This document shows, one piece after another, positions 1 to 64,000 of a DNA stretch of 64,000 nucleotides. The DNA comes from a virus. The DNA lies in IMG/VR virus record IMGVR_UViG_3300045988_180980; one strand, given 5' to 3'. Made by a program: the position numbers and the translations under genes. The stretch's first letter is position 1. Each line of letters begins with the position of its first letter. The notes below the pieces were generated by a model, which did not search any database, was not told the origin of the DNA, and saw only the letters and a list, made by a program, of their open reading frames with translations.

Positions 1-87
1 AGCACCACCAGCACCACCAGCAGGAGCACCACCAGCACCACCAGCAGGAGCACCAGCAGCACCACCATCAGGAGCACCAGCGCCCAC
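1..87. repeat. Imperfect tandem repeat (AGCACCACC / AGCAGG units, about 24-nt period) at the window edge
   Basis: agcaccaccagcaccaccagcagg occurs twice, then degenerate copies. Open on both strands (Ser/Thr- or Pro/Ala-rich on +, Gly/Ala-rich on -). Probably the low-complexity end of a CDS cut by the window; + frame 1 stops at 109-111. Confidence 0.5.
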
Positions 88-228
88 GTATATATATATA
101 ATGTGTTGTAATATGTCTGTTTGTTAACAACTGTAAACAAATAGTGTAGTATTGTTTCCAAAAGTTAAATAATAACTATATGTAGTGTTTTTCTTCGCGA
201 AATATTTGCGGAAATGAATTATATGTAA

Positions 229-236
229 TACCTTTG
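229..236 (+). promoter_or_regulatory. Bacteroidetes-type -7 promoter box (TACCTTTG)
   Basis: Matches TAnnTTTG. The same TACCTTTGCAG word recurs at 6715. Lies upstream of ORF 390..737. Confidence 0.4.
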
Positions 237-389
237 CAGCGTCAAAAATAAAACGAGCAGCAAACGCTCTGGTACGCAGGCTTACACCTACCGCAACCGC
301 CTGCCACCGCCCCACCGGTGCGAACGTGGAAAAAAAAAGAAGTAATAACAAAAAAAACTGGTGGCAACAGTACAATTCAGCGTAAGAAC

Positions 390-737
390 ATGAACAAAAA
401 GACTTTAGCCGTTACGCTTGCAGCAGTTGCAGCAGCGAACCCCGCGGGCTACACTGTGGACGCTCGTACACTCGAACCCCTTACAAGCGGGTACGCTGTA
501 GCGGTTGCGGCAACACAAAACAGCTTCGGCCTTGAAGGCCTGGAGCGCGTTATTGAGTACGCAGGAACACACACGGAAATAGCAGCGTTTGGAGGTTGGC
601 GGGATGACAAGAGCGGCTGCTACTACTATGACGCTGTAGTGATATGTCAGGATCTCACGGACGCCATGGAGCTTGCCCGTGTCAACAAGCAACTTGCATT
701 TTTTGACCTCAACAACAAAAAAGAGGTGCGACTGTAG
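390..737 (+). CDS. hypothetical protein
   Basis: ORF 318..737 trimmed to the first ATG (MNKKTLAV...) behind an A-rich leader. Ala-rich hydrophobic N-terminus. No family recognised. Confidence 0.55.
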   Translation: MNKKTLAVTLAAVAAANPAGYTVDARTLEPLTSGYAVAVAATQNSFGLEGLERVIEYAGTHTEIAAFGGWRDDKSGCYYYDAVVICQDLTDAMELARVNKQLAFFDLNNKKEVRL

Positions 738-787
738 CATACACTAACCAGGGAGCCGCGTGTGCGGCTCCCACAACACAAAACAAA

Positions 788-1042
788 ATGCAAAAGATAA
801 CAGTAACACAGCAGAGCGGCACCCGTGCCCTACTTGCAGCCCTTGCCGCCGTCTCCCTGATCCTTGCCCGCCGTGCTGCTTGCAGCACACTGGAGGCAAC
901 ACGCAGCGCCCGCAAATGGTTATGCACCCGGCACGACTTCATGCCCGCCGACGGGGATCCTATACAGTGCACCGGCCTTCAGCTGATAGGCTGCAGCCTG
1001 GTCTTCCTTGCCCTTTCCTTCATCTTATCAATATCTTTCTAA
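788..1042 (+). CDS. small putative membrane protein
   Basis: 84 aa with two hydrophobic segments (LLAALAAVSLILA, LQLIGCSLVFLALSFILSI). Preferred over the overlapping frame 760..1119, which reads like noise. Confidence 0.35.
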   Translation: MQKITVTQQSGTRALLAALAAVSLILARRAACSTLEATRSARKWLCTRHDFMPADGDPIQCTGLQLIGCSLVFLALSFILSISF

Positions 1043-1073
1043 TTTATAGACATTTCAAAAAAATCACAAAATC

Positions 1074-1514
1074 ATGGCTACAAAAAGATACAACGAAAAA
1101 CGTTTTACATTTATGGTGAACGGGGTGCCCGTCGCCATGACCTGCGACACGACATGTACCCGCGACGGCTTTTGCCATCATGCTTTTTTGTACGGTTGCG
1201 GCCGTTACCAGGAGCACACGCGGGTAAAGTATTATAACAGAACGTGGGAACGGTTTACCTATGAGTCTGTTTTACATGCCGCCGTGCGCAAGTTACCAAA
1301 GGAATACCGCGCACCTCTGGAGCTGGAAATCGACACAATAGCCACGGACGCAGCGGCAAAAGTGGATGCCTTTTTGCAGGCATTCCGGCGCAATTACAGC
1401 GCGCTGTCAGACGAGCAAAAAGACTTCTTGCGCGCCCATACTCCCCACCTGGAGACATCAGAGCAAGCGCAAGCCGTTGCGGGTACGGTGGCACTCATGG
1501 CCGCTGCAAGATAG
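1074..1514 (+). CDS. hypothetical protein
   Basis: 146-aa ORF, co-oriented with its neighbours. Cys/His-rich N-terminus (CDTTCTRDGFCHH). No family recognised. Confidence 0.55.
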   Translation: MATKRYNEKRFTFMVNGVPVAMTCDTTCTRDGFCHHAFLYGCGRYQEHTRVKYYNRTWERFTYESVLHAAVRKLPKEYRAPLELEIDTIATDAAAKVDAFLQAFRRNYSALSDEQKDFLRAHTPHLETSEQAQAVAGTVALMAAAR

Positions 1515-1528
1515 AGCGCACACGCGCC

Positions 1529-1579
1529 GGGGTGTAAGGTATCCAGGCCTTGCCCGGGGTTCGAGTCCCCGGCACCCGC
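1529..1579 (+). ncRNA. tRNA-like minihelix / truncated pseudo-tRNA (acceptor-like stem + short hairpin + T-arm)
   Basis: T-arm CGGGG-TTCGAGT-CCCCG at 1555-1571. GGGTGT (1530-1535) pairs with GCACCC (1572-1577). Inner hairpin AAGG-N8-CCTT at 1536-1551. No D-arm or canonical anticodon arm. Sits between the stop at 1514 and the ATTATAGA box. Confidence 0.5.
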
Positions 1580-1581
1580 TC

Positions 1582-1589
1582 ATTATAGA
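1582..1589 (+). promoter_or_regulatory. ATTATAGA-box intergenic motif, copy 1
   Basis: cATTATAGAatatacaaaaaaa, 28 nt upstream of ATG 1610. Confidence 0.6.
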
Positions 1590-1609
1590 ATATACAAAAA
1601 AATACAATT

Positions 1610-1990
1610 ATGGCAAAGGTAAAACTTCACAGAATCGCCGGGGAGGCACAGCTTCTCCCACAGCGGCAAGACATGTTCCCCGCAGTCCACTGGATGGAGG
1701 CAAAGCGCCTTTTGGCAAAGGTACTCAGACAGACGAGCAAGGAGGCGGGGCGCTATCCTGCAAAGTTCCTGCAGGATCGCATGGTGGGCGCTGATTTCCC
1801 CGCCGTGGATGGTGGATACTGTAACGGCCTTTTGTGTGTGGCAAACAGCGGCGAACACAGCCATGGGGGCGGGTATTTCACCCTTGAGGATGCACCAGGA
1901 TGCACGTATATATACGCAGCGCCCGCCGGGGCATTGTGTATAGCACACATCACCGACGACGGACAAACGACATATTACCGCATCGACTAA
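1610..1990 (+). CDS. hypothetical protein
   Basis: 126-aa ORF whose ATG follows an ATTATAGA box and A-rich leader. Confidence 0.55.
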   Translation: MAKVKLHRIAGEAQLLPQRQDMFPAVHWMEAKRLLAKVLRQTSKEAGRYPAKFLQDRMVGADFPAVDGGYCNGLLCVANSGEHSHGGGYFTLEDAPGCTYIYAAPAGALCIAHITDDGQTTYYRID

Positions 1991-2014
1991 CCAGGCAGGC
2001 GGAATCCCCGCTCC

Positions 2015-2022
2015 TTTATAGA
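2015..2022 (+). promoter_or_regulatory. ATTATAGA-box intergenic motif, copy 2 (TTTATAGA variant)
   Basis: cTTTATAGAttatacaaaaaac, 39 nt upstream of ATG 2054. Confidence 0.55.
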
Positions 2023-2053
2023 TTATACAAAAAACTACAAAAATACAAAGAGT

Positions 2054-2569
2054 ATGAAAACGTACCTTATAATTTGCGACGGTCAGGCCGTGGCCGACAA
2101 AGTCAATGAATATATAACAGTAAACAGCCTTTTCACGGCGGGCGAAACCATTACAGCGCCCGCTGTAGAGTGGGGCTATACCTATACCGACGACGAGCGT
2201 ATATATAATGCAGTGTGCGCATATATCCAGGAAGGAGGCACGGGTGCCACGGCCTGCAACCTACGAAAATTCAAGTACGAGAAGGAGAACTTCGAGCTAT
2301 ACAAGGACGAAGGAGGACGGACGCAAATACGCAGATTCCCGCCTACCATCTATAATATAGAAATCTCTGACGAGTGTATAACCGTGAACGGTTACAGCCT
2401 GAAGATCAAGAAACAATACGACTATACATACCAACTGCGTAAAACGTTCGTTGGTACATCAGATGCGCACGCCCTTGCCTACTTCATCCAGAACGTTTGC
2501 TGGTGCCATTCCGGGCGGCCTGAGCAAATCTGTGAACACGTTATAGCCTATGGCAAAAAGCGCGCTTGA
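2054..2569 (+). CDS. hypothetical protein
   Basis: 171-aa ORF behind a box and A-rich leader. Confidence 0.6.
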   Translation: MKTYLIICDGQAVADKVNEYITVNSLFTAGETITAPAVEWGYTYTDDERIYNAVCAYIQEGGTGATACNLRKFKYEKENFELYKDEGGRTQIRRFPPTIYNIEISDECITVNGYSLKIKKQYDYTYQLRKTFVGTSDAHALAYFIQNVCWCHSGRPEQICEHVIAYGKKRA

Positions 2570-2591
2570 ATCCCGCGCAAAAAATCACCCT

Positions 2592-2599
2592 ATTATAGA
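2592..2599 (+). promoter_or_regulatory. ATTATAGA-box intergenic motif, copy 3
   Basis: ccctATTATAGAccacataaaaaac, 30 nt upstream of ATG 2622. Confidence 0.6.
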
Positions 2600-2621
2600 C
2601 CACATAAAAAACCACAAAAAA

Positions 2622-3230
2622 ATGAATACACAGAATACAGCCAACGAGCTGCGCACACAGCACATGAATGAGGTAAAAGCATACAGCGCCCACGTGGACG
2701 AAGAGATTGCAAGGGTGAAGCATGAGCTGCAGTTCCTCCACGCCCTGGAGGAGACGGCAAAGGAGTTCGACGGCAAGGTGATCAACAAGCGCTTTTTTGA
2801 TGCGCTGACTGAGAAAACGGGGTTCCAGCTGAAGGAGTTCTACTGGGTGAATATCATGTGGGTGGATTATTCAGGGCATAAGCCCGTGAACTTCGATCCG
2901 CAAGTGCGCATCCCCGTTGATTTCGCCACTGGCAGGGAAAGTTGGCAGCCGGCCTCCCCACGGCCAAACTGCTGGCAGTGGAAAAAGGGCGAACGAATGG
3001 AGGCGGGCAAGATGCGGACTATTATAGAGCCCCTGGAAAATGACAGACACAATGAGATAGAATCCCTGCGTGCCTCCAAGAAGGAATACGCAGCATACCT
3101 GCGCAAGGCACGGAAAGTAGAGGCAATGATACGGGAACTGACACGCAACGGTTGCGACGAGATGCGCCGCTGGGCAAAAGGCCGCGACCTGAAAGACCTT
3201 GTATATACAAGCTCCCTCTTCATCAGCTGA
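2622..3230 (+). CDS. hypothetical protein, paralog of 3269..3985
   Basis: ORF 2550..3230 trimmed to the ATG after the box (MNTQNT...). Shares FDGKVINKRF, WQW..GERMEA and LRASKKEYAAYL blocks with the next gene. Confidence 0.65.
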   Translation: MNTQNTANELRTQHMNEVKAYSAHVDEEIARVKHELQFLHALEETAKEFDGKVINKRFFDALTEKTGFQLKEFYWVNIMWVDYSGHKPVNFDPQVRIPVDFATGRESWQPASPRPNCWQWKKGERMEAGKMRTIIEPLENDRHNEIESLRASKKEYAAYLRKARKVEAMIRELTRNGCDEMRRWAKGRDLKDLVYTSSLFIS

Positions 3231-3237
3231 ACGCCCT

Positions 3238-3245
3238 ATTATAGA
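3238..3245 (+). promoter_or_regulatory. ATTATAGA-box intergenic motif, copy 4
   Basis: ccctATTATAGAacatgtaaaaaa, 31 nt upstream of ATG 3269. Confidence 0.6.
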
Positions 3246-3268
3246 ACATGTAAAAAATTGAGAATATT

Positions 3269-3985
3269 ATGGACCGGTTATTTATTGAAGCACAAAATCT
3301 GGTTTGTAGCGACGGTAACGTATGGTTGTGGAAGTCTGAAAGCATGGATGGTGTGCGCCACTTTGCTACAAAGGAGGATGCACAGAAGTACATCGAATTG
3401 CATCATCAGTTTAGCCGTGAGAATGGCAGAGAGGAAGTAGCCTACAGCATGGGCACTGAGGACGACTTCCTGGCGGCTGCAAAGGAGTTCGAGCGCAAGA
3501 AGAAGGCCAACGAGGTGAAGGAGTACTGCAAGCACGTGGACGCATTGATAGAGCGCCGGCAGCTTGAAATTAAAGCCCTGGACGGACTGATTCAGGTATG
3601 CCGCAAGTTTGACGGAAAGGTTCTGAATAAACGTTTTCACGAGGCGGTAGAGGAGGAGACGGGCTTTTGTAGCTCGTTTGATGAATATTGTTTTAATCTA
3701 AAATGTTACGACATCTATAGATACAATGGCTGGAAAGATTATCCTGATATTGCAATTTATGTTAGTTTTGGCAATGGCTACCGCCGCTATATTGGCAATG
3801 AGAAAGAAGAGAATACGAACGAATGGCAGTGGAATACTGGCGACCGCCTGGAGGCGGAAAAAGCTGTTGCTGTTATAGAACAGTATAAAAACGACCGTTT
3901 GGCGACTATCGAGAACCTCAAGGCATCAAAGAAGAAGTATGCGGCATATCTGAAGCTGGCACGAAAAGCGGAACAGATTTTTTAG
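3269..3985 (+). CDS. hypothetical protein, paralog of 2622..3230
   Basis: 238 aa. Its C-terminal two thirds align by eye with the preceding gene (FDGKVLNKRF, WQWNTGDRLEA, LKASKKKYAAYL). Confidence 0.65.
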   Translation: MDRLFIEAQNLVCSDGNVWLWKSESMDGVRHFATKEDAQKYIELHHQFSRENGREEVAYSMGTEDDFLAAAKEFERKKKANEVKEYCKHVDALIERRQLEIKALDGLIQVCRKFDGKVLNKRFHEAVEEETGFCSSFDEYCFNLKCYDIYRYNGWKDYPDIAIYVSFGNGYRRYIGNEKEENTNEWQWNTGDRLEAEKAVAVIEQYKNDRLATIENLKASKKKYAAYLKLARKAEQIF

Positions 3986-4125
3986 GACATGCAACAGTAT
4001 GACTATGAGATTCAAGAGTTCGCCAGAACTCACGCACTGAGCAAGTACCACTGCCTCTCTAACTTGTGGCTGTCTTATTAAATCATCCTTCACGGGGCTG
4101 CGCCTGGCAGCAGGGCAGCTCCCCT

Positions 4126-4133
4126 ATTATAGA
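4126..4133 (+). promoter_or_regulatory. ATTATAGA-box intergenic motif, copy 5
   Basis: ccctATTATAGAacatataaaa, 29 nt upstream of ATG 4155. Confidence 0.6.
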
Positions 4134-4154
4134 ACATATAAAATTTTGAGCATT

Positions 4155-4337
4155 ATGGCAATAGATGAACTGACCGCTTCACAGCGCGAGCAACTGAAAA
4201 TAGCCGTTCTTGAGAACGTGCTCGGGTATGAACCAAGCTACGGCGAAATGGCTTGTGCTGACGATATTGTAAGTGACGAGTATATAGAAGAGGAGTTTGC
4301 AGGAGTCGATTTTGTAGAGGGAGACTTCTGGAGTTAA
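4155..4337 (+). CDS. small highly acidic protein
   Basis: ORF 4146 (TTG) trimmed to ATG 4155. 60 aa with 16 Asp/Glu versus 2 Lys/Arg. Lies directly upstream of the MTase-like gene. Confidence 0.5.
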   Translation: MAIDELTASQREQLKIAVLENVLGYEPSYGEMACADDIVSDEYIEEEFAGVDFVEGDFWS

Positions 4338-4345
4338 ACCTCCCT

Positions 4346-4353
4346 ATTATAGA
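4346..4353 (+). promoter_or_regulatory. ATTATAGA-box intergenic motif, copy 6
   Basis: ccctATTATAGAacacataaaaa, 30 nt upstream of ATG 4376. Confidence 0.6.
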
Positions 4354-4375
4354 ACACATAAAAATTTGAGAAATC

Positions 4376-5086
4376 ATGGATAAAAAGAAGTATATCGACG
4401 TGCTGACCGAACAGGCCAGCAAGCACAGCAGACCGCAGGAAATGGCACTGAGCGACTTCTGCGACTACCTTATAGAGTTCTTCAGCGTTGACGCTTTCAA
4501 GGCTGGCACAGCCGAATATAGCCAGCACATCTTGAGCTGCACACGGAATAATCCCGACTTTGCTGGACTCACCTTCCAGTGGCTCGACGATGTGGCAACA
4601 GCGATGAAGCGGGGCGAGTGGCTCGACGTGTTCGGCTTATTGTACGAGGAAATGTACCTGAGTCGTGGCAAGGCGTCGAAGACGGGGCAGTTCTTCACAC
4701 CTCAGAGCGTGTCAGACTTGATGGCACAGGTCAGCGGTCTGGGAGCTGGCGACCACGGCAAGGTGAACGACTGCGCAGCTGGGAGCGGGCGCTTGCTCCT
4801 GGCACACTATATAGAGAAGAGCAAACTTGACCATTCGGCCGGCAGGCGTTTCGAGTATGTGGCACAAGACAGCGATCCTATTGCTTGCAAGATGTGCGCC
4901 TGCAACTTCATGGTACATGGCATGTATGGCCGTGTGGAGTGTCGCGACACATTGCGCATGAGTGAGCCAACGGTGGTGTACTATATCAACGAAGTGAAAT
5001 ACCCGTTCAACACTCCCTATTACAGCGTGCGGACAGTAGTACCCGCAAAGGCAGCCTCTATTATGGAACATGCAAAAAACGACTGA
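4376..5086 (+). CDS. HsdM/gamma-class N6-adenine DNA methyltransferase-like protein, short form
   Basis: Contains GQFFTP, VNDCAAGSGRLL (SAM motif I), and the AQDSDPIACKMCACNFMVHG...CRDTL block typical of N6_Mtase proteins. The catalytic tetrapeptide is degenerate (NTPY) and the protein ends about 25 aa later. Confidence 0.6.
   Translation: MDKKKYIDVLTEQASKHSRPQEMALSDFCDYLIEFFSVDAFKAGTAEYSQHILSCTRNNPDFAGLTFQWLDDVATAMKRGEWLDVFGLLYEEMYLSRGKASKTGQFFTPQSVSDLMAQVSGLGAGDHGKVNDCAAGSGRLLLAHYIEKSKLDHSAGRRFEYVAQDSDPIACKMCACNFMVHGMYGRVECRDTLRMSEPTVVYYINEVKYPFNTPYYSVRTVVPAKAASIMEHAKND
5060..5067 (+). promoter_or_regulatory. ATTATAGA-box intergenic motif, copy 7 (ATTATGGA variant)
   Basis: ctctATTATGGAacatgcaaaaaac, 30 nt upstream of ATG 5090. 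Overlaps the 3' end of the previous CDS. Confidence 0.55.
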
Positions 5087-5089
5087 ACA

Positions 5090-5431
5090 ATGGAACATAC
5101 CTTCACTCTGACCGAGCAGGACGGACATACCCTGCTCACCTCACAGGAGTACCCCTGGTGCGTGCTCCAGGTGGTACCCACCACTCCCGACACGTACCTG
5201 CGTACCTACTCCCAGCTGCTCCATCGAGGCTATATAGCGCAGCACCCCGTGTGCCGCCAGTTCCTCATCATCCACCTGGCCAGCGGCAACCACGACGGGC
5301 AGCACCCCGAGCGGGAAATCAAGATCACGCAGTCCAACAGCCTTTTCTTCCTCTCAGTGCTGAAGGACACGATGGCACAGGCGGTGGAATGGTACTATAC
5401 GCATATTATAGACAAGAAAAAAAACGACTGA
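5090..5431 (+). CDS. hypothetical protein
   Basis: 113-aa ORF behind a box. The overlapping frame 5158..5499 is Pro/Arg-rich noise. Confidence 0.55.
   Translation: MEHTFTLTEQDGHTLLTSQEYPWCVLQVVPTTPDTYLRTYSQLLHRGYIAQHPVCRQFLIIHLASGNHDGQHPEREIKITQSNSLFFLSVLKDTMAQAVEWYYTHIIDKKKND
5405..5412 (+). promoter_or_regulatory. ATTATAGA-box intergenic motif, copy 8
   Basis: gcatATTATAGAcaagaaaaaaaac, 30 nt upstream of ATG 5435. Confidence 0.6.
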
Positions 5432-5434
5432 ATT

Positions 5435-6052
5435 ATGGGATGGTCATCAATTTATACTGGCAGACTTACAAGCCAGGAGAAGAAACAGAGAATAGATAGA
5501 GTAAGAACGTGGGAAAACGAAGAAGTTGTAAAGAGTTGCATGGTAGGTACAACCTATTATGCGGCAGTGAGGAGAAAGGACGATGGTGCTGTTTATGCCG
5601 TAGTGGCTCTTACACAGCTGGAGGAAGGCGAGTTCGGTTTTAAGGATATATCCGAGATTTGCGGTCCAGTTGAAGAGAAATGCCCTGTAGGCATCTTGAA
5701 GTTACTTTCGCCCACCGACGATAAACTTGCGCAAGAATGGAGAAAGAGATGCCTTGAGAATCATGAAGCACAGCTTCGATTAAGACGATTGAAAAAAACT
5801 TCTCTTACAGGCTTTATAATTAAAACGGCGCAAGGTTATGTGTCAAAAATCACAAAAGTTCATCTGTTTTTGGGCGACTCTTACTTTGTTTGGCCGACAA
5901 AAGAGGAAGCTGAAAAAATGGTCTCCGAACTGATAGATTTAGGCCATGGTGAGCTGTCTCCTACTGTGTGCGAAGTGAAACGGCTCTCGCCTTCTTCGCC
6001 TTGGGTGTTAACGAACATTGGACACGATGTCACAGGTGGCAGTGTGGTATAG
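5435..6052 (+). CDS. hypothetical protein
   Basis: 205-aa ORF behind a box. Confidence 0.6.
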   Translation: MGWSSIYTGRLTSQEKKQRIDRVRTWENEEVVKSCMVGTTYYAAVRRKDDGAVYAVVALTQLEEGEFGFKDISEICGPVEEKCPVGILKLLSPTDDKLAQEWRKRCLENHEAQLRLRRLKKTSLTGFIIKTAQGYVSKITKVHLFLGDSYFVWPTKEEAEKMVSELIDLGHGELSPTVCEVKRLSPSSPWVLTNIGHDVTGGSVV

Positions 6053-6055
6053 AAT

Positions 6056-6063
6056 ATTATAGA
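6056..6063 (+). promoter_or_regulatory. ATTATAGA-box intergenic motif, copy 9
   Basis: gaatATTATAGAacctacaaaaaac, 32 nt upstream of ATG 6088. Confidence 0.6.
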
Positions 6064-6087
6064 ACCTACAAAAAACGACGGAAAATT

Positions 6088-6339
6088 ATGAGAATACCAA
6101 AACAGATACCCAATGAGCTGAAGCGCCTGATCAATGCGATTGTGAAACGTTCTGGCGATTGTGAAAAATGGCTTAACGGATATAATAGAGATCCATGGGG
6201 CTTCACCTGGTATGGCTCCCGAATGATTTGCGAACCTTTATTTTGTAGTTATGGCTGCATAGGTTACGACATCACTTATAAGGGGTATGCTATAAATGTG
6301 GACAATGATTTGTCACGGATTGTAATTTGCGACGAATAG
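6088..6339 (+). CDS. hypothetical protein
   Basis: ORF 5968..6339 trimmed to the ATG after the box (MRIPKQIPNEL...). 83 aa. Confidence 0.5.
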   Translation: MRIPKQIPNELKRLINAIVKRSGDCEKWLNGYNRDPWGFTWYGSRMICEPLFCSYGCIGYDITYKGYAINVDNDLSRIVICDE

Positions 6340-6347
6340 TATGAAGT

Positions 6348-6797
6348 ATGAAAAAAAAGAAAATCATGGATAAAAGAACTTTCACATTCCTGGGCGTGCG
6401 CTACAATGCGCCCGCCAGCCTGGACGAGAACATACGCGACTGGTTCGCCCACAACGCACCCACCGCCGCCTGCGCCCCCATCCCTGCCGATGCCCGCTTC
6501 AGCGCAGTGCATGCCGCACTCACGCCCTCCACCGCAGCCCCGCTCCCCGCCTGGTGCGCCTCCATCGACAGCACAGCCCGCAATCTGATATACTACTGTG
6601 TAGCCGTGACCGCCGCACCTGCAGAATATCCCCACGAAAACGGGAAAAATAAGAAAAACACTGTTTTTTTCGAAATAATGTGTGTTTTTCCTTGCAAGTT
6701 CCCCGAAAAGTACGTACCTTTGCAGTATCAAAAAAGAAAAGAAGTAACAACATTAAAACAGGCGGCAACTGTAATTCGGCACCCCGATTATGAATAA
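6348..6797 (+). CDS. hypothetical protein (Ala/Pro-rich centre)
   Basis: 149-aa ORF with an alternative ATG at 6366. Its 3' end runs through a promoter-like segment, and several shadow frames overlap it. Confidence 0.4.
   Translation: MKKKKIMDKRTFTFLGVRYNAPASLDENIRDWFAHNAPTAACAPIPADARFSAVHAALTPSTAAPLPAWCASIDSTARNLIYYCVAVTAAPAEYPHENGKNKKNTVFFEIMCVFPCKFPEKYVPLQYQKRKEVTTLKQAATVIRHPDYE
6715..6722 (+). promoter_or_regulatory. Bacteroidetes-type -7 promoter box (TACCTTTG)
   Basis: gtacgTACCTTTGcag, with ttg at about -33. Lies upstream of ATG 6790. Confidence 0.45.
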
Positions 6798-7404
6798 GAA
6801 CACAGAACATCTCAATGTATGGTTCAACGTTGGTCACGACGACCGTAGCTACACCACTCCTTGCAAGCGGTACATCGGCACCGTATCGGCACTCTCAGAC
6901 ACCTTCAAGGAAGATTCCATGGTGGACAAGACCAATGAAAACGGGGAGCCGCTTCCCGACAGTGAATGGAAGCTGCTTGACCGTGTGGGTAACATCATCC
7001 TGCAGGGACGAGAGGAGATAGAGGCGGAAACGGGCGTCATCGACTGGGGAAGCAGATACGACATCGACATCGTGCGCAACATCACTGAGTGCGACCCTGA
7101 AGAGTATCAGTGCATCATCGATGCGTACAATGATGGAGAATATGTGGACGACGACGTATTACGCTTTGCGTGTGAAGCCACATCGCAATGCCTGGTACTG
7201 GGCATCTCCTTCAACGAAGACGGATCCCTGGATGTGCGCACACAATACAGGACTACCACGTTTTTCCCTGGCGACTTCGCAGACGAGACCGACGCACGAG
7301 ATACGCTGAAGGCCGCCGGCTTCATCAAGAGTTCAATAGAGAGCATCGTAGATGCCGCGAGCGACGAGTGCTGGTTCGATTTCGATGAAGAGGACGAGGA
7401 CTGA
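6790..7404 (+). CDS. acidic hypothetical protein
   Basis: 204 aa, strongly Asp/Glu-rich, ending in DFDEEDED. Start overlaps the previous stop (ATGAATAA). Confidence 0.6.
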   Translation: MNKNTEHLNVWFNVGHDDRSYTTPCKRYIGTVSALSDTFKEDSMVDKTNENGEPLPDSEWKLLDRVGNIILQGREEIEAETGVIDWGSRYDIDIVRNITECDPEEYQCIIDAYNDGEYVDDDVLRFACEATSQCLVLGISFNEDGSLDVRTQYRTTTFFPGDFADETDARDTLKAAGFIKSSIESIVDAASDECWFDFDEEDED

Positions 7405-7406
7405 TT

Positions 7407-7414
7407 ATTATAGA
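7407..7414 (+). promoter_or_regulatory. ATTATAGA-box intergenic motif, copy 10
   Basis: tgattATTATAGActgcacaag, directly after stop 7404. Confidence 0.55.
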
Positions 7415-7440
7415 CTGCACAAGTAATCACACAAACCTAA

Positions 7441-7468
7441 CAGCCCTATCGCATCACGGTCAAGCGGG
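7441..7468 (+). promoter_or_regulatory. CAGCCCTA..CACGGTGAAGCGG intergenic motif, copy 1
   Basis: cagccctatcgcatcacggtcaagcggg, ending 15 nt upstream of ATG 7484. Confidence 0.6.
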
Positions 7469-7483
7469 AAGATATAGAAGAAG

Positions 7484-7996
7484 ATGACCTATGATGAATA
7501 CGAACAGTATTCTATTGAGAATAGCGAGCAGTTTTCTGAAGAGTTCGATGAATTTATTGACATGGAGAATACTGGAGATTTGCATTATGAATGCGATTTT
7601 GAGTTCCCGTATGGCATTGCTGCACCGAACAAAAACGCAGACGTAGTTGCCGCATGGCTTCCTGATGATCAGTATATCTTTAGTCACACTTCCGTCCCCG
7701 AGGTGTTGGAATACATTGCGGCAAATTATCCTGAATTTGCAGAATCCATCAGAGATACTCTCGTGGAGATGCAGGGAAAGTGCCGCATCCACAACATCAA
7801 ATTCTACCCTTCCGGTTGGAGTGTGTTCACATCAGACGGATGCTTTTACTTTGCCTTTGAACCTGCGATCTACGAGAACGAGGACGAAGCCTATGAAGGA
7901 TGGGTCGATTGGTGCAACGAGCACGACATTGACGAGAATAGCATCAAACAGTATGAAGTCGATGTAAAAATCCGCACTTCTAACCAGGTTTATTGA
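7484..7996 (+). CDS. acidic hypothetical protein
   Basis: 170 aa. The N-terminus MTYDEYEQYSIENSEQFSEEFDEF is very acidic. Confidence 0.6.
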   Translation: MTYDEYEQYSIENSEQFSEEFDEFIDMENTGDLHYECDFEFPYGIAAPNKNADVVAAWLPDDQYIFSHTSVPEVLEYIAANYPEFAESIRDTLVEMQGKCRIHNIKFYPSGWSVFTSDGCFYFAFEPAIYENEDEAYEGWVDWCNEHDIDENSIKQYEVDVKIRTSNQVY

Positions 7997-8009
7997 TCAA
8001 TCATTTATT

Positions 8010-8036
8010 CAGCCCTACCGCATCACGGTGAAGCGG
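8010..8036 (+). promoter_or_regulatory. CAGCCCTA..CACGGTGAAGCGG intergenic motif, copy 2
   Basis: cagccctaccgcatcacggtgaagcgg, ending 6 nt upstream of ATG 8043. Confidence 0.6.
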
Positions 8037-8042
8037 AAATCT

Positions 8043-8486
8043 ATGAAGATAGAATTTGTGGGAGGAATCTCAAAAGAACTTGCTGACGTTATAGAGAAGA
8101 ACGGAATTGATGCTGTTTGCCTTGAAGGTAATGTCTGCGAAATCGGCGACAAGGATTTTCTGGCTTTGAAGAGTGCTGCACCCGCAGCCTTTGACGGAAA
8201 CGATATTGTCCTCGTGGAGGATGAAAGCACGCTCGTGCAAGAGTTGATAAAGACAGGTTTCCGCTTTAGTGACAACGAGGACGGCACCTACGATGTGTGC
8301 TACGACCACAGCCAGGACGCGAATTTTACCGGGGTCAACATGTATCATGTGGCGACGGTAAAGGAGGAAGGCGACCTCTGGTGTGTCAACAACAACAGCG
8401 GAGCAGGCTGGGGCGAATACCCAAAAGCCGACTGGACACTGATGGATGCCATCTCTGACCAGTGCATTGACGAACACATTAACTAA
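8043..8486 (+). CDS. acidic hypothetical protein
   Basis: ORF 8028 (GTG) trimmed to ATG 8043 (MKIEFVGG...). Confidence 0.6.
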   Translation: MKIEFVGGISKELADVIEKNGIDAVCLEGNVCEIGDKDFLALKSAAPAAFDGNDIVLVEDESTLVQELIKTGFRFSDNEDGTYDVCYDHSQDANFTGVNMYHVATVKEEGDLWCVNNNSGAGWGEYPKADWTLMDAISDQCIDEHIN

Positions 8487-8492
8487 CCAATT

Positions 8493-8515
8493 CAGCCCTC
8501 GACATCACGGTGAAG
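8493..8515 (+). promoter_or_regulatory. CAGCCCTA..CACGGTGAAG intergenic motif, copy 3
   Basis: cagccctcgacatcacggtgaag, ending 9 nt upstream of ATG 8525. Confidence 0.55.
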
Positions 8516-8524
8516 TCTGTAGAT

Positions 8525-8785
8525 ATGTTGAAATATAAAGACAGAAAAGTTGAAGTAGGAGAAGGAGGCTTTCTTGTAAGAGTGATACAGGAAGGAAAGC
8601 CTTTAGATGGAAAGCATTATTTCCGCAACAAGGAGGCTCAAGCCGTGTTTGACGAGTTGCGCAATCAAACATATCTTGATGATTACTGGAATGTAGGCGA
8701 AAAGTTCTTTTTCCGTTTTTTGAGCGGAGAGACACTATGTTATACCAGACGTGAAATTCTACGGATGGCGAATGGAGAACATTAG
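8525..8785 (+). CDS. hypothetical protein
   Basis: ORF 8510 (GTG) trimmed to ATG 8525 (MLKYKDRK...). Confidence 0.5.
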   Translation: MLKYKDRKVEVGEGGFLVRVIQEGKPLDGKHYFRNKEAQAVFDELRNQTYLDDYWNVGEKFFFRFLSGETLCYTRREILRMANGEH

Positions 8786-8804
8786 GAGTAAAAGCAAAAA
8801 TTAT

Positions 8805-8831
8805 TAGCCCTACTGCATTACGGTTAAGCGG
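8805..8831 (+). promoter_or_regulatory. CAGCCCTA..CACGGTGAAGCGG intergenic motif, copy 4 (degenerate)
   Basis: tagccctactgcattacggttaagcgg, ending 6 nt upstream of ATG 8838. Confidence 0.55.
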
Positions 8832-8837
8832 AAAAAA

Positions 8838-9140
8838 ATGGAGAACATTTTAGAAAAAGCTGTAAAATCAAATGGCAATATAGAGTTGAACGAATTAAGT
8901 TGGAAACAACTCGTTGCTCTCTTGAATGTGTGGGATACCAACTACGCAAGAAGGGAGAATGCTTCATTCTCGGATATGATAAAGCGGTGTTATAAGTCGC
9001 GCCCCTGGCACGAGAACGCTAACGTTATTTATCTGCATGAAGACAATATGAAGACAACCATCGTGCCGCATGCCTGTTACAACATCAACGAAGCAGAGGA
9101 GAAAATGATGTTCGATTCGCTTAAAAAGCAATTAAAGTAA
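8838..9140 (+). CDS. hypothetical protein
   Basis: 100-aa ORF behind motif copy 4. Confidence 0.55.
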   Translation: MENILEKAVKSNGNIELNELSWKQLVALLNVWDTNYARRENASFSDMIKRCYKSRPWHENANVIYLHEDNMKTTIVPHACYNINEAEEKMMFDSLKKQLK

Positions 9141-9188
9141 AGAGTAACATTCGTTATAGCAAATAATCATAATCACAAAAAATCCATT

Positions 9189-9971
9189 ATGGTTGAACAG
9201 ATTAGAGTCTGGAAGTCGAAGAACCTGCGCTCCACATACATGCTCGTATATCGCGACGAACTGACGGGTAAGCTGCGTGTCACTCGGATGGATGGCAGCA
9301 GATGTGACAACGAGAAGTCGCTAATCAAGGGCTACGAGATGTTCGGCGGCGGACTCTGGGCGGCCTGCAGGGACATGGGCAATGATGTTGCAGAGATACG
9401 CGCTGCCGTGGATCGCGAGATAGCCGAGGAGACCGCACAGCGAGAGCGTGAGGAGCAGCGCCAGAAAGCGGAAGCCGAAGCCGAAGCAAAGGCTTTACAG
9501 GAAGCCCAGGAAATCAGGGCTGCACTTGCCGGCACAAAGGACAGCGTGAGCATCAAGCCTATCGAAGTGCTGCAGCGGTACGACCTGCTGGAGGAGCACC
9601 TGAAACAACTGAAGCCTGGCGAGTATGTCGTTTGCATCAATTATAAGAAGAAAGGCGTTGTGGAACTGCGCACGAAAGCACGGACAACCGACCATCTGAA
9701 GGTGTTGGCAAAGGTGACGAAGGAGGAGAAGAACACGAAAGCAGCCTTGCATTGTCTTGCCGTGAAGGTGCGTGAAGCATACCTGTCTGGTATCGCAATC
9801 ATCGGCAAGACTCACGCCCTGAAAGGTTTCGGCAAGCGTATTGTGGATGCAGTTCCTTGCATCAAGGAGAGTCGGAACACCTATTACTCCTCGGCTGCAC
9901 CGCGTCAGTATTACGACAAGTACACGCTGATATACATGAAGCTGGAGGAGGCAGAAAAGAACGACAAATAA
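9189..9971 (+). CDS. hypothetical protein with charged coiled-coil-like segment
   Basis: 260 aa with a central EREEQRQKAEAEAEAKALQEAQE stretch. Confidence 0.6.
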   Translation: MVEQIRVWKSKNLRSTYMLVYRDELTGKLRVTRMDGSRCDNEKSLIKGYEMFGGGLWAACRDMGNDVAEIRAAVDREIAEETAQREREEQRQKAEAEAEAKALQEAQEIRAALAGTKDSVSIKPIEVLQRYDLLEEHLKQLKPGEYVVCINYKKKGVVELRTKARTTDHLKVLAKVTKEEKNTKAALHCLAVKVREAYLSGIAIIGKTHALKGFGKRIVDAVPCIKESRNTYYSSAAPRQYYDKYTLIYMKLEEAEKNDK

Positions 9972-9978
9972 TTTATTT

Positions 9979-9986
9979 ATTATAGA
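9979..9986 (+). promoter_or_regulatory. ATTATAGA-box intergenic motif, copy 11
   Basis: tttATTATAGAcaacATG, 12 nt upstream of ATG 9991. Confidence 0.5.
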
Positions 9987-9990
9987 CAAC

Positions 9991-10215
9991 ATGGAAAAAG
10001 ACCAAATCATTTACGACAAGCGAAAGGCCATGGGTGAGAGCATCCGTGCGATGCGCACCGCCCAGGGCTGGGAGCAGGAACAGCTTGCCCAGATTGCGGG
10101 CATCACCACCGCAAACGTCCGCAGCGTGGAAGCCGGCAAGTATGCCGTGGACATCGACGTGCTCAACAAGATTGCTGAAGCACTGGGCGCAGAGCTAAGA
10201 ATGATTGAAAAGTAA
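9991..10215 (+). CDS. XRE/Cro-type helix-turn-helix transcriptional regulator
   Basis: 74 aa. GWEQEQLAQIAGITTANVRSVEAGKYAVDIDVLNKIAEALG is a classic XRE HTH pattern. Confidence 0.75.
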   Translation: MEKDQIIYDKRKAMGESIRAMRTAQGWEQEQLAQIAGITTANVRSVEAGKYAVDIDVLNKIAEALGAELRMIEK

Positions 10216-10242
10216 AAAGTAAAAAGTAAAAAACGAAAGATT

Positions 10243-10545
10243 ATGGCAACGAAGAAAATTTATCCGTTTATCACCGCGAAGATGTTTGATATTACTGACA
10301 GCATCGACGGAATGAATGTGGTGTTTGACGCACGCGAGGTGGAAAGTTACCAATACTGGACACTCGACGACGATGACAAAGACGAGAGTGTGAAGGTCAA
10401 CTTCAAGTCCGGCAATGATATGTACCTGTACCTGGAACTCGACCAGGAGGTATATCCTGGAGAGAATCTCGTTACGCTGATAGACAGCGTGCTGGATAAG
10501 CACTTCTGGCACGACAACGAGGACTCCACTCCAAACAAGGACTGA
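10243..10545 (+). CDS. acidic hypothetical protein
   Basis: 100 aa. Contains WTLDDDDKDESV. Confidence 0.55.
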   Translation: MATKKIYPFITAKMFDITDSIDGMNVVFDAREVESYQYWTLDDDDKDESVKVNFKSGNDMYLYLELDQEVYPGENLVTLIDSVLDKHFWHDNEDSTPNKD

Positions 10546-10550
10546 GAGCA

Positions 10551-10874
10551 ATGTTCAAGATACTTCATGCCTTCTTTGACCATCCCTTCTGCTCGTTCGA
10601 GTTCCTGAACCTCGACACCCAGCAGCATATCTTTGCGGACTATTTCGACGATCCGTTTTACGAGCTCCTGCAGGAGTGCAGCGTGACGCACGACTACGAA
10701 CTGGAGGGGAAGGTCATAGAGAAGATTCCGGACGATTTGTTCCAGCACAACGAAGAGTATGCTACCATCAGAGCCCAGCAGTCTTACGAGGGCTCTTGGT
10801 TCTACCCCTGGTTGAAGAACAAACCCGGCGAAACGAAAAAGCCCCGACCGAAGTCGGGGCACCGCGAGCCATAG
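10551..10874 (+). CDS. hypothetical protein
   Basis: 107 aa. The GC hairpin GCCCCGAC-cgaa-GTCGGGGC (10841-10860) lies inside its 3' end. Confidence 0.5.
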   Translation: MFKILHAFFDHPFCSFEFLNLDTQQHIFADYFDDPFYELLQECSVTHDYELEGKVIEKIPDDLFQHNEEYATIRAQQSYEGSWFYPWLKNKPGETKKPRPKSGHREP

Positions 10875-11092
10875 GCTCGTATCTACGATAGTAGAAATTA
10901 GCTCTTTTGTGAGCGTTTCAATCCGCAGGCCTAAGCCTGAAGTCAACGGAAGGATGATGTTTGTTTCAATTCCATAAAGGTACGATTCAATCTTCCAACC
11001 GAAGACAGGTGCAAAATTAAGAATTAAAATTATAGCAACCAAACAAAATCACAAAAATCTATCAGATTTCGGTGCAACAACCCTTTACGGAT

Positions 11093-11458
11093 ATGAGAGC
11101 AATTGAGAATTTCGAGGATTATCGCGCCTTGGTTGGCGCTGTCATTGAGGAGGAGCCGATTGAAGCAGCACATGCCGCTGTGGAGTCTCACGCTGTAGAG
11201 CCTGAGATTATCCAGAGCCAGGAACCGCAACCCAAACCGAAGCGCAAACGCTATTATCCGCAGGTGGGCGAACCTACACTGCGAGTGAACAGCAACGGCA
11301 CGGTGGCGTTGACCTCGGAAAGCAACACTCGGGGCATGACCAAGGTGATGATGTATGTGCTGGCAGTCATAGTATTTGCCGCAGCGGCAGTAACCCTGTT
11401 TTCAATGATAGGCATAGCCGTATTCTTCCTTCCGCTGCTGGCGGGAGCCTTCAAATGA
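11093..11458 (+). CDS. C-terminally membrane-anchored hypothetical protein
   Basis: ORF 11072 (GTG) trimmed to ATG 11093. Acidic N-terminus. C-terminal hydrophobic stretch VMMYVLAVIVFAAAAVTLFSMIGIAVFFLPLLAGAF. Confidence 0.5.
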   Translation: MRAIENFEDYRALVGAVIEEEPIEAAHAAVESHAVEPEIIQSQEPQPKPKRKRYYPQVGEPTLRVNSNGTVALTSESNTRGMTKVMMYVLAVIVFAAAAVTLFSMIGIAVFFLPLLAGAFK

Positions 11459-11469
11459 TTTTTTCATCT

Positions 11470-11477
11470 ATTATATA
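11470..11477 (+). promoter_or_regulatory. ATTATAGA-box intergenic motif, copy 12 (ATTATATA variant)
   Basis: catctATTATATAttacacaacATG, 17 nt upstream of ATG 11487. Confidence 0.45.
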
Positions 11478-11486
11478 TTACACAAC

Positions 11487-11678
11487 ATGGAGAAGTTTGA
11501 CACACTGCAGGCGCGTGGAGGCGGCCGCAGAACCTATGAAGGCCGCACCCGGCAAATCAAGTTGCCAGACGATGTGCACAAATGGATCACCTCGCACGGA
11601 GGCGGCAGATACCTCACCGAGGTAATACGTGCCATCATCGCTGTAACTCCCGACACCGAACAGGAGGAGCAGGAGTAA
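11487..11678 (+). CDS. putative ribbon-helix-helix (CopG/Arc-like) DNA-binding protein
   Basis: 63 aa. IKLPDDVHKWITSHGGGRYLTEVIRAIIAV fits a beta-strand plus two-helix RHH pattern. Confidence 0.5.
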   Translation: MEKFDTLQARGGGRRTYEGRTRQIKLPDDVHKWITSHGGGRYLTEVIRAIIAVTPDTEQEEQE

Positions 11679-11757
11679 AGCATACCAGGAGCGCCCGCGT
11701 TATGAGGCGCATATAAAATCACCGTCTGCATCCCTGGCAGCACACCCGCTGCTACGG

Positions 11758-12039
11758 ATGCAGGCACCACAAACTAAAAGAAAAATGGAAAAGAAGAAGA
11801 AAAAGAAACTGTTTGACCTCGTGCTCTCTGTCTCTGAGAGCGGTGCGCAACTCACCTGCACAAAGGACGGAAAAAACATGATGCCAGAGGCATTGACAGG
11901 AACAAACGTATCGTATGCCCTCGAGGCACTGAGATACGCCACAGGCTTGTTCGCACGGCTGTACGTGGTACAGCTGCACAAGGACGGCAAAATCACGGAC
12001 GAGCAGTACAAGAAGTTCCGCGATGAGACAAGAGGCTGA
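11758..12039 (+). CDS. hypothetical protein (Lys-rich N-terminus)
   Basis: 93-aa ORF with an alternative ATG at 11785 (MEKKKKKK...). Confidence 0.45.
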   Translation: MQAPQTKRKMEKKKKKKLFDLVLSVSESGAQLTCTKDGKNMMPEALTGTNVSYALEALRYATGLFARLYVVQLHKDGKITDEQYKKFRDETRG

Positions 12040-12063
12040 CAATTTAAGTAGTGTTTTATTAAC

Positions 12064-12071
12064 TTTATAGA
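12064..12071 (+). promoter_or_regulatory. ATTATAGA-box intergenic motif, copy 13 (TTTATAGA variant)
   Basis: aacTTTATAGAattATG, 11 nt upstream of ATG 12075. Confidence 0.45.
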
Positions 12072-12074
12072 ATT

Positions 12075-12302
12075 ATGGTAGAAACAGAGAAATTTTCGCA
12101 AGACCAGATTGCGGCACTGAAGCACATCCAGAAGAAGGGATTCGCAGCGTATCGGCGTGTTGACGGTACGGCTGCGTGCCCGGAACTGGAGGAACTTGTG
12201 GATGCAGGGTACCTGACCAAGAGTTACATGGAAATGTTCAACGAGGACGTTTACAGACTGACAGAGAAAGGCTCTGGCCTGGTGAACTCGCTTGTGTGGT
12301 AA
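12075..12302 (+). CDS. hypothetical protein
   Basis: 75-aa ORF. Confidence 0.5.
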   Translation: MVETEKFSQDQIAALKHIQKKGFAAYRRVDGTAACPELEELVDAGYLTKSYMEMFNEDVYRLTEKGSGLVNSLVW

Positions 12303-12343
12303 AATTCAACTAATCAACTAAACCATCTAAAAACCTATTAGTT

Positions 12344-12628
12344 ATGAGAACGAACTTGAAGATGATGGCTGCTGTAGTGACCATGGGCATGATGATTGCA
12401 TCATGCGGTAACGAGAATCTGGCGGAGAGCGGACTGCCGGCAGACTTCGGCACCCAGATAGGCTCAGCCTACTTCGGCACCGGCATGTATTACACCTATA
12501 TCCCCAACGGCACCGTCACACGTGCCGGAATGAAGACCAAGTACTGCATCCTGCCCATCCGCTCGGAACTGCGAACCCAGGACAACTCCTCCCTGCACAT
12601 CACCATCAATGACGAGTGGGAGGAATGA
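12344..12628 (+). CDS. putative lipoprotein
   Basis: The signal peptide MRTNLKMMAAVVTMGMMIASC ends in a lipobox-like IASC followed by GNE. Confidence 0.65.
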   Translation: MRTNLKMMAAVVTMGMMIASCGNENLAESGLPADFGTQIGSAYFGTGMYYTYIPNGTVTRAGMKTKYCILPIRSELRTQDNSSLHITINDEWEE

Positions 12629-12639
12629 GATTCCGTTCT

Positions 12640-13135
12640 ATCAAACACACACATTCACACGAACACACATTCATACAAACACACAATCATACAGCATAAC
12701 TATCCAACGAATATATATACCCACATTCACATGATTACACAATCATACGAATACACAAATGCACATTCACACCAAGATATAAATACACATTCACACAAAC
12801 ACACACCACCAGGACGTCTTGTATACATATAACTTCACGCAGCCATCACCATACGCTCTACACAATCACCATCAGCACTACAAACTTTAATGTTTTCATG
12901 CACACATGCTTCCATACGATTTTGTTTTCATATATTCATATTATTGTGTATTCATATATTTGTATGTAGTTTCGTTGGTTCATACTTTCGTGTGTGGTTA
13001 GTTAGTTTAATATGTAATTATGTGGTTAGTTGTTTATGTAGGTATGTGAGTAAGTAAGTGTACAAATACATAGTTAAGTAGGTGGTTAGGTAGATGTATA
13101 AGTAGATTTTTATGTATTTACGTAGATAAAATCAT
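12640..13135. repeat. Non-coding 0.5-kb region with a strand-composition switch and degenerate repeats (candidate centromere / par site)
   Basis: The left arm (12640-12810) is almost G-free, with at least 5 copies of CACATTCA(C/T)A(C/T). The right arm (12930-13135) is almost C-free, with GGTTAG-containing repeats. It lies directly upstream of the parA promoter. Confidence 0.6.
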
Positions 13136-13159
13136 ACTTACGCTTGCACGTATGCGTTT

Positions 13160-13179
13160 TAATTCTTAAATTTGCAACA
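13160..13179 (+). promoter_or_regulatory. Bacteroidetes-type promoter (TAAATTTG -7 box) of the par operon
   Basis: taattcTTAAATTTGcaaca lies about 20 nt upstream of ATG 13200. An identical 20-mer recurs at 44625-44644. Confidence 0.6.
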
Positions 13180-13199
13180 TCTAAGTTAAAGTTCAGGTT

Positions 13200-14078
13200 A
13201 TGAGAGAAAAAGAAAACAGACTAAAGGAAGTGCTTGCCTTTGTCAACCACAAGGGTGGGGTAGGCAAGACAACAACAGTACAGAGCCTGGCGGCTGGTTT
13301 GCGCCGCTTTGGTAAAGGCTATTTCGGCACCACGCCCGAAGGACAGAAGCGCATGCCGCGTGTGCTCGTCATCGACCTCGACCCACAGGCATGTGCATCG
13401 TTCCTCTTCGGGTGGAGCGAGACACTGCAGGCTGGCAAACCTACCATGTACGATGCACTTGTGCAGCAGACACAGATACCCGTGTATCAGGTACGCGACG
13501 GGATATATCTGGCACCAGCGTCATCCAGGCTGGTGAGCATCGAACCGTTCCTCAATCAAACAGCCGTTCCACGAAAAGCGCTGTACAAGCTCCTTTCCAA
13601 GCCTCTGGTGGAAATGCAGGGTGAGGAACTGCGGAACGAGGGTACAGCAATGGCTGCGGAAGCTTTTGACTACATCCTTATAGACTGCCCACCTGCAATG
13701 TCGTTGCTCACCTACAACGCATTGACAGCGGCTTCCAGTGTGGTGCTGCCTGTGCAGCTGGAAGCGCTGGCCACAAAAGGCATAGCCGAGATAATAAATG
13801 CCGTAAGGGAGACGCGCGAGGATCTGAACCCCGGCCTTGACATTCGCGGTTTACTTATGGTTATGAGTAACGATCAGACGAAAGCCACCAAGCAGTTTAA
13901 GGAATACCTGGGTGTGAAGTTCAACGACTATATGTTTGACTCCTACACTCGCCGCGACACCAAGATGGTGGAGGCGCAGGCTATGAATGAGGACATCTTC
14001 TCTTATGCTCCATACAGCAGGGTAGGGCAGGACTACGAACGCTTTGTATGCGAGATTCTGACAAGTATGCCACGGTAA
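13200..14078 (+). CDS. parA: ParA-family partition ATPase
   Basis: Deviant Walker A VNHKGGVGKTTT, plus VIDLDPQ and ILIDCPP motifs. 292 aa. Confidence 0.9.
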   Translation: MREKENRLKEVLAFVNHKGGVGKTTTVQSLAAGLRRFGKGYFGTTPEGQKRMPRVLVIDLDPQACASFLFGWSETLQAGKPTMYDALVQQTQIPVYQVRDGIYLAPASSRLVSIEPFLNQTAVPRKALYKLLSKPLVEMQGEELRNEGTAMAAEAFDYILIDCPPAMSLLTYNALTAASSVVLPVQLEALATKGIAEIINAVRETREDLNPGLDIRGLLMVMSNDQTKATKQFKEYLGVKFNDYMFDSYTRRDTKMVEAQAMNEDIFSYAPYSRVGQDYERFVCEILTSMPR

Positions 14079-14119
14079 TAGATAATTTTCCCTAAGTAAT
14101 AATATAAAGAAATACAGAT

Positions 14120-14656
14120 ATGGCAAGACAAGCAAATAACAAGCCTCGCTTTGGTGAGGTTCAGAAGTTCGAACTAAGCAAATCCCAAGTCATCAAAGAG
14201 AACGAAAGACTCCTGTCAGACTCTGGGCAGGCTCCCGCAGAACAGCCACAGGACGAAGCGGACAAGGAGCAGGCTCCCGCAGTACAGCCCCAGGACGAAG
14301 CGGACACAAAGGAGCAGGCTACCACAATACAGCCCCAGAGCGTAGCGGACGCACACGAGCAGGCTCCAGCAGAACAGCCACAGGACGAAGCGGACACAAA
14401 AGAACAGGCTCCAGCAGAACAGCCCAAGAGCGAAGCGGACGCACACGAGCAGGCTTCCACAGAACAGCCACAGGACGAAGCAGGCACAAAGGGGCAGGCT
14501 TCTGCAAAAGGAGACTCGGGACGAAAGATAGGCATCAATGCGTTCGTCCCCATGGACTACTATGAGAAGCTGGTTCTGCTGAAGATGCGCACAGGCGTTC
14601 CCATCAAGGAAATAGCCCTGCGGGCCGTGAAGGAGTATATCGATAGAAATTATTGA
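14120..14656 (+). CDS. ParG-like centromere-binding protein candidate (C-terminal RHH) with acidic tandem repeats
   Basis: Lies immediately downstream of parA. The C-terminus RKIGINAFVPMDYYEKLVLLKMRTGVPIKEIALRAVKEYI resembles an RHH fold. The centre holds six 15-aa QAPAEQPQDEADTKE-type repeats. Confidence 0.6.
   Translation: MARQANNKPRFGEVQKFELSKSQVIKENERLLSDSGQAPAEQPQDEADKEQAPAVQPQDEADTKEQATTIQPQSVADAHEQAPAEQPQDEADTKEQAPAEQPKSEADAHEQASTEQPQDEAGTKGQASAKGDSGRKIGINAFVPMDYYEKLVLLKMRTGVPIKEIALRAVKEYIDRNY
14228..14494 (+). repeat. Six tandem 45-nt (15-codon) repeats inside the ParG-like CDS
   Basis: Units in order: QAPAEQPQDEADKE, QAPAVQPQDEADTKE, QATTIQPQSVADAHE, QAPAEQPQDEADTKE, QAPAEQPKSEADAHE, QASTEQPQDEAGTKG. 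Confidence 0.85.
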
Positions 14657-14704
14657 AGCAGCATACAAGTCACTACAAAAGTGTGCTGTTTTGGGTTTAT
14701 AATA

Positions 14705-14787
14705 CCTACGGATTTGTTTACCAACTCCTACGGATTTGTTTACTTAAACCTACGGATTTGTTTACCAACTCCTACGTTTTTGTTTAC
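14705..14787 (+). repeat. Four direct iterons CCTACGGATTTGTTTAC in 22-bp phase (left half of oriV)
   Basis: Copies at 14705, 14727, 14749 and 14771 (the last is CCTACGTTTTTGTTTAC). One inverted CCGTAGG at 14791. Confidence 0.85.
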
Positions 14788-14830
14788 CTCGCCGTAGGTA
14801 ATTGACTGATAATCAATGTGTCAAAAACCT

Positions 14831-14910
14831 CTTAATATAATATAATTATAAAATATGGATTTTAGTTTTCAAAAGGAGTAAAGTAATAGTTTATGTTATA
14901 TTATATTAAG
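14831..14910. repeat. AT-rich spacer bounded by a 15-bp perfect inverted repeat (candidate DNA-unwinding element)
   Basis: cttaatataatataa (14831-14845) and ttatattatattaag (14896-14910). The interval is strongly AT-rich. Confidence 0.7.
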
Positions 14911-14953
14911 GAGATTTTGTGTAGTTGAAAATCAAATAGTTAGAGCATATGAA

Positions 14954-15036
14954 GTAAACATATCCGTAGGAGTTGGTAAACAAAAACGTAGGTTTTGGTA
15001 CATAAAAACGTAGGTTTAAGTACATAAAAACGTAGG
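14954..15036 (-). repeat. Four inverted-orientation iterons GTA(A/C)A(N)AAACGTAGG in 22-bp phase (right half of oriV)
   Basis: Copies at 14954, 14976, 14998 and 15020. The last ends 1 nt before the rep ATG. Confidence 0.85.
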
Positions 15037-15037
15037 T

Positions 15038-16591
15038 ATGGCAAAGAAAGCGATAAAAGAAGATAAAGAAGGCAAACTTCAACTTGCCCTGAACGAGCTG
15101 CGCTGGATAAACACGCCTGTCAACTATACATCATACGCTAAAAGCTATTCCCTCATACAACAGGATGTCATGTTGTTGGTAAGCGGACGGCTGCAAGACC
15201 ATTTTGCCAAGTTCTTGAACGAACACCGCTATTTGATTAAGGAACGTCCTAATGGAGGCATAACGAAAGAAGACCTGTTGAAGATGGGACCGATACGTTT
15301 GCGCCTGGCTGACTTCGGCATAGATAGCAGTCATTATGACGAGACGGTGAAGGTGATAAACCAAATGAAGAAAATAGAGTTTCATCTTCCTCGTTTTGAT
15401 TCGGAGACAGGACTTAGAAAAGGCGAGGACTACATGCCCATCTTCAGTAAGATATTTATCCCGAAGAACTTTACATCACGAGAAGGTGAAGACTTCAACT
15501 ATTCGGGAGACGGTGATACTAAAATTGACGAGGACGGACAGGAAGTGCGTAAGTTTCGACGTGACGGATATATCGAGGTCACGATAAATATAGAGGTTGC
15601 AAAAGCCGTGTTTGACATGACGGACGGATATTTCAACCATCTTGAGCGAATAGCCTATTTCTGTAATTCGGCTTACACGTCACGTCTTTATCTCCTGCTG
15701 ATGAAGTATGCGAGCAAAGGACAGATGCACCCAGTTATAGACTATCGTGAGCTAAAAGATGCGTTAGGCATGTTTAAGGTAGATGTTGAGAAAAGCGACG
15801 ATACACAACCTGCAAAGGTTGTGACTACTGAGAAATATCAGAAATTCTCACAGTTCCGCAAACAGGTGTTGGATGTGGCGCGTGGCGACATGGAACGGCT
15901 GTGCGAGGAAAACAAGATAGAGATAATGCTCTCGTGCATCGACCCAGACAAAAAAGGATATGAACCTATTTATAGAGGCAGTGTAAAACGAGGCAATCCT
16001 GAAAAGATAAAGTTTCATATTAAGCGCACGCCTTTGGGTGTGGCGCGAGAATTGGAGCTACATCGCGGTTCATCGGAAAAGCGTTTATGCGCCAAGTTAA
16101 CGTCGCTATATCCTACGCTCGACAGAGAACGACTCAAGGCGTTTGTTGCCGATGTCCCCGAAGACCTCTGGAACGACTTCAAGGCGTATGCCTATAATGG
16201 CGTGCCCAAGGCAGTGGAGCAGCCGCATAGATGGAGCGGAACGATGGAAGACTTCGTGTTCTACATTATGGAGCAGTGGATCAAGCAGCACAGTTCGAAC
16301 ACCGAGGCACAGCAGCAGAGCTTCGCGTTTGACGAAGTCGAGGAGGTGAAGCCTGGCGAAAAGGAGTGGGATGCGTTCTTGAAGGCATACCGTGGCGCAT
16401 TTGCCAACATCATCTACAACTTCCGCTTCTACAGCTTCGAGAACAATACCGTACACGTGACCGGGCCGCGTGACATGTTCGTGAGGTTCCAGAGTGCCTT
16501 TGCCGACAATACCAAGGAGTCCCTGACATTCTTCCGACAGTTGCGCGAGTGCTACGGTCGGGAAGTGCAGTTCCGCATCATCCACAATTGA
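15038..16591 (+). CDS. rep: plasmid-type replication initiator (Rep) protein
   Basis: 517-aa ORF abutting the iteron array, followed by a strong terminator. Its N-terminal half reads like iteron-binding Rep proteins, but the family assignment rests on context and is unverified. Confidence 0.65.
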   Translation: MAKKAIKEDKEGKLQLALNELRWINTPVNYTSYAKSYSLIQQDVMLLVSGRLQDHFAKFLNEHRYLIKERPNGGITKEDLLKMGPIRLRLADFGIDSSHYDETVKVINQMKKIEFHLPRFDSETGLRKGEDYMPIFSKIFIPKNFTSREGEDFNYSGDGDTKIDEDGQEVRKFRRDGYIEVTINIEVAKAVFDMTDGYFNHLERIAYFCNSAYTSRLYLLLMKYASKGQMHPVIDYRELKDALGMFKVDVEKSDDTQPAKVVTTEKYQKFSQFRKQVLDVARGDMERLCEENKIEIMLSCIDPDKKGYEPIYRGSVKRGNPEKIKFHIKRTPLGVARELELHRGSSEKRLCAKLTSLYPTLDRERLKAFVADVPEDLWNDFKAYAYNGVPKAVEQPHRWSGTMEDFVFYIMEQWIKQHSSNTEAQQQSFAFDEVEEVKPGEKEWDAFLKAYRGAFANIIYNFRFYSFENNTVHVTGPRDMFVRFQSAFADNTKESLTFFRQLRECYGREVQFRIIHN

Positions 16592-16601
16592 CCATGTTCA
16601 A

Positions 16602-16639
16602 GCCACCGTCCAGCAGAGTGACGGTGGCTTTTTCTTTTT
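16602..16639 (+). terminator. Rho-independent terminator after rep
   Basis: GCCACCGTC-cagcagagt-GACGGTGGC followed by TTTTTCTTTTT. Confidence 0.8.
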
Positions 16640-16695
16640 CTCTGTCCGTATCGTTTTTTAGTTTTCGCCTAATTTTGCAGCAAACCAAAAGAGAT

Positions 16696-17301
16696 ATGAG
16701 ACGCTTTACATTCTTTTTCGCATTGGCCATCCTCCTGGCTGCATGCTCGTCATCCAGGCAGGCGGTCACGCAGGTGTCGCATGCGCTAAGCGATAGCGTT
16801 GCGCACCAGACGGCCGACAGTGCGCGACACACCACCACGGAGAGCATGGTGGTCGTGCAGACGCATGGCGACTCCCTGCATGCGACCAGCACGTTTTCCT
16901 CATCCGGGGAGACAGAGGAGCGCATCACAGAGCGCATCACCGAGTCGGTGGATGCCGAAGGGTCAAGAACGGTGACAACCGACCGCACCGTTGTGCGCAA
17001 GGGCAATTACAAGGAGGACAGCATATCAGAGATGACCAGGCACAGGCAGGAGGCGCGTTACGACTCTGTGGCAAGGCGGATGGACAGCCTGCTTGTGTCC
17101 TTGTCGGAACTTCGGGAGAACTATTCCCTTGCCATCGACTCCCTTTCCTCCTATAAGGACAGAAGCGCCGCCAGCCCCTTGTCGTGGTGGCAAAGGCTGG
17201 TGGTACAGCTGAAGACATTCTGGGTAACGCTCATCGGCATGCTGCTGGTGTGCGTAATCGCCAAATACCGCAAGCAGCATGAAAAAGAAAGAAAAGGATG
17301 A
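16696..17301 (+). CDS. putative lipoprotein with C-terminal TM segment
   Basis: ORF 16549 trimmed to ATG 16696. MRRFTFFFALAILLAACSS has a lipobox. C-terminal hydrophobic stretch FWVTLIGMLLVCVIA. Confidence 0.6.
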   Translation: MRRFTFFFALAILLAACSSSRQAVTQVSHALSDSVAHQTADSARHTTTESMVVVQTHGDSLHATSTFSSSGETEERITERITESVDAEGSRTVTTDRTVVRKGNYKEDSISEMTRHRQEARYDSVARRMDSLLVSLSELRENYSLAIDSLSSYKDRSAASPLSWWQRLVVQLKTFWVTLIGMLLVCVIAKYRKQHEKERKG

Positions 17302-17569
17302 GTTGTGCGAGTCGGCAGAGGTCACTCTGCAGGACTACGTGATACCTGCCAAGCTGAAGGCATTCTGTGAGCGATACAAACCGCTGGACAGGTGGCGCGA
17401 GGACTGCGAGGTATTTACCGATGCCCGCCTGCGCACCTATTTCAAGGCGGTGGTGACTCCCCTGGGCGACCCGCTGTCGCTCTACCTGGAGGACCTGGGC
17501 GCGTTTGGATTCAAGATGCACGATGACGAGAGCGGCGAACCTGTCATCTATGCCGTTCCGAAGGTATGA
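17279..17569 (+). CDS. hypothetical protein
   Basis: 96-aa ORF overlapping the previous gene's end by 23 nt. Confidence 0.5.
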   Translation: MKKKEKDELCESAEVTLQDYVIPAKLKAFCERYKPLDRWREDCEVFTDARLRTYFKAVVTPLGDPLSLYLEDLGAFGFKMHDDESGEPVIYAVPKV

Positions 17570-17617
17570 AAGTATAGCATATATATATGATATAAAAATG
17601 ATATAAAAACACTGGTC

Positions 17618-18139
17618 ATGGAAAAACCACATTACTTCTATCAAATTAAGAAGGATTCGGAGGTCGGTGCCGCCCTTGCCGACTTCAGTGAGCGGTGCGC
17701 AGAGGCACAGCGGATAGCGCTGGAATGGGCAAAGCGAGTGGGTGCAAGACACTGGTACGAGAGCCCCGACGGATTTGCCGGAGGCGTTGCGGCTGTGGAG
17801 TTCGACGACAACGGCGACAGGGCAGGATGGGACAGGATAGAAGGCACGCAGGGACAGGTGGCCTACATGCCTGCTGCGGGCACCACCCTCGAACAGGAGA
17901 TGTTCGCCCTGCCCGTTGTGAGCGAGACCGAACTTATCAGCATCCTCGACTTCAAGCCCGTGTGCACCAAAGAGGGATCGCCGCTGCCCTTCACGTTCGG
18001 ACACTCCACGCCAATCGTGTTCCCGCTCAACGGGCATTGGTACGTGGACGTGCCGTATGAGTCACGTTCGGCCGACTGCGAACAAATTGGTTCTGCAAGG
18101 TTTGCCCGCAGGAAGAGGCAGAAGGAGGCAACACAGTAA
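17618..18139 (+). CDS. hypothetical protein
   Basis: 173-aa ORF. Confidence 0.55.
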   Translation: MEKPHYFYQIKKDSEVGAALADFSERCAEAQRIALEWAKRVGARHWYESPDGFAGGVAAVEFDDNGDRAGWDRIEGTQGQVAYMPAAGTTLEQEMFALPVVSETELISILDFKPVCTKEGSPLPFTFGHSTPIVFPLNGHWYVDVPYESRSADCEQIGSARFARRKRQKEATQ

Positions 18140-18250
18140 GATGATTTTCAGGTTCTTTTCATTAGTATATAATTGTATTACTTAGGTTTTTGAGTCATCC
18201 ATCCGTGAGGACAGGTGACTCTCTTTTTGTCTGCTGTACCGTGGGCGGGC

Positions 18251-18928
18251 CTATTCACCCTCAGCCGCGATGCTGTATGTTTTGTCCTCATGCTTGTAGT
18301 CCCTGGCCTTGCCCAGTTCGGTGTTCAGCCGTAGCACCTCGTCCTGTAGTCTGCCTATCTCGTCAAGCAGTCTGTTGACGATGGCCACGTGTTCGTTCTG
18401 CAGTTTGATGATGGCGGCCATATTCGCGTCGCTGATGTTGCCCACGATGATGCCGGGCACACTGCTGCCCGTTCTGCACTCCTGTGTGTTGCCTCCGTCT
18501 TCGTTGGGCACGCCGTTGTCCGTGGTTGCGCATGCAGCCGCCTCCATGCGGTCGTCCCCAGGTATGGTGGATGCTGTTACCGTCACTTCCGTTGGATCCA
18601 CGGCTTTACGTTCCCCGCGTTTGCGCTCATCTGTGTCTTTTGCGTAGCCACCGTGCGGGGCAATCTTGTCGCCCGTCTTGACCGGCATTGGTGCATGATC
18701 ATTGTCCTTCTCAGCATCTTCGTTGCGGAAGAATGCAGAGAGTGGCACCTGGAAGCTGTTGCAGAAGCGTAGAATGCTGAGCACGGGCATGGCTCTCTCG
18801 CCTCTCGCCCACGCCTTGATTCTGTTGTTGCTTGATGTGGCAAACGCTTCGTTGATTACGCCACGTGGAATGTGCTTGTTGGCATCCAGCCACTGCTGCA
18901 GAAAACCATAGTTGTAATTGTACTTCAT
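18251..18928 (-). CDS. cI/XRE-like repressor candidate (N-terminal HTH, C-terminal coiled coil)
   Basis: One of very few - strand genes. The N-terminus ...INEAFATSSNNRIKAWARGERAMPVLSILRFCNSFQVPLSAFF is HTH-like. The C-terminus LLDEIGRLQDEVLRLNTELGKA looks like a coiled coil. Divergent from 19039. Confidence 0.6.
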   Translation of the reverse strand: MKYNYNYGFLQQWLDANKHIPRGVINEAFATSSNNRIKAWARGERAMPVLSILRFCNSFQVPLSAFFRNEDAEKDNDHAPMPVKTGDKIAPHGGYAKDTDERKRGERKAVDPTEVTVTASTIPGDDRMEAAACATTDNGVPNEDGGNTQECRTGSSVPGIIVGNISDANMAAIIKLQNEHVAIVNRLLDEIGRLQDEVLRLNTELGKARDYKHEDKTYSIAAEGE

Positions 18929-19038
18929 CTTTTTTATTGTTGTTAAAGTGTGTTAAATGTTCGATAAATTAAACGTTACGATTTGTTGTTCTATTTATTA
19001 TAACTATCTTTACACCAAAATTAGACGTTGAGATTGAT

Positions 19039-19467
19039 ATGACCAAAGAAAATTGGATAAAAATCACCACACCGTTCTCTTCGTGGGGGATTTCCGAGAT
19101 TTCCGTGAGTGAAAAGAAGATTTTGCAAGAGAATCTTGCAGAAAAAGGTTTTTCGCAGCCCACCTTTTACCTCAGATTCTTTCAGAAGGGTTTTTCAGAA
19201 TGGGAACTTTCCGGTATTAAAAATCTCAAAATTCGATTTTTGGGATTGATAAATGAGCAAAATATTGAGGCTGGCAACATCAATACGGACGATACGTTCT
19301 ACGAGAGCCTTGGACAGACCAAAGGGCTGCGCAATATGTTCATCTCCTTTATGCAGGAGAGAGGCATGAGCGCCGCCACCGTCATCAAGCGGTTCACGCT
19401 TGAGAGCTGGCGGCCTTGGGAACAGGAGGGCATCCGCGCCGTGCTGGAGCCATTCGTTGAGAAGTAG
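19039..19467 (+). CDS. hypothetical protein divergent from the repressor candidate
   Basis: 142-aa ORF. No family recognised. Confidence 0.5.
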   Translation: MTKENWIKITTPFSSWGISEISVSEKKILQENLAEKGFSQPTFYLRFFQKGFSEWELSGIKNLKIRFLGLINEQNIEAGNINTDDTFYESLGQTKGLRNMFISFMQERGMSAATVIKRFTLESWRPWEQEGIRAVLEPFVEK

Positions 19468-19533
19468 GAGAGAAGGAGCGAGAATCATGTGTGTGGCGTA
19501 TTGCCGACACGCACATAAGACAGCATATAGGGT

Positions 19534-20190
19534 ATGGTATTGGATATAACTTTTGACCTGGAGACGTGTGCGCTCTGTCCCACGGCGGCTGTGATGAGCA
19601 TCGCAGCTGTGGCATGGCACAGAGCCGCAGACGCGACCCCCTTCATCGGGGATGAGCGTTTCTCGTTCCGCGCGAACATCGACCTCAAGTCGGCCTTCGT
19701 TGACGGATTTACGTTCGACGCAGGCACAGCGCGATGGTGGAGAAGACAGAGCGAAGAGGCCAAGAGGCATCTTTTTGCCGGCGGCAAGCAGGAGCACCTG
19801 CGCGCTGCCGTGGAACGATTCATCCAATGGATAGTCACCACCGCCCGTATGGCTGGTGCCGACGAGGTGTGTCTGTGGGCACAAGGGGCAGACTACGATC
19901 CAGCCATACTGCGCTATGTATGCTATATATATGGCATTGACTTCAACAAGGCGGCTCAGATACCTTATACACATGTGCGGGATCACCGTACCTTCTTCCT
20001 CGAGGGAGCATATCTGCTGTGTCAGAGCATGGGCGTTGAGTACCGCGAGGCTGATGCCTATGACCTGGTGGATCGCTACGAAGGCGAGGGGTGTCCCCAT
20101 GACCCTGTGTATGACTGCAAGCGCAGCATATACTCCACGTGGCAGATGATGAAGCATCTGCGCTGCCTGAACATAAACCTAAAGGTGTAG
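19534..20190 (+). CDS. DEDD-family 3'-5' exonuclease (DnaQ/epsilon-like)
   Basis: ExoI ITFDLET, ExoII WAQGADYDPAIL, ExoIII CPHDPVYDC (H-x4-D). Confidence 0.75.
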   Translation: MVLDITFDLETCALCPTAAVMSIAAVAWHRAADATPFIGDERFSFRANIDLKSAFVDGFTFDAGTARWWRRQSEEAKRHLFAGGKQEHLRAAVERFIQWIVTTARMAGADEVCLWAQGADYDPAILRYVCYIYGIDFNKAAQIPYTHVRDHRTFFLEGAYLLCQSMGVEYREADAYDLVDRYEGEGCPHDPVYDCKRSIYSTWQMMKHLRCLNINLKV

Positions 20191-20195
20191 GCGGT

Positions 20196-20678
20196 ATGCG
20201 TAAGAAAGCCCGATGCGAGAGTGCGTTTGTGTATCATCGCCGCGCAAACAAGCCCGACGAGAGCTTGTATGTGGAGGACGTGGTGCCCATCTTCCCCACC
20301 AGGGAGAGGTCGGTGGCAAAGCGCTACTTCACCCACGACTACCACCGCGAGATAGCCTGGGCCCCCGATGTGCGCGGTGACTTTGACGAGCGCCCCGCGC
20401 TGGTATTCATCGGAGCAGGCTATACGCTTGTGCTGAAGGTGATGATGCTCCTGTTCGGCAAGAGTTCGCCTCTCTTCAGCGGTTTCCGTCTGTATCGCGA
20501 GGCTACCCTGTTCCGCAGGAACGGCAAGGCCAGCGAGAGGGTAGTGGTGGAGTTCTCCGGCTACCGCCATGCGATGATGTCTGCCGATGCCCTTGGCCTG
20601 GCCGTCTGCAACAGGATGCAGACCGAGTGCTGGTGCCGAACCCGGCAAGTGAAGCTGAACAAACTGTTAAATTTGTAA
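20196..20678 (+). CDS. hypothetical protein
   Basis: ORF 20139 trimmed to ATG 20196, just after the exonuclease stop. Confidence 0.45.
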   Translation: MRKKARCESAFVYHRRANKPDESLYVEDVVPIFPTRERSVAKRYFTHDYHREIAWAPDVRGDFDERPALVFIGAGYTLVLKVMMLLFGKSSPLFSGFRLYREATLFRRNGKASERVVVEFSGYRHAMMSADALGLAVCNRMQTECWCRTRQVKLNKLLNL

Positions 20679-20688
20679 GAAGCAAAAC

Positions 20689-23600
20689 ATGTTTTACCAT
20701 CCAATATTGAACCGTCTTGCAAACATCGACCTGCACCTTCTCGTGAAGCCTGCCAACGAGCAGCGCATCGAGGGTCAGACCGCATGTTTCTGCCCTGTCT
20801 GTAAGAGAGAGCAGGACGCGGATGAGGATGCCAAGCAGACTCCCCACTTCATCATCTATAAGAATGAGCGTGGTGGTATGTACGACGGCGCTGGCGTTGA
20901 CGGCAATCGACTGGCAGAACATGGTGCCGTGAAGTGGAAATGCACCCGCACGGGTAAGGCTGGCTACGGAGCCATCGAGCTGTACGCAGCCAAGATGAAC
21001 CTTCCGATGCACGGCTATAGTCTTCAGCGTATCTGCCAAAGACTCGTAAGGGATGTGTATGGCGATACCGACGAGGTGCGCCGTGCCTTCCCAGAGGTGT
21101 TTGCCAAGATGGACTATCGTACTCAGGCACAGCAGACCATCGAGACATTCTCTTTCATGCCGAAGACCGACTTCTCGCCACAAGAGCTTGCAGCCCTTGG
21201 GTGTGAGGTGACGCTTGACAGGGGGCTGCCTCGCTTCGGCTTTGGCAGTACGTTCACTCCCGACATGCTCAACAAGGACTTCCGTATCTATTCTCTTCTG
21301 AGCGTGACGCTGCCCGATGTGATACGCGACGGACAGCATGTGAGCGAGATTATCCATGGCACACCCTGGAATCCGCTGTTCGTATGCTTTGCCTCGCAGG
21401 AGATAGGTCCGCAAAACTCATACGGATGTTTCTTCCGTCCGGCAATGGCTGGGAGCGAACCGATAGTGTTCTCTACAGCCGAGGAGCACAGCGTGAGGAA
21501 GGTGAGCAAGTGGCTCATGGGCGACAACGTGTTTGTTCATGCAATGGATAATCGCAAGAGCGACAACACAGCCGTTCATGCTGCTATACAGAGGTTTGAT
21601 CCCGAAGAAAGATATACCGAGACCCGTGAGGACTGGGAAGAGAATACGAATCAGCTCGGAGAACCTAAAGGCACGTTTAAGAAGATAGATGTCGAGATAC
21701 CCACCGCCGAGATAAAGGCTCGTAATATCGTGTTTTGCCGCACACCCGAAGACGCATTGAGCGTGTATTATGCCATGCGTTCCTTGCGCCTTGACAAGGC
21801 AGAAGACCAGCATTTTCAAGATTTCTGTTGGTATCACGTGGCGTTCTCCATCGGACGGAGAAATTTCTGGTACATAGAGCGTGGTGAGTGGAAGCAGGAG
21901 AAACTTGACTTTAGCGGTGTGCAATATCAGAAGATGAACCGCTTTGCCGAGCACGTCATCATCCTATACCCTAACGACATTGCCTCTCAGCGTGACTGTG
22001 GAGCGATATGCACCAAGTTCAGTTCATTGTATTATGCAATGCTGCCCGAAGGTTTCCGCTCACGTTATTGCCGACGCTGGCAATGGCTATATGGCTGCTC
22101 TCCCCGAAGCGTGCGCGACTATCTGCTGACATACACTATGAATGCAGAAGAGAACTTCCAGTTCGACCACGATGTGCGTCTTCCACTCTACTCCCGATTG
22201 CGTGGAGCCAGGAACACGGAGCCATTCGAGATAGAATATCCGCGTGATCCTCGAAGTGGAAAGCCCAAACCACCTACATGCAAGGTGTCGCCTACGCGAT
22301 TGTGGCTCTTTATGACTGCTCACGGATATTACCGCATGATAGACCCCGAGAGCACCGACCTCGTAGGGCAGTATATCCACCTGAACAAATGCTTCGTGGA
22401 GTATATCGATGCGAAGAGCATCATCCAGGCAGCAAAGACAATGCTTTTGGAATATATAGAACAGGCATGGCGACATAGCGACAACGAGCGACGCCTGATG
22501 TCCGACTGTGCCAATATGGTGGATAAGGCCTTCACTGAGAAGTCTGCCGGAGGTTTGCAGAGTATGGTGATAAACTTTGCCGATGCGTTCGATGCCAAGA
22601 CGGAGTATTTCTACTTCAATAATGTGGCATTGAAGATAACGCCCGACAGCATCCGCACGGTGTCTTACGACGACATCAATTTCTTTATCCCCTCGCTTGC
22701 CAAGAAGCCGTATGATTTCACGATGCGGGTGTTCAAAACACCGTTCACCATCACCGAGCGACAGGAATACCGCGACCGCTTGGAAGCGATAGACAAGAAA
22801 GAGAAGATGCAGAATGAGGACGGGTCGTCAGTTTTCAGCTACACCGAGATAAAAAAAATGCGTGGCGACCTTATGGAATGGGCGCAAACATATCGTTGGG
22901 ATGTCAACTGGCAAGGACAACAGGAAAAAGACCTTTGGCCTATCCTGCGTATCGTGCGTGGATTCTCCAATACTCTCTGGGAACGAGAAAAAGAAGCACA
23001 GCGCAACAAAGTACAACTTACCGAGGACGAAAAAGCCGTAATGAACGCTCATTTCGCCAATATGCTTTCGTGCATCGGACGTTTGTGCTTCCGTTCATGG
23101 GAAGGGATGAAGAACATAGCTCCCTATCTGTTGGAAGATAATATTCCCGACGAGAAACAGGCGGCAGGTGGCTCGGGTAAATCAGTGTTAGTGAACACAG
23201 TGGTAGGCTCGGCTGTAAACGTGCTGCCAGTGGACATGAAGGATTTTATGATAGTCACCGATGCTAAATTTGCCCTCACCGATTTGCTTCTATATCCAGG
23301 CAAGTATCGAGTGGTGCATTGGGAGGACAAACAGAAGAGTTTCCCTATGAAGTACTTCTACAACAAGGTTACTCAAGGCACAAAGGTAGAGAAGAAGTTT
23401 GGTGACCCTGTAGGCCTGAAGATGGACGACTCGCCCATTCACGTTATCACGAGCAACAGTCCTTTGAGCGATGACGACCCCTCGACCATCGGTCGTTTCC
23501 CTTTGGTTAGCTTTTCCGACCGCTTTGCGCGAGAGAATCAGCAGAAACACCAGCCGGAACGATCACCTTCGGAACTGATGAAAAACTTCGACCCAAACCC

Positions 23601-24357
23601 GGAGAAGCTCACTGACACCGACCGCAACCAAGCCATTTACATTTGCGCTCTTGCTGTTCAGTTCCTCATGCGCTATCACACCTTTGCCATTGCACCTCAA
23701 GGCAATGTACGTCGCCGTCAGATGGTGCAGAAGCTCACCGAAAGCATCGTGCGCTACTTCGAGTGGTTCTTCTCTCGCAATGAGGTGTATGGTGTGCCAA
23801 TATGTACGGATGATATGTTCAATGAGTTTATGCGCGATTGGGCAGACGCTTCTGAGGGCAAGAGCAAGGAGTATAGCCGAGCCACCTTCAAGAAGAAGAT
23901 ATACGACTATTGCGAGAATATGTCGATAACGTGTAACCCCAAGCACCTCTTCGAGAACGAGAGCGACAAACAGCGCAAGTGCTTCAAGCTGCAGGCATGG
24001 GTTACGCAGGAGTACTTCACCGGTCGTGAGTGGGAAAACGACAACACCATCGAGCCGAAGTTTATCCGCTATCTGCAAACTTCCAAGCACGTGTTCTTCT
24101 TCTACCGCCCAGGCAAGGACGCGATACCGAAGGATTACCGAGAGCTCAAGCGCATAGCAAAAGCCTTTGCCGAACAGCCCGACCCGCTGCCATACCGTGA
24201 CGATGACGGCAATATCGTACAGCTTACCGATGAAGAGAAGGAACGCTGGGAGAACAATAAGACGCGCAAGCAGGGCAGGCGCATGGCACCTCCAGCAGCA
24301 GTCACCACAGCCACGGCGGAAGTGCCGGACATAAAGGAGGAGGACCTGCCGTTCTGA
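20689..24357 (+). CDS. DNA primase-helicase fusion (CHC2-like zinc finger + TOPRIM-like region + P-loop helicase)
   Basis: 1222 aa. N-terminus CFCPVCKRE...TPHFIIY...WKCTRTGKAGYGAIELY (zinc finger). IVFCRTPEDAL and VIILYPNDIASQRD are TOPRIM-like. Walker A AAGGSGKSVL. Ends in the acidic tip EEDLPF. Confidence 0.75.
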   Translation: MFYHPILNRLANIDLHLLVKPANEQRIEGQTACFCPVCKREQDADEDAKQTPHFIIYKNERGGMYDGAGVDGNRLAEHGAVKWKCTRTGKAGYGAIELYAAKMNLPMHGYSLQRICQRLVRDVYGDTDEVRRAFPEVFAKMDYRTQAQQTIETFSFMPKTDFSPQELAALGCEVTLDRGLPRFGFGSTFTPDMLNKDFRIYSLLSVTLPDVIRDGQHVSEIIHGTPWNPLFVCFASQEIGPQNSYGCFFRPAMAGSEPIVFSTAEEHSVRKVSKWLMGDNVFVHAMDNRKSDNTAVHAAIQRFDPEERYTETREDWEENTNQLGEPKGTFKKIDVEIPTAEIKARNIVFCRTPEDALSVYYAMRSLRLDKAEDQHFQDFCWYHVAFSIGRRNFWYIERGEWKQEKLDFSGVQYQKMNRFAEHVIILYPNDIASQRDCGAICTKFSSLYYAMLPEGFRSRYCRRWQWLYGCSPRSVRDYLLTYTMNAEENFQFDHDVRLPLYSRLRGARNTEPFEIEYPRDPRSGKPKPPTCKVSPTRLWLFMTAHGYYRMIDPESTDLVGQYIHLNKCFVEYIDAKSIIQAAKTMLLEYIEQAWRHSDNERRLMSDCANMVDKAFTEKSAGGLQSMVINFADAFDAKTEYFYFNNVALKITPDSIRTVSYDDINFFIPSLAKKPYDFTMRVFKTPFTITERQEYRDRLEAIDKKEKMQNEDGSSVFSYTEIKKMRGDLMEWAQTYRWDVNWQGQQEKDLWPILRIVRGFSNTLWEREKEAQRNKVQLTEDEKAVMNAHFANMLSCIGRLCFRSWEGMKNIAPYLLEDNIPDEKQAAGGSGKSVLVNTVVGSAVNVLPVDMKDFMIVTDAKFALTDLLLYPGKYRVVHWEDKQKSFPMKYFYNKVTQGTKVEKKFGDPVGLKMDDSPIHVITSNSPLSDDDPSTIGRFPLVSFSDRFARENQQKHQPERSPSELMKNFDPNPEKLTDTDRNQAIYICALAVQFLMRYHTFAIAPQGNVRRRQMVQKLTESIVRYFEWFFSRNEVYGVPICTDDMFNEFMRDWADASEGKSKEYSRATFKKKIYDYCENMSITCNPKHLFENESDKQRKCFKLQAWVTQEYFTGREWENDNTIEPKFIRYLQTSKHVFFFYRPGKDAIPKDYRELKRIAKAFAEQPDPLPYRDDDGNIVQLTDEEKERWENNKTRKQGRRMAPPAAVTTATAEVPDIKEEDLPF

Positions 24358-24375
24358 CGGGCGGAAAAAGTACCT

Positions 24376-24432
24376 ATAGGTTCTTGGTTGCTCTTCCAAT
24401 AGGTTCTTGGGTAGAGTTCCTGGAGGTTCTTG
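24376..24432 (+). repeat. Three direct repeats (AT)AGGTTCTTG(G) spaced 23-25 bp
   Basis: ataggttcttgg at 24376 and 24399, and aggttcttg at 24424. Lies just upstream of ATG 24443. Confidence 0.7.
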
Positions 24433-24442
24433 TATAGAGAAT

Positions 24443-25321
24443 ATGGATGTAGAATTTTTAAGTGATATAGAGATGAAGAAAGTAATGCTCAGAAAAGACT
24501 ACCAGACAGAGGTAGTGCCAGTGGCCGATGCAGTGGGCCGTTATCTGTCAAAGAATGCAGCGCACTCATGGACCGAGACGTTCATGGATGCCGACACCAA
24601 GGAAACCGTTCAGATAGAGCGCAATGAGATTATTGTGCATCGTGGGCAGATGGTTACAGACAAGATTCTCAGGGAACTGGAGGAACAGGAAATCAAGGAG
24701 GTGGAGGTCGCCGACATTCCTCATCGCGCCCAGGAGCGCATCTCGTTCGGAAAGATTGTACACGTCAAGGTCACTGTGCGCAATGAATGGGGTGACACAG
24801 CCGTGCTCATCGTGCGCAGCGACTCGTTGCAGGGTGCGCAGAACCTTGCTGCCGACTATGCCGAAGGAGCCGTAAATGACATCTTCAAGACGAAGGATGC
24901 CGACTCTGTTGCCGTTATCAAGTCAGAGATAATCGAAGGACTTCAGTTTATCGGTCGCACCAGGGAAGACATCGAGGCCGAGGAGGCCGCACTCGAAGAA
25001 GATGCCGATGCCCCTGTAAAGGAGCCGTTCAAGGTCAAGGCTTCGTTCATCGACGCAGAGATATATGATCCTGACAGCAGCTCAAGGTCAAAGTACGGCG
25101 TGCATACCAAAGAGCTATTCGTAGTGTGGGCCTACGATGTGGTGACAGCCAAGAATATTGTGCTCGACTATATCAAGCACAAATTCGTCACCGTGTGGAA
25201 CGAGCGCGAGACTCTTCGCGTGATAGGTGCCACGCAGTTCTACGCCCATACCTATGTGTCTGCTGAATACTGCAACGAGTACATCGAGGACGAGAAGCTG
25301 CAACTGGCAGTGGAGGAGTAA
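24443..25321 (+). CDS. hypothetical protein
   Basis: ORF 24407 trimmed to ATG 24443 (MDVEFLSD...). Confidence 0.6.
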   Translation: MDVEFLSDIEMKKVMLRKDYQTEVVPVADAVGRYLSKNAAHSWTETFMDADTKETVQIERNEIIVHRGQMVTDKILRELEEQEIKEVEVADIPHRAQERISFGKIVHVKVTVRNEWGDTAVLIVRSDSLQGAQNLAADYAEGAVNDIFKTKDADSVAVIKSEIIEGLQFIGRTREDIEAEEAALEEDADAPVKEPFKVKASFIDAEIYDPDSSSRSKYGVHTKELFVVWAYDVVTAKNIVLDYIKHKFVTVWNERETLRVIGATQFYAHTYVSAEYCNEYIEDEKLQLAVEE

Positions 25322-25353
25322 CGGCGCATGTGTAACCACATCAAGCATCGAGT

Positions 25354-25818
25354 ATGAAGTTATACCGATATATGTCCATCGAAGAATGCTGTCAGTTGGT
25401 TCGTGGCGAGACATTAACAAACACAACCGATCATAGCAAGACTCGCGGCACAGCAAGCACGGCCAAAGGCTTCTGTTTCGGTATCGGAGATTCCGAGCAG
25501 GCAAAAAAGGACTTACGCAGGTTGCGTGGAATTATCCGTGCCGAAAGGCTTCTGGTGTTCGAGCCAAAGGACATTTCTAAGTTCACGCCGTGCCAGGGTC
25601 GGTATGTTGATTACGAAAAGATAGATTCCGAAGGTAAGTGCGTTGACGACTATCCTTTAGGCGGAGAACCTTGCAGGATGTTCGACGAGTATTGCATTGA
25701 AAGTTATTCGTTGGACGACATTGAGGGCGTTTATTCTATTTCCGAATGCTCAGTCTGTCCCTGTTACTCTAAAGAAGCATTAAAGTTTTATGCCTATTTG
25801 ATGCGCTTTATAAGATAA
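25354..25818 (+). CDS. hypothetical protein (Cys-rich)
   Basis: 154-aa ORF. Confidence 0.55.
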   Translation: MKLYRYMSIEECCQLVRGETLTNTTDHSKTRGTASTAKGFCFGIGDSEQAKKDLRRLRGIIRAERLLVFEPKDISKFTPCQGRYVDYEKIDSEGKCVDDYPLGGEPCRMFDEYCIESYSLDDIEGVYSISECSVCPCYSKEALKFYAYLMRFIR

Positions 25819-25845
25819 TACAAACAACAATAAACAATAAATAAT

Positions 25846-26445
25846 ATGGCAAGCTACAGTGGAAATATTGACCTGCTCTCGCTCAGCGGAGCGCAGGTGT
25901 ATAAGGGTATCGATGCAAAGAACCCCGAGAGAGCGTTTGTCTGCATACCCATCGCTACAAACGAGATTAAGGTGGAGGCTGCCGCCAACAACCCTCAGCG
26001 GATGCTGGCTAAGATGCGCGTGAACATCTGGCCTCTGAACGAGCAGTACAAGAACCGTGTGCGGCAATCGGCACAGGAGCGTGGCAACACAAACGTGAAC
26101 GTGCCTACGCATGAGATGCAGCTGTCCCTCTCCACCGAACACATCAAGACGGTGGTGAAGATGTTCCCCAAGCTCGTGGAGCAGGTGAAGGAGGCCAACA
26201 AGGAACGCGACCCCGAGATTGTTAACCAGGACCCGACCGACGAGAGTTCACACCTCTTCAAGGCCATCCGCCAGCGCATGAACAAACGTCTGGCCATGCT
26301 CTATCAGCCACAGCCCACGCAGCCCTCGCCGTACCAGCAGCCCACGTATGCCCAGGCAGGAGCCGCCACCGGCTATGTGGCACCCGCACAGGGAGCAGAG
26401 CCCGACTTCGGAGGCTACAACCCAGAAGACGACCTTCCATTCTAA
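25846..26445 (+). CDS. SSB-like single-stranded-DNA-binding protein candidate
   Basis: Architecture is a folded N-domain, a Gln/Pro-rich linker (QPQPTQPSPYQQPTYAQ) and the acidic tip PEDDLPF, as in bacterial SSBs. Lies next to the clamp gene. OB fold not verified. Confidence 0.55.
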   Translation: MASYSGNIDLLSLSGAQVYKGIDAKNPERAFVCIPIATNEIKVEAAANNPQRMLAKMRVNIWPLNEQYKNRVRQSAQERGNTNVNVPTHEMQLSLSTEHIKTVVKMFPKLVEQVKEANKERDPEIVNQDPTDESSHLFKAIRQRMNKRLAMLYQPQPTQPSPYQQPTYAQAGAATGYVAPAQGAEPDFGGYNPEDDLPF

Positions 26446-26466
26446 CCCATAACAACAGATAAGAAA

Positions 26467-27630
26467 ATGAAACTACAGGCTATATCTTCAAAGGCGCTCT
26501 CGGCAGCGCTGGGAGTGTCTGCAAAATGTATGCAGAAGCGCAATGCCATGAGCATCCTCGACTACGTGCTGCTGAGCATGCGGGACGGACGCTTTATGTT
26601 CACCACATCCACCACCGAGTCGCAACTCACCATCCCCGCACCCCTCACACTGACCAGCGGCACGTTCACGGCACCCGTGGCGCTGCCCATCGGCAGCATC
26701 CTGTCCTTCCTGGGGGCTTTGCCCGACTGCGTTGTGAACATGACGCTGGAGGACAACCACTCCCTCGCGCTCGACTACTGCATGACGGTGCGCGAGCAGG
26801 TGAAGAGCGGTAGGGTGGTGCTGTCCTACATGGACGGCACCGACTTCCCGCAGATACCTGCCCTGGCACAGGAGGGGCAGACCAGCATCGTCCTGCCTGC
26901 GGCCGACTTTTTCGCCGCTGTCAACGACGCGCAAGCCTTCTCGTGCCGCGAGGAGGTGAAGCGCATCCTGAACTCGCTGTGCATCGACATCTCAGAGGAC
27001 CGCTCCACCTGTTACTTCGTGGCCACTGACACCCGCCAGCTGGTGAAGAAGACCTTTATGGGCAGCGACTTCTTCCGTGCAGGAAAACCCTGCAGAATCA
27101 TCGTGCACAACCGCTTCTTCCGTGCTCTGTCTGCCTTTGCCGGTGAGGGAGACATCAGCATCGACACCGATGGCAACAACATCCGCTTCCAGTCCGACGA
27201 CACAGAGTTCGTGTGCAAGGCGCTGGAAGGCAAGTACCCAAACTACAACGCCATCATCCCCGTGGGCAGTCCGTACTATGCGGTGTTCGACGCCAAGGAG
27301 ATGGCCGGTGCCATCCGGCGTGTGAGCATCTTCAGCGACAGCGCCACTCAGGCGGTGATGCTGCGCAGGGAAGGAGGCTGCCTGCTGGTTGAAGCCGCCG
27401 ACACCATCAACGCATCGGTGGCAGCAGAGCAGGTCCTGCTGGAGGACGTGCAGTGCGAGGAAGGCTTCAGCATCTGCCTGGGTGCGCCCATGCTTCTCAA
27501 CGCCATGAACACGCTGGACGGCGAGGTGCGCATGCTCTTCAGCAGTGCCGATAAGCAGGCGCTGTTTGTGGCCAACGAGCCTGTGGCTCCCGTACAGATT
27601 ATCATCATGCCCATCAGGCGCATAGCATAA
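26467..27630 (+). CDS. dnaN: DNA polymerase III beta sliding clamp
   Basis: 387 aa. N-terminus MKLQAISSKALSAALGVSAKCMQKRNAMSILDYVLLS, with DnaN-like length and pattern throughout. Confidence 0.8.
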   Translation: MKLQAISSKALSAALGVSAKCMQKRNAMSILDYVLLSMRDGRFMFTTSTTESQLTIPAPLTLTSGTFTAPVALPIGSILSFLGALPDCVVNMTLEDNHSLALDYCMTVREQVKSGRVVLSYMDGTDFPQIPALAQEGQTSIVLPAADFFAAVNDAQAFSCREEVKRILNSLCIDISEDRSTCYFVATDTRQLVKKTFMGSDFFRAGKPCRIIVHNRFFRALSAFAGEGDISIDTDGNNIRFQSDDTEFVCKALEGKYPNYNAIIPVGSPYYAVFDAKEMAGAIRRVSIFSDSATQAVMLRREGGCLLVEAADTINASVAAEQVLLEDVQCEEGFSICLGAPMLLNAMNTLDGEVRMLFSSADKQALFVANEPVAPVQIIIMPIRRIA

Positions 27631-27641
27631 ACAGTGCGGAT

Positions 27642-28277
27642 ATGGACGATACATTGCTTTTCATTCCGCCCTGCTGTGTGGATAGGAAGCTGCCGCAGGC
27701 GGTGGTGCAGGCTCCGGCCAGGGCGCTCACGTTCTACACGCACGGCGATGTGACGATGGAGAAGTTATACCGTGCCATCGCATTCCTCATCGAGGAGCCG
27801 CATGTGATGGTGCTTGCCATGCCCATTGTGCCTGCTGATGTGGCAGTGTTTCTGCAGCAGTGCTTTGAGCGCGGATGGATCACCGACCTGGTGCTGTCCA
27901 CCAGCCGCGACTGTGCGGTGCTCGTGGACAAGTATCTGTGCGACTATACCCGCCATGTGCTCTACACTCCTGCCGACGATGTGAGCGAGGTGTCTTCGCA
28001 CCTCGTGCTGTACTCTGCCGGGCAGAGCATAACCATCAGCGGACCCATGTATGAGCGGGCATACCCTGTGAAGCTGGCGGGCTACTCCCTGGCGTTCTAT
28101 CCCCACCACGGCCTGTTCACCGACAAGGCCGACTGGGGCAATGCCCTGCGCAACATCCTGTTCCCCGACGTGCTCCGTCACAGGAAGGTGGCGCTCGGCA
28201 AGCAACCCAAGCAGGTGTCGGCAGCGCTCGACAAGTTCCTGCACCTGGAGTTCCCGACATATAATAATGACATATAA
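27642..28277 (+). CDS. hypothetical protein
   Basis: 211-aa ORF. Confidence 0.55.
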   Translation: MDDTLLFIPPCCVDRKLPQAVVQAPARALTFYTHGDVTMEKLYRAIAFLIEEPHVMVLAMPIVPADVAVFLQQCFERGWITDLVLSTSRDCAVLVDKYLCDYTRHVLYTPADDVSEVSSHLVLYSAGQSITISGPMYERAYPVKLAGYSLAFYPHHGLFTDKADWGNALRNILFPDVLRHRKVALGKQPKQVSAALDKFLHLEFPTYNNDI

Positions 28278-28298
28278 TAATATAGAATAGCAATAGAT

Positions 28299-28613
28299 AT
28301 GAACATCCGACCTACCCAATCTTACACTGAACTGCGCCGCTACACCGAGAAATGGCAGTGGGACGACCCCCGCACGGGGCGCAGGACAACAGGCTACGTG
28401 CATCCACAGACAGCGCGGAACGTGCAGCGCATGCCGTTCTACATCAAGTTCCTCACCAAGAGCGGACATGTGGATGAGGGCAACTGCGTTTGCCTGTCTG
28501 TTGATACCCTGCGCCACCAGCGGCGGGTACAGTTCGTGGAGAGCGGTGAGATAAGGGTGGTCAACGATGTCCTGGTGCTCGAAGTAGATGGCACCAGATT
28601 CATTACGCATTAA
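28299..28613 (+). CDS. hypothetical protein
   Basis: 104-aa ORF. Confidence 0.5.
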   Translation: MNIRPTQSYTELRRYTEKWQWDDPRTGRRTTGYVHPQTARNVQRMPFYIKFLTKSGHVDEGNCVCLSVDTLRHQRRVQFVESGEIRVVNDVLVLEVDGTRFITH

Positions 28614-28780
28614 GTTAATTATTACGTTGATTGTGGCCGTCTGACGGTCCGCGAGGATAGCGGCGGTGTTAGTTTTTCATACAAAAGATACTTCATTTTT
28701 TTTAGGTTTTTAGAGGCTCCCACGGTCTGTGAAGATATAGGGAGTATTTGTTGAACATTAAACTATAAAACATATACATT

Positions 28781-29365
28781 ATGATTACAAGAACAATCAA
28801 GAGAATTTGGAATTTTATTCTCAGCGGTTTCAGTGGTCGTCGCCTGCAGAAAAGAATGCTGCAGGGATTTGCCGCGCTTGACAGAATAGAGCGAAAAGGC
28901 CTTCTGACGTGGATTCGCGAGGGCAGATACCTCCTGCTCGAGCAACCATTTACCACTTCGATTCTCGCTACGGGAAAGAAGGGAGCCAAGAACATCTTCA
29001 CGATGGTGGCTCTCTGGCAGAATTTCCACATCTTCCTGGAAGCTGCCGAGCAGATACGGCTCGAGACTGAACTTGCAGCCGTGCGCAAGGCAAAGAAGGA
29101 GCATCCCTCGTTGACCAATGAGGACATACGCCGCATACGCATGAATGCCCGCAACAACATGCCCGAACTGGACCCTGACAAGATAGATTATGTCCGCGAG
29201 TTCGACCTGTTTGTCATCCGCTCGTCGGCACCCTCGGCACAGGATGCCACCGAGGAGAACGGGCAGCTGGTGGCACTCGGCCATTTCGATGGCAAGGAAC
29301 TGCAGATGGCCATGTATGAGGATGTGAAGTACAACCTGATGCGCGGTGAAGATGAAAATAATTAG
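28781..29365 (+). CDS. hypothetical protein
   Basis: 194-aa ORF following a 165-bp gap. Confidence 0.55.
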   Translation: MITRTIKRIWNFILSGFSGRRLQKRMLQGFAALDRIERKGLLTWIREGRYLLLEQPFTTSILATGKKGAKNIFTMVALWQNFHIFLEAAEQIRLETELAAVRKAKKEHPSLTNEDIRRIRMNARNNMPELDPDKIDYVREFDLFVIRSSAPSAQDATEENGQLVALGHFDGKELQMAMYEDVKYNLMRGEDENN

Positions 29366-29615
29366 GAAAATCAGAGAGGCGCTCATCCACCTGCTTGGTG
29401 GCGTCACGCAGGGCGAGAACGAGTACGTGGGCAACATCATGCACGACCTGGGCCGATACAAGTGCCTGCGCGAACTGCAGGGGTATGCCGATGACCTCAA
29501 CGGCAAGCCGGGCGACGAGTGGAGCCATGCGATGTACAGGCACATCAGCGAGGAGCTGTGCCGCATGGAGGGGCTGCTGCCCGATCCCGACGAGGAAGGA
29601 GCGCACCCATGCTGA
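29346..29615 (+). CDS. hypothetical protein
   Basis: 89-aa ORF overlapping the previous gene by 20 nt. Confidence 0.45.
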   Translation: MKMKIIRKIREALIHLLGGVTQGENEYVGNIMHDLGRYKCLRELQGYADDLNGKPGDEWSHAMYRHISEELCRMEGLLPDPDEEGAHPC

Positions 29616-29812
29616 GAGAGGTGCGGATGTATGCCGTCGTGTGTGACCGATGCGGGCATGAACTGCACGACGGAGACATCATAGCCTGGCCCGATGAGGA
29701 ACAGGCTACCGCAGTGGCGCACCTCTCGGGCTGGGAGGAGGCGGCAGGCAAGTGGTACTGCCCCGACTGCTACACACACAGCGAAGATACCGGCGCATTG
29801 CGCCCCAGATGA
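29609..29812 (+). CDS. small zinc-ribbon protein
   Basis: ORF 29519 trimmed to ATG 29609 (ATGCTGA overlap). Contains the paired motifs CDRCG and CPDC. Confidence 0.45.
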   Translation: MLREVRMYAVVCDRCGHELHDGDIIAWPDEEQATAVAHLSGWEEAAGKWYCPDCYTHSEDTGALRPR

Positions 29813-29837
29813 TAGTTATACAAAAAGAGAAAAGAAC

Positions 29838-30290
29838 ATGGAAAAAGAACCTATCACACAGATGGAGTTTGACCGCCGTATGGTGGCGCTCCGCGAACAG
29901 TATGCAGAAAAGCTGGCTTTAGTGAGGAATATCAGAGAGGGCATTCAGCGTGACAAGTATAGCATTCAACAGCAGATACACGAGTTGAAGGCGCAGTATA
30001 TGAAGACCTGCTGTGACCTCCACGAGGCAATCCAGGTGGAGGCGAAGACAAGGAGGGAGGAAGCCGACTGCCGACGCGCACTCCTCGAAGCCTTCTACCA
30101 CCAGCACAAGCCGCAGATGTACCAGCCGTTTGACAATCGTATGGCATATCATGTACGACAGTCGGTGCTGAATGCCCTGCGTGAGGCGCTGGACGGCAAG
30201 TGCGACACAACGAAAATTCAGTTCAATTACACCTTCGGCCCCAACGGCGAGGTGGAGTTCAAAACCGTTATTCCTGAGATAGAGATATGA
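29838..30290 (+). CDS. hypothetical protein (coiled-coil-like)
   Basis: ORF 29694 trimmed to ATG 29838 (MEKEPITQMEF...). Confidence 0.55.
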   Translation: MEKEPITQMEFDRRMVALREQYAEKLALVRNIREGIQRDKYSIQQQIHELKAQYMKTCCDLHEAIQVEAKTRREEADCRRALLEAFYHQHKPQMYQPFDNRMAYHVRQSVLNALREALDGKCDTTKIQFNYTFGPNGEVEFKTVIPEIEI

Positions 30291-30370
30291 AGTACGATGA
30301 TTTCTGAAAGGGGCTGCAAGCCGTCTGCCCCGATGTTGATGCGGCCAGGGCGAAAAAACTGTGCGATGGT

Positions 30371-30565
30371 ATGGTGGATGTTTTTGCCGACAACTACATG
30401 CAGGGAGGACTGACGTCCAGAGAGTTTTTGCTGGCCGTGGCTATTGCGGTTGTTCCTACGTTGGACATCCTGAATACCGACAGAGAAAAAGCCCTGGGTG
30501 CGCTGTGCGAGCTTCTGCACGCAGTAAGCAAATCTCTACCCAAACAGGAAAGCAAAGAGAACTGA
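30371..30565 (+). CDS. hypothetical small protein
   Basis: 64-aa ORF with weak support. Confidence 0.3.
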   Translation: MVDVFADNYMQGGLTSREFLLAVAIAVVPTLDILNTDREKALGALCELLHAVSKSLPKQESKEN

Positions 30566-30600
30566 TAATATATATATGTGTATATAGTGTTGATGGTTGC

Positions 30601-30708
30601 GAGCTGCCCGTGCAGGGCTGGAAGCAGCGCCCAATCGGGCAGCTCGTGTTAACGAAAAGCCGTTTCCTTAACATGTGCGCAGTGACGTGTTAACGAAAAG
30701 CCGTTTCC
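30601..30708. promoter_or_regulatory. Structured non-coding element: 10-bp perfect inverted repeat plus two 23-nt direct repeats
   Basis: GAGCTGCCCG (30601-30610) and CGGGCAGCTC (30636-30645). CGTGTTAACGAAAAGCCGTTTCC at 30645-30667 and 30686-30708. Lies upstream of the packaging genes. Confidence 0.65.
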
Positions 30709-30740
30709 ATGAACACAATCCGAATAAAAAAAGCAAGATT

Positions 30741-30950
30741 ATGATTGAAATGCCTACAGAGACAAAGATAAGAAGGAATGCCGTGCTCACCTTTGACGAC
30801 GGAGAGCGGCAGGCAGTGACGCTCGACATCAAGCCATCTACGCGAGGCATGTGGCAGCACCAGCTTGAGCGCGACATCAGGCACCAGCTCAACGCGGGCA
30901 GCGTGGGTTTGGTGCACAAGGTAGTGAAGGTGCATCTTATGCGTAACTAA
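30741..30950 (+). CDS. hypothetical protein
   Basis: ORF 30675 trimmed to ATG 30741 (MIEMPTETK...). Confidence 0.45.
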   Translation: MIEMPTETKIRRNAVLTFDDGERQAVTLDIKPSTRGMWQHQLERDIRHQLNAGSVGLVHKVVKVHLMRN

Positions 30951-30960
30951 GAGAGGTGGT

Positions 30961-31653
30961 ATGGGATTCAATGGAACGAAGACACCGTTGAAGCCTACGG
31001 GCAAGGCAAAGTACCAGGTGCCGAAGCGTCGGCATCCAGAGCGCGGATATATGGAGTACTGCCTTGAGGGTGAGGTGAAGGAGAAGTTCTGCAAGCTGTT
31101 CCCCATACACTCCAACCGCCGCATGATGGAGTGGTTCGGCATCTCGTTCGCCACTCTCCAGCGCTTCAAGCGTAAACTGGGTCTGGAGAAGAACATGAAG
31201 GCGGTGCGCCGTGAGCAGTCACGTGACACCAAGCGGATATGTGAGGCCAACGGTTACTACGCATCGCTGCGCGGCAGGACACCGTCTGAGGCCACGCTCG
31301 AGGGCACCCGCCGCTACAGGGCCACTCATCCGCATCCGCTGGAGATTCTGAAGCAGAAGAACATCCGCAAGTACCGCGAGTTCATCAAGCGGCGTTCCGA
31401 GAGGATGCGCGAACTGAGGCGCATCGAGACTCTGCGTGAGAAGTACGGCCTTGAGCGCAAGACGCGCTTCAGGTGCAAGACCATTTCGCCCAATGGCAGT
31501 GCCCAGAAGCATCTGATGATAAAGCTCCACAACTACTTTGCCGATGCCGACCACGTGACCTGGGTGTGCTATGACAGTCAGACAAGGCGCTCTCCCCGCA
31601 TGGAGGCCACGGCCATGCGTCACGGACTAAGGCTGGTGGAGGGCGACGAATGA
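30961..31653 (+). CDS. basic HTH-containing protein (possible small terminase subunit)
   Basis: 230 aa, Arg/Lys-rich. FGISFATLQRFKRKLGL is HTH-like. Lies upstream of the large terminase gene. The functional call rests on position only. Confidence 0.4.
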   Translation: MGFNGTKTPLKPTGKAKYQVPKRRHPERGYMEYCLEGEVKEKFCKLFPIHSNRRMMEWFGISFATLQRFKRKLGLEKNMKAVRREQSRDTKRICEANGYYASLRGRTPSEATLEGTRRYRATHPHPLEILKQKNIRKYREFIKRRSERMRELRRIETLREKYGLERKTRFRCKTISPNGSAQKHLMIKLHNYFADADHVTWVCYDSQTRRSPRMEATAMRHGLRLVEGDE

Positions 31654-31676
31654 GTAACAGTTAAAATTTGAAGGAT

Positions 31677-32045
31677 ATGGATATGGATATGGATAAGAAG
31701 AAGAGAGAACAGGGGAGGTTGGCAGTGTCGATGTTCCACGGCGCATGCACCATGCTTGCGACACTCGTCAATGAGCAGTTGTTCGAGGGCAGCCGCTCGT
31801 GGTACTGGGTAGCCGATGATATAGGGGGGCTGTGCGACTTTGAGGACAGCGACTTCCTGTCGCCCGAAGACATGGTGCGCATCATTGAGCACCACCTGAC
31901 CTACGACGAGTATGCCGAGTGGCGTGATGCCAATCTGGGAAAAGAGGAGTACATCAATCTCAGGTCGTGGCTCAAGGGAGCGCGGCATGAGATGCTTAAT
32001 AACAAAAACAATTATGAAGACAAGGCAAGCGAAGAAAATAGTTAA
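31677..32045 (+). CDS. hypothetical protein
   Basis: ORF 31668 (TTG) trimmed to ATG 31677. Confidence 0.5.
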   Translation: MDMDMDKKKREQGRLAVSMFHGACTMLATLVNEQLFEGSRSWYWVADDIGGLCDFEDSDFLSPEDMVRIIEHHLTYDEYAEWRDANLGKEEYINLRSWLKGARHEMLNNKNNYEDKASEENS

Positions 32046-32265
32046 AGCAAGTTTTACTTACTTACGCTATTTGGTTGTAAAAAACCGCGCGAAGGAATAC
32101 CGCCCATTGCCTTATTGGTCTCACGGCTTCCCGGATGCCCCGTATTGGGACATTGAAGCTTACAAAGAACGTGCTAATTCACGTTTCCGCAAAGCCCTGA
32201 AGGTTACACGCAAGTTTGGCAAAATGGTTTATAAGGTTGCGTGGGGAGGCATGATAATCTATTAG
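32014..32265 (+). CDS. hypothetical basic protein
   Basis: ORF 31912 trimmed to ATG 32014 (MKTRQAKKIV...). Confidence 0.4.
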   Translation: MKTRQAKKIVKASFTYLRYLVVKNRAKEYRPLPYWSHGFPDAPYWDIEAYKERANSRFRKALKVTRKFGKMVYKVAWGGMIIY

Positions 32266-32447
32266 AGGTAATATATTGAAGTAAGAAAAAGAGAATCGTA
32301 ATTTTCATTCTTAGAACTTTTGGAGGGGCAGCCGTTGTGATAACGTCTGCCCTTCGTGGTGCTTGCCGGCGCGGATTTTCTGCGTGTACGGCTGTCCGTA
32401 TCGGGAACAGGCTTTTTCTCATTTTTGCAACAGAAAAAGACAATACC

Positions 32448-34442
32448 ATGCAGCAAGCGCATAACATTTACTTAACCAAGTTCCAGCAACAATCGCTCTA
32501 TATGGGAGCCAAAGACGAGCGGGTGATTGCTGCCCGCCGTGTGGGTAAGACCGACGGACTGGTGGCACCCTACGTCTGGACGGCAAGCAACTCCATGCCT
32601 GGTATGCTGGGTGCATGGGTGGCAGTGTCGCGTCAGCAGGGCTTCGGCAAGACCATTCCGAGCACGATGGCGGCCATGGAGCGTATGTTCGGCTTTACGC
32701 AGGGCATCCATTTCGGTTGGGGACGACCGCCCAAACATGCCCGCGAGAGCATCTTCAAACCCAAGAACTACGACAACTACATCTGGTTTGCCAATGGTGC
32801 CGGATGGGTTCTTATATCCCTCTCACAGGTAGCCAGTTCCAACAGTTACACCTTCAGCGCTCTTGTGGGGGACGAAGCGAGGTTCTTTCCGCTAAAAAAG
32901 GTAACTGACGAGTTGCTGCCGGCTCTTTCAGGCCAGACGCATCCGTTGGGTGACATCAACTTTACGGAGTATAATCCGATGTATAAGAGCACGCGCTTCC
33001 TCTCGGATGCTGCCCTTACAGCCAAAGGGTCGTGGCTCGAAAGGGAGGAGGAGAAACTGGACCTGACCGTTGAGACGGGTCCATTCAAAGGCAAGACCTA
33101 CAGATGGGTGCAGGAGCAGTTGGAAGATTATGCCAACAAGGTGATACGCTACAACGACCTGCTGTATAATGCCAAGAAGACGGGTCACTCGGTGCATGTG
33201 GTGCCGAAGGAGCTGCGCACGATGATCCGTGCCGTGGCTCTGAAGATGATGAAGCATGAGGGGCAGTTCAAGATTATGCCCAATCACGGCCAACACGTCA
33301 CAAAGGGTATGGTGGAGATGGCTGTCAACTATAAGCTCATTCCGCAGGACGATGCCGAACTGGTTTACGATTACGAATACCTTATCACGCCAGAAGAGGA
33401 TTTTGAGATGCAGATGTTTCTGCGCTCAAAGAAGTTCTCTGAAGGCTATCTGCGTGAGCTGCGCCGTGTGGCTTTCTGTGTGCGCCGTGCGTCATCGCTC
33501 GACAATGTGGATATTCTGGGTGAAGACTATATCCGTCAGATGAAGCGTGACCTTCCTATCTACACTTTCGCGGTTTCCATTCTCAACAAAAAAATCCAGA
33601 AGACGAACGATGGTTTCTACTCCAACCTCGACATCGACCATGTTCACGGATATATCCCAGATGAAATAGACCCTTTATCATCTGCCAAATTTTCCACGCA
33701 AAAGGTGTCGGGCATCATCGGTGGAAGGAAAGTTACAAGCGAGAGCTACCAACCCGACTTCAAGGAATTGGGCGAGCGCAACGACTCTCGCATGGACTCC
33801 GACTGCATCAACTCCCTTCCCCTGTATATAGCGATCGACTACAATGCCAATATCAATACGCTGGTGGTTGGCCAGAGGTACGAGCGTGACGGCATGGAGT
33901 GCTTGAACGTCATCAAGAGCTTCTACGTGAAGAACGAGCGCAAACTGCGTGAACTGATAGCCGATTTTTCGGATTATTACGCACCGAAGCGAGCCATCAA
34001 CCGCGACGTGACGTATTTCTATGATGCTACGGCCAAGCAGGGAGCCTCGTATGCTGCATCAGACGAGCGCTTCTACATGACCGTGATTGCGGAACTGGAG
34101 AAGCGCGGCTGGAACGTGACGGCCATAGATATGGGTGCTCCCGAGAAGCACGAGGTAAAACACAAGATCATCAACGACGGCTTGGCTCACCTCTCCTATC
34201 CTGCCATCCGCATCAACCAGGTGAACAATCCCGACCTTATCATTGCCATGCAGCTGTGCGAGGTGCAGATTTCATATAAGGGTTTCCATAAAGACAAGAG
34301 TCAGGAAAAGAAACCTGAGAGCGAGGACACGCTACCCCTGCAGCAGCGTACCGACTTCACGGATGCCTTCGATACGCTGTACTTAGGTTGCAAGTTCTTC
34401 CTGGGCGGTGGCGGTTGGTTCGTGCTGCCGAGTGGAAGGTGA
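32448..34442 (+). CDS. terL: terminase large subunit
   Basis: ORF 32337 trimmed to ATG 32448. Walker A-like AARRVGKTDG. About 660 aa with a C-terminal nuclease-like IAIDYNANINTLVVGQ. Size and position are typical of a large terminase. Confidence 0.75.
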   Translation: MQQAHNIYLTKFQQQSLYMGAKDERVIAARRVGKTDGLVAPYVWTASNSMPGMLGAWVAVSRQQGFGKTIPSTMAAMERMFGFTQGIHFGWGRPPKHARESIFKPKNYDNYIWFANGAGWVLISLSQVASSNSYTFSALVGDEARFFPLKKVTDELLPALSGQTHPLGDINFTEYNPMYKSTRFLSDAALTAKGSWLEREEEKLDLTVETGPFKGKTYRWVQEQLEDYANKVIRYNDLLYNAKKTGHSVHVVPKELRTMIRAVALKMMKHEGQFKIMPNHGQHVTKGMVEMAVNYKLIPQDDAELVYDYEYLITPEEDFEMQMFLRSKKFSEGYLRELRRVAFCVRRASSLDNVDILGEDYIRQMKRDLPIYTFAVSILNKKIQKTNDGFYSNLDIDHVHGYIPDEIDPLSSAKFSTQKVSGIIGGRKVTSESYQPDFKELGERNDSRMDSDCINSLPLYIAIDYNANINTLVVGQRYERDGMECLNVIKSFYVKNERKLRELIADFSDYYAPKRAINRDVTYFYDATAKQGASYAASDERFYMTVIAELEKRGWNVTAIDMGAPEKHEVKHKIINDGLAHLSYPAIRINQVNNPDLIIAMQLCEVQISYKGFHKDKSQEKKPESEDTLPLQQRTDFTDAFDTLYLGCKFFLGGGGWFVLPSGR

Positions 34443-34498
34443 GTTGTCGGCAGAGCGTGGAAGCTGGAAGAAAGTTGGTGCGAACTTTCTTCCAACTT

Positions 34499-34690
34499 TC
34501 ACACCCCGTGCTGCAGCCGTATTCTTCGTGCATATCCCTTCTCCACCAACCCTTCCTCCGTCATCTCATTGCCGTCGGCATACCATTTCCCGTTGACCAG
34601 CGTCACGGGACGGGTGAACGTGAGTGCGTGTTGCGCTTTGCTGCACCTCGTCAGTGTTTCCTCGAGGTACGCGATGAAGTTATCTTCCAT
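34499..34690 (-). CDS. hypothetical small protein
   Basis: 63-aa ORF, the last gene of the - strand island. Confidence 0.4.
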   Translation of the reverse strand: MEDNFIAYLEETLTRCSKAQHALTFTRPVTLVNGKWYADGNEMTEEGLVEKGYARRIRLQHGV

Positions 34691-34701
34691 TGTGTATCGT
34701 G

Positions 34702-35299
34702 TCAGTTAAACCATTTCACTATTGTCTCGCCTTTGTACCCCTTCTCCCATACGAACCATGCGTAGGCCGCTGCGCTGCTGCCGTACCTGTCGAAGTCGCC
34801 ATTCATAGCGCATTTCAGTCGTGACGAACTTACCCAAACGCGGATGGGGGGGGGGGGTAGATTTGAACAGCGCGTGTCGGGCTTTGCCTTCCAGGAAAGT
34901 CAGCTTCAGGAACATCGCCACCTTCTTACCTTCTGGAATGATGCTCAGAGCCTTCTCCACAAACTGCTGCGCATATTTGTAGGGCGGATTGGTAACGATG
35001 TTGCCGTCCCACGCCAAATTATCAATAGCGAGAAAGTCAGCCACCTCGCCATAACCTCTATCCACAAGGTCGCGGCTCACCACCTCATACCCTGCTGCCT
35101 CCAACACCCTACTCATGTGACCCTCGCCACACGAAGGCTCAAGAATCCTGCCCTCAAACCGCTCCAGTTTGCACAGCCATTCCGTAGCTTTCGGTTCTGT
35201 GGCATAGTAATCCTCCCGCTGCCGTTCCGCGTCCGTATGATTGCTTGCGCCCAACGTCTTGAATACAGCGGCCGAACCGCCTACCCAGTCCTTTACCAT
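34702..35299 (-). pseudogene. NPPY-type N6-adenine DNA methyltransferase interrupted by a 12-nt homopolymer (frameshifted or phase-variable)
   Basis: Motif I ILEPSCGEGHMS and motif IV IVTNPPYKY are present. After the C12 run (minus strand) the annotated frame reads as junk. Removing one C gives IRVWVSSSRLKCAMNGDFDRYGSSAAAYAWFVWEKGYKGETIVKWFN, stopping at 34702. AGGAGG lies 6 nt before the ATG. Confidence 0.75.
34846..34857. repeat. G12 homopolymer (C12 on the coding strand)
   Basis: cggatGGGGGGGGGGGGtag. The 598-nt span from 35299 to 34702 is not a multiple of 3. Confidence 0.95.
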
Positions 35300-35361
35300 T
35301 GTGAACCTCCTTTCTGCATTTAATTGAATAGTTCATATCTTTATGAATTTGTTACTCATTT

Positions 35362-35522
35362 ACCCAACCCATCAATGGTTTTCACCCAACCCTTCAATGG
35401 GTGTTTTTTTGTTAAGAGCCGACTCTTTTGATGAAAAGAGCCGACTCTTTTGATAAAATCAATCGGCTCTCCGTTTTTTTTTGTGCTATACCTATTGTTT
35501 TCTGAAACTATACCTATTGTTT
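35362..35522. repeat. Repeat-dense spacer: three different direct-repeat pairs
   Basis: ACCCAACCC(A/T)TCAATGG at 35362 and 35384. AAGAGCCGACTCTTTTGAT at 35414 and 35436. CTATACCTATTGTTT at 35486 and 35508. AGAGCCGA/TCGGCTCT hairpin plus a T9 run at 35438-35482. Confidence 0.8.
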
Positions 35523-35550
35523 GCCTATAGGTATAGGCATCCCTCAAGCC

Positions 35551-35591
35551 AAACAGATACTTCTGTTTACCTCAAACAGACACTTCTGTTT
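35551..35591. promoter_or_regulatory. Two palindromic 18-mers AAACAGA(T/C)ACTTCTGTTT (operator-like)
   Basis: Copies at 35551-35568 and 35574-35591, separated by ACCTC. The same word occurs 4 times at 63762-63848. Confidence 0.75.
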
Positions 35592-35600
35592 ATGTTCCGC

Positions 35601-36404
35601 TCATTCCGTATCATTCGTCGGCTCAGGATTCGTCAATTCGCTTTCTTCCATGTGCCCGTGTCTAATCACATCCTCCTCGTCCTTCTCTTCCATATACTCG
35701 AAGTAGTCCGGCTCCTCCTCGCGCTTGTCGCCGAACATCTCGTCATCCTCTATCTCCTGCAGGTCCTTGGTGGTGAGACCATACTTGCGGGCCATGCGCA
35801 ACTTCTCCTCCTCGGTATAGTTCACACGGTCGCGCTTCACGATGCTCACGTCCTGCGTGATGGCAATGCGGCTCATGTCCGGCATCTCGTCCGTAGCGTC
35901 GCGCTCCTCGTCGAAGTCCTTATACACCTTGGCAAGAGCCTCCATGCCCTTGGCCACGGCACGGTCGTTGTTCTGCTGCTTGCCCGTGCGGATGAGCCAT
36001 TCTGCCGAACCCAGGAACATTGCCTTGTGGCGCGGACTCTCGTCGGTCTGGAAGAAGCGAATCAGATGGTTGCACACCAGCACGTCGTTGTTGAGCTCCG
36101 TCACGGTGCGCGGACAGATGTTTCCCTCGTCGTCCACGGTAATCTTCAGCGCAAGCACCATGGCCTGCGCGTCCCGTTTGCCCTGCGCGGCCTGGTTGAG
36201 GAACAACTCATAGTCGCGCCGTGCGATGTTGCGGCACACGGTGCGCGGGTCGATGTCGCGGTTCTGCGTCCACCGCTTATAAAACTCAGAGCACACCTGC
36301 ATGCGGTAGCGCTGCTCCAGCTTGGGGAAAGCCGCCTCCATGCTCGTGCCGTAGCTCAGCCACTTGTCTATGCGGCTGAGGGTTCTCTCGGTCAGTCCTG
36401 ACAT
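35601..36404 (-). CDS. hypothetical protein with acidic C-terminus
   Basis: ORF 35601..36497 trimmed to the ATG at 36404 (MSGLTERT...), which lies behind a TATATTTG box on the - strand. Confidence 0.55.
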   Translation of the reverse strand: MSGLTERTLSRIDKWLSYGTSMEAAFPKLEQRYRMQVCSEFYKRWTQNRDIDPRTVCRNIARRDYELFLNQAAQGKRDAQAMVLALKITVDDEGNICPRTVTELNNDVLVCNHLIRFFQTDESPRHKAMFLGSAEWLIRTGKQQNNDRAVAKGMEALAKVYKDFDEERDATDEMPDMSRIAITQDVSIVKRDRVNYTEEEKLRMARKYGLTTKDLQEIEDDEMFGDKREEEPDYFEYMEEKDEEDVIRHGHMEESELTNPEPTNDTE

Positions 36405-36421
36405 ATTTCGTTTCGTTTTCG

Positions 36422-36519
36422 GCAAATATAGTCTTTCTCCTCCCCACGGTGCGGACAGCGGTCGGCACGGCAGGGCTCGGCTCTGTCCGCTCCCCACGGT
36501 GGCATTGCCCTATATTTGC
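36422..36519. promoter_or_regulatory. Symmetric divergent promoter region
   Basis: GCAAATATAG (36422-36431) mirrors CTATATTTGC (36510-36519), giving a TAtaTTTG box on each strand. Between them: TCCCCACGGTG twice (36441, 36491) and GCGGACAG/CTGTCCGC (36451, 36483). Confidence 0.65.
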
Positions 36520-36550
36520 ATCAGTAATAACCATTAAAAATAGAATACAC

Positions 36551-37087
36551 ATGCAAAACACTTTTCCTCTCCTGCGGATCGTGGCCTGCGCTCTGTCGGT
36601 AGTCTGGTGCTACGTAGCGCCTTCCCTCAATTTCATTGCCATCTGTTTCTTTGCCCTGCTGGTGGACTGCTACACGGCATGGAGATGCAACCGCCGCATC
36701 TATGAAAAGTACAAGGAGCAGCTGCAGCGCAACCCGAAGTACCTCCTCGGCGGCCGCCTGCGCTCCAAGAAGATGTGGAAGATGGTGCAGGACTTCACCG
36801 TGCTCATCCTGGGCATCTTCCTGGCCACATCCATTGACAACGGCATACTGGGGCACATGGGCGAACTGCACCTGGCCAACTATCTGGCTGCGCTCTATTG
36901 TGCCGTGCAGTTCGTGAGCATCCTGGAGAACGAGAGCACCTGCAACGGTGCCGAATGGGCCAAGGTGCTGCAGAAGATAGTGGCCGACAAGACAGAGCGC
37001 CACTACCACATCAACCTGAGAGAGCTCATGTACGAAGACCAGAAGCAGGAGGACGAGAATAAGGACAACGCAGACAAACAGCAGTGA
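36551..37087 (+). CDS. phage holin family protein (holin 4_1-like)
   Basis: ORF 36449 trimmed to ATG 36551. Several TM segments and the characteristic VQFVSILENESTCNG motif. Confidence 0.55.
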   Translation: MQNTFPLLRIVACALSVVWCYVAPSLNFIAICFFALLVDCYTAWRCNRRIYEKYKEQLQRNPKYLLGGRLRSKKMWKMVQDFTVLILGIFLATSIDNGILGHMGELHLANYLAALYCAVQFVSILENESTCNGAEWAKVLQKIVADKTERHYHINLRELMYEDQKQEDENKDNADKQQ

Positions 37088-37689
37088 CCATGGCCATAAG
37101 CAATATCCTGGAACACTGGGCAAGCATCTATAAGCCCCTGTCCCACAAACCCGAGGGCAAGCTGGAGGAGCAGTCGTTCTTCCGCATCCGCTACATCGAC
37201 CTTGAGAACATCTTCTCACGCAACGCCAACGTCATCCACTCGCCCAGCCTGCTCTACAGTATAATCACGACTGGCGAACTTGTTGACGCAAAGAAGGCCG
37301 TGGTGTCTCATCAGGTGTGGTTCATCGCCAAGGTGAAGGACACCCCCCAGACCCTTGGCCGTTACGACGGCAACAAGGCAGAACGCACAGCCACCGACCT
37401 CGCCGACTACTGCAAGGACCTCATAGCCTGGCTTATCGAGGTGAAGCGCACAGGCCGCTGCCCCGTGACCAAGCGCAACTTTGCCGAAGATGCCGCCGTG
37501 ATGGCAGAGCTGCAGAGCATCGACACCAGTTCCATGTCCTTCGGTCTGGTGGGCGAAATCTATGTCGGCCAGTGGCTCGTGATGGGCATGGACTGGAAGA
37601 GCCTGCAGCCGCTCTATAACTTCGCCTGCGGCAGCAACGGCAAGTATATAGTGCCGGAGGAAGACGAGTCGGATGATAATGAAAAGTAA
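37084..37689 (+). CDS. hypothetical protein (tail-module position)
   Basis: 201-aa ORF upstream of the tape measure gene. ATGA overlap with the holin gene. Confidence 0.5.
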   Translation: MTMAISNILEHWASIYKPLSHKPEGKLEEQSFFRIRYIDLENIFSRNANVIHSPSLLYSIITTGELVDAKKAVVSHQVWFIAKVKDTPQTLGRYDGNKAERTATDLADYCKDLIAWLIEVKRTGRCPVTKRNFAEDAAVMAELQSIDTSSMSFGLVGEIYVGQWLVMGMDWKSLQPLYNFACGSNGKYIVPEEDESDDNEK

Positions 37690-37695
37690 AACATC

Positions 37696-38223
37696 ATGCC
37701 AAAACCCATACAAGCCCCAGCTTTTGATTTCAAGGACACCGCACGATGGTATCTTGGTGACGTATTGCGTCAGCTCAAGATAAACACCGAGACGCAGTGT
37801 ATCTTCCCGAAGGAGATTTACAGCGGCTTTCGGGCCATCAACGATGCCCGTGGAGCACGCGGACAATGGCACGCCGATGGAGTGGGTGTGAACTCGTTCC
37901 AAGGCAGGATAGTGAACGACACGCCCGAAGGCTGGACCTACGAGTTTACCTACAACGACTATATGCGCTTTGTGGATATGGGTGTAGGTCTCGGTACTAA
38001 GTACAACGATGTGGATAGCGCACGAAAGGCCAACTACTCCCGCCGCTACGTCCGTTCATGGAAACGCTATGGAGCGGGTCGTTCACAGCGTCCTGCCATT
38101 ATGATGGAGCTTCGACATTTGCAGTCGCGTATGCAAAACTATCTTGTAGATTTCTACGGCTACCAGGGTGAAGCGCAGATAATCAAGGCTTTCGAGGATT
38201 CGGATATTCATATCACACTCTAA
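37696..38223 (+). CDS. hypothetical protein (tail-module position)
   Basis: 175-aa ORF immediately upstream of the tape measure gene. Confidence 0.5.
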   Translation: MPKPIQAPAFDFKDTARWYLGDVLRQLKINTETQCIFPKEIYSGFRAINDARGARGQWHADGVGVNSFQGRIVNDTPEGWTYEFTYNDYMRFVDMGVGLGTKYNDVDSARKANYSRRYVRSWKRYGAGRSQRPAIMMELRHLQSRMQNYLVDFYGYQGEAQIIKAFEDSDIHITL

Positions 38224-38244
38224 CAACGTAAAACAACAATAGCA

Positions 38245-41200
38245 ATGGCAACACAAAGATTAGCAAAAGTAGTAATCACGGCCAATGCCTCTACAGCCAA
38301 GAAGGTATTGGAAGAGATTGACAATCTTGTGCAGAAATATACCGCCGACATCCAAAAAATGACTGCCGCAGGTCAGGCCAATACGGCTGAGTGTAAGAAG
38401 GCAGAGAGCACGCTAAAGGCTCTCTCGCAAGTGCAGCGTGACAATATCGAGGACACGAAGCGATTGGGCGAGGTGGTGCAAGACCTCGCCAACACAAAGC
38501 TTCGCGACCTTCGCCGTGCGCTCGGTTCGGGTAAGTCGGCTCTCGCAGGTCTTACCGGCTCGGATGCTGACCTGAAGAAGGCAGAGCAGATACGAAGCGA
38601 GATGAAGCAGGTGGGTGACGAAATCCGTCTGCTTGAAGGTCAGTATGTCAAGATAGCCGAAGGACTGAAGAATGTAAAGAACCAGTCGGACCAATGGCTC
38701 GACAAAGCCATCAAGCAGCAGCGCGACCTTGTTGGTTCATTGGAGAAGTCGGATGCGTCGTATCAGCAGAACCTCGCTACATTGAAGCAACTTGAAGCCG
38801 AGGAAGACAGGCGCAGGGGCAAGATGAGCGAGGCAGAGGCGCATCAGACTGTAACCAGTCAAAACGCTTCGGCCTCTGATTTGCGTCGTGCCAAGACTAC
38901 GCTTACTGAAGCACGCGATGCTACTCCTACTAAGCTTACAGGAAACATTGAGGCTTATAACAACGAGCTTCAGGAGATAGATAAGCGACTGGAGGCTGTG
39001 TCGGGCAAGGCACAGCAAGCCACAATGAGTTGGAAGCAGATGAAGCGTGTGTTGTCTGAACCCAACAAGGCCTCTGGCGAAGACATCAAGCGCACGATGG
39101 AAGTCATTGCCCAGAAGATACAGCAACTCCCTGCCGGCGGTAAGTATGTGGCTACGCTCCGTCGCCAATACGTCATGCTCGAGCAGACCCTCAAAGGCAC
39201 CCGTCTGTCGCAGAGTGCTCTCAACGACATTCTTGCTCGCAGCAAGCAAGGCAAGGCTTCCCTCGACGAACTGCGTCGTGCCTACAAACATCTTGAAGAT
39301 GAACTGAACCAAATCAACACCAAGAGCAAGGAGTTTGCCGACAAGCAGAAGTCGATGAAGGAGCTGAAGAAGAACATCGACGAGGCGACGGGCGCAGTCA
39401 ACAAGCATGGTGGAGCATGGCAGACAGCTTTGAGGAACCTTGTTGCGTATGTAGGCTTGTTTGGGGCATTCAATATGCTCAAGTCGAAACTTACCGACGC
39501 TATAAATCTCAATCTGAAGTATTCTGACTCGTTGGCCGATATTCGTAAGATCACCAACTATTCGATGGGTACGGTCAATGAACTTTCGCGCATGCTGGCA
39601 AAGATAGATAGCCGTACAAGCCTTGAGGGCCTGACACAGCTCGCCTACGTTGGTTCTCGTATGGGTATGGGTAAGTACGGAGCAGAAGGTCTGTACGAAT
39701 TTGCCAAGGCCAGTGACCGCGTAAACGTTGCACTTCACGAGGATTTGGGCGATGATGCTATGCTCACACTCTCCAAGTTTGTCGAGACAATGGGTGAGGT
39801 TGAGAATCATGGTGGCAATATTAGTACTGCCTTTGATTCTGTGGCAAGTTCGATTTTCAAACTTGCAGCTTCGAGCACATCTAACGGCGGCAGCATCTTG
39901 GAATTTGCGAAGCGCCTAACGGGTTTGGCAAAGGTCACTAAGGTGACGAGTGCCCAGCTTTTGGGTCTTGCATCGGCTTCCGATTCTCTCATGCTTATGC
40001 CCGAAGTGGCTTCTACTGCTTTTGGTAAACTCCTCAGTAGCTTGTGGACCAATTATCACAGCATCGAAAAAATGCTGGGTATGCAGCGCGACTCCTTGAA
40101 GGGTATGATAGAGGAGGGCAGGACGATGGATGCTTTGGTTACTGTCTTGAAGAACGTGAGCGACAAGAACCTCAACTCTATGGATGAATACTTCAAGGAG
40201 TTTGGTTCAGACGGCCAGCGATTGAAGCAGGTTGTTGTCACTATGGCACAGAACGTGAACGTCCTGGAGCAGCATCTTGATACTTCCAACGAGGCGTACA
40301 GAGAGGGTACGGCCGTAGTGAAGGAATACAGGATACAGCAACAGACCGCACAGGCCATTCTCGAGCGTGCCAACAACATGTGGGAGAAGGCGTTTGTCAA
40401 TCCTGAAGGAATTGATTCGGTAAAGGAGATGGCGAAGATGTGGTACAACTTCTCTAAATCACTTACCCATTCGCAGCCGTTCCTGTTGTCGGTTCGTTTT
40501 CTTTTCGTTGAGCTAACCATTGTCGTTAGGATGTTGCTTTCTGTACTCCCTGGACTGGTAGCATATCTGGGCACTCGTGGACTGGTAGCAGTGTTCTCCA
40601 AACTGATACCTTTATTTACGGGTTTGAAGTTCGCTACGATGGCAAGCAATATAAAACTTGCCACTAAAGCTGTTATGGGTGACGCATGGGCTGTCCGCAT
40701 ACTTACGCTACGTTGGCAAGCCCTGAACGCGGCCATGAAGGCTAATGTTATTGGTCTTGTGTTGGGTGTGGTGACATCGCTCGGTTTTGGTATATACGAA
40801 CTGTTCTCCAACACGGAAAAGGCTACTGGCTCGATGAAACGCTTTGACGGTTCGCTGAAAGGCGTGAAATCTCAAGCCAACCAAGCCGTCGGGGAACTCG
40901 ACGCTTACTACCATGCCGTTAGGGATGCACAGAAGGGAACCAATCAGCGCACAGCTGCCATAAAGCAGTTTAACGAAAAGTTCGGCTCTTATCTCTCTAA
41001 TCTTATAACTGAGAAGTCAACCGCAAAGGACTTGGCAAAGGCATATCGTGAGGCTACCGATGCCATTAGGGCGAAGATTTATCTTCAGATGAAGGAGAAG
41101 GACATCCAGGAGCAATACACACCACGTGTGGGATGGAGCCTTGATAGACTTAACGAATACGGCAAAGTGGGCAAGGGTACCGATAGTACGGATTGGCTCA

Positions 41201-43806
41201 AGGCTTACGAAGCCGATTCTCGTGATAAGGGCATGCGCTCCATTGCCAAGGAGCTGGCAAAACGCTTTAAGACAACAAATACTGCAGAGGTATTGAAGTC
41301 TTATTTCCGTGGTGACGAGAACCTGCGTTTTGATTATCGTAAAACTCTCGACAAATACGGAAATACAACTCTCGATCTGACACGTGCGGGTGAAGGCGAT
41401 GAGAAACTCTTTAGGGCTTTAAGGTATATAGCGCAGACTCGCTCCGCCAACAGCTCAATGAGTAAGATCAACAAGAAGTTCGGTCCGGTTCAAAAGGAAA
41501 TTGATGATTTCCTCACCAAAGACGACGGGAAAAACATCCTCGTCGATAATGATGATGACAAGAAAAAAGGCAAAGGTGATAAAAATCCTCTCCCTAAAGA
41601 AAAGAATATTGCACAAGACCGCGCCAATGCGCTTATCGCCAACATCAAGGCATTCTATGAGGAACAGATGCGCAAATACCTGGAATGGGTGGCTCAGATG
41701 AACGCCGATGGAGAAAAGATTAGCGAAGGACAGCAGAAGGGACAGATGGATTATCTGCAATCGCAGATGGATCGTGCTCTTGGTGCGGCCCGCCAATCCA
41801 TTGCCACCCTTGATGACGGATGGAAGGAGGTTTATTCCCACATGAACGAGGATGTGATGGTTTTCGACGACGAGACTTCCAAACAGTTGCTCGAGTCTAT
41901 TGGCAAAGCGGATATTAGTGAACTTCACAAGTTGTTCACCAAACTGTCCGGCGACCTCTCTCGCGAAAACAATAAGACTCTTGCAGAGAACCTCGGCGCA
42001 TTGCTTGACCAGCTATTTGCCAATGGCTCTAAGGAATTGCGTGAGGCAGCAGAGAAACTGCTTGCTCGTCAACGCGAGATACAGAAGATCTTGAACGAGC
42101 ACGACTATACGGGTGCTGTTAATCGCAATACTCGTAGTGATTTCGACCGTTTGGGCTTCTTGCGTCCTGCAGATGGTGTCAATGCTGATACTCCCGAAGG
42201 TCTTGGCAAGATGAATGCTGCTTTCGACAAGTTGACTGCCAAGGCACGCGAGTCTGTTATCGTATTGTACAGTCTCAATCCGGAAAGCAAGGAATTTCAG
42301 CATCAATTCCTTCAGTTCCTGTCTATAGCCAATGACGGTTTCGATTTCTCTGAACTCAAAGCGCAAGACCTCAAGGCTCTTTATCTCGAACTTATAAAGT
42401 ATAGCGACGAGTACGAGTCGGCCAGCAAGAAGCGCGATGATGAGCGCAAGAAGCTGAATGACTATGCGTGGTCGAAAACCGACTTCTCTAAGGGATATAA
42501 TATGCTACAGCCCAAACTGGAGCAGGATGTCGCTGTTAAGGGTAGTTATCGCAATGTCGGTCAGCGCATGGGTATGGAGTCCGTGTCGGCTTCCGACCCC
42601 GAACTTGAACTTCTGAAGGCCCGTATGGCATTTGCTCAGGAATACTACAAGTTCCTCGAAGAGCATAACGCTACCGAACAGCAGCTTGCCGATGCTCGCA
42701 AGGGTATAATGTCGGAACAGGCTAACTACGCAAAGAAGCTCACTGGGGACATGTTTGAGCAGTACAATTCGCTCCTTACTTTCATGGGACCGTTGCAAAC
42801 CTTTGGTGAGTCGGTAGGCGATGCTTTTGCCACTATGACCGAGAACGCTTCCGAAGGACGCAAGCAGTTGAAGTCTGCCTTAAAGCAGATGATAAAATCG
42901 TTTGCCACCAGCTCCTTGCAGATGATTAGCCAGCAGCAGATAGACCGTGCGCAGACCACCGCACACTATGAACAGTTACTTCTCATGCAGCAGGTGTTTG
43001 CGCAAGCCAAACTTCAAGCAGAGGTCGCCAATGGAACTGCAATGATTGGTGCGAAGCAAGCAGCCAATTTGACCGAGGAACAGCTTGAAGGTATTCACCA
43101 GCAAGTGATGGCAGCCCTTCGTTCGGCAGGTATCTTTGGATGGTGCGTCAGCACTCTGGGTCCTATTGCCGGTCCTATTGCTTATGGTGCAATGATGGCA
43201 ACCCTCATGGGCTTGCTCAGTTTCGCTATCAGCAAGATAGGTGGCCGCGACAAATCAACCAATAACACCGCCAAGGCCAATAACATCAAGGTCACATCCG
43301 GCATGCTCACTTACGACTCTGGTAACGTGCAAGGCCTCCGTCCGTTCGTCAGCAACGATGGCGGTCTCTATTGGGCAACAGAGGACAACAAGCCACATCG
43401 CGGCGTGTCGCTCCTTACACAGCCCACTGCTACCACCATCAACGGACAGCCGTCGCTGGTGGCAGAGAACGGGCCTGAGATAGTCATCGGACGCGAGACC
43501 ACCCGAGCCATGCAGATGAACAACCCACAACTCTTGAGAGCGCTCGTCAACTTCGACCGCAACTTCTCAGGGCGCAAGGCGTATGATGCCGGCAACCTGT
43601 CGGAGACGGCCACCGCCGACCCCACAGGTACATCCGTACAGGAACTGATAGCCAACAGCGCCATGGCCAATATGGCTCTCCAGGAGGCTGTCACCACCCT
43701 GCTGAAGCGGCTCGACGCGCCCATAGAGGCCAAGATAAACATGTACGGCTACGGGCAGCTGTATGACAGCATGAAGAAGGCCGAACGCTTCATGCGCAAC
43801 AAGTAG
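38245..43806 (+). CDS. tail tape measure protein
   Basis: 1853 aa. Long helical, coiled-coil-like sequence with central hydrophobic segments (e.g. FLLSVRFLFVELTIVVRMLLSVLPGLVAYLG). The C-terminal PSLVAENGPEIVIG motif is typical of tape measure proteins. Confidence 0.8.
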   Translation: MATQRLAKVVITANASTAKKVLEEIDNLVQKYTADIQKMTAAGQANTAECKKAESTLKALSQVQRDNIEDTKRLGEVVQDLANTKLRDLRRALGSGKSALAGLTGSDADLKKAEQIRSEMKQVGDEIRLLEGQYVKIAEGLKNVKNQSDQWLDKAIKQQRDLVGSLEKSDASYQQNLATLKQLEAEEDRRRGKMSEAEAHQTVTSQNASASDLRRAKTTLTEARDATPTKLTGNIEAYNNELQEIDKRLEAVSGKAQQATMSWKQMKRVLSEPNKASGEDIKRTMEVIAQKIQQLPAGGKYVATLRRQYVMLEQTLKGTRLSQSALNDILARSKQGKASLDELRRAYKHLEDELNQINTKSKEFADKQKSMKELKKNIDEATGAVNKHGGAWQTALRNLVAYVGLFGAFNMLKSKLTDAINLNLKYSDSLADIRKITNYSMGTVNELSRMLAKIDSRTSLEGLTQLAYVGSRMGMGKYGAEGLYEFAKASDRVNVALHEDLGDDAMLTLSKFVETMGEVENHGGNISTAFDSVASSIFKLAASSTSNGGSILEFAKRLTGLAKVTKVTSAQLLGLASASDSLMLMPEVASTAFGKLLSSLWTNYHSIEKMLGMQRDSLKGMIEEGRTMDALVTVLKNVSDKNLNSMDEYFKEFGSDGQRLKQVVVTMAQNVNVLEQHLDTSNEAYREGTAVVKEYRIQQQTAQAILERANNMWEKAFVNPEGIDSVKEMAKMWYNFSKSLTHSQPFLLSVRFLFVELTIVVRMLLSVLPGLVAYLGTRGLVAVFSKLIPLFTGLKFATMASNIKLATKAVMGDAWAVRILTLRWQALNAAMKANVIGLVLGVVTSLGFGIYELFSNTEKATGSMKRFDGSLKGVKSQANQAVGELDAYYHAVRDAQKGTNQRTAAIKQFNEKFGSYLSNLITEKSTAKDLAKAYREATDAIRAKIYLQMKEKDIQEQYTPRVGWSLDRLNEYGKVGKGTDSTDWLKAYEADSRDKGMRSIAKELAKRFKTTNTAEVLKSYFRGDENLRFDYRKTLDKYGNTTLDLTRAGEGDEKLFRALRYIAQTRSANSSMSKINKKFGPVQKEIDDFLTKDDGKNILVDNDDDKKKGKGDKNPLPKEKNIAQDRANALIANIKAFYEEQMRKYLEWVAQMNADGEKISEGQQKGQMDYLQSQMDRALGAARQSIATLDDGWKEVYSHMNEDVMVFDDETSKQLLESIGKADISELHKLFTKLSGDLSRENNKTLAENLGALLDQLFANGSKELREAAEKLLARQREIQKILNEHDYTGAVNRNTRSDFDRLGFLRPADGVNADTPEGLGKMNAAFDKLTAKARESVIVLYSLNPESKEFQHQFLQFLSIANDGFDFSELKAQDLKALYLELIKYSDEYESASKKRDDERKKLNDYAWSKTDFSKGYNMLQPKLEQDVAVKGSYRNVGQRMGMESVSASDPELELLKARMAFAQEYYKFLEEHNATEQQLADARKGIMSEQANYAKKLTGDMFEQYNSLLTFMGPLQTFGESVGDAFATMTENASEGRKQLKSALKQMIKSFATSSLQMISQQQIDRAQTTAHYEQLLLMQQVFAQAKLQAEVANGTAMIGAKQAANLTEEQLEGIHQQVMAALRSAGIFGWCVSTLGPIAGPIAYGAMMATLMGLLSFAISKIGGRDKSTNNTAKANNIKVTSGMLTYDSGNVQGLRPFVSNDGGLYWATEDNKPHRGVSLLTQPTATTINGQPSLVAENGPEIVIGRETTRAMQMNNPQLLRALVNFDRNFSGRKAYDAGNLSETATADPTGTSVQELIANSAMANMALQEAVTTLLKRLDAPIEAKINMYGYGQLYDSMKKAERFMRNK

Positions 43807-43868
43807 CCGCCACACCACGCAAGGTAACTATTCATCCGTTACGCCACACCACGCAGGGAAACTCTCAA

Positions 43869-43898
43869 GCCGTCATGCCGCAAGGCGTGGCGGCTTTT
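43869..43898 (+). terminator. Hairpin terminator candidate after the tape measure gene
   Basis: GCCG-tcat-GCCGCaaggcGTGG-CGGC followed by TTTT. Confidence 0.5.
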
Positions 43899-44491
43899 CC
43901 GTTGCATTCCGCTTGCACACCCCACACCCCGCACGGACCACGGAATCCCGATACAGACCCAAGAGGAAAGAATAAACTTCTGTCTCCAAAAGTCCAAAAC
44001 CACAAACTCGCAGAACTCGCTGACTTTCGTGGACTTTATATCAGAACTACCCGTCAAAAGTCCATAAATCCACCCAAAACGCCTACTACTATATAAAAAT
44101 TCCGCCAACTTTTCTCCTCTTGCATTTTCAAAAATCCCCAACCCTAACCAATTAGTCAGTAGCATTGACGCCTATGGCTTAAATAGCTGACATTAGGAAT
44201 GATACAAATAGGAAAAATAAGGCACAGAGCAACGAAAAACGCTGTAAATACCTATATATTCATTTTCTTTCCTTTATTTTTTGTTCCTTGCGCTCGCTAT
44301 AGGATATAAAAAAATCTCCTATTTTTGGACTTTACATGTATAATACGCAAGAAATCAAGAAGCTAAATCACTTTTCAGAATATTCAACGTGCGGTCACAT
44401 GGTGGATTCCTTGTGGACAATAGAAGCATTTTCTGAAATCATGGACTTTTCGTTTTTCGTCATTTTTGGGAAAAACGGACGCGAGTCCGTA

Positions 44492-44616
44492 AATCTGGAC
44501 ATCTGATAAGCCAAAAGTTCAGATTGCTGTTTGCTGTTTTGGACAGCGGCGTTAAGTGCTAAAAAATCTAAAAAATAGTACCGAACACCACAAAAACCAA
44601 TCTGGACATCTGATAA
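44492..44616 (+). repeat. Two copies of AATCTGGACATCTGATAA, 107 bp apart, in a TGGAC-rich non-coding region
   Basis: Copies at 44492-44509 and 44599-44616. At least 7 TGGAC words lie between 44028 and 44610. Confidence 0.75.
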
Positions 44617-44624
44617 TTCAGAAA

Positions 44625-44644
44625 TAATTCTTAAATTTGCAACA
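44625..44644 (+). promoter_or_regulatory. Bacteroidetes-type promoter (TAAATTTG), identical 20-mer to the par promoter
   Basis: TAATTCTTAAATTTGCAACA lies about 17 nt upstream of ATG 44661. Confidence 0.6.
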
Positions 44645-44660
44645 AAAGAACCGCAAAAGC

Positions 44661-45770
44661 ATGTTTGACGAGATTTGCTCTGTGTATAATGATGCGACCG
44701 ACGCCTACGGGCGTTTCGCTGACCGCGAGACGGGCGAGTGCATCCAGCAGATGACCATCCGTGAGTTCTGCCTGACGGACAGGTGGAAGCCGTATGTGCA
44801 GCGCCTTCGTGCCATGCGTCAGGAGTTCGGCAGCAAGGCCAAGAAGATGCAGGAATACATCGATACCAAGAAGATGCTTCCCGGTGCCACGCTCAGCGGC
44901 CTGTTTGCCCTGTATGAGGATGACAGCCTCACCCATCCTGGGCAGCGCGTGATGGTGAGCCGCCGCGAGAGCCACCTGCTGCAGCACACGGGCTGGCTTG
45001 CCATCGACATCGACCTGGCCGACAACGCGCAGCTGAGCAACTTCGATAACATACGCATGGTGTGCCGCTTCCGTCCCGAGATAGGACTTCTCATGCGGTC
45101 GTGCTCGGGCAGCGGATATTTCGGCCTGGTGCGCCTGGCTTACCCCGACCGCCACAAGGAGCAGTTCAAGGCTCTGCTGCAGGAATATGCTTATATGGGC
45201 ATCAGTCTCGACAAGGCATGCAGCAACATCGGGCGAGTGCGCTTTGCCTCGTGGGATGATCCCGAGCATATATATATCAATGAGGACGTGGTGCCGTATA
45301 GGGGAGTGGCAGACATGGTGGTGATAGCGCCATTGCCGAAGATGGCCGCAGATAACCAAAAGCGACATGAGGAAGCCCTTCCGTCCGACCACCGATTAGG
45401 ACAGATTGGTGGTTGGAGGAATGATACGCCCGACATTGTTCTGCGCAAAGCCCGTGCGCTTGTCAACAAGATAGAGCAGAGGGGTGTGAACATCTGCGGA
45501 GGTCATGGCGATTACAGCGTCTGGCTAAAATGCGGGATGTCACTTTTCTGCATTGACCCCGTTGAAGGCTACGACATGTGGAAGCGGGTGTCTCGCTTCC
45601 GCCCGCTGGATGTGAACCATGGGCATAGAGATTCGGACTTCGTGTCTCCCTGGCGTTCGTTTGGCAACTACAAGGGAAATAATCCTGTCACCGAGAGTTC
45701 TTTTTTCATGCTCTGCAAAGAGAATGGTGTAACACTTTCGAGGGAAGATATGCGAGAAATTTATGACTAA
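44661..45770 (+). CDS. PrimPol / VirE-N-like primase domain protein
   Basis: ORF 44637 (TTG) trimmed to ATG 44661. Contains WLAIDIDLAD, MRSCSGSGYFGLVRL and NIGRVRFASWD, resembling archaeo-eukaryotic primase-type (VirE_N/BT4734-like) domains. Confidence 0.6.
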   Translation: MFDEICSVYNDATDAYGRFADRETGECIQQMTIREFCLTDRWKPYVQRLRAMRQEFGSKAKKMQEYIDTKKMLPGATLSGLFALYEDDSLTHPGQRVMVSRRESHLLQHTGWLAIDIDLADNAQLSNFDNIRMVCRFRPEIGLLMRSCSGSGYFGLVRLAYPDRHKEQFKALLQEYAYMGISLDKACSNIGRVRFASWDDPEHIYINEDVVPYRGVADMVVIAPLPKMAADNQKRHEEALPSDHRLGQIGGWRNDTPDIVLRKARALVNKIEQRGVNICGGHGDYSVWLKCGMSLFCIDPVEGYDMWKRVSRFRPLDVNHGHRDSDFVSPWRSFGNYKGNNPVTESSFFMLCKENGVTLSREDMREIYD

Positions 45771-45787
45771 AACACCTCCTATGCGTC

Positions 45788-45841
45788 CTTTACGGATGTC
45801 TTACGGTGGTCTTACGGTGGTCTTATGATTGTCTTATGATT
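45788..45841 (+). repeat. Tandem 11-bp repeats
   Basis: cctttacggat, then GTCTTACGGTG twice (45798, 45809), then GTCTTATGATT twice (45820, 45831). The period is about one helical turn. Confidence 0.85.
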
Positions 45842-45888
45842 CTCTACTGATTGCTCAAATGTTAAAATACAAACAAAAAACGATATAT

Positions 45889-46782
45889 ATGAACAAAGTA
45901 TTTTTTGCAAAAGAAGGTTTGACAGCCACATCTGCCAACCATGTTGCAAACATGGCTAAAGAGTATGCGCAGCGCATCTCGGCGCAGGCTGATACCTTGC
46001 GTCTTTACACCAAGAGCGCACGTCTGCTTGGTGATACACAGCCGTCGATTGTAGAAGCCCCTCTTGACACCCTTGATGCTATTCCCGATGTTATACGTCG
46101 TGTAGCTCAGTGCAATGCTCTTATCGGTTGGCTGCGTGAGGCTATCAGCGAACGCGAGAAAGGTTTGAAGTCCGTGCAAGACTGCAACTTCATGGTGTGG
46201 GCTGACGAGCACAATATTACTCTTCCTGAAAAGCCGGTTGCTCCTGACCTGGTTTCCGATATTGACAAGGTGGGCAATGAGATTTTGAATGTAAAGGATC
46301 GCAACCGCTATATTGAGTTGAAAACCAAGATGGCGGTATATGGTAAGTATATTCATCCCGACGGACTGTTGCCTATGGCCTTGAAGAGAGTGTCACACCG
46401 TCTGGCTAATCCTACGGAGATAGAAGGAGAAGGCCGCGATATGGTCGTGTTCTCTTATAATGTTGAACCCGGTACCATCGACCGACTGAACATGATCTTC
46501 TTTCAGCTTCAGGGCGAATATCGGGCATTGCAAGCTGAGTTTAATGGTATTGAGCATCGTTTCCGCGTGGAAGCCGAAAAGGAGTACAGCAAGCGATTGG
46601 CTGAATACAAGAAGAAGTATGCAGAACATCAAGAAAAGATAAACAATTTCGATACCGAAATGTCGAGATTACAGACGATGTTCGTTGAGTGGCAACAGGA
46701 AGAAATCAAAGAGATAACGTCTCTGCGCATTATCATCCCTAACGACCTCCAGGGAATATATGCGGAGGTCAACGGTTTGTAA
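45889..46782 (+). CDS. hypothetical protein
   Basis: ORF 45829 trimmed to ATG 45889 (MNKVFFAKEG...) downstream of the 11-bp repeats. Confidence 0.55.
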   Translation: MNKVFFAKEGLTATSANHVANMAKEYAQRISAQADTLRLYTKSARLLGDTQPSIVEAPLDTLDAIPDVIRRVAQCNALIGWLREAISEREKGLKSVQDCNFMVWADEHNITLPEKPVAPDLVSDIDKVGNEILNVKDRNRYIELKTKMAVYGKYIHPDGLLPMALKRVSHRLANPTEIEGEGRDMVVFSYNVEPGTIDRLNMIFFQLQGEYRALQAEFNGIEHRFRVEAEKEYSKRLAEYKKKYAEHQEKINNFDTEMSRLQTMFVEWQQEEIKEITSLRIIIPNDLQGIYAEVNGL

Positions 46783-46862
46783 AACATAAAATATAATACG
46801 AGGTGGGTAAGGTCAGACTGAAGGTCTTGTATCGTGAAACTGACCCTCACACTGATAGCATA

Positions 46863-46998
46863 CGGAGTTTTCTTTTTAGTGAATCATACGTTTTTCCGAA
46901 ACGTGTCTCACGAGGTCATAGGTTCGAATCCTATCTTTTCTTTTCGGAAGAAAAGTAGCTCAGCTGGTTAGAGCAAGTATTGCGCAAAAATCACTCCG
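46863..46998 (+). ncRNA. Circularly permuted tRNA-like RNA module (Y-RNA-like / permuted tRNA candidate)
   Basis: T-arm ATAGG-TTCGAAT-CCTAT at 46918-46934. 8-bp acceptor-like helix CTTTTCTT/AAGAAAAG closed by TTCGG at 46935-46955. D-arm GCTC-AGCTGGTTA-GAGC at 46958-46974. The flanks 46863-46889 and 46976-46998 can pair. Confidence 0.6.
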
Positions 46999-47017
46999 CA
47001 GTCAATTTCCCTATTCT

Positions 47018-47066
47018 GCTATCACTATCACCCGACTGCGGTGGCTATCACTATTGCCATCACTAT
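47018..47066 (+). repeat. Three ATCACTAT(C/T) repeats plus a flanking 8-bp inverted repeat
   Basis: ATCACTAT at 47021, 47047 and 47059. CCGCAGTC (46996-47003) and GACTGCGG (47034-47041). Lies upstream of the kinase ATG at 47116. Confidence 0.7.
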
Positions 47067-47115
47067 CACAGAAGTGCCGTATGAAGAATGTGGCTCACCT
47101 CGTTTTCTATGCTCG

Positions 47116-47673
47116 ATGAAACTAATTACGATTACAGGCCCGAGTGGTGCTGGGAAGGACACGGTGGCGCAGATGTTGTCGGGGATGACCGGCTGGCCTG
47201 TGCTTTGTTCTTATACCACACGCCCCATGCGCGAGGATGAGCAGGAGGGCAGAGAGCATCACTTCGTGGAGAAGTGCGATGTGCCCAAGGAGAAGATGCT
47301 GGCATACACGCGATATGGCGGCTTTGAGTACTGGACTACGGTGGACCAGATAGGCGATATAGCCATCTATGTGATCGATGAAGTGGGATTGGTGGACTTG
47401 AAGGAGCATCATCCCGAGATAGATGTCTATTCCCTCTACATCGGGAGTTCTGCAGCGTCACGCCTGGCCAGGGGTGTGAAACTCTCGCGGATCATCAGAG
47501 ATGCCTCGCGCCCAATGTTGGAAAACAGACTCCGTTACGGTGGCTATATCCGCAACGGATATGAGAAGACGATGGACAAACTGCGCATGGAAGTGGCGAT
47601 GTATGTATGCCGCCTGCCGTTCGTGCAGGACAAACTTTATCCGTCAGATGACGATCCCGGATTTTGCGATTGA
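47116..47673 (+). CDS. guanylate-kinase-like (deoxy)nucleoside monophosphate kinase
   Basis: ORF 47041 (GTG) trimmed to ATG 47116, which puts the P-loop ITGPSGAGKDT at the N-terminus. YTTRPMREDEQEGREHHFV is the guanylate kinase signature region. Confidence 0.75.
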   Translation: MKLITITGPSGAGKDTVAQMLSGMTGWPVLCSYTTRPMREDEQEGREHHFVEKCDVPKEKMLAYTRYGGFEYWTTVDQIGDIAIYVIDEVGLVDLKEHHPEIDVYSLYIGSSAASRLARGVKLSRIIRDASRPMLENRLRYGGYIRNGYEKTMDKLRMEVAMYVCRLPFVQDKLYPSDDDPGFCD

Positions 47674-47696
47674 CATAAACAAAACAAAGAGAAAAT

Positions 47697-48593
47697 ATGA
47701 AATTCATATCACCGCATGTGGAATGGTGGCCACAGACCAATTATAAGAGCCACATAGCCCGGGTGGGCCGAATCTGCTATAAGAGTGCTGGGAAGCAGCC
47801 TCCTGCCAAGCTGACAGGGCAGGCGAGAGAAGATTTCCTCTACCAGCGCGACAGTGACATGTGCAGCGCCCTGTGGAACGCCGGACACAGGTCGATGTTC
47901 CGTCACGGCACGCTGTATTTCCATGTGCCGAGCAAAAAGGAGTTCCCCAGGACGCTGTGGTCTATAGTCAAGCATTCTCCCTACGTGGGCTGTACCGTAC
48001 AGCACGGCCACGTGTTCGTCAGCATCAACCTCCAGTTTGCAGGCGAACATGGTGACGTGCGCGACCTCCTCGCCCCCTTCCAGGTGACAGAGCAGGAGTT
48101 CATTAGCCAGGCCACAGGGTACGGTTGCCACCGTGCGCTCGAGCTGCTGCGCATGACCCTGGTGGTCACTACACAGCGCATACAGGGCGAGTCGTACAAC
48201 CGCAAATCGCCCAACTGCATAGCCGAGCAGAGCACACGCTACGTCAATCTGGACAAGAAGGGCGGTGTGCCGATATGCCGCCCGCACTGGGAGCGCAATG
48301 CCCGCTGGTACCAGCGCTGGGCGTCACACCTGGGCTACTGGGTGGCCGAGAAGGTGTATCAGTTCCTGCTGCACACAGGGCTGAAGCCCGAGGATGCACG
48401 CGGCAACCTCACGATGAACACCTACACGGTGTGTGCCTACACCTACACCCTGCGCGAGTGGCGGCACATCATGGACATGCGCCTGCGTGACCTGACGGGG
48501 CGTGCACACCCCGATGCACACATCGTGGCCGAGCAGATAAGCAGGATCATCAACGACCGCATGCGCCCGTATGTGGCCGATTACGAGATTTAA
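47697..48593 (+). CDS. divergent ThyX-like (flavin-dependent thymidylate synthase fold) protein
   Basis: AGHRSMFRHGTLYF resembles the GHxSxxEH block. NRKSPNCIAEQSTRYV stands in place of RHRxxSxxxxSxRY. ARGNLTMNTYT...LREWRHIMDMRL matches the ThyX C-terminal block. Confidence 0.7.
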   Translation: MKFISPHVEWWPQTNYKSHIARVGRICYKSAGKQPPAKLTGQAREDFLYQRDSDMCSALWNAGHRSMFRHGTLYFHVPSKKEFPRTLWSIVKHSPYVGCTVQHGHVFVSINLQFAGEHGDVRDLLAPFQVTEQEFISQATGYGCHRALELLRMTLVVTTQRIQGESYNRKSPNCIAEQSTRYVNLDKKGGVPICRPHWERNARWYQRWASHLGYWVAEKVYQFLLHTGLKPEDARGNLTMNTYTVCAYTYTLREWRHIMDMRLRDLTGRAHPDAHIVAEQISRIINDRMRPYVADYEI

Positions 48594-48607
48594 TGTATTT
48601 TTAGTTT

Positions 48608-48988
48608 ATGGAACTGAACGAATATCAGCAGCGGGCCATGCAGACGTGCCTGCCCGAGAGTGACAACCTGGTGTATATGCTTGCCAACCTGGTGGGCGAA
48701 GTGGGAGAGTTTGCCAGCAAGGCAGGCAAGCACATGCGCAAGGGCAAACTGTATGTCACCACCATGCCGCGCAACGAGCAGGGCAAGGTGCTGCACACAC
48801 AGGTGTGGAGCGTGACCGAAGAGGAGCGTAAACTGATGCTCTCTGAGATAGGTGACATCCTGTGGCAGACAGCCGGACTGGCCAATGTGATGGGCGTGAC
48901 GCTGGAGGAGGTGGCACAGGAGAACCTGGCCAAACTGGCATCGCGCCAGCGACGCAACGTGATAGCCGGAGACGGCGACGAGAGATAA
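48608..48988 (+). CDS. mazG: MazG-like nucleoside triphosphate pyrophosphohydrolase
   Basis: LNEYQQRAMQT, LVGEVGEFASKAGK, EIGDILWQTAGLANVMGVTLEEV and NLAKLASR are typical of the MazG all-alpha NTP-PPase family. Confidence 0.8.
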   Translation: MELNEYQQRAMQTCLPESDNLVYMLANLVGEVGEFASKAGKHMRKGKLYVTTMPRNEQGKVLHTQVWSVTEEERKLMLSEIGDILWQTAGLANVMGVTLEEVAQENLAKLASRQRRNVIAGDGDER

Positions 48989-49013
48989 CGATAATGGGCA
49001 TTATGTTTAGCAG

Positions 49014-49961
49014 ATGAAGAAGACATCAGCACAGAGGGAGGAGCAGTTACGGAATCTGCCCACCCCATACACGTTCAACATGCAGGATGTGCCTGCCGAA
49101 AAGTACACGGACATCCTGAAGTCCCTGTTTGCCGACCCCGACTTCAAGCAAATGGTAGAGAAGCGCAACCGCCTGGTGCGCTCGGCGGCACAGATGCGCC
49201 CCGACACCTCGCAGATGAACAATCTGGTGCGCACCATCCAGCAGCATGACCGGCGCCTGGCCGATACCCTGTATGGTGTGCTCGTGCAGGCCAACCTGCG
49301 GTCGGATGTCACCTATGACTTCCTGTCGTTCAACACTCTCCTGCGCTACTTCGTGGACTACTCCCAGGAGCGTGCCGACGAGAAGGTGGAGCGCCTGTTC
49401 AACGACCTGCACAAGTTGACCTTTCTGGCCGACATGCTGGAGTCGGTCACGCTGGACGTGAAGCAGGAGATGCAGGATGTGTTCGGTGACGGGATAGGGT
49501 TCCAGCAGTTTGACGGTGTGCAGCACGTGCTGAAGCAGCTGAAGGGCTTCTTCGGCAGTGTGCGCAACCACAAGGAGGACACCGCAGAGGCACAACTCTA
49601 CATGGAGTATGCCGACTCCATCAATGCCTACCTGGACAAGAGACTCAAGACATACAGCGACAAGCTGACCCGCAGCACCCCGCTCCCCAGGCCGTATGCG
49701 CAGAAGGACATCGAGGAGGCCGTAAGCCGGTTCTTCGGCATAGACAGGAAACTGGCAGGGCTGTATGTGAAGCGCAACGGCAGCGGCGGTCATCACGTGG
49801 ATGTAATGAGGCTTGCCGGAGACCTCACGCCCCTGCAGTCGGAGAAGCTGGACAGGCTGGTGGATGCCTCACACATCAAGGTGGCATCGCACGATGCTAT
49901 AGACAACTACTTCTTCCAAATAACTGACGCGCTCATGGCGCAGTATGACCGAAAAGCATAG
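49014..49961 (+). CDS. hypothetical protein
   Basis: 315-aa ORF. Confidence 0.55.
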   Translation: MKKTSAQREEQLRNLPTPYTFNMQDVPAEKYTDILKSLFADPDFKQMVEKRNRLVRSAAQMRPDTSQMNNLVRTIQQHDRRLADTLYGVLVQANLRSDVTYDFLSFNTLLRYFVDYSQERADEKVERLFNDLHKLTFLADMLESVTLDVKQEMQDVFGDGIGFQQFDGVQHVLKQLKGFFGSVRNHKEDTAEAQLYMEYADSINAYLDKRLKTYSDKLTRSTPLPRPYAQKDIEEAVSRFFGIDRKLAGLYVKRNGSGGHHVDVMRLAGDLTPLQSEKLDRLVDASHIKVASHDAIDNYFFQITDALMAQYDRKA

Positions 49962-49966
49962 AGACC

Positions 49967-50683
49967 ATGGCAAACATCTATCTGCGGCTACCCACTGTGG
50001 TATGCCATTTCCACCGCAACTATGACGAGCAACTGCGGCTCTCGCCACAGGAGCCCGTCAAGTTCTCGCAATTCACTGACCATGCCGTCATTATGCGTGG
50101 CGGCCTGGCTCCCCATGGCGGCTTGAGCAAGAAGGCGGGGCTGTGCTACAGCCAGCAGCAATGGACCAACATCCTGAACGGACGCACACCCGACGGCGGC
50201 AAGCAGGTGATAGACCGCGACCCGCAGAAGTGGCCCACCCAGTCCGAGGTGTGCGCAATGGAGGGCATCAGATACTCCCTGCACACCGAGAGCTTCGATT
50301 TCCTGTGCATACAGATGCCCTACAGCATCCTGTCAGGCGAGAAGGAGGTGCGCACCACCAGCGTATTCTCGCTCACCTCGCAGGCCGCATACTATCTGCA
50401 GCAACTCCTGGTGAGGGACTTTCGCCGTGCGCTGGTCGATTGGGAGATAGCCACACAGGACTTCTGCATATCCCCCGAGAGGATCATTGCACGCGGCCAC
50501 ATGGAGACCCTGGAGCGGTTCCTTATGCGCTACGAGATACCCATTCCCAAGGACAGCCGGGACAAGGAGATACTGCGCAGGCAGCTCGACCGCTGGCTGG
50601 CCGAGGCACGTGTGCTGGAAAAGGCGTACCGCTGCAGAGAGATAGAATACGAGGACTCCAGAGACCGCGTATTCAATTTGTAG
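49967..50683 (+). CDS. hypothetical protein
   Basis: 238-aa ORF. The overlapping 50143..50697 frame is Arg/Pro-rich noise. Confidence 0.55.
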   Translation: MANIYLRLPTVVCHFHRNYDEQLRLSPQEPVKFSQFTDHAVIMRGGLAPHGGLSKKAGLCYSQQQWTNILNGRTPDGGKQVIDRDPQKWPTQSEVCAMEGIRYSLHTESFDFLCIQMPYSILSGEKEVRTTSVFSLTSQAAYYLQQLLVRDFRRALVDWEIATQDFCISPERIIARGHMETLERFLMRYEIPIPKDSRDKEILRRQLDRWLAEARVLEKAYRCREIEYEDSRDRVFNL

Positions 50684-50781
50684 CGTGTATAAAATAGTTA
50701 ATCCGTATGTTAACAAACGTTATACAACAGCAATAAAGAAAGAAAATCACATAATGTTCAACAAAACACACAAAACAAACC

Positions 50782-51258
50782 ATGAGTTGCAGCGAATTAT
50801 TCCTTAACGATGTCGTGCGGGTGGATGCGTATTTCCATTCGCATCTCACTTTTGCGGTGCCGCCCACTGTGCCCGGCATAACCAGCATGCCTCCCGTGGA
50901 TGAGACATCCATCCACATCTCCTTTGCAGAAATCGGTGCAAACTACGAGTCCCTGCCAGGCGGAATTTCGGTCACAGAGAAGACGCAGAACCAGGAGAAC
51001 AGCGTCATATATACATATAATATAGAGATAAAGGCATACGCACGTGCAGGCAAACAGGTGAAGACAGAGCATGAGCCCGCCACTGATTTGAGCTTCGTGC
51101 TGACTAAGGCCGATGGCACGAAGTGCATGATATATACCCTGCCAGGAAGCACTGGATTCTCTGTTGAGAGTGACGGCAAGACCGTCCGTTTCGCCTTCAC
51201 ATGCTCTGCGTGCAACAGACCTATCCTGCTTGACGGAACAGAAGTAAAATTCGGCTGA
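50782..51258 (+). CDS. hypothetical protein
   Basis: 158-aa ORF followed by a strong terminator. Confidence 0.5.
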   Translation: MSCSELFLNDVVRVDAYFHSHLTFAVPPTVPGITSMPPVDETSIHISFAEIGANYESLPGGISVTEKTQNQENSVIYTYNIEIKAYARAGKQVKTEHEPATDLSFVLTKADGTKCMIYTLPGSTGFSVESDGKTVRFAFTCSACNRPILLDGTEVKFG

Positions 51259-51303
51259 TAGCCGTCATAAAGTAAAGAAAATATACTTGCTTTGAATTAT
51301 GTG

Positions 51304-51333
51304 GGCTGCATCCTCTGATGCAGCCTTTTTTTT
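51304..51333 (+). terminator. Rho-independent terminator
   Basis: GGCTGCATC-ctct-GATGCAGCC followed by T8. Confidence 0.85.
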
Positions 51334-51372
51334 GTATCTTTTTCTTGTCCAAACACTTTTTTCGGCAACCCA

Positions 51373-51380
51373 TACTTTTG
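51373..51380 (+). promoter_or_regulatory. Bacteroidetes-type -7 box (TACTTTTG) for the head operon
   Basis: ccaTACTTTTGcgg, about 29 nt upstream of ATG 51409. Confidence 0.5.
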
Positions 51381-51408
51381 CGGCTGTAAATAAATATCAA
51401 TCTAATAC

Positions 51409-53046
51409 ATGAAAGGCTTATTTGAGATACTTACCGGAAAGAAGTGGATGATCAGTCCCGACTTCGTGCATGGCACTCGTAAGTCGCTTGAGTCTGCTCT
51501 GAATACCCATGCGGTTTGGAGAAAGCCGGAGAAGACAAGCGGATATGTCACAGCCCAGGATGCCGACGGCAAGACTTACTATCCCGAGGAATATCAAATC
51601 TCGGAGGATGGCAAGCAGGTGAGAGGCAACTGGACTTTGGATCTTCCCGACGACGACGAGCTGGCACAGAACTTCCCTTTCGTTTCGGTTCTTTCAGTTG
51701 ACGGCCCTATCACTCGCAACGGTGGCTATTGTTCGTATGGTTCAATAGACCATCGCGACATGATGATGCGAGCAGCCGATCATCCCCTTTGTCGTGGTCA
51801 CGTTTTCATCATCAATACTCCTGGCGGCTCGGCATGGGCAAAGAACGATTATGCACTTGCCATTGACTATGCACACTCCAAGGGCCAGAAGGTAATAGCC
51901 TTGGTTGATGGTCTTTGCGCTTCGGCTGGTATGTACCTCGCTTCGCTTTGCGACGAACGCTATTACATGAATCCGAAAGACCAGATTGGTTGCATCGGTG
52001 TGATGGCAGCGTTCTACACTTTGGCCAATGGCGCAAAGGATCCATACACGGATGAAACTTATCACGAAGAGTATGACCCCGAGTCTTTTGACAAGAACAA
52101 GGCTTACCGTGATATTGCTAACGAGGACGACAATAAAGAACTGATAAAGGAACTTGCTGAACTTGGAGTTGAGTTCCGTGCCGATGTAAAAAAGGCTTGC
52201 CCTAATGCAAAGGACGAACACCTGAAAGGCAAAGTGTTCAATGCAGAGGACGTGAAGGGCATTTTGATGGACGATCAGTCAACATTCATGGGAGTGGTGC
52301 AACACACCTTTGAACTATATGATGGCAGAGCTGAACTCATCAACCGTGAGCAGACGGTTGAGCCACAGAACGAGCCGGAGCCAAAGAAACCGGAAGCAAC
52401 CAACTCAAACCCTAATATCAACATGGAAAACTACCCATTGATTTGCTCTGCTTGCGGATTGCAGGCTGGCGAGATTGCCGTTACGGAAGAGGGCGCGTAT
52501 ATGAACGCCTCGCTTCTCGACTCTCTCGAAGCCCACATGAAGGAAGCCGAGCAGAAGGTGACTGATGCCGAGCAGAAAGCCACCACAGCGGAGAACGCTC
52601 TCGCAGAATTGCAGGGCAAGTTCGATGAACTCTCTGCGCAAGTTAACGCAGCCAACGAAGCAAAGGAAGTCGCGGAGACCGCACTTGCTCAGGCCAAGGA
52701 GGCTCACAGTAAAGAAATTGAAACTCTCAATGCTACACATGCCGATGCCATTGCCAAGAAGGACGACGAGTTGAAGGCTCTCACCGAGGCAAAGACTGAG
52801 ATCGAGGCAAACCTGCAGGGCGCAAAGGACGCACTCGCTACAGCCGAGCAGTCGCTTGCCGACAAGCAGGCTCAGATTGACGAGCTGACAAACGATGCCG
52901 GCACTGAGCAGAACGCTGGCAACGCTCCAGAGAACAATGGCGAGGGAGTGAAGACACCGCAGTTGCGCACCTTCGACCCCAGCAAGTACAAGACAAACGT
53001 TGAGCGCAAGGAAGCCTTCGAGCGTTTCAAGCGTGGCGAGGAGTAG
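51409..53046 (+). CDS. S49 (SppA/ClpP-fold) prohead protease fused to a coiled-coil scaffold-like C-terminal half
   Basis: VFIINTPGGSAWAKNDYA...ALVDGLCASAGMYLAS matches S49 peptidases such as lambda gpC. The C-terminal 200 aa are Ala/Glu/Lys-rich heptad-like sequence. Confidence 0.75.
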   Translation: MKGLFEILTGKKWMISPDFVHGTRKSLESALNTHAVWRKPEKTSGYVTAQDADGKTYYPEEYQISEDGKQVRGNWTLDLPDDDELAQNFPFVSVLSVDGPITRNGGYCSYGSIDHRDMMMRAADHPLCRGHVFIINTPGGSAWAKNDYALAIDYAHSKGQKVIALVDGLCASAGMYLASLCDERYYMNPKDQIGCIGVMAAFYTLANGAKDPYTDETYHEEYDPESFDKNKAYRDIANEDDNKELIKELAELGVEFRADVKKACPNAKDEHLKGKVFNAEDVKGILMDDQSTFMGVVQHTFELYDGRAELINREQTVEPQNEPEPKKPEATNSNPNINMENYPLICSACGLQAGEIAVTEEGAYMNASLLDSLEAHMKEAEQKVTDAEQKATTAENALAELQGKFDELSAQVNAANEAKEVAETALAQAKEAHSKEIETLNATHADAIAKKDDELKALTEAKTEIEANLQGAKDALATAEQSLADKQAQIDELTNDAGTEQNAGNAPENNGEGVKTPQLRTFDPSKYKTNVERKEAFERFKRGEE

Positions 53047-53099
53047 TTCAATACACACACACAAACATTTAATCACAAAATCTAATACACAGAACAATT

Positions 53100-54401
53100 A
53101 TGGCAAATCTTCCAAAAGACTTTATCGGCCTTGAGGCGTTGGAGCACGTGGCCGAGCAGGTGAGCAAGGAAATCCTCATGGGTCCTGGCTATACAGATGC
53201 GGCTGAGATGGATCGTCTTGGCATCGACATCATTAGCGGTATCCAGTTCAAGCGCACCTTCCACATCTTCCTTCGCAAGGGTGGCACTACCCGTCGTAAG
53301 GACGTTCACTCGGTGGTAAACAGCGAGGCCGGATTCCTGAAAGAGCGCACGCTTGTAGCCAAGCTCTCGTGGGATCACTTCACTGACAACGCCGACAACT
53401 ACTGTGAGACAGTATTCGGCACCGATGCCCAGGGACAGTACCCCATGTCGGCCACGGCAATGGAGGCCATCCTGCGCAACTATGCCGACAACCTTGCGGC
53501 AAACTTCTGGCCTGGCGACATCTCGCTTGACAACGGCGGTGAGAATGTGCCTGCCCACGATCAGGCAATGGCTCTCTACGATGGTATTCACACTTGCGTG
53601 AAGCACGACATCGAGGCCGGAATCATCTCTGAGGCAAACGGCAACCTCGTGCCTTGCGAGGCCATTTCGGCTCCTGCAGACAACAACGACTCCACACCTT
53701 ACGACAACTTCCTGGCTTGGCAGCGCAAGTGGGATGCCCGCCTTCGCAAGCAGCAGGTTCGCGTGTATATGTCGGAGATCACTGCAGCCAACATTGCAGC
53801 AGGCTATGCCAACAAGTATCATGGCAACTTCAAGGTTGACTATGAGGCAGGCGGTAACTTCAAACTGCCCGGTCTCTCCAAGGTCACTCTCTGTCCCGTT
53901 GCAGACTTCGGTGACGGCGACCGCATGTATGCTACCGTTGACAAGAACTTTGTGTATGGCGTAGATACACTGAGCAACGAGACTTACGTAGGCGTGAAGG
54001 TCGGTACAGACACCGATATGCGTCAAATCCAGTTCCAGATTCAGTCAATTCAGGGGGCTGGTGTAAAGGTGCCCTACAAGCACAGTTTCTGCATGTCAGA
54101 CGGCAATCTTGCCAATCCCGACCTCGTAGCCGGCGACTTCACCAACACCAACCTGGTGGTGACTCTGGCCAAGGCTAACGTTCAGGATGAGGGTGCCATT
54201 GACGGAAAGGTGCAGGTGAACGGTTCTGAGTACAAGAAGCCTGTGGAGACTACCATCAACCAGATTCTTTCTCTGGTTGCAACCGACGGCACTAACTACA
54301 AGTTCGTGTCTTGGAGCAACGGTTCAACCGAGAAGACCCTACAGCTCACCGCCACCGGCATGAACATGGGCTTGACGGCCTTCTTCAAGAAGAACGGCTA
54401 A
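53100..54401 (+). CDS. major capsid protein candidate with C-terminal repeat (Ig-like) domain
   Basis: 433 aa, directly after the protease-scaffold gene. The C-terminal 70 aa (VNGSEYKKPV...YKFVSWSNGSTEKTLQLTA) resemble the Listeria-Bacteroides repeat type. Capsid fold not verified. Confidence 0.6.
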   Translation: MANLPKDFIGLEALEHVAEQVSKEILMGPGYTDAAEMDRLGIDIISGIQFKRTFHIFLRKGGTTRRKDVHSVVNSEAGFLKERTLVAKLSWDHFTDNADNYCETVFGTDAQGQYPMSATAMEAILRNYADNLAANFWPGDISLDNGGENVPAHDQAMALYDGIHTCVKHDIEAGIISEANGNLVPCEAISAPADNNDSTPYDNFLAWQRKWDARLRKQQVRVYMSEITAANIAAGYANKYHGNFKVDYEAGGNFKLPGLSKVTLCPVADFGDGDRMYATVDKNFVYGVDTLSNETYVGVKVGTDTDMRQIQFQIQSIQGAGVKVPYKHSFCMSDGNLANPDLVAGDFTNTNLVVTLAKANVQDEGAIDGKVQVNGSEYKKPVETTINQILSLVATDGTNYKFVSWSNGSTEKTLQLTATGMNMGLTAFFKKNG

Positions 54402-54517
54402 AAAAAGACTGGATTCTCTGTCTCTATAAATCCCCGGCGGCGGTCGCTTGACCTGACGGAAAATGGTGGCCGCCGCCATTCTATTTCACTAATACACAAA
54501 CGAAAAACGCAAATATT

Positions 54518-55084
54518 ATGGCAGTAACAGCAACATGTCCTGAGTTGAAGGACGTACTCGCAGCCAATGAGTGCCTGGAGAACTTCGGTGGTCTCGGTGT
54601 GAACGTGTATGTCTTCCTGAAGAGTGACCTCAAGGCTCCTCTGAAGGCTGAAAAGAACGTTTACCCTGCGCTGACTTCCGAGTCGTTCAACACCGGCAAG
54701 GGCCTCTACAAGTTCGAGTGCAAGGAGAGCAGCCAGGGACACTCCTTCGAGTCCCTTGGACGAAGAGGCGGCTACAAGCAGCAGATTGACTATGTGCTCG
54801 AGAGTGTGAACGCAGCATCGGCAGAAGTAGGCCGTGCCTTGAACAACCTTGACCTGGGTTACATCTTCCAAGACGGCGACAAGAGTATCATCGTGTATGA
54901 TCCTCAGCACAAGGTAGAGTATGCCTCGGGTGGCATCAAGGGCGACACGGGCAAGAAAGCCGATGACGAGCGCAGCGTGACTTGCAGCGGGACCCTGCAA
55001 CCCTGTATTTACGGACGCTATGAGATTGCCGAGCCCGAAGGCGGCTGGGATTCTCTGCTGGCTTCAAAGGCCGTAGCCGCATAA
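54518..55084 (+). CDS. hypothetical structural-module protein
   Basis: 188-aa ORF between the capsid and portal genes. Confidence 0.5.
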   Translation: MAVTATCPELKDVLAANECLENFGGLGVNVYVFLKSDLKAPLKAEKNVYPALTSESFNTGKGLYKFECKESSQGHSFESLGRRGGYKQQIDYVLESVNAASAEVGRALNNLDLGYIFQDGDKSIIVYDPQHKVEYASGGIKGDTGKKADDERSVTCSGTLQPCIYGRYEIAEPEGGWDSLLASKAVAA

Positions 55085-55291
55085 GCAACAGGTTCGTACC
55101 GAACGTATATCAGGATGTCCCGGCACCAGCCTCTTGCATCGACAAGGATGCAGAGAGGCGGTGCCGGGATTCTTTTTTGCTCTGCCGCACCTGCCGCTGT
55201 CCGCCCTGCGGAGGTGTAACACGCTAACTTTACACAAGAAACAAACAAGGTATCGCGTTTATCGCAACCACATACGACTCATATACGTAAC

Positions 55292-57025
55292 ATGCACAAA
55301 GTATCTTCTATCTCCCAGCTCCAACAGCGTAGTGAGGAGCTTAAGGCGCAAGGCTACGAGGCTGTGCGCCCTGCCGCGTTCGTTAGACCCAACTCCGATG
55401 GCAGCCGCACATTCTCTTGGGGCGAATATGTCCACTCCATGCTCATGTCTTCGGCACAGGGTACGGCAGGAGCAGGCAATGCCCGTCGCGAGATAAGCAC
55501 AGTGTTTGCCTCCAGCGGCGGCGAGAACAAAGCCGTGCCGCAAGGTGTGGGCACACCGGGGCTTGGCTTTATGGAATGGGGCTTGGGCAACCGCCTGCCC
55601 AACCTCGTGTATCTGCTCTCCAAGATGTCGCCGTTCACGGCAGCAGGCATCGAGTTCGTCAAGAAGATACTCGTGGGGCGCGGTCCTGTACCCAAGTACC
55701 ACTATGTGCAGTACGTAGGCGGCAACATCACCGAGAAGTTCATTCCCTTTATGGTAGCTGGTGTGTTGCTCCGGGGCCAGATTGCCGACCTTAAGGTTAA
55801 GGAAGACAAAATGTCACAATCTGGAAATCAATCGTCAGAGTTGAATAACCAATTCTTACAATCGAAATCCGAAGACTCCGAGGAAATGAAGTCGCTCAAG
55901 GCGGCACTGGCAGAATGGGAGCGCACCAACAACGAGTTGCAGGCGTTCATCGACAGCAACGACCTCCACAAGACCTACCTCGACATGGCTGGCGATATGG
56001 CTCTCATGTCGCAGTGCTTCTGCGAACTGCAGCTCAACCAGCGGCAGCTGGATGCCGATGGGCATCCCGTGCCTACGTCGCAATGGGACCCGAAGGTTAT
56101 CGGACTGAAACCGCGCTCGGTGTTCACCACCCGCTTGGAGCGCATGGACGACCAGTATCGCATCAACTATGCCTACACCTCTAATCAGTGGCTCGACTCA
56201 TCGCAGTCGGATGCCTCGCTCAATCCCGAGGACATGCGCATTGCCGCCGTGCCTTATCTCGCTCCCGACACTGCCGTGAAGGAACTTGAACGCCGTGTGC
56301 GTGAGGCTCGTCAGCAGCGAGTGAGCCGCAAGAACCGACCTACACGCTTTATCATGTCGCCACGCGACTTCGGTGGTCCTTACTATGCCGATGCTCTTTG
56401 GCACAGCATCTTTGCCGGAAGCATCTTTGAGTATGCCTTCACCATTGTTGACGACCGACTGACCCGCAAGCGCAACTCGAACATCATCGGTCGCGTCATC
56501 TACATTCATCAGGAATACCTCAAGCAGCTCTACACCCAACAGGGCGAGAACAAGAGCAAGACGATTGCACAGATACAGCAGGAGGTGTTCAGTGACATCA
56601 ATACCTGGCTCTCCAACCCCGACAACGCAGGCCAGGCCCTCATCTCTGCCGTGTTCACCGGCTTGGACGGCAAGGAGCACAAGGCGTGGGAGATTGTAGA
56701 AATTGAGAGCAAGGCAAACTCACAGGCACAGGCCGAGAAGACCGAGCTTCAGGAGATTTCCTCCATCATCTTCTTCGCCATGGGTCTCGACTCCAAGCTC
56801 ATCGGCAACACCCCAGGCGACGCCACATCATCGGGCGGCACCGACCTCCGTGAGCGTTTCCTTGTCAAGCAGATTCAGTTCGCACCAATGCAGCAGCTTA
56901 TGCTTCGACCACTCGAAGTGATAACGAGAGTGAACAAATGGGACTCGCACCTGGTGTGGCAGATAGACCGCGAAGTGCTCACCACACTGGATAACTCGAA
57001 GACGGGAGTGACGATGCAGGAATAA
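55292..57025 (+). CDS. portal protein candidate
   Basis: 577 aa, the only portal-sized ORF in the head module. The FMEWGLGNRLPN...SPFTAAGIEFVKKILVGRG block resembles portals of Bacteroidetes phages. Unverified. Confidence 0.55.
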   Translation: MHKVSSISQLQQRSEELKAQGYEAVRPAAFVRPNSDGSRTFSWGEYVHSMLMSSAQGTAGAGNARREISTVFASSGGENKAVPQGVGTPGLGFMEWGLGNRLPNLVYLLSKMSPFTAAGIEFVKKILVGRGPVPKYHYVQYVGGNITEKFIPFMVAGVLLRGQIADLKVKEDKMSQSGNQSSELNNQFLQSKSEDSEEMKSLKAALAEWERTNNELQAFIDSNDLHKTYLDMAGDMALMSQCFCELQLNQRQLDADGHPVPTSQWDPKVIGLKPRSVFTTRLERMDDQYRINYAYTSNQWLDSSQSDASLNPEDMRIAAVPYLAPDTAVKELERRVREARQQRVSRKNRPTRFIMSPRDFGGPYYADALWHSIFAGSIFEYAFTIVDDRLTRKRNSNIIGRVIYIHQEYLKQLYTQQGENKSKTIAQIQQEVFSDINTWLSNPDNAGQALISAVFTGLDGKEHKAWEIVEIESKANSQAQAEKTELQEISSIIFFAMGLDSKLIGNTPGDATSSGGTDLRERFLVKQIQFAPMQQLMLRPLEVITRVNKWDSHLVWQIDREVLTTLDNSKTGVTMQE

Positions 57026-57038
57026 TGAGGCAACACAA

Positions 57039-57049
57039 GGATTTATAGA
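57039..57049 (+). promoter_or_regulatory. GGATTTATAG(A) motif, copy 1
   Basis: caaGGATTTATAGAaaATG, ending 2 nt before ATG 57052. Confidence 0.5.
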
Positions 57050-57051
57050 AA

Positions 57052-57822
57052 ATGATAGAACTGAATAAGATATATAATGAAGACTGCCTCGAAGGAATGA
57101 AAAGGATTCCGAACGGAAGCGTGGATTGCATTGTGTGCGATTTGCCGTACGAAGTTCTGAACAAAGGCAATGAAAAAGCACAATGGGACAACATCATTCC
57201 GATGGAGCCACTATTCAAGGAGTACTGGCGCATAGCAAAACCAAACGCTCCCGTCATCCTCTTTTGCCAGGGAATGTTCACGGCGCAGTTGATGATGGCA
57301 GAGCCTAAGAACTGGCGGTATAATCTGATTTGGCAGAAGGACAGACCTACAGGCTTCCTCAATGCGAAGCGTATGCCTATGCGAAGCCACGAAGACATTG
57401 CCGTGTTCTATCGCGCCTTACCTACATTCAATCCGCAAATGCGTCAAGGATTCCCTTCTCATTCTCGAGGAAACAAGCAAGGCAAGCCAAAAGGCAACGC
57501 TTGTTATGGCAACTACAATATCGAGACTTATTCCAAGGAAACGACAACCGATAAATATCCCATATCGGTGTTGTATTTCGGCAAGGAAAAGGAACTGGAT
57601 ATGCACCCCACCCAAAAGCCCGTAGCTCTTATCCAGTATCTCATCCGCACCTACTCCAATGAGGGTGACACCATATTGGACAACTGCATGGGCAGCGGCA
57701 CCACCGCCATTGCTTGTATAAAAGAGAAACGCAACTTCATCGGCTTTGAACTCAACAAGGAGTATTACGACAAGGCTTGTAAGCGCATCAAGTTGGAGCA
57801 AGCGCAGCTCACGCTGTTCTGA
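57052..57822 (+). CDS. beta-class DNA methyltransferase (N6-adenine or N4-cytosine)
   Basis: Motif IV VDCIVCDLPY, then HPTQKPVALIQYLI, then motif I ILDNCMGSGTTAIAC. The circular order IV then I defines the beta class. Confidence 0.85.
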   Translation: MIELNKIYNEDCLEGMKRIPNGSVDCIVCDLPYEVLNKGNEKAQWDNIIPMEPLFKEYWRIAKPNAPVILFCQGMFTAQLMMAEPKNWRYNLIWQKDRPTGFLNAKRMPMRSHEDIAVFYRALPTFNPQMRQGFPSHSRGNKQGKPKGNACYGNYNIETYSKETTTDKYPISVLYFGKEKELDMHPTQKPVALIQYLIRTYSNEGDTILDNCMGSGTTAIACIKEKRNFIGFELNKEYYDKACKRIKLEQAQLTLF

Positions 57823-57851
57823 TAACTCAAAATTCAAAATTAGCATAGTAT

Positions 57852-58808
57852 ATGATCATCTCAACATTGAAAGAATTTCGGCTGTATGTGCCCAGTTGTG
57901 CCTTTGACGAGTTCACCTCGTTTCAGGCGCAGATTGACAGCAGCGAACAGGACGTATTGAAGGACAAACTGGGCGACGCGCTCTATGTTCGCCTGTGCGA
58001 GTACTATAAGACCCTCTCGCCCGATGCACTCTATGACGACATCACGAGCGGCGAGTATGCCAAGGAACCGTGGAAGGTGCTCCTGCTCTGTTCGCAGCGC
58101 ATCGTGGCCGCCGATGCCGAGGCTCGCAGTCTCCCCAAACAGCAGTTGTCGGTCAACGGCATGGGCGTGAACGTGGCCTCGAGCAATGACTATGATGCCG
58201 CTTCCGACAAGCAGGTAGATAAGGCGGCACAGAGTTATAAGGCCGATGTCATGCGTGATACCAACATCCTGCTCTGCCTGCTGGAGGAGTGGGCCAGGAC
58301 CGAGGATGCTCACGAGAGCGCCAGGGAGATAGCCGAACTGTGGAAGCAGTCGCGGTTCTATTACTTCTGCAGCGGGCTGATATTCCCGTCACACGATGTG
58401 CTCTCCCACTACCTGCACCACTTCGACAACCGCTTCAAGTTCATCTGTCTCATTCCCGACATCCGCTTCATACAGGAGGAGTACCTGGCCGAGTTTGTGG
58501 GTGCCGACCTCCTGACAGAGACCATGAAGGACGACACGCGGGAGAACGTATTGCTCGACAAACTGCGCAAGCTGGCCGCCGCCTTCTTGACGGAGCGCAC
58601 CTCGGTGATAGCCTTCGACAAGCAGCAGCGCCAGACGGCACACAACGACAGCGTGCTTCTGCGCGAGAGCATCATGCGCCTGCTGAAGAAGCGCGAGGAG
58701 GATAGCCGCCGCGAGCCCGACACCGCCGCGCCCGCTCCCGCCGAAGAGAAAGGCTACGAGAACAACCAGCCCGGCAGCAAGATATTCGTATCGCCGCTGC
58801 TGTACTGA
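57852..58808 (+). CDS. hypothetical protein
   Basis: 318-aa ORF. Confidence 0.55.
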   Translation: MIISTLKEFRLYVPSCAFDEFTSFQAQIDSSEQDVLKDKLGDALYVRLCEYYKTLSPDALYDDITSGEYAKEPWKVLLLCSQRIVAADAEARSLPKQQLSVNGMGVNVASSNDYDAASDKQVDKAAQSYKADVMRDTNILLCLLEEWARTEDAHESAREIAELWKQSRFYYFCSGLIFPSHDVLSHYLHHFDNRFKFICLIPDIRFIQEEYLAEFVGADLLTETMKDDTRENVLLDKLRKLAAAFLTERTSVIAFDKQQRQTAHNDSVLLRESIMRLLKKREEDSRREPDTAAPAPAEEKGYENNQPGSKIFVSPLLY

Positions 58809-58834
58809 GCATTATATATAATAAAGGTATATAT

Positions 58835-59911
58835 ATGGAAACAGAAGACATCATCAGAACGCTCACGCCTGCCCTCTCCTCCCGCATGCTCAGCACGGAG
58901 CAGCGCGAGGCTTTCGAGCAGGGGCTTTCCCTGCTGGAGCAGGCCGCGTGTGCCACTGCCTTTGTGCGCGACAGCCGTCGTTTCCGCGACTACCACCGCC
59001 GCGTGCGCCAGTTGCTCACCTGTCTGCAGACCATGCAGACCACCGCCGCCGCGCCTGCCAAGCGCCACGTGGGCCGTCCCACCAAGGAGGAGCAGGCCGC
59101 TTATGCCCAGGCACAGAGGGAGAGGGCGCTTGAGGAGTCGCGCCGCAGCCTCTTCCCCGAGGTGAAGCCCGACATCACCGTACAGCCGCTTACCTACGGC
59201 GGCATAGTGGCCAACCCCGCTGGTGAGAGCATAGCCGCCACCATGCCCAACCTCATGCAGTTGCGTCCCTTCCTGTCCAAGCGGCTGCAGGAGCGCGTCA
59301 ACACCGTGCGCGACCTGCGCAACGAGATGGCCTCCAAGGCCGAGCAGGCCAAGACGATGGCCGAGGCCAACGAGAAAGCCGTGGGGAAAGGACAGAGTGC
59401 ACTCTACACGGAAGGGGAGGTTGCCGCTCTTGCCGCCCGTGCCGTGGAAATCGAGAGCCACCTCCTGCCTGCCATCTATCAGGCGGTGGATGAGGAGATG
59501 GGCGAGGTGTATCTGCGCCTGAGCCGCCGCACGGGCGACCCCGAATATATAGCGTATGTTGAGAAGGCCTTCAACATCGCGCCGCAGGACTTGCGCACCC
59601 AGTTCAAGCCGTTCTATGAGAAGGCACAGGCACGCAACCCGCTGTTTGCCGACACGGTGGCCCGCAAGATAGCCGAAGACCGTCCCGAGGTGAAGGCTGC
59701 CCGCGATGCTGCTGCCAAGCACAAGGCCGAGGCCGACGCGCTCATCAAGTACATCATACGCAAGGACAAACCCGCCACCCGGAAACGTGTGGAGGGGATG
59801 ACTGAGCGCATCCAGCGGTTGCGCCAGGAATACAACGATATAGTCTCGGAGGAGGAGGTCATGGGATATGAGTTGCTTCTCCGTAAGACTGTGGAAGAGG
59901 CGGGGAAGTGA
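58835..59911 (+). CDS. hypothetical protein
   Basis: 358-aa ORF, Ala/Arg/Glu-rich and helical-looking. Confidence 0.55.
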   Translation: METEDIIRTLTPALSSRMLSTEQREAFEQGLSLLEQAACATAFVRDSRRFRDYHRRVRQLLTCLQTMQTTAAAPAKRHVGRPTKEEQAAYAQAQRERALEESRRSLFPEVKPDITVQPLTYGGIVANPAGESIAATMPNLMQLRPFLSKRLQERVNTVRDLRNEMASKAEQAKTMAEANEKAVGKGQSALYTEGEVAALAARAVEIESHLLPAIYQAVDEEMGEVYLRLSRRTGDPEYIAYVEKAFNIAPQDLRTQFKPFYEKAQARNPLFADTVARKIAEDRPEVKAARDAAAKHKAEADALIKYIIRKDKPATRKRVEGMTERIQRLRQEYNDIVSEEEVMGYELLLRKTVEEAGK

Positions 59912-59955
59912 CTCTTTCTTCTTTATGTCTTAAACATGAATTGTTTTTAGAGTGC

Positions 59956-59999
59956 GGTGCCGTCCCGCTTCCCGTTCCGGGCGGCACCCTGTTTCTTTG
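59956..59999 (+). terminator. Hairpin terminator candidate
   Basis: GGTGCCG(t)CCCG...CGGG-CGGCACC followed by ctgtttctttgt. Confidence 0.55.
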
Positions 60000-60024
60000 T
60001 CCGTACCGTGCGGCAGGGAAAAGC

Positions 60025-60032
60025 TAATTTTG
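60025..60032 (+). promoter_or_regulatory. Bacteroidetes-type -7 box (TAATTTTG)
   Basis: gcTAATTTTGagg, 23 nt upstream of ATG 60055. Confidence 0.5.
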
Positions 60033-60054
60033 AGGGTGTAAATACAAGGAGCGA

Positions 60055-61158
60055 ATGAAAAGAACAGATAAAGGCATGAATACCATACGCAAGACAGACC
60101 TTCGCCTGCCCCGCTCATGGAACGAGTGCAGCACGGAGCAGCTGGAACTCATCTCGCGCATCCTGCTGGAGCAGATAGAGCGTGCCGACCGCTACCATCC
60201 CTTCGATATGCGCAACGTGAAGCTTGCCTGCTTCTTTGTGCTCTCGGGGCTTGAGGTGGTGGAGGGACCGTCGCTCTCGTTGCCCATAGGCGAGCAGTAC
60301 TACCTGTGCCGCCTCTCCCCTTCCGGCAAGGGCTGGCGCAGATGGTTCGGCCACCGCAGCGGTGGCGGCGACACGTTCCCGCTCTATCTGTGGGAGATCA
60401 ACTACTGGCTCTCGCCCAAGGCCAGCACCAAGGACCGCCAGTCGGTAGAATACATATCCTCGGGTGCCGGAATCCTCGACTGGATGGACCGCGACTCTGG
60501 CAGCAAGCTCACCCGCTTCCCCTACCCCACGCTTCGCCTTCGCATCCCCGGTCATTGGCAGTGCAGGCGCACCGAGTTCCAGGGTCCTGCACCCGACATG
60601 GATGGCTTCTCGTGGCAGCAGTATCGCTTTGCCTCCGACCTCATGGGGCAATACACCCAGCTCTCCAACAACCTGGTGCGCATGCAGCGGATGGGGTCGT
60701 TCACACCCGTGCAGATGGAGCAGCAGACCCACAGCGTGAACGAGGCCCGTGCCATGTTCCTGGCTACCGTCTTCAACCGCCGAATCCCCTACCTCGACCC
60801 CAACACCTCGCTGCGCACCGTGGATTTCCATTATGACACGCGGCAGTTCCGCGCCAATGCCCGCTACTTCTGCCAGTTTCCCGACCACCGCTGGCAACCC
60901 GTCCTCTTCTGGTGGACGGGCATGATGCACACGCTGAGCCGTCGCTTCCCGCATGTGTTCAAGGTGCAGCCCACCGACAGCAAGCAGCGCCCCTCCACCC
61001 CGCTGGAGATATACACCGCTACCATCGCTACCATGCAGAAGTACGCCTCGCTCACCGAAGACCAGGTGAACAACCAGTCGTACTCGCTCGTGCTGGAGCA
61101 CTTGGAGCGGCTCTCGAAGGAGAATGAGGAGATGGAGAGAATAAGAAAGAGTAAGTGA
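60055..61158 (+). CDS. hypothetical protein
   Basis: 367-aa ORF. The long antisense ORF 60115..61248 is taken as a shadow. Confidence 0.55.
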   Translation: MKRTDKGMNTIRKTDLRLPRSWNECSTEQLELISRILLEQIERADRYHPFDMRNVKLACFFVLSGLEVVEGPSLSLPIGEQYYLCRLSPSGKGWRRWFGHRSGGGDTFPLYLWEINYWLSPKASTKDRQSVEYISSGAGILDWMDRDSGSKLTRFPYPTLRLRIPGHWQCRRTEFQGPAPDMDGFSWQQYRFASDLMGQYTQLSNNLVRMQRMGSFTPVQMEQQTHSVNEARAMFLATVFNRRIPYLDPNTSLRTVDFHYDTRQFRANARYFCQFPDHRWQPVLFWWTGMMHTLSRRFPHVFKVQPTDSKQRPSTPLEIYTATIATMQKYASLTEDQVNNQSYSLVLEHLERLSKENEEMERIRKSK

Positions 61159-61183
61159 AAAGTCCCTGCGGGGAGATATAAAA

Positions 61184-61193
61184 GGATTTATAG
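61184..61193 (+). promoter_or_regulatory. GGATTTATAG motif, copy 2
   Basis: aaaGGATTTATAGcaATG, ending 2 nt before ATG 61196. Confidence 0.5.
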
Positions 61194-61195
61194 CA

Positions 61196-61456
61196 ATGAA
61201 GATAATTAAAGGAAGACAATACATCGTTACGGTCAATCCTGCATACATCAGTTATTTGTATAAGCACCGGGTGGGCGATAAGTCGCAGACAGAGATTCTT
61301 CGCGAAGTAATGCAGGATATAGATGATTTGCTTGAAGGAAAGGTAAGGTGGATAACCCGATTTGTCATGCCCGACGGGTCGCCATCGTTCACCATCACGC
61401 CACTTGTGCAGCACAACCTGCAAGAACTACACAAGGCGAAGCGAAGAAAGAGATGA
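61196..61456 (+). CDS. hypothetical protein
   Basis: 86-aa ORF. Confidence 0.45.
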   Translation: MKIIKGRQYIVTVNPAYISYLYKHRVGDKSQTEILREVMQDIDDLLEGKVRWITRFVMPDGSPSFTITPLVQHNLQELHKAKRRKR

Positions 61457-61474
61457 TAATCGAACAACATTAAC

Positions 61475-61484
61475 GGATTTATGG
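61475..61484 (+). promoter_or_regulatory. GGATTTATGG motif, copy 3 (variant)
   Basis: aacGGATTTATGGagattATG. By analogy with the other copies, the real start is taken as ATG 61490. Confidence 0.45.
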
Positions 61485-61489
61485 AGATT

Positions 61490-61915
61490 ATGACAACAGA
61501 AAAAACAAAAGAGCTGATAGCAGCGCTGTATCGCACAGCCGTGATGCAGGCTTATGTTGACGGTAAGCAGATACAGTATTTCAACACTTTGAAAGGGAAA
61601 TGGGAAGATATTGCAGCCCCGAGATGGTCACAGTCCTGTCGTTATCGTATCAAACCCCAACCTGAGTATCGTCCATTCGTCAACGCCGAAGAGTGTTGGC
61701 AGGAAATGCAGAAGCATCAGCCGTTTGGTTGGATTAAGGACAAGGAAGACGGCCATTATGCTATGGTCACGGTGGTAGGTTCTGGTGGAGACATGAAGTG
61801 TATTGCGATAAGTGGCAATGATTGTTGGCCTTTCAATGAAACAATGAGAGACTACACCTTTGCCGATGGCTCACCCTTCGGCATACTTACTGAAGAAGAG
61901 GAGAACCAAAGATGA
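61490..61915 (+). CDS. hypothetical protein
   Basis: ORF 61481 trimmed to ATG 61490 (MTTEKTKEL...). The start is ambiguous by 9 nt. Confidence 0.5.
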   Translation: MTTEKTKELIAALYRTAVMQAYVDGKQIQYFNTLKGKWEDIAAPRWSQSCRYRIKPQPEYRPFVNAEECWQEMQKHQPFGWIKDKEDGHYAMVTVVGSGGDMKCIAISGNDCWPFNETMRDYTFADGSPFGILTEEEENQR

Positions 61916-62121
61916 AGTCCCGTCTGGCAAAGAAGATCATGCGCCAGAGGCCTGCTGTATGTGGCGGTCCTGACGGGCGTCGGCACACGGTGCGCTACTG
62001 GCATCTGCGGTGGATGGAGTGGTATAATGCAGGGCATCCCGTCATCTCCTTCAAGCCCTGCCGCGCCGTCAGGAACCACCGCATCGCACAGGCACTGAGA
62101 ATGTGGAACAGAAAACATTGA
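61912..62121 (+). CDS. hypothetical Arg-rich small protein
   Basis: 69-aa ORF with an ATGA overlap with the previous gene. Weak support. Confidence 0.3.
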   Translation: MKSRLAKKIMRQRPAVCGGPDGRRHTVRYWHLRWMEWYNAGHPVISFKPCRAVRNHRIAQALRMWNRKH

Positions 62122-62135
62122 CAAACATAATAAAA

Positions 62136-62146
62136 GGATTTATAGA
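62136..62146 (+). promoter_or_regulatory. GGATTTATAG(A) motif, copy 4
   Basis: aaaGGATTTATAGAgagaacaATG, ending 7 nt before ATG 62154. Confidence 0.5.
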
Positions 62147-62153
62147 GAGAACA

Positions 62154-62765
62154 ATGATTACAGTTACGTTAACTACCATTTTAGGCTGGGCGTTCTTGCT
62201 TGCGGCAGTCTTCGGCTGGACGATTACCCTCGCCTTTGCCTTTCAGCGTGTGCGGATAATGCACAAGGAATATCTTGTGAGAAAAAAGCAGCGCGAACAT
62301 GAAGAGAAGATGAATATCGTCTCGTTCCTCACTCCGAAAGAGTGTCGCGACTACGTGCTCAACCATATCGAGGACGGACGTTTTTACGTAGTCTTGTCGC
62401 CCCACCACGTTGGCCTTACCATTGTGTGTGCCAAGCGCTACGATGCCGAAGAACACAGGCTCTATTGTCATGCCTACCTCTGGATTGACGCAATTGGCAG
62501 GTATAATCTGCACGTCAGTGGCCCTCGCGGCATATTCGATTCGCGCGATTTCCTCGGCGGCAAGCCCCTGTGCATCGACTCCGACCGCAACCCCAGCATC
62601 TTTGTCCATGAAGAAGAATGCCTCTCGCCGTACCTCACAGAGAGAGACTACAACGACTTCGTGCAGAGTGTACAAGCGGCAGGGTTCGACTGGAAGATTG
62701 AGAAGAGCAATGAGAACGTACTGGGCTCTTGCGAATATCGGTTGAAGGAAACAAAAGTAAAATAA
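62154..62765 (+). CDS. N-terminally membrane-anchored hypothetical protein
   Basis: ORF 62103 trimmed to ATG 62154. The N-terminus MITVTLTTILGWAFLLAAVFGWTITLAFAF is a TM segment. Confidence 0.5.
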   Translation: MITVTLTTILGWAFLLAAVFGWTITLAFAFQRVRIMHKEYLVRKKQREHEEKMNIVSFLTPKECRDYVLNHIEDGRFYVVLSPHHVGLTIVCAKRYDAEEHRLYCHAYLWIDAIGRYNLHVSGPRGIFDSRDFLGGKPLCIDSDRNPSIFVHEEECLSPYLTERDYNDFVQSVQAAGFDWKIEKSNENVLGSCEYRLKETKVK

Positions 62766-62781
62766 CAAATACAAATAGCAA

Positions 62782-63684
62782 ATGAAAATAGATGAAATCA
62801 AGCCTGGCGACATCCTTTACGACAAAGAGCGAAAGTTGTTGGTGAAGGTGGCGCGTGTAGATGAAGACGGAGTGGTGAAGTATTCGGCATACACCGACAT
62901 GCACAAGATATTTCAGACTGTACCTCCACCCTATCGCGTAGGCACACGCACAGCTGAAGCCTACATCCCTGCCACCGACGCGCAGCGCAGGTGTATGGAA
63001 AGAATGCTGAAGGAGAATAAGGAGGCAATGATGCAGGACCTTATGGAGAAGTTTCGTCTTTTGATGGACGAAAGTTGGGCTCAAAAAAGGCGTATCTTCG
63101 CCTTGGAAGAAAAGGTGGCTGCGCTTTCTTCCCGGGTCAAGAATGAGAACGGAGACCAGCGCCTCGACCCCGTCGTGAGTGCCTTCAAGGAGTCTGACTT
63201 CCCTCATGGCAGGATATTGAAACTCAAGAGCACCAATCCCGGCTCTCCCGCCGAGTATGCCATTGTGGTCGTAAAGCGTTTCCGCCCTGCTGACCAGATT
63301 CTTGAGTGCTACGCTTTCTACGTTCACGAAAAGTCGGGTCTTGACAAGATGTTCATTGCCGACGAGCAAGCCGTGGACAGCTACAGCAAGCCTTCCGAAG
63401 ATTTCGAAAACCGCATTTCCAGACATGTTTGCCTATACTTGGGGCAAGATTGGGAACTCAAAGGCAGATCGATGGCTATGGATGAGGTGGAGAAGTTGTT
63501 CAGGATGGCAGAGGCGGTCGGTTACAGAGCCGGTTACTCTATCTCTACCAATTCGGCTCACAGATATAGCCACCTTTCCCGCATACTCGTACAAGAAGCC
63601 TATGTGACTGGCCCGCTTGAGAGAATGAAGAAGAAGAAGAACCGACACGGCAAAATCAGAGGGCGAAAGGGAATGACCACCTGA
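62782..63684 (+). CDS. hypothetical protein
   Basis: 300-aa ORF. Confidence 0.55.
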   Translation: MKIDEIKPGDILYDKERKLLVKVARVDEDGVVKYSAYTDMHKIFQTVPPPYRVGTRTAEAYIPATDAQRRCMERMLKENKEAMMQDLMEKFRLLMDESWAQKRRIFALEEKVAALSSRVKNENGDQRLDPVVSAFKESDFPHGRILKLKSTNPGSPAEYAIVVVKRFRPADQILECYAFYVHEKSGLDKMFIADEQAVDSYSKPSEDFENRISRHVCLYLGQDWELKGRSMAMDEVEKLFRMAEAVGYRAGYSISTNSAHRYSHLSRILVQEAYVTGPLERMKKKKNRHGKIRGRKGMTT

Positions 63685-63734
63685 AGGCGCTTGTGGAGCA
63701 GTGGGCATGTCCGCACCACCAAAATAAACCTCCC

Positions 63735-63742
63735 TACATTTG
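63735..63742 (+). promoter_or_regulatory. Bacteroidetes-type -7 box (TACATTTG)
   Basis: cccTACATTTGcac, immediately upstream of the operator array. Confidence 0.5.
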
Positions 63743-63761
63743 CACAAGCATACGAAGAAAC

Positions 63762-63848
63762 AAACAGATACTTCTGTTTGGCACGAACAGATACTTCTGT
63801 TTACCTCAAACAGATACTTCTGTTTGGTATGAACAGATACTTCTGTTT
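63762..63848. promoter_or_regulatory. Four palindromic 18-mers (A/G)AACAGATACTTCTGTTT (operator array)
   Basis: Copies at 63762, 63785, 63808 and 63831, with a regular 23-bp spacing. They lie between the -7 box and ATG 63891. Confidence 0.8.
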
Positions 63849-63890
63849 GGTTTCAGGTAGATGCAAAGTTAGGACTAAAACATTTTCATT

Positions 63891-64000
63891 ATGGCAATGT
63901 CATTGAAATTGAGTAAGACGAAAGCCTATAACCCTTCTACCAAGAAGCAGGGCTTCCGCACCACCGTAAAGTCGAACGGTAAGGCAGACATGGAATCTCT
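63891..64000 (+). CDS. HU-family (Bacteroidetes-type) DNA-binding protein, 5' partial
   Basis: My own translation gives MAMSLKLSKTKAYNPSTKKQGFRTTVKSNGKADMES, which resembles the N-termini of Bacteroidetes HU-like proteins. Truncated by the window end and not in the ORF track. Confidence 0.45.
   Translation, partial: MAMSLKLSKTKAYNPSTKKQGFRTTVKSNGKADMES

Follow-up and report, generated by a model that had tools for sequence, protein, structure and literature searches.

A run of twelve cytosines splits a methyltransferase gene of a phage, and we propose that it is a hypermutable contingency tract, driven by slipped-strand mispairing, in an orphan NPPY methyltransferase gene that is OFF as sequenced. 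Judged from the sequences compared here, we put the probability of this reading at about 0.7, and for the phage lineage as a whole the data support a slipped-strand switch. In this phage clade the C-run gains and loses bases far faster than the remaining gene changes and throws the last 47 codons in and out of frame. Self-methylation could let phages in the ON state evade host restriction-modification of matching specificity, while those in the OFF state could avoid the cost or liability of the methyl mark, for example methylation-dependent restriction. Mixed ON and OFF progeny might then hedge between hosts, and a run of 12 bases should slip more than the C8 of the relatives. The likely role of the tract, by analogy chiefly with the agt contingency locus of phage T2, is to turn methylation of phage DNA on and off against host restriction.

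In the window, by which we mean the whole 64-kb stretch of DNA that was analysed, the tract reads as G12 at 34846-34857 of the + strand and hence as C12 on the coding (-) strand. The gene is organized as follows:

34858..35299, - strand: N-terminal part of the methyltransferase; ATG at 35299, 147 codons and the first base of Thr148
34846..34857, - strand: C12 homopolymer, comprising the end of Thr148 and proline codons; putative hypermutable tract
34702..34845, - strand: C-terminal part of the methyltransferase; 47 codons (IRVWV...KWFN) and TGA, one base out of frame as sequenced
34706..35299, - strand: open reading frame as sequenced; 197 aa, made up of 151 genuine residues and a 46-residue out-of-frame tail

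The sequence-only reading that preceded this analysis had described G12 as splitting an NPPY methyltransferase, and the tract, both motifs and the out-of-frame tail were all found as it had described them. EPSCGEGH (motif I) occupies residues 54-61 and TNPPY (motif IV) residues 102-106 of the N-terminal part, which reaches up to 98.6% amino-acid identity with the N-terminal parts of homologues. Its prediction that the frame continues with one C fewer or two more and stops at 34702 was also borne out: with C11 or C14 the sequence reads IRVWVSSSRLKCAMNGDFDRYGSSAAAYAWFVWEKGYKGETIVKWFN, and the repaired frame runs IRVWVSSSRL...AYAWFVWEKGYKGETIVKWFN up to that stop. For the C8 of the family and its expansions the in-frame tract lengths are 8, 11 and 14 and every other length is out of frame. 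C12 lies one base past the in-frame 11, and the methyltransferase gene is therefore OFF as sequenced.

A family search with the repaired 198-aa protein, as had been suggested earlier, identified it as a genuine methyltransferase: it matches PHROG 799 'DNA methyltransferase' over residues 3-198 with 232.6 bits. The as-sequenced protein matches the same family over residues 3-152 only, with 175.8 bits, and the C-terminal part contributes 57 bits. Because the match grows in the repaired frame, the 46 residues past the tract are genuine homologous coding sequence that lies in another frame. No homology was found for the out-of-frame tail of the as-sequenced ORF. Exact look-up returned no record of the 197-aa product, and an exact-flank search of IMG/VR gave no match to the window's own allele.

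The tract is exceptional within the window. The G/C runs there comprise 181 of length 4, 12 of length 5, 2 of length 6, none of 7-11 and one of 12, so that G12 at 34846-34857 is the only G/C run of at least 7; a G12 occurs once in the window and in 0 of 100 dinucleotide-preserving shuffles of it. G/C runs are otherwise strongly avoided across the 64 kb and A/T runs reach up to 9. ACC and CCC are the most frequent threonine and proline codons of the window genome. No break interrupts its long ORFs (1853 and 1222 aa), and inspection of run positions against the ORF list of the window revealed no A/T run of at least 8 that breaks an ORF.

More than 7,900 homologues of the methyltransferase were retrieved, and the closest 120 are mostly intact, 196-199 aa long and 76-94% identical. 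The match to PHROG 799 has an E-value of 2e-68. The enzyme falls into no curated Pfam or NCBIfam family: Pfam gave sub-threshold matches only (Methyltransf_23 with 18.4 bits at a cut-off of 27, Dam with 13.5 bits at a cut-off of 28.1), NCBIfam gave none, and a PDB sequence search returned nothing significant. Residues G63, N109, P110 and P111 (P0001 numbering) are invariant across 30 homologues. The AlphaFold model of P0001, an intact homologue with 94% identity, has a pLDDT of 71 and a pTM of 0.75 and resembles class I AdoMet methyltransferases in a Foldseek search. The best DNA enzymes in this search were M.TaqI (1aqj, E 1.8e-5, TM 0.52), M.BseCI, CamA and HsdM, and the tRNA/rRNA m6A enzymes TrmM, TrmN and METTL5 were found as well. 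The enzyme shows motif I followed by motif IV, a gamma-like order, and a class I fold like that of solved N6A DNA methyltransferases. Because of this motif order and the structural resemblance, the assignment as an NPPY amino-methyltransferase of the N6-adenine type is sound; annotations point to DNA as its presumable substrate. In the P0001 model the Thr-Pro-Pro residues of the tract form a turn between a helix and a strand, and the 47 codons that follow encode three strands and two helices of the core fold. Since these core strands and helices are lost, the shifted product is predicted by the model to be inactive.

Comparison with relatives suggests how the tract arose. The close homologues all read ...LF(R/K)STPPIRVWVSSSRL with two prolines, and in the intact family Thr-Pro-Pro is written ACC CCC CCC, which equals C8. 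This corrects the earlier reading, as two prolines and not three are the normal state of the family. Among 81 related IMG/VR loci, 24 carry C8 (ACC CCC CCC), 29 an interrupted tract (ACC CCA CCC and similar) and 7 ACT CCC CCC. Distant homologues from Firmicutes prophages and other sources have the same Pro-Pro in mixed codons and no homopolymer, which indicates that the C-run is derived and clade-specific. As far as these sequences tell, the window tract is a +4 expansion of the clade-specific C8.

The slipped-strand site proposed earlier is upheld at the lineage level, as tract lengths among relatives vary from C5 to C10 and identical genes can differ in the tract alone. A comparison of tract length in related genomes and metagenomes had been recommended to see whether the tract is invariant, and it is not. 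In complete scans of IMG/VR with fixed identical flanks, which are frame-neutral, C8 (in frame) was commonest with 21 contigs; C7 (-1 frame) was present on 12, C9 (+1 frame) on 11 and C10 (out of frame) on one. C6 is represented by at least two alleles and the in-frame C5 by one allele. The metagenome scan yielded 12 further C9 contigs with SPAdes coverages, taken from the contig names, that include 346x, 113x, 38x, 25x and 17x. No tract of 11 or more C was present in IMG/VR or in the metagenome collection, and the window allele is the longest found. The absence of the expanded in-frame alleles C11 and C14 from the IMG/VR and metagenome scans counts against a switch. Compared with classical phase-variable tracts C8 is short, which also counts against a switch.

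With the shifted product as the query, a protein search retrieved approximately 76 clusters, drawn from ENA, Logan, JGI and NCBI, that represent +1-shifted products, some of them on contigs of 50-100 kb and some labelled Prevotella; clustering at 90% identity inflates this number, and in-frame members are hidden in big clusters such as P0001 with 1229 members. The idea that the clade of the window is fixed in the +1 frame, as its 38 closest N-terminal matches were all +1, was rejected on account of biased queries and the effect of clustering.

The tract changes on backgrounds that are otherwise the same. Over 579 nt, some genes show 100% identity and differ in the tract alone, in pairs of C9/C8, C9/C7, C10/C9 and C7/C8, and one pair of contigs (L092 with C10, L104 with C9) has no mismatch over 9,604 nt and the tract as its sole indel. 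A neighbour-joining tree of 86 unique alleles requires at least 22 changes between in-frame and out-of-frame states and at least 28 changes of tract length. Breaks of the reading frame among these alleles occur 31 times at the tract and twice elsewhere, as one nonsense mutation and one N-terminal frameshift. As in known contingency loci, an uninterrupted repeat inside the ORF sets the frame, and its length is polymorphic among near-identical genomes (C5-C10, C12).

All 34 out-of-frame alleles retain an open and conserved C-terminal frame. The dN/dS of the C-terminal part is 0.082 in out-of-frame alleles and 0.11-0.13 in in-frame alleles, compared to 0.076 for the N-terminal one. When the window is set against its nearest relatives, the C-terminal segment gives dN/dS of 0.02-0.06 with dS of 0.3-0.5 and dN of 0.009-0.018. 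The downstream frame is under strong purifying selection (dN/dS ~0.08), and OFF alleles are common yet all young. This pattern fits rapid and probably reversible slippage combined with long-term selection on the full-length protein. A dead pseudogene, inactivated long ago and decaying, had been named as an outcome that would overturn the switch. Its appeal lies in the frame being broken as sequenced and in the frequent breaks among relatives, but the combination of common and young OFF alleles excludes a decaying gene, and purifying selection has kept the shifted C-terminal part intact. Lesions outside the tract in only 2 of 86 alleles and the low dN/dS of the window at appreciable dS are equally hard to reconcile with decay, and we consider the pseudogene refuted.

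The remaining alternatives start from the same data and must be weighed against the contingency tract. The most serious of them is a miscount during sequencing or assembly, with a true tract of 11 (or 14) and an ordinary intact methyltransferase that has one extra proline; we regard this as a real possibility, though less likely than not. Long G/C homopolymers are readily miscounted on any sequencing platform, and homopolymer indel errors are evident in certain public contigs from this group of phages: the contigs L311 and L312, which come from separate runs of a single study, are set apart by 7 single-A deletions and no mismatches over 20.5 kb. Public contigs therefore carry indel errors, and some of the tract differences between assemblies may be technical; moreover, the same samples may have been assembled anew to give several of the 'independent' contigs. 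The exact as-sequenced product was found nowhere else, an extra proline would fall into a helix-strand loop of the model, which makes an 11-base allele structurally plausible, and an in-frame contraction to 5 bases does exist. Still, a miscount accounts for at most about one base and leaves a tract that is 3-4 bases longer than the C8 of relatives, so the expansion itself is real. Nor can a single miscount account for steps of two bases, as in C10, in C6 and in the otherwise identical genes that carry C7 and C9, or for the +4 of the window. Out-of-frame tracts are the majority of the uninterrupted tracts of relatives, high-coverage assemblies included, and if error were the only cause, it would have to affect over half of the consensus sequences. 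Identical C9 alleles repeat across separate assemblies (L084/L088/L096 and L085/L087), and no other homopolymer was seen to break an ORF of the window on inspection.

Two controls argue against technical error as the main cause of the tract differences. Uninterrupted tracts were in frame in 21 cases and out of frame in 26, whereas interrupted ones (CCCCACCC and similar) were in frame in 19 cases and out of frame in 1 among the matches listed (Fisher p = 8.6e-5); a broad variable-gap scan, which also listed many unrelated loci, served solely as a frame-neutral sample for this control. In 28 aligned near-identical segments (at least 99.3% identity, at least 2 kb), G/C runs of at least 7 differed in length in 16 of 23 cases, compared to 0 of 195 for A/T runs of 6-8. 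This contrast between run types is not that of a platform with general homopolymer trouble. Even if the count in the window is wrong, the locus remains hypermutable.

A hypermutable locus does not have to be a switch. The C-run could have arisen by chance and be a tolerated mutational hot spot without switching function, with OFF lineages as dead ends that are re-seeded from ON lineages. In agreement with this, ACC and CCC being the preferred codons would supply such a run, and the many interrupted tracts and the shortness of C8 fit as well: the tract is interrupted and stable in about 40% of alleles, and the homopolymer is not kept everywhere, which counts against a switch. All OFF alleles are young, and a source-sink picture fits this as well as reversible switching does. 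We consider a hot spot without function plausible but rather unlikely. At the consensus level OFF states make up over half of the uninterrupted alleles, in many hosts and samples, which is hard to explain without a local advantage, and C7 and C9 on identical genes are two steps apart and point to passage through or back to C8. The strong avoidance of G/C runs elsewhere in the window and a similar tract with in-frame +3 variants in a second gene of the cassette (see below) also argue against it. Programmed recoding would instead produce the full-length enzyme from the +1 allele, by ribosomal +1 frameshifting at CCC-C or by transcriptional slippage. Slippage of tRNA-Pro at CCC-N and stalling of ribosomes at polyproline speak for it, as does the strong purifying selection on the C-terminal part of out-of-frame alleles, and the window (C12) shares its +1 state with all four of the nearest relatives known (C9). 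This all-+1 neighbourhood is an artefact of ascertainment, however, as these relatives were retrieved by a pattern of at least 9 C or by a query with the +1 tail. The frame-neutral IMG/VR scans gave similar numbers of C7 (12) and C9 (11) with the in-frame C8 (21) as the commonest, interrupted in-frame alleles are abundant, and the out-of-frame arrangement is not conserved in relatives. Neither a stop or rare codon at the shift site nor an upstream stimulator was found, and we judge recoding to be very improbable.

The contingency tract we favour lies in a small cassette on the minus strand that adjoins the terminase gene. The features around the methyltransferase gene are:

34499..34690, - strand: small downstream ORF of 63 aa; begins 12 nt past the methyltransferase stop and is kept in the nearest relatives
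35359..35592, no strand assigned: intergenic region upstream of the methyltransferase gene; four different direct-repeat pairs of 15-22 nt with a spacing of 22-23 nt
35601..36404, - strand: conserved upstream gene of 267 aa; 85% identity to the gene at 141-947 of a related locus (L081)

The counterpart of the 63-aa ORF, MEENFIAHLEETL, comes after the methyltransferase gene in two relatives (L094 and L102), and the gene at 35601..36404 is homologous to the one that opens the modification cassette of relatives. Neither the 267-aa nor the 63-aa neighbour matched Pfam or PHROG. As no restriction or specificity subunit (Res, HsdS, HsdR) was found among the neighbours with Pfam and PHROG, the methyltransferase is regarded as an orphan enzyme.

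In relatives the cassette consists, in this order, of a conserved 268-aa gene, a radical-SAM gene (phrog_9298), a PAPS-reductase-like PP-loop gene (PF01507) and the methyltransferase gene, and the window cassette is without the radical-SAM and PAPS-reductase-like genes. The PAPS-reductase-like gene of the relatives contains a poly-G tract of its own, ranging from G4 to G9 with in-frame +3 and out-of-frame variants, and it is split in 21 of 77 loci. This second tract indicates that hypervariable G/C tracts belong to the DNA-modification island rather than to one gene. We tentatively suggest, with somewhat less than even confidence, a multi-gene contingency system in abundant human-gut Prevotella phages. 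Independent poly-G/C tracts in the methyltransferase gene, the PAPS-reductase-like gene and possibly the radical-SAM gene would allow progeny to sample combinations of modification states as a bet-hedging strategy against restriction and modification-dependent defences. If this were true, more than half of the genomes being OFF and all OFF alleles being young would be the natural-population signature of bet-hedging.

Mononucleotide runs in ORFs of phages T2 (agt) and T4 (rIIA) undergo frequent and reversible +/-1 frameshifts, and the best-studied of these contingency loci is the A-run of agt, a DNA-modification gene whose ON and OFF states trade sensitivity to two restriction systems (Gomez, Barrick and Waters, bioRxiv 10.1101/2025.10.21.683753). 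T2 agt resembles the locus of the window in that a homopolymer lies in a phage ORF for DNA modification. The T2 and T4 cases, however, concern A-runs of about 9, a glucosyltransferase in the case of agt, and cultured coliphages with measured rates, whereas here a G/C run in a methyltransferase gene of uncultured gut phages is seen in consensus sequences from natural populations. Poly-G tracts of 7-11 bases in ORFs of Campylobacter Fletchervirus give rise to phenotypically different subpopulations (Sorensen et al. 2021, Cell Rep 35:109214, as cited in bioRxiv 10.1101/2025.10.21.683753). These share with the window a poly-G tract within a phage ORF but lie in receptor-binding genes and vary host range, not DNA modification. 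Bordetella phage BPP-1 has a homopolymeric G tract within a phage methylase gene, as in the window; according to the citing preprint the tract was noted without further study (Liu et al. 2004, cited in bioRxiv 10.1101/2025.10.21.683753).

In bacteria, switching of methyltransferases by homopolymers is a classic mechanism, and simple repeats in phase-variable mod genes of Type III systems (modA/modH) and in hsdM/hsdS of Type I systems toggle methyltransferases by slipped-strand mispairing (PMC7383803). The window locus is similar in having a simple repeat in a methyltransferase ORF and in its proposed slipped-strand toggling. Bacterial phasevarions, however, involve chromosomal restriction-modification genes and re-program host expression, whereas the enzyme discussed here is a 198-aa orphan phage protein that implies no regulon. 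Its neighbours are the 267-aa and 63-aa proteins and the terminase, and it belongs to no Type III or Type I restriction-modification system. The earlier description of the switch as 'phasevarion-like', with a methylation-controlled regulon, is not supported for a small phage methyltransferase that has neither a restriction nor a specificity partner next to it, and none of the present observations concerns gene regulation. The same reading had called homopolymer switching an unrecognised mechanism in phages of Bacteroidota. Our literature search found no report of it in this group of phages, which agrees with that statement, but the mechanism as such is not new since homopolymer switching has already been described in other phages.

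Phage contingency loci have been demonstrated experimentally only recently, in laboratory coliphages and Campylobacter phages. The locus of the window would extend the phenomenon to uncultured and widespread human-gut phages and to an epigenetic gene, a methyltransferase, and it is visible in public metagenomes. Where viral catalogues list frameshifted 'pseudogenes' at G/C runs, these may represent genuine alternative states, in which case their automatic 'repair' or rejection discards biology. The main value of the present case lies in the unusually clear evidence from natural populations and in a pattern that spans more than one gene of a common gut-phage group.

The closest relatives, with at least 72% amino-acid identity, are found on contigs of 50-100 kb that were binned with MAGs of Prevotella, Prevotellaceae and Bacteroidaceae, and one shifted product is annotated as Prevotella sp. 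Based on this MAG binning the host likely belongs to the Bacteroidota, and the window probably derives from an uncultured gut phage of Prevotella. Among 50,697 GenBank phages, a nucleotide search with the gene region returned no match, and the terminase has only distant relatives that are 25-30% identical, in phages of Porphyromonas, Polaribacter and Microcystis, so that these phages offer no cultured relative to compare with the window. Scans for consensus promoters and terminators around the cassette gave nothing above chance. The intergenic region at 35359..35592 is a possible regulatory region, and one of its repeat motifs is found four times at 63762-63848.

A poly-G tract of G4 to G9 lies near residue 182 of the PAPS-reductase-like gene in relatives of the window, that is, in a gene of the same cassette as the methyltransferase:

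L081:2063-2791, PAPS-reductase-like gene (PP-loop, PF01507), directly upstream of the methyltransferase in relatives (L081 being the locus of one related phage)

Both in-frame (+3) and out-of-frame variants of this tract are present in the relatives, with 21 of 77 loci carrying a split gene. The tract looks like a second hypermutable tract within the methyltransferase cassette. Orthologues of the PAPS-reductase-like gene occur in L008, L011, L023-L026, L035, L040, L045, L083, L113 and other related loci; the gene is missing from the window. The interval that runs from the conserved 268-aa gene to the methyltransferase differs in content among relatives (window 35300-35600 compared with L081, L082, L102 and L311). 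In some relatives it contains radical-SAM and PAPS-reductase genes. In L311 an HU-like gene is found together with a longer PAPS-reductase gene and a 98-aa ORF, and L102 contains about 1 kb extra. In the window no genes lie between the homologue of the 268-aa gene and the methyltransferase.

Length-variable G/C runs were also observed near the radical-SAM and PAPS-reductase-like genes between relatives whose genomes match fully or almost fully elsewhere, here compared with L032 and L001:

L082:5697-5703, variable G/C run
L082:5854-5862, variable G/C run
L090:6434-6441, variable G/C run

The runs differ among these genomes as G7/G8, as G9 followed by A5/A4, and as C8/C6. Between L082 and L032 there are 0 mismatches over 6.6 kb, and all three indels (3/3) fall at such runs. 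At one further site near the cassette, CGGATATT-Cn-TCAAAAGA, the poly-C comprises 9, 10 and 19 bases in relatives; this site looks like non-coding sequence:

L021, about 5263, - strand, poly-C site
L022, poly-C site
L122:7659, poly-C site

A more distant methyltransferase homologue with 67% identity is found at L277:4001-4593, on a contig binned as Oscillospiraceae. It reads GCC CCC CT at the site of the methyltransferase tract and is -1 out of frame. This -1 state suggests that slippage, at a shorter C-run, also happens in another clade.

The Logan contigs L311 and L312 (ERR4087905 and ERR4087902) call for caution over indels in some public contigs: over 20,564 nt they show 0 mismatches and 7 single-A deletions, which sit in short A-runs, and the terminase gene as well as other genes are split in L312. 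Sequencing or assembly error is the most likely source of these single-A deletions. Misleading source names, such as 'Escherichia coli MAG' or 'NAD(P)-dependent oxidoreductase', are attached to methyltransferase homologues from phage-sized contigs (protein clusters P0015, P0129 and P0193), and frameshifted products have been deposited simply as hypothetical proteins from Prevotella or Alloprevotella.

Upstream of the methyltransferase, a 300-nt intergenic region of the window holds four different direct-repeat pairs of 15-22 nt with 22-23 nt spacing within each pair:

35359-35592, intergenic direct-repeat region upstream of the methyltransferase

Some of these repeats contain internal palindromes, and the repeats may represent operator-like sites. 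Four copies of the motif AAACAGATACTTCTGTTT from this region form an array with a 23-nt period at the window's far end (63762-63848); a 40-nt stretch of it matches part of the relative L094 with 100% identity.

Follow-up and report, generated by a model that had tools for sequence, protein, structure and literature searches.

A putative YrlA-type tRNA-shaped module carried by a larger structured RNA in phages of Prevotella and other gut Bacteroidales

The stretch of phage DNA analysed here (64,000 nt, hereafter the window) contains a previously unclassified RNA, one shared by phages of Prevotella and other gut Bacteroidales. As predicted from its sequence, this is a structured RNA of ~306 nt (46798–47103/47106, + strand) filling an entire intergenic gap, and one of its domains (46913–46974) would be a tRNA-shaped domain of the YrlA type, with a T arm stacked on an acceptor-like hairpin, grafted into the larger molecule. 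We infer that the domain probably serves as a Ro-independent, non-chargeable tRNA mimic displayed on the phage RNA. Such a domain would present a tRNA elbow and body that cannot be aminoacylated, and would do so without a phage Ro60 protein. The RNA could thereby recruit, titrate or be modified by host factors recognising tRNA shape (TruB, Dus, RNase P, CCA-adding enzyme), or the domain could simply stabilise the RNA against nucleases.

The module, all of it on the + strand, opens with a variable-loop-like AGGUC (AGGTC in the DNA; 46913–46917) placed directly 5′ of a T arm, ATAGG-TTCGAAT-CCTAT (46918–46934), recognised from sequence, Rfam alignment and covariation. It continues with a perfect 8-bp loop-closed acceptor-like hairpin, CTTTTCTT-TTCGG-AAGAAAAG (46935–46955), a UA linker (TA in the DNA; 46956–46957) equivalent to tRNA positions 8–9, and a D arm, GCTC-AGCTGGTTA-GAGC, with G18 and G19 (46958–46974; sequence and Rfam alignment). 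The order of T arm, acceptor-like hairpin, TA and D arm had been proposed in a first-pass annotation of the window, and our analysis confirmed it at the same positions. The set of nucleotides needed to build the tRNA elbow is complete: those of the tertiary interactions U8:A14, G15:Y48, G18G19 and T54:A58 are all present, and G15 in the D loop can pair with the last C of AGGUC as the Levitt pair 15:48. (A/G)GGUC or GGUY precedes the T stem in all collected modules.

In relatives, pairing of the T and acceptor-like stems is maintained by compensatory changes. The T stem appears as ATTGG/CCAAT or GTAGG/CCTAC (two double-change pairs, 98.7% of alignment cells paired), and the acceptor-like stem is kept with two double changes while its loop sequence drifts freely. 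The UA linker and D arm are nearly invariant in the clade; in three other loci (L145, L223 and L224) the D stem reads GTTC/GAAC, again a compensatory change. Acceptor hairpins of other modules vary from 4 to 9 bp and are capped by GCAA, GGAA, TTGG or similar sequences; such caps are stable GNRA or UUCG-like loops. A loop-loop kiss between the hairpin loop upstream of the module (46891–46901) and the acceptor loop (46942–46952), which are complementary, was considered and rejected, given the free variation of the latter loop among relatives. Folding of the 151-nt core as a single sequence was not exceptional (z = −1.5).

No colinear cloverleaf can be drawn for the module, as the first-pass annotation had stated: ARAGORN predicted no tRNA or tmRNA gene in the 64-kb window, and the Rfam tRNA model scored 17.3 bits against a cut-off of 29. 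The Rfam search recommended at that stage gave a partial match to YrlA (RF02553); tRNA and tmRNA were below cut-off or absent. YrlA was the only Rfam model to match the module, scoring 32.5 bits against a gathering cut-off of 69; the match covered 46914–46974 and model positions 27–81 (E = 2.5e-5 in a 451-nt region), leaving unaligned the stem positions 1–26 and 82–114, which hold the Ro site. In the search of the whole window it was one of two matches at E ≤ 1 (E = 0.0036). Among phage modules in IMG/VR, six are followed directly by a Ro60 gene in the same orientation, and the four of these in the Rfam table (L070, L072, L123 and L132) scored 33–46 bits. The score obtained here is therefore typical of phage YrlA, and the Rfam cut-off of 69 bits is strict for phage members.

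In the literature, YrlA-type mimics are likened to circularly permuted tRNAs whose acceptor stem is closed by a loop (bioRxiv 10.1101/312249; PMC4201824), and the YrlA-like topology suggested previously is supported by YrlA being the sole Rfam match. The module shares with YrlA the order of V region, T arm, loop-closed acceptor-like stem, UA and D arm, the same conserved elbow nucleotides, the same GCUC/GAGC D stem, the lack of a free CCA end, a variable acceptor-stem length and a likely origin from tandem tRNAs. It differs in that a Ro-binding stem closes the ~115-nt YrlA RNA, whereas here that stem does not align and the module lies inside a ~306-nt RNA with domains of its own; in addition, its T stem departs from the near-invariant T stem of YrlA, and sister copies carry anticodon arms, which YrlA lacks. 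The tRNA-like domains of YrlA are modified by TruB and DusA (PMC4201824).

Those YrlA genes that have been described share a strand with Ro and are no more than 4 kb away from it (PMC4201824), whereas no Ro60 gene is found near the module or in the phage genome. A Pfam search of all ORFs within at least 4 kb of the module detected no Ro/TROVE domain, and a Ro HMM that recovers Ro beside other phage modules found nothing in the window, in L001–L012 or in L133–L317. Ro, tRNA and tmRNA genes were absent from the window, from ~170 syntenic loci and from the full circle of a relative (contig 183268), which bears out the first-pass observation that the window lacks a TROVE gene and, via this relative, extends it to the rest of the genome. 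The Ro-binding motif GNCGAAN0-1G, which YrlA carries near its 5′ end in a stem made by the RNA ends, was absent from 46700–47100, and the six Ro-adjacent phage modules also lack it in its strict form.

Some Bacteroidales encode Ro60 orthologues, and the RNA could be a canonical YrlA that uses a host-encoded Ro60/Rsr, tethering Prevotella Rsr to PNPase or an RNA-repair enzyme as in RYPER. The exclusive Rfam match, with a score equal to those of Ro-adjacent phage modules, would fit such an arrangement, as would the ability of Ro60 of Thermus phage phiLo, with phage Y-like RNAs, to engage host PNPase (PMC12135203). We nevertheless consider it improbable given that Ro is missing from the phage genome and from the ~170 related loci, that the alignment to the Rfam model is confined to its tRNA-like core, that the RNA has roughly three times the length of YrlA and its own conserved domains, and that the GNCGAAN0-1G motif is absent, the last being a weak test as the six Ro-adjacent modules lack it too.

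The scaffold around the module is closed by two helices. The 5′ strand of the outer helix, ACGAGGTGGGT (46798–46808, +), pairs with 47093–47103, where the 3′ strand GCTCACCTCGT is followed by a U tract (47093–47106, +) that stops 10 nt before the kinase ATG at 47116. The RNA probably ends in this segment, unless the segment is an attenuator; most loci have a T-run behind the outer helix, and both RNA ends given here were deduced from the helices and the U tract only. Four pairs of the outer helix show double compensatory changes within the clade. Distant loci, aligned by eye or by an anchored search (a procedure which itself selects for complementarity), have other complementary sequences in its place: AAAAGACGAGT/GCTCGTCTTTT, AGGCGTGGGT/GCTCACGCCT, TGTGCGGGT/GCCCGCACA, GAGACACAGGT/GCCTGTGTCTT and ACGGCAACGGGT/GCCCGTTGCCGT. 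In a shuffle control on 19 loci, the observed score of this helix was reached by 0–17 of 100 shuffles.

Inside the outer helix lies a 5′ domain (46811–46845, +), in which a helix GGTCAG/CTGACC surrounds ACUGAA, a mini-hairpin with a CUUG-type loop, and GUGAAAC. The motif is seen 30–70 nt past the stop codon of the preceding 297-aa gene in many relatives, its helix being formed by at least 10 different complementary sequences, and it matched no Rfam family. Its reading as a hammerhead (CUGA...GAAAC) was rejected: the NGA of the CUGANGA core is absent, there are only two helices, and no Rfam ribozyme matched. An RNase P-like reading of ACAGAA...GGCUCA was likewise discarded, as these sequences are not conserved in L138 and L142.

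The second closing helix, CATACGG (46859–46865, +) with CCGTATG (47077–47083, +), was recovered by RNAalifold with 99% of cells paired, and homologues of 7–16 bp with other sequences occur in L146 (CTGATAG/CTATCAG), L145, L167, L220, L225 and L232/235/239. Downstream of the module, a 3′ hairpin CCGCAGTC ... GACTGCGG with a 30-nt loop (46996–47041, +; inverted repeat I9) was paired in 100% of cells, with double changes from G-C to A-U and from U-A to C-G. It overlaps a pyrimidine-rich tract of 6-nt periodicity in two blocks (47018–47070, +; repeat families D1 and D2), reading GCTATC ACTATC ... GCTATC ACTATT GCCATC ACTATC; all relatives read have an equivalent tract (GCTCTT, GCTTAC, GTTCTT, GCTATT) at this position. 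A reading of these hexamers as coding, either for an N-terminal extension or for a peptide on the minus strand, was set aside, the blocks being in different frames and inside covarying helices. The pairing partner of a conserved AGUGA (46878–46882) is ambiguous, with several UCAC copies possible. Outside the modules, the scaffold matched no Rfam 15 family, GOLLD, ROOL, RNase P and ribozymes included, with thresholds of E ≤ 1 for the window and E ≤ 0.1 for 11 related loci; the partial matches in these searches were to YrlA and tRNA only, on the modules.

This architecture replaces the closing helix of about 18 bp drawn previously between 46863–46889 and 46976–46998, which found no support. Its best segment, CGGAGT/ACTCCG (46863–46868/46993–46998), was paired in 81.7% of cells but breaks in more divergent relatives, and its covariation was not significant, with 69 of 500 shuffles reaching the observed value. 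Its nucleotides overlap two better-supported helices (CATACGG/CCGTATG and the CCGCAGTC/GACTGCGG hairpin), and the lengths of the T-run and A-run included in the earlier helix vary independently in relatives. A discrete RNA of ~136 nt closed in that way is not upheld; the module is instead a domain of the ~306-nt RNA with its different closing helices.

The whole gap is kept in syntenic loci in which the neighbouring protein is 57–97% identical. A 66-pair model of the RNA applied to 15 sequences gave 94.6% paired cells, compared with 35–54% in slid controls. Fourteen pairs carried double changes, and the covariation score of 0.203, which within the clade rests mostly on two to three lineages, compared with 0.132 in shuffles and was reached by none of 500. 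Conserved G-U pairs indicate that the RNA is read from the + strand.

The gap of ~330 bp upstream of the nucleotide-metabolism cluster, noted in the first pass, was confirmed in the window sequence as 46783 to 47115. It is flanked by the gene of the 297-aa protein and by a nucleotide-metabolism operon (dNMP/guanylate kinase, ThyX, MazG), the kinase of which most likely starts at ATG 47116. An earlier ATG at 47081 lies inside the CCGTATG strand and is probably not a start codon. No + strand promoter was found in a sigma-70 scan, which does not model Bacteroidales promoters. The 297-aa protein has no Pfam or PHROG family and no sequence relative in PDB, and its AlphaFold model (pLDDT 80.6) had no significant Foldseek match; it therefore says nothing about RNA binding. 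The phage is ~90 kb, and its closest genomic relative lies on a contig from a Prevotella MAG. Used as nucleotide queries against INPHARED, neither the element nor the 6 kb surrounding it returned a match, and a protein search for known phages with the putative capsid was likewise negative.

The position of the element also bears on whether it acts in cis, either as a replication origin, with hexamer iterons bound by the 297-aa protein, or as a terminator, attenuator or processing site between the operons for replication and nucleotide metabolism, in which the tRNA fold would be an RNase P/Z signal or a passenger. The element always comes straight after the 297-aa gene, itself preceded by a primase-like gene. 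No other feature is retained as widely in the family as the hexamer repeats, and both they and the location beside replication genes would fit a DNA-level element. The U tract after the outer helix, so close to the kinase start, and the second closing helix, which buries an ATG taken by gene callers as the kinase start in relatives, also speak for a cis role. On the other hand, compensatory changes with conserved G-U pairs reflect selection on a folded + strand RNA, downstream genes differ in L145 and L146 while the RNA remains, cumulative GC skew does not turn at the site, and acceptor hairpins of 4–9 bp are not uniform RNase P substrates. We regard a cis-acting element as unlikely and keep the tRNA mimic as the preferred reading.

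The predicted scaffold is common to many Bacteroidales phages and prophages and carries no, one or two T-loop modules, which marks the module as an accessory, exchangeable domain. Sister lineages differ from the window also in retaining anticodon arms (GCU, CAA, UUG, CUA). When sister modules were rejoined in silico at the variable loop, those of L138, L145, L146, L223 and L224 un-permuted to clean tRNAs according to ARAGORN, with anticodons cta, ttg, caa and gct. The window module gave a 94-nt ARAGORN 'tRNA' if the upstream hairpin was set as its anticodon arm, this construct being chosen by the analyst. Direct application of ARAGORN to L145 returned a 'tRNA-Pyl(cta)', which was rejected as a poor cloverleaf with a borrowed, false T arm.

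In the window, the D arm is followed by a linker, AAGTATTGCGCAAAAATCACT (46975–46995, +), that holds TTGCGC as the remnant of an anticodon-like arm. Alignments A2, A4 and A5 show that the arm was lost by a deletion of ~10–12 nt, which accounts for the lack of an arm after the D arm: L138/L141 have ACAAT-TTGCTAA-ATTGT at this position and L159 has ACACA-TTGCTAA-TGTGT, while the 3′ half is missing in the window clade and in L135. Upstream of the T arm, a small hairpin assigned in the first pass to the variable-arm position (46888–46904) proved real but longer, ATACGTTTT-TCC-GAAACGTGT (46886–46906, +; fold and relatives). It is kept by different sequences in L007, L135, L138 and L142/L159, and may be an anticodon-arm remnant, judging from a loop that can be read as UUUCCGA.

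The modules appear to derive from tandem tRNA genes in which neighbouring acceptor strands re-paired, one tRNA contributing the T arm and the following one the D arm; the sister lineages have kept the anticodon arm, and the lineage of the window has deleted it. Chained modules in L145, L223 and L224 are compatible with this model, which is given in bioRxiv 10.1101/312249. The first-pass annotation had allowed that the permuted order was a rearrangement scar, with an ordinary colinear tRNA at the site in related genomes. Colinear tRNAs do occur near the site in distant relatives (~30–37% identity in the neighbouring protein), but the permuted arrangement is present, with compensatory changes, across relatives at 31–97% identity, and is therefore no private scar. 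The same colinear tRNAs, the lost anticodon-like arm and the resemblance of chained modules to rewired tRNA arrays could be taken as signs that two neighbouring tRNA genes are decaying into a functionless relic; moreover, tRNAs that lie side by side and share an acceptor stem can produce a similar pattern (L128 was a false positive of this kind). Such a relic is very improbable in our view, considering the double substitutions that keep the T and acceptor-like stems paired while the acceptor loop drifts, the intact tertiary-interaction nucleotides, the stable GNRA/UUCG-like caps, and the persistence of the arrangement over this range of identity.

Permuted tRNA genes are known from Cyanidioschyzon merolae, some green algae and Thermofilum pendens, where they are processed via a circular intermediate at a bulge-helix-bulge motif into normal, chargeable tRNAs with 7-bp acceptors and anticodon arms; no bulge-helix-bulge motif is known from bacteria. 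The module is like them in placing the 3′ half before the 5′ half and joining the acceptor strands by a short loop, but has no anticodon arm after the D arm and varies in acceptor length, and its stable capping loops speak for a hairpin that stays closed. A functional permuted tRNA is unlikely here because no anticodon arm follows the D arm, there is no CCA, the cap is 5 nt long, and acceptors range from 4 to 9 bp. Least credible of all is a decoding permuted or two-piece tRNA whose acceptor is opened by RNase P, trimmed and given CCA while the scaffold holds the pieces together, as in two-piece tmRNA. YrlA of M. smegmatis does undergo RNase P cleavage followed by CCA addition (PMC4201824), and modules with 7-bp acceptors and intact anticodon loops exist (CUA in L145, UUG in L224). 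In the window, however, the anticodon arm is missing from its tRNA position and the acceptor hairpin has 8–9 bp and a 5-nt loop without CCA; more generally, acceptors of 4–9 bp are incompatible with conserved charging, and ARAGORN detected neither a permuted tmRNA nor a tag reading frame.

Two-piece tmRNA resembles the RNA in its permuted gene order, with the 5′ acceptor strand coming after the T arm and the 3′ acceptor strand, in its long-range helices and in its length of ~300 nt. It differs in that here no CCA follows the acceptor strand, there is no tag frame ending in a stop (reading of the sequence after the D arm showed no such short frame) and no recognisable pseudoknot series, and ARAGORN and Rfam find no tmRNA. 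GOLLD and ROOL are likewise large structured phage or prophage RNAs with tRNA sequences and a variable region, but show no match in sequence or structure; the present RNA is smaller, with a core made of an ACUGA/GAAAC hairpin and hexamer repeats. At the L128 locus, a GOLLD RNA adjoins tRNAs. A literature search found no description of the RNA, parts of which may be listed anonymously in catalogues of candidate phage RNAs (PMC10690425).

Until now, YrlA-type mimics have been defined through their partnership with Ro60. A domain of this kind grafted elsewhere without a Ro gene suggests that the tRNA-shaped module is functional in its own right and movable between RNAs, and the natural series of zero to two modules, with or without anticodon arms and with acceptors of 4–9 bp, makes the question testable while illustrating the proposed tRNA-dimer origin of such mimics. 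More tentatively, the family could constitute a class of Bacteroidales-phage non-coding RNAs carrying exchangeable non-chargeable tRNA bodies as decoys or sponges without Ro60, some of them intermediates in the birth of Y RNAs; we hold this to be possible rather than likely. Candidates for decoying under that proposal are tRNA-directed enzymes of the host such as anticodon nucleases, modification enzymes and RNase P. Intact anticodon loops, including the amber-suppressor-type CUA, are present in some modules of the family.

The RNA also has consequences for annotation, as spurious ORFs and wrong start codons are placed on it, and the Rfam YrlA cut-off misses phage members located beside Ro. 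In the window, a GTG at 47041 is such a gene-caller start on the RNA. A spurious gene call covers the homologous RNA of L142 (4941–5261), and the small CDSs annotated downstream of the homologous gene in PQ006092 are probably spurious calls on the RNA as well.

The window carries a conserved, covarying RNA structure of ~306 nt on the + strand (46798–47103, hereafter the scaffold), in which a tRNA-elbow module is embedded, its presence or absence being modular, while genes for Ro, tRNA and tmRNA are absent. With coordinates recomputed, sequence reading gave AGGTC (46913–46917), a T arm ATAGG-TTCGAAT-CCTAT (46918–46934), a perfect 8-bp hairpin CTTTTCTT-TTCGG-AAGAAAAG (46935–46955), TA (46956–46957) and a D arm GCTC-AGCTGGTTA-GAGC (46958–46974); the permuted order claimed in the first-pass annotation, with the 3′ half of a tRNA ahead of its 5′ half, therefore reads as described there. 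The module supplies U8, A9, A14, G15, G18, G19, G46, C48, T54, C56 and A58, which in tRNA numbering make up the complete set that builds a tRNA elbow. No tRNA or tmRNA was found in the 64-kb window by ARAGORN, and Rfam gave no match at gathering thresholds. Under E-value reporting, the Rfam model of YrlA (Y RNA-like A, RF02553), a Ro60-partnered tRNA mimic, matched 46914–46974 with 32.5 bits vs a cut-off of 69 (E = 2.5e-5 over a 451-nt region, 0.0036 over the whole window), one of two Rfam matches at E ≤ 1 in the whole window. The alignment was limited to model positions 27–81, which cover the T and D arms and the acceptor-like stem between them. The Rfam tRNA model scored 17.3 bits on the module, under its cut-off of 29. 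Complementarity was also seen between the loop of an upstream hairpin (46891–46901, UUUUUCCGAAA) and the loop region of the acceptor-like hairpin (46942–46952, UUUCGGAAGAA); since relatives do not conserve this pairing, it was rejected as probably a coincidence of two TTCG/CGAA-type loops.

The YrlA score was calibrated on phage loci fetched from IMG/VR or reference contigs (L-numbers). A pattern scan of IMG/VR (T loop, 17–35 nt, D arm, retained when the spacer formed a flush hairpin) returned a majority of ordinary tRNA arrays and ~12 non-tRNA modules like that of the window, within long helices. The match in L128 consisted of two neighbouring tRNAs with an identical acceptor stem beside a GOLLD RNA, which is full-length (L128:5852–6267, 207 bits) and immediately precedes the tRNA cluster. 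Ro genes were searched for with the human Ro60 sequence, which matched TROVE and vWA_Ro60 in a Pfam check, and with an HMM combining it with the phage Ro proteins that it detected. This HMM placed a Ro60 gene directly downstream of a module, on the same strand, in six IMG/VR contigs (RNAs at L070:3253–3417, L100:5735–5568(-), L132:5716–5553(-), L072:1247–1087(-), L123:8379–8215(-) and L129:7039–6872(-)), which is the canonical YrlA arrangement (PMC4201824). All six RNAs fell under the Rfam YrlA gathering score: of the five scored on RF02553, L070, L072, L123 and L132 gave just 33–46 bits, and L100 had no match at E ≤ 0.01. Because Ro-adjacent modules score alike, 32.5 bits is a typical value for a genuine phage YrlA-type module, and the Rfam cut-off is strict. 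The analogy with YrlA drawn in the first-pass annotation is in line with this, and the module is of a kind already known, a YrlA-type tRNA mimic. In L100, a tRNA array lies just beyond the Ro gene. Further YrlA-type modules in long closing helices were observed at L051:1716–1884, L087:4235–4403, L095:8851–9016 and L105:6302–6473 and 6750–6917; the fetched DNA of these four loci also holds tRNA genes (and, at L095:4738–5051, a tmRNA gene of 112 bits) and no Ro gene, and they may represent a second Ro-unlinked context, distinct from the scaffold.

The lack of a Ro gene, noted earlier for the window, extends to the whole phage. The Ro HMM found nothing in the window, its close relatives (L001–L012) or the syntenic loci L135–L227, and a Pfam search of every ORF in at least 4 kb around the element returned guanylate kinase, ThyX, MazG, a primase-like and a tail protein, and nothing else. 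A genome walk along a relative, IMG/VR contig 3300045988_183268 (95% identity in the last window gene), rejoined the window at ~6.3 kb, giving a circle of ~90 kb, and the part beyond the window contained no Ro HMM match, tRNA or tmRNA. A rival explanation, under which the RNA uses a host Ro, would agree with the YrlA-type score; 46700–47100 lacks the strict Ro-binding motif GNCGAAN0-1G, a weak test that carries little weight because the motif is also missing upstream of the six Ro-adjacent modules. Outside the window, contig 183268 encodes a 485-aa reverse transcriptase (L309:18177–19631, Pfam RVT_1, E = 5.8e-10) with a weak Lcl_C-like N-terminal match, adjoining a 2238-aa ORF; this locus may be a diversity-generating retroelement. 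A weak match to the CRISPR-DR2 direct-repeat model occurs at window 10963–10992 (29.4 bits vs a cut-off of 37, E = 0.19).

The gene upstream of the element (45829/45889–46782) encodes ~297 aa and has hundreds of homologues; the protein matched no Pfam or PHROG family, and its model is long and helical, with no informative structural neighbour found. Homologous loci were grouped by identity of this protein: 92–97% in L001–L012, 77% in L135, 65% in L138–141, 57% in L142–144, L159–160 and L221, 53% in L146, 47% in L145 and 30–40% in others. A gap of 300–500 nt follows the gene in every fetched locus, and in the 57–97% set the whole gap is alignable, beyond the tRNA-like part. The structure modelled by RNAalifold and inspection comprises an outer helix (46798–46808/47093–47103) with a U tract on its 3′ side; a 5′ domain (46811–46845) in which the helix GGTCAG/CTGACC encloses ACUGAA, a mini-hairpin and GUGAAAC; a second closing helix CATACGG/CCGTATG (46859–46865/47077–47083); the upstream hairpin (46886–46906); the T, acceptor-like and D arms (46918–46974); a 3′ hairpin (46996–47003/47034–47041); and a tract of 6-nt periodicity (47018–47070).

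Covariation was tested on an alignment of 15 distinct sequences (A5) with a 66-pair model. Paired cells amounted to 94.6%, vs 35–54% with slid partners, 14 pairs changed on both sides, and the covariation score was 0.203 vs 0.132 ± 0.007 in shuffles, none of 500 reaching the observed value. Double changes fell in the outer helix (four pairs), in the 3′ hairpin, T stem, acceptor-like stem and upstream hairpin (two each, the last of these having been proposed in the first-pass annotation) and in each of two 5′-domain helices (one). Conserved G-U pairs, such as the innermost U-G of the outer helix (15/15 sequences), indicate that the scaffold is an RNA read from the + strand. The ~18-bp closing helix drawn earlier (46863–46889/46976–46998) fared differently: CGGAGT/ACTCCG is 81.7% paired, breaks in L135-, L138- and L142-type sequences and shows no significant covariation (the observed value was reached by 69 of 500 shuffles); the second closing helix uses the same CGG, and the 3′ hairpin the same CCG; and the T-run and A-run of the drawn helix vary independently in length. 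Because this helix fails, the RNA is taken to be ~306 nt and not ~136 nt long. Nine UCAC copies occur in the scaffold RNA, and candidate pairing partners of a conserved AGUGA (46878–46882) include 46908–46911, 46990–46993 and the repeat units. A sigma-70 scan, which does not model Bacteroidales promoters, found no + strand promoter.

The scaffold recurs in distant phages. The 5′ domain reappears 30–70 nt past the stop codon of the 297-aa gene, its helix being built from at least 10 different complementary sequences (e.g. ACCCAGG/CCTGGGT, ATGTCGG/CCGACAT, GCCGCAG/CTGCGGC, ACAAAAG/CTTTTGT, AGCCGTG/CACGGCT). Its motif, a 6–8-bp helix with many compensatory variants around (G/A)ACUGA, a 2–3-bp hairpin, whose loop is often CUUG, and GAAAC, was located at window 46811–46845, L162:3390–3424, L163:3431–3464, L180:3392–3424, L204:3395–3429 and L223:3677–3712, among others. 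No Rfam family matched the ACUGA/GAAAC motif; a hammerhead core was considered and rejected, the likeness being superficial and essential positions missing. The outer helix, set against a conserved (G)GU-AA junction and with a T-run after it, was found with unrelated complementary sequences in ~20 distinct loci, and the automated anchored search found none in L146, L180, L204 and L208. At the homologous position, L145, L167, L220, L225 and L232/235/239 have a second closing helix of 7–16 bp, as does L146, where it was identified by eye. Anchored searches favour complementarity by design, so the weight of the distant helices lies in their constant position and in shuffle controls (0–17 of 100 shuffles per locus reached the observed outer-helix score), not in percentage paired. 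Searches of the window and of eleven related loci gave no match of the scaffold to any Rfam 15 family.

A scan of reference genomes traced the 297-aa gene family to one complete Muribaculaceae chromosome and to MAG contigs from Prevotella, Muribaculaceae, Bacteroides and related taxa, with the nearest homologue (95%) on a Prevotella sp. MAG contig; host assignment from MAG-binned phage contigs is suggestive, not proof. Upstream of the gene in a distant relative, L225:2192–2262 matched the RAGATH-1 hammerhead ribozyme (55.2 bits vs a cut-off of 56.3).

Across the family, nothing in the gap is conserved more widely than the pyrimidine-rich hexamer tract at 47018–47070, of strict 6-nt periodicity in two blocks, one within the 3′-hairpin loop and the other beyond that hairpin. 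The repeated unit reads GCTATC/ACTATC in the window; relatives have GCTCTT, GCTTAC, GTTCTT or GCTATT instead, with equivalent tracts in L138, L145, L146, L163, L162, L180, L204, L207 and L220. The tract could be a multimeric protein-binding site on RNA, or DNA iterons. A rival explanation, that the element is a cis-acting origin, attenuator or processing element, would accommodate iterons as well as the outer helix with its U tract; the G-U pairs speak for RNA.

The tRNA-like module is an optional, exchangeable insert of the scaffold. Scaffolds lack a T loop in some loci (274–301 nt, e.g. L162, L167, L185, L232, L235, L239), have one in the window clade, L135, L138 and L159, and have two in L145, L223, L224, L285 and L292 (~400–440 nt). 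By sequence reading, type A modules, to which that of the window belongs, have a UA linker and a D arm G(C/U)UC-AGCUGGUUA-GA(G/A)C, whereas in type B modules the linker is UG and the D arm, GCG-GAA(U/G)UGG(U/C)AGA-CGC, is class-II and Leu-like, immediately followed by an anticodon arm with loop CUCUAAA (CUA) in L145, UUCAAAA (CAA) in L146 and UUUUGGU (UUG) in L223 and L224. Among type A modules, a 5-bp stem with loop UUGCUAA (GCU) comes next in L138/L141 and L159, the loop is UUGCUG in L142/L160, and a deletion in L135 and the window clade has removed the arm's 3′ half, leaving AAGTA-TTGCGC. The module at L145:3258–3345 combines a loop-closed acceptor hairpin of 7 bp with a Leu-like D arm and a CUA loop of amber-suppressor type; TAG recoding, known from gut Bacteroidales phages, makes it of possible interest.

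Rejoined in silico at the variable loop, the sister modules were called by default ARAGORN as tRNAs (cta, ttg, ttg, caa, gct), which would suit a rival explanation as a two-piece decoding tRNA; in genomic order they gave no ARAGORN tRNA except poor calls splicing parts of adjacent modules. The acceptor-like hairpins have 4–9 bp and GCAA, GGAA, TTGG, TCATG, CCGTCA or TTCGG caps, and CCA is absent from all those read, which argues against aminoacylation as the conserved function. In two-module chains the order is T1, hairpin1, D1, anticodon arm 1, linker, T2, hairpin2, D2; a colinear D1-to-T2 reading scores 32–37 bits on the Rfam tRNA model, yet its acceptor strands are unpaired. Such a chain is what would be expected if, as Sim and Wolin proposed (cited in bioRxiv 10.1101/312249), dimeric tRNA transcripts gave rise to YrlA, its T arm and D arm coming from successive tRNAs. 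A neutral tRNA relic is a further rival explanation, with which the loss of the anticodon-like arm in the window clade would agree; set against it are the double changes in the T and acceptor-like stems. The first-pass annotation had held that, if related genomes had an ordinary colinear tRNA in this place, the arrangement would be a rearrangement scar. Such tRNAs do occur, in distant relatives only (e.g. L173, L192, L204, L205, L217, L220, L227) and after the repeat tract, and the conservation of the permuted module is unaffected.

The reading we favour is that of a tRNA mimic. The scaffold RNA would be a stable transcript that may form the structured 3′ end of a replication-gene operon, the outer helix and U tract marking that end, and the module would present a tRNA-shaped, unchargeable surface. 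By analogy with YrlA, host enzymes reading tRNA shape would recognise it: TruB and DusA modify YrlA, and RNase P cuts one member, to which CCA is then added (PMC4201824), while Wang et al. expect the YrlA effector to be an elbow-binding protein. In lineages bearing anticodon loops, the RNA could also titrate anticodon-directed enzymes. Structural identity and a tRNA-mimic role, taken jointly, appear somewhat better than an even bet to us, and any specific partner far less probable. What is new is the occurrence of the module without any Ro gene, its embedding in a conserved scaffold RNA unmatched by any Rfam 15 model, and the series of sister modules still with anticodon arms; that these constitute a new phage RNA class displaying exchangeable tRNA bodies as decoys is a tentative and rather doubtful proposition.

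Several predicted ORFs and start codons lie on the structured RNA: a GTG-start extension of the downstream kinase (window 47041–47115), a 12-codon ORF from ATG 47081 (47081–47119), a called 106-aa gene (L142:4941–5261), kinase starts called at a buried ATG in L135 and L138, and small hypothetical CDSs at the equivalent place, by position, in L308 (PQ006092; 6918–7094 and 7178–7612). These are probably annotation artefacts, and the kinase most likely starts at 47116.
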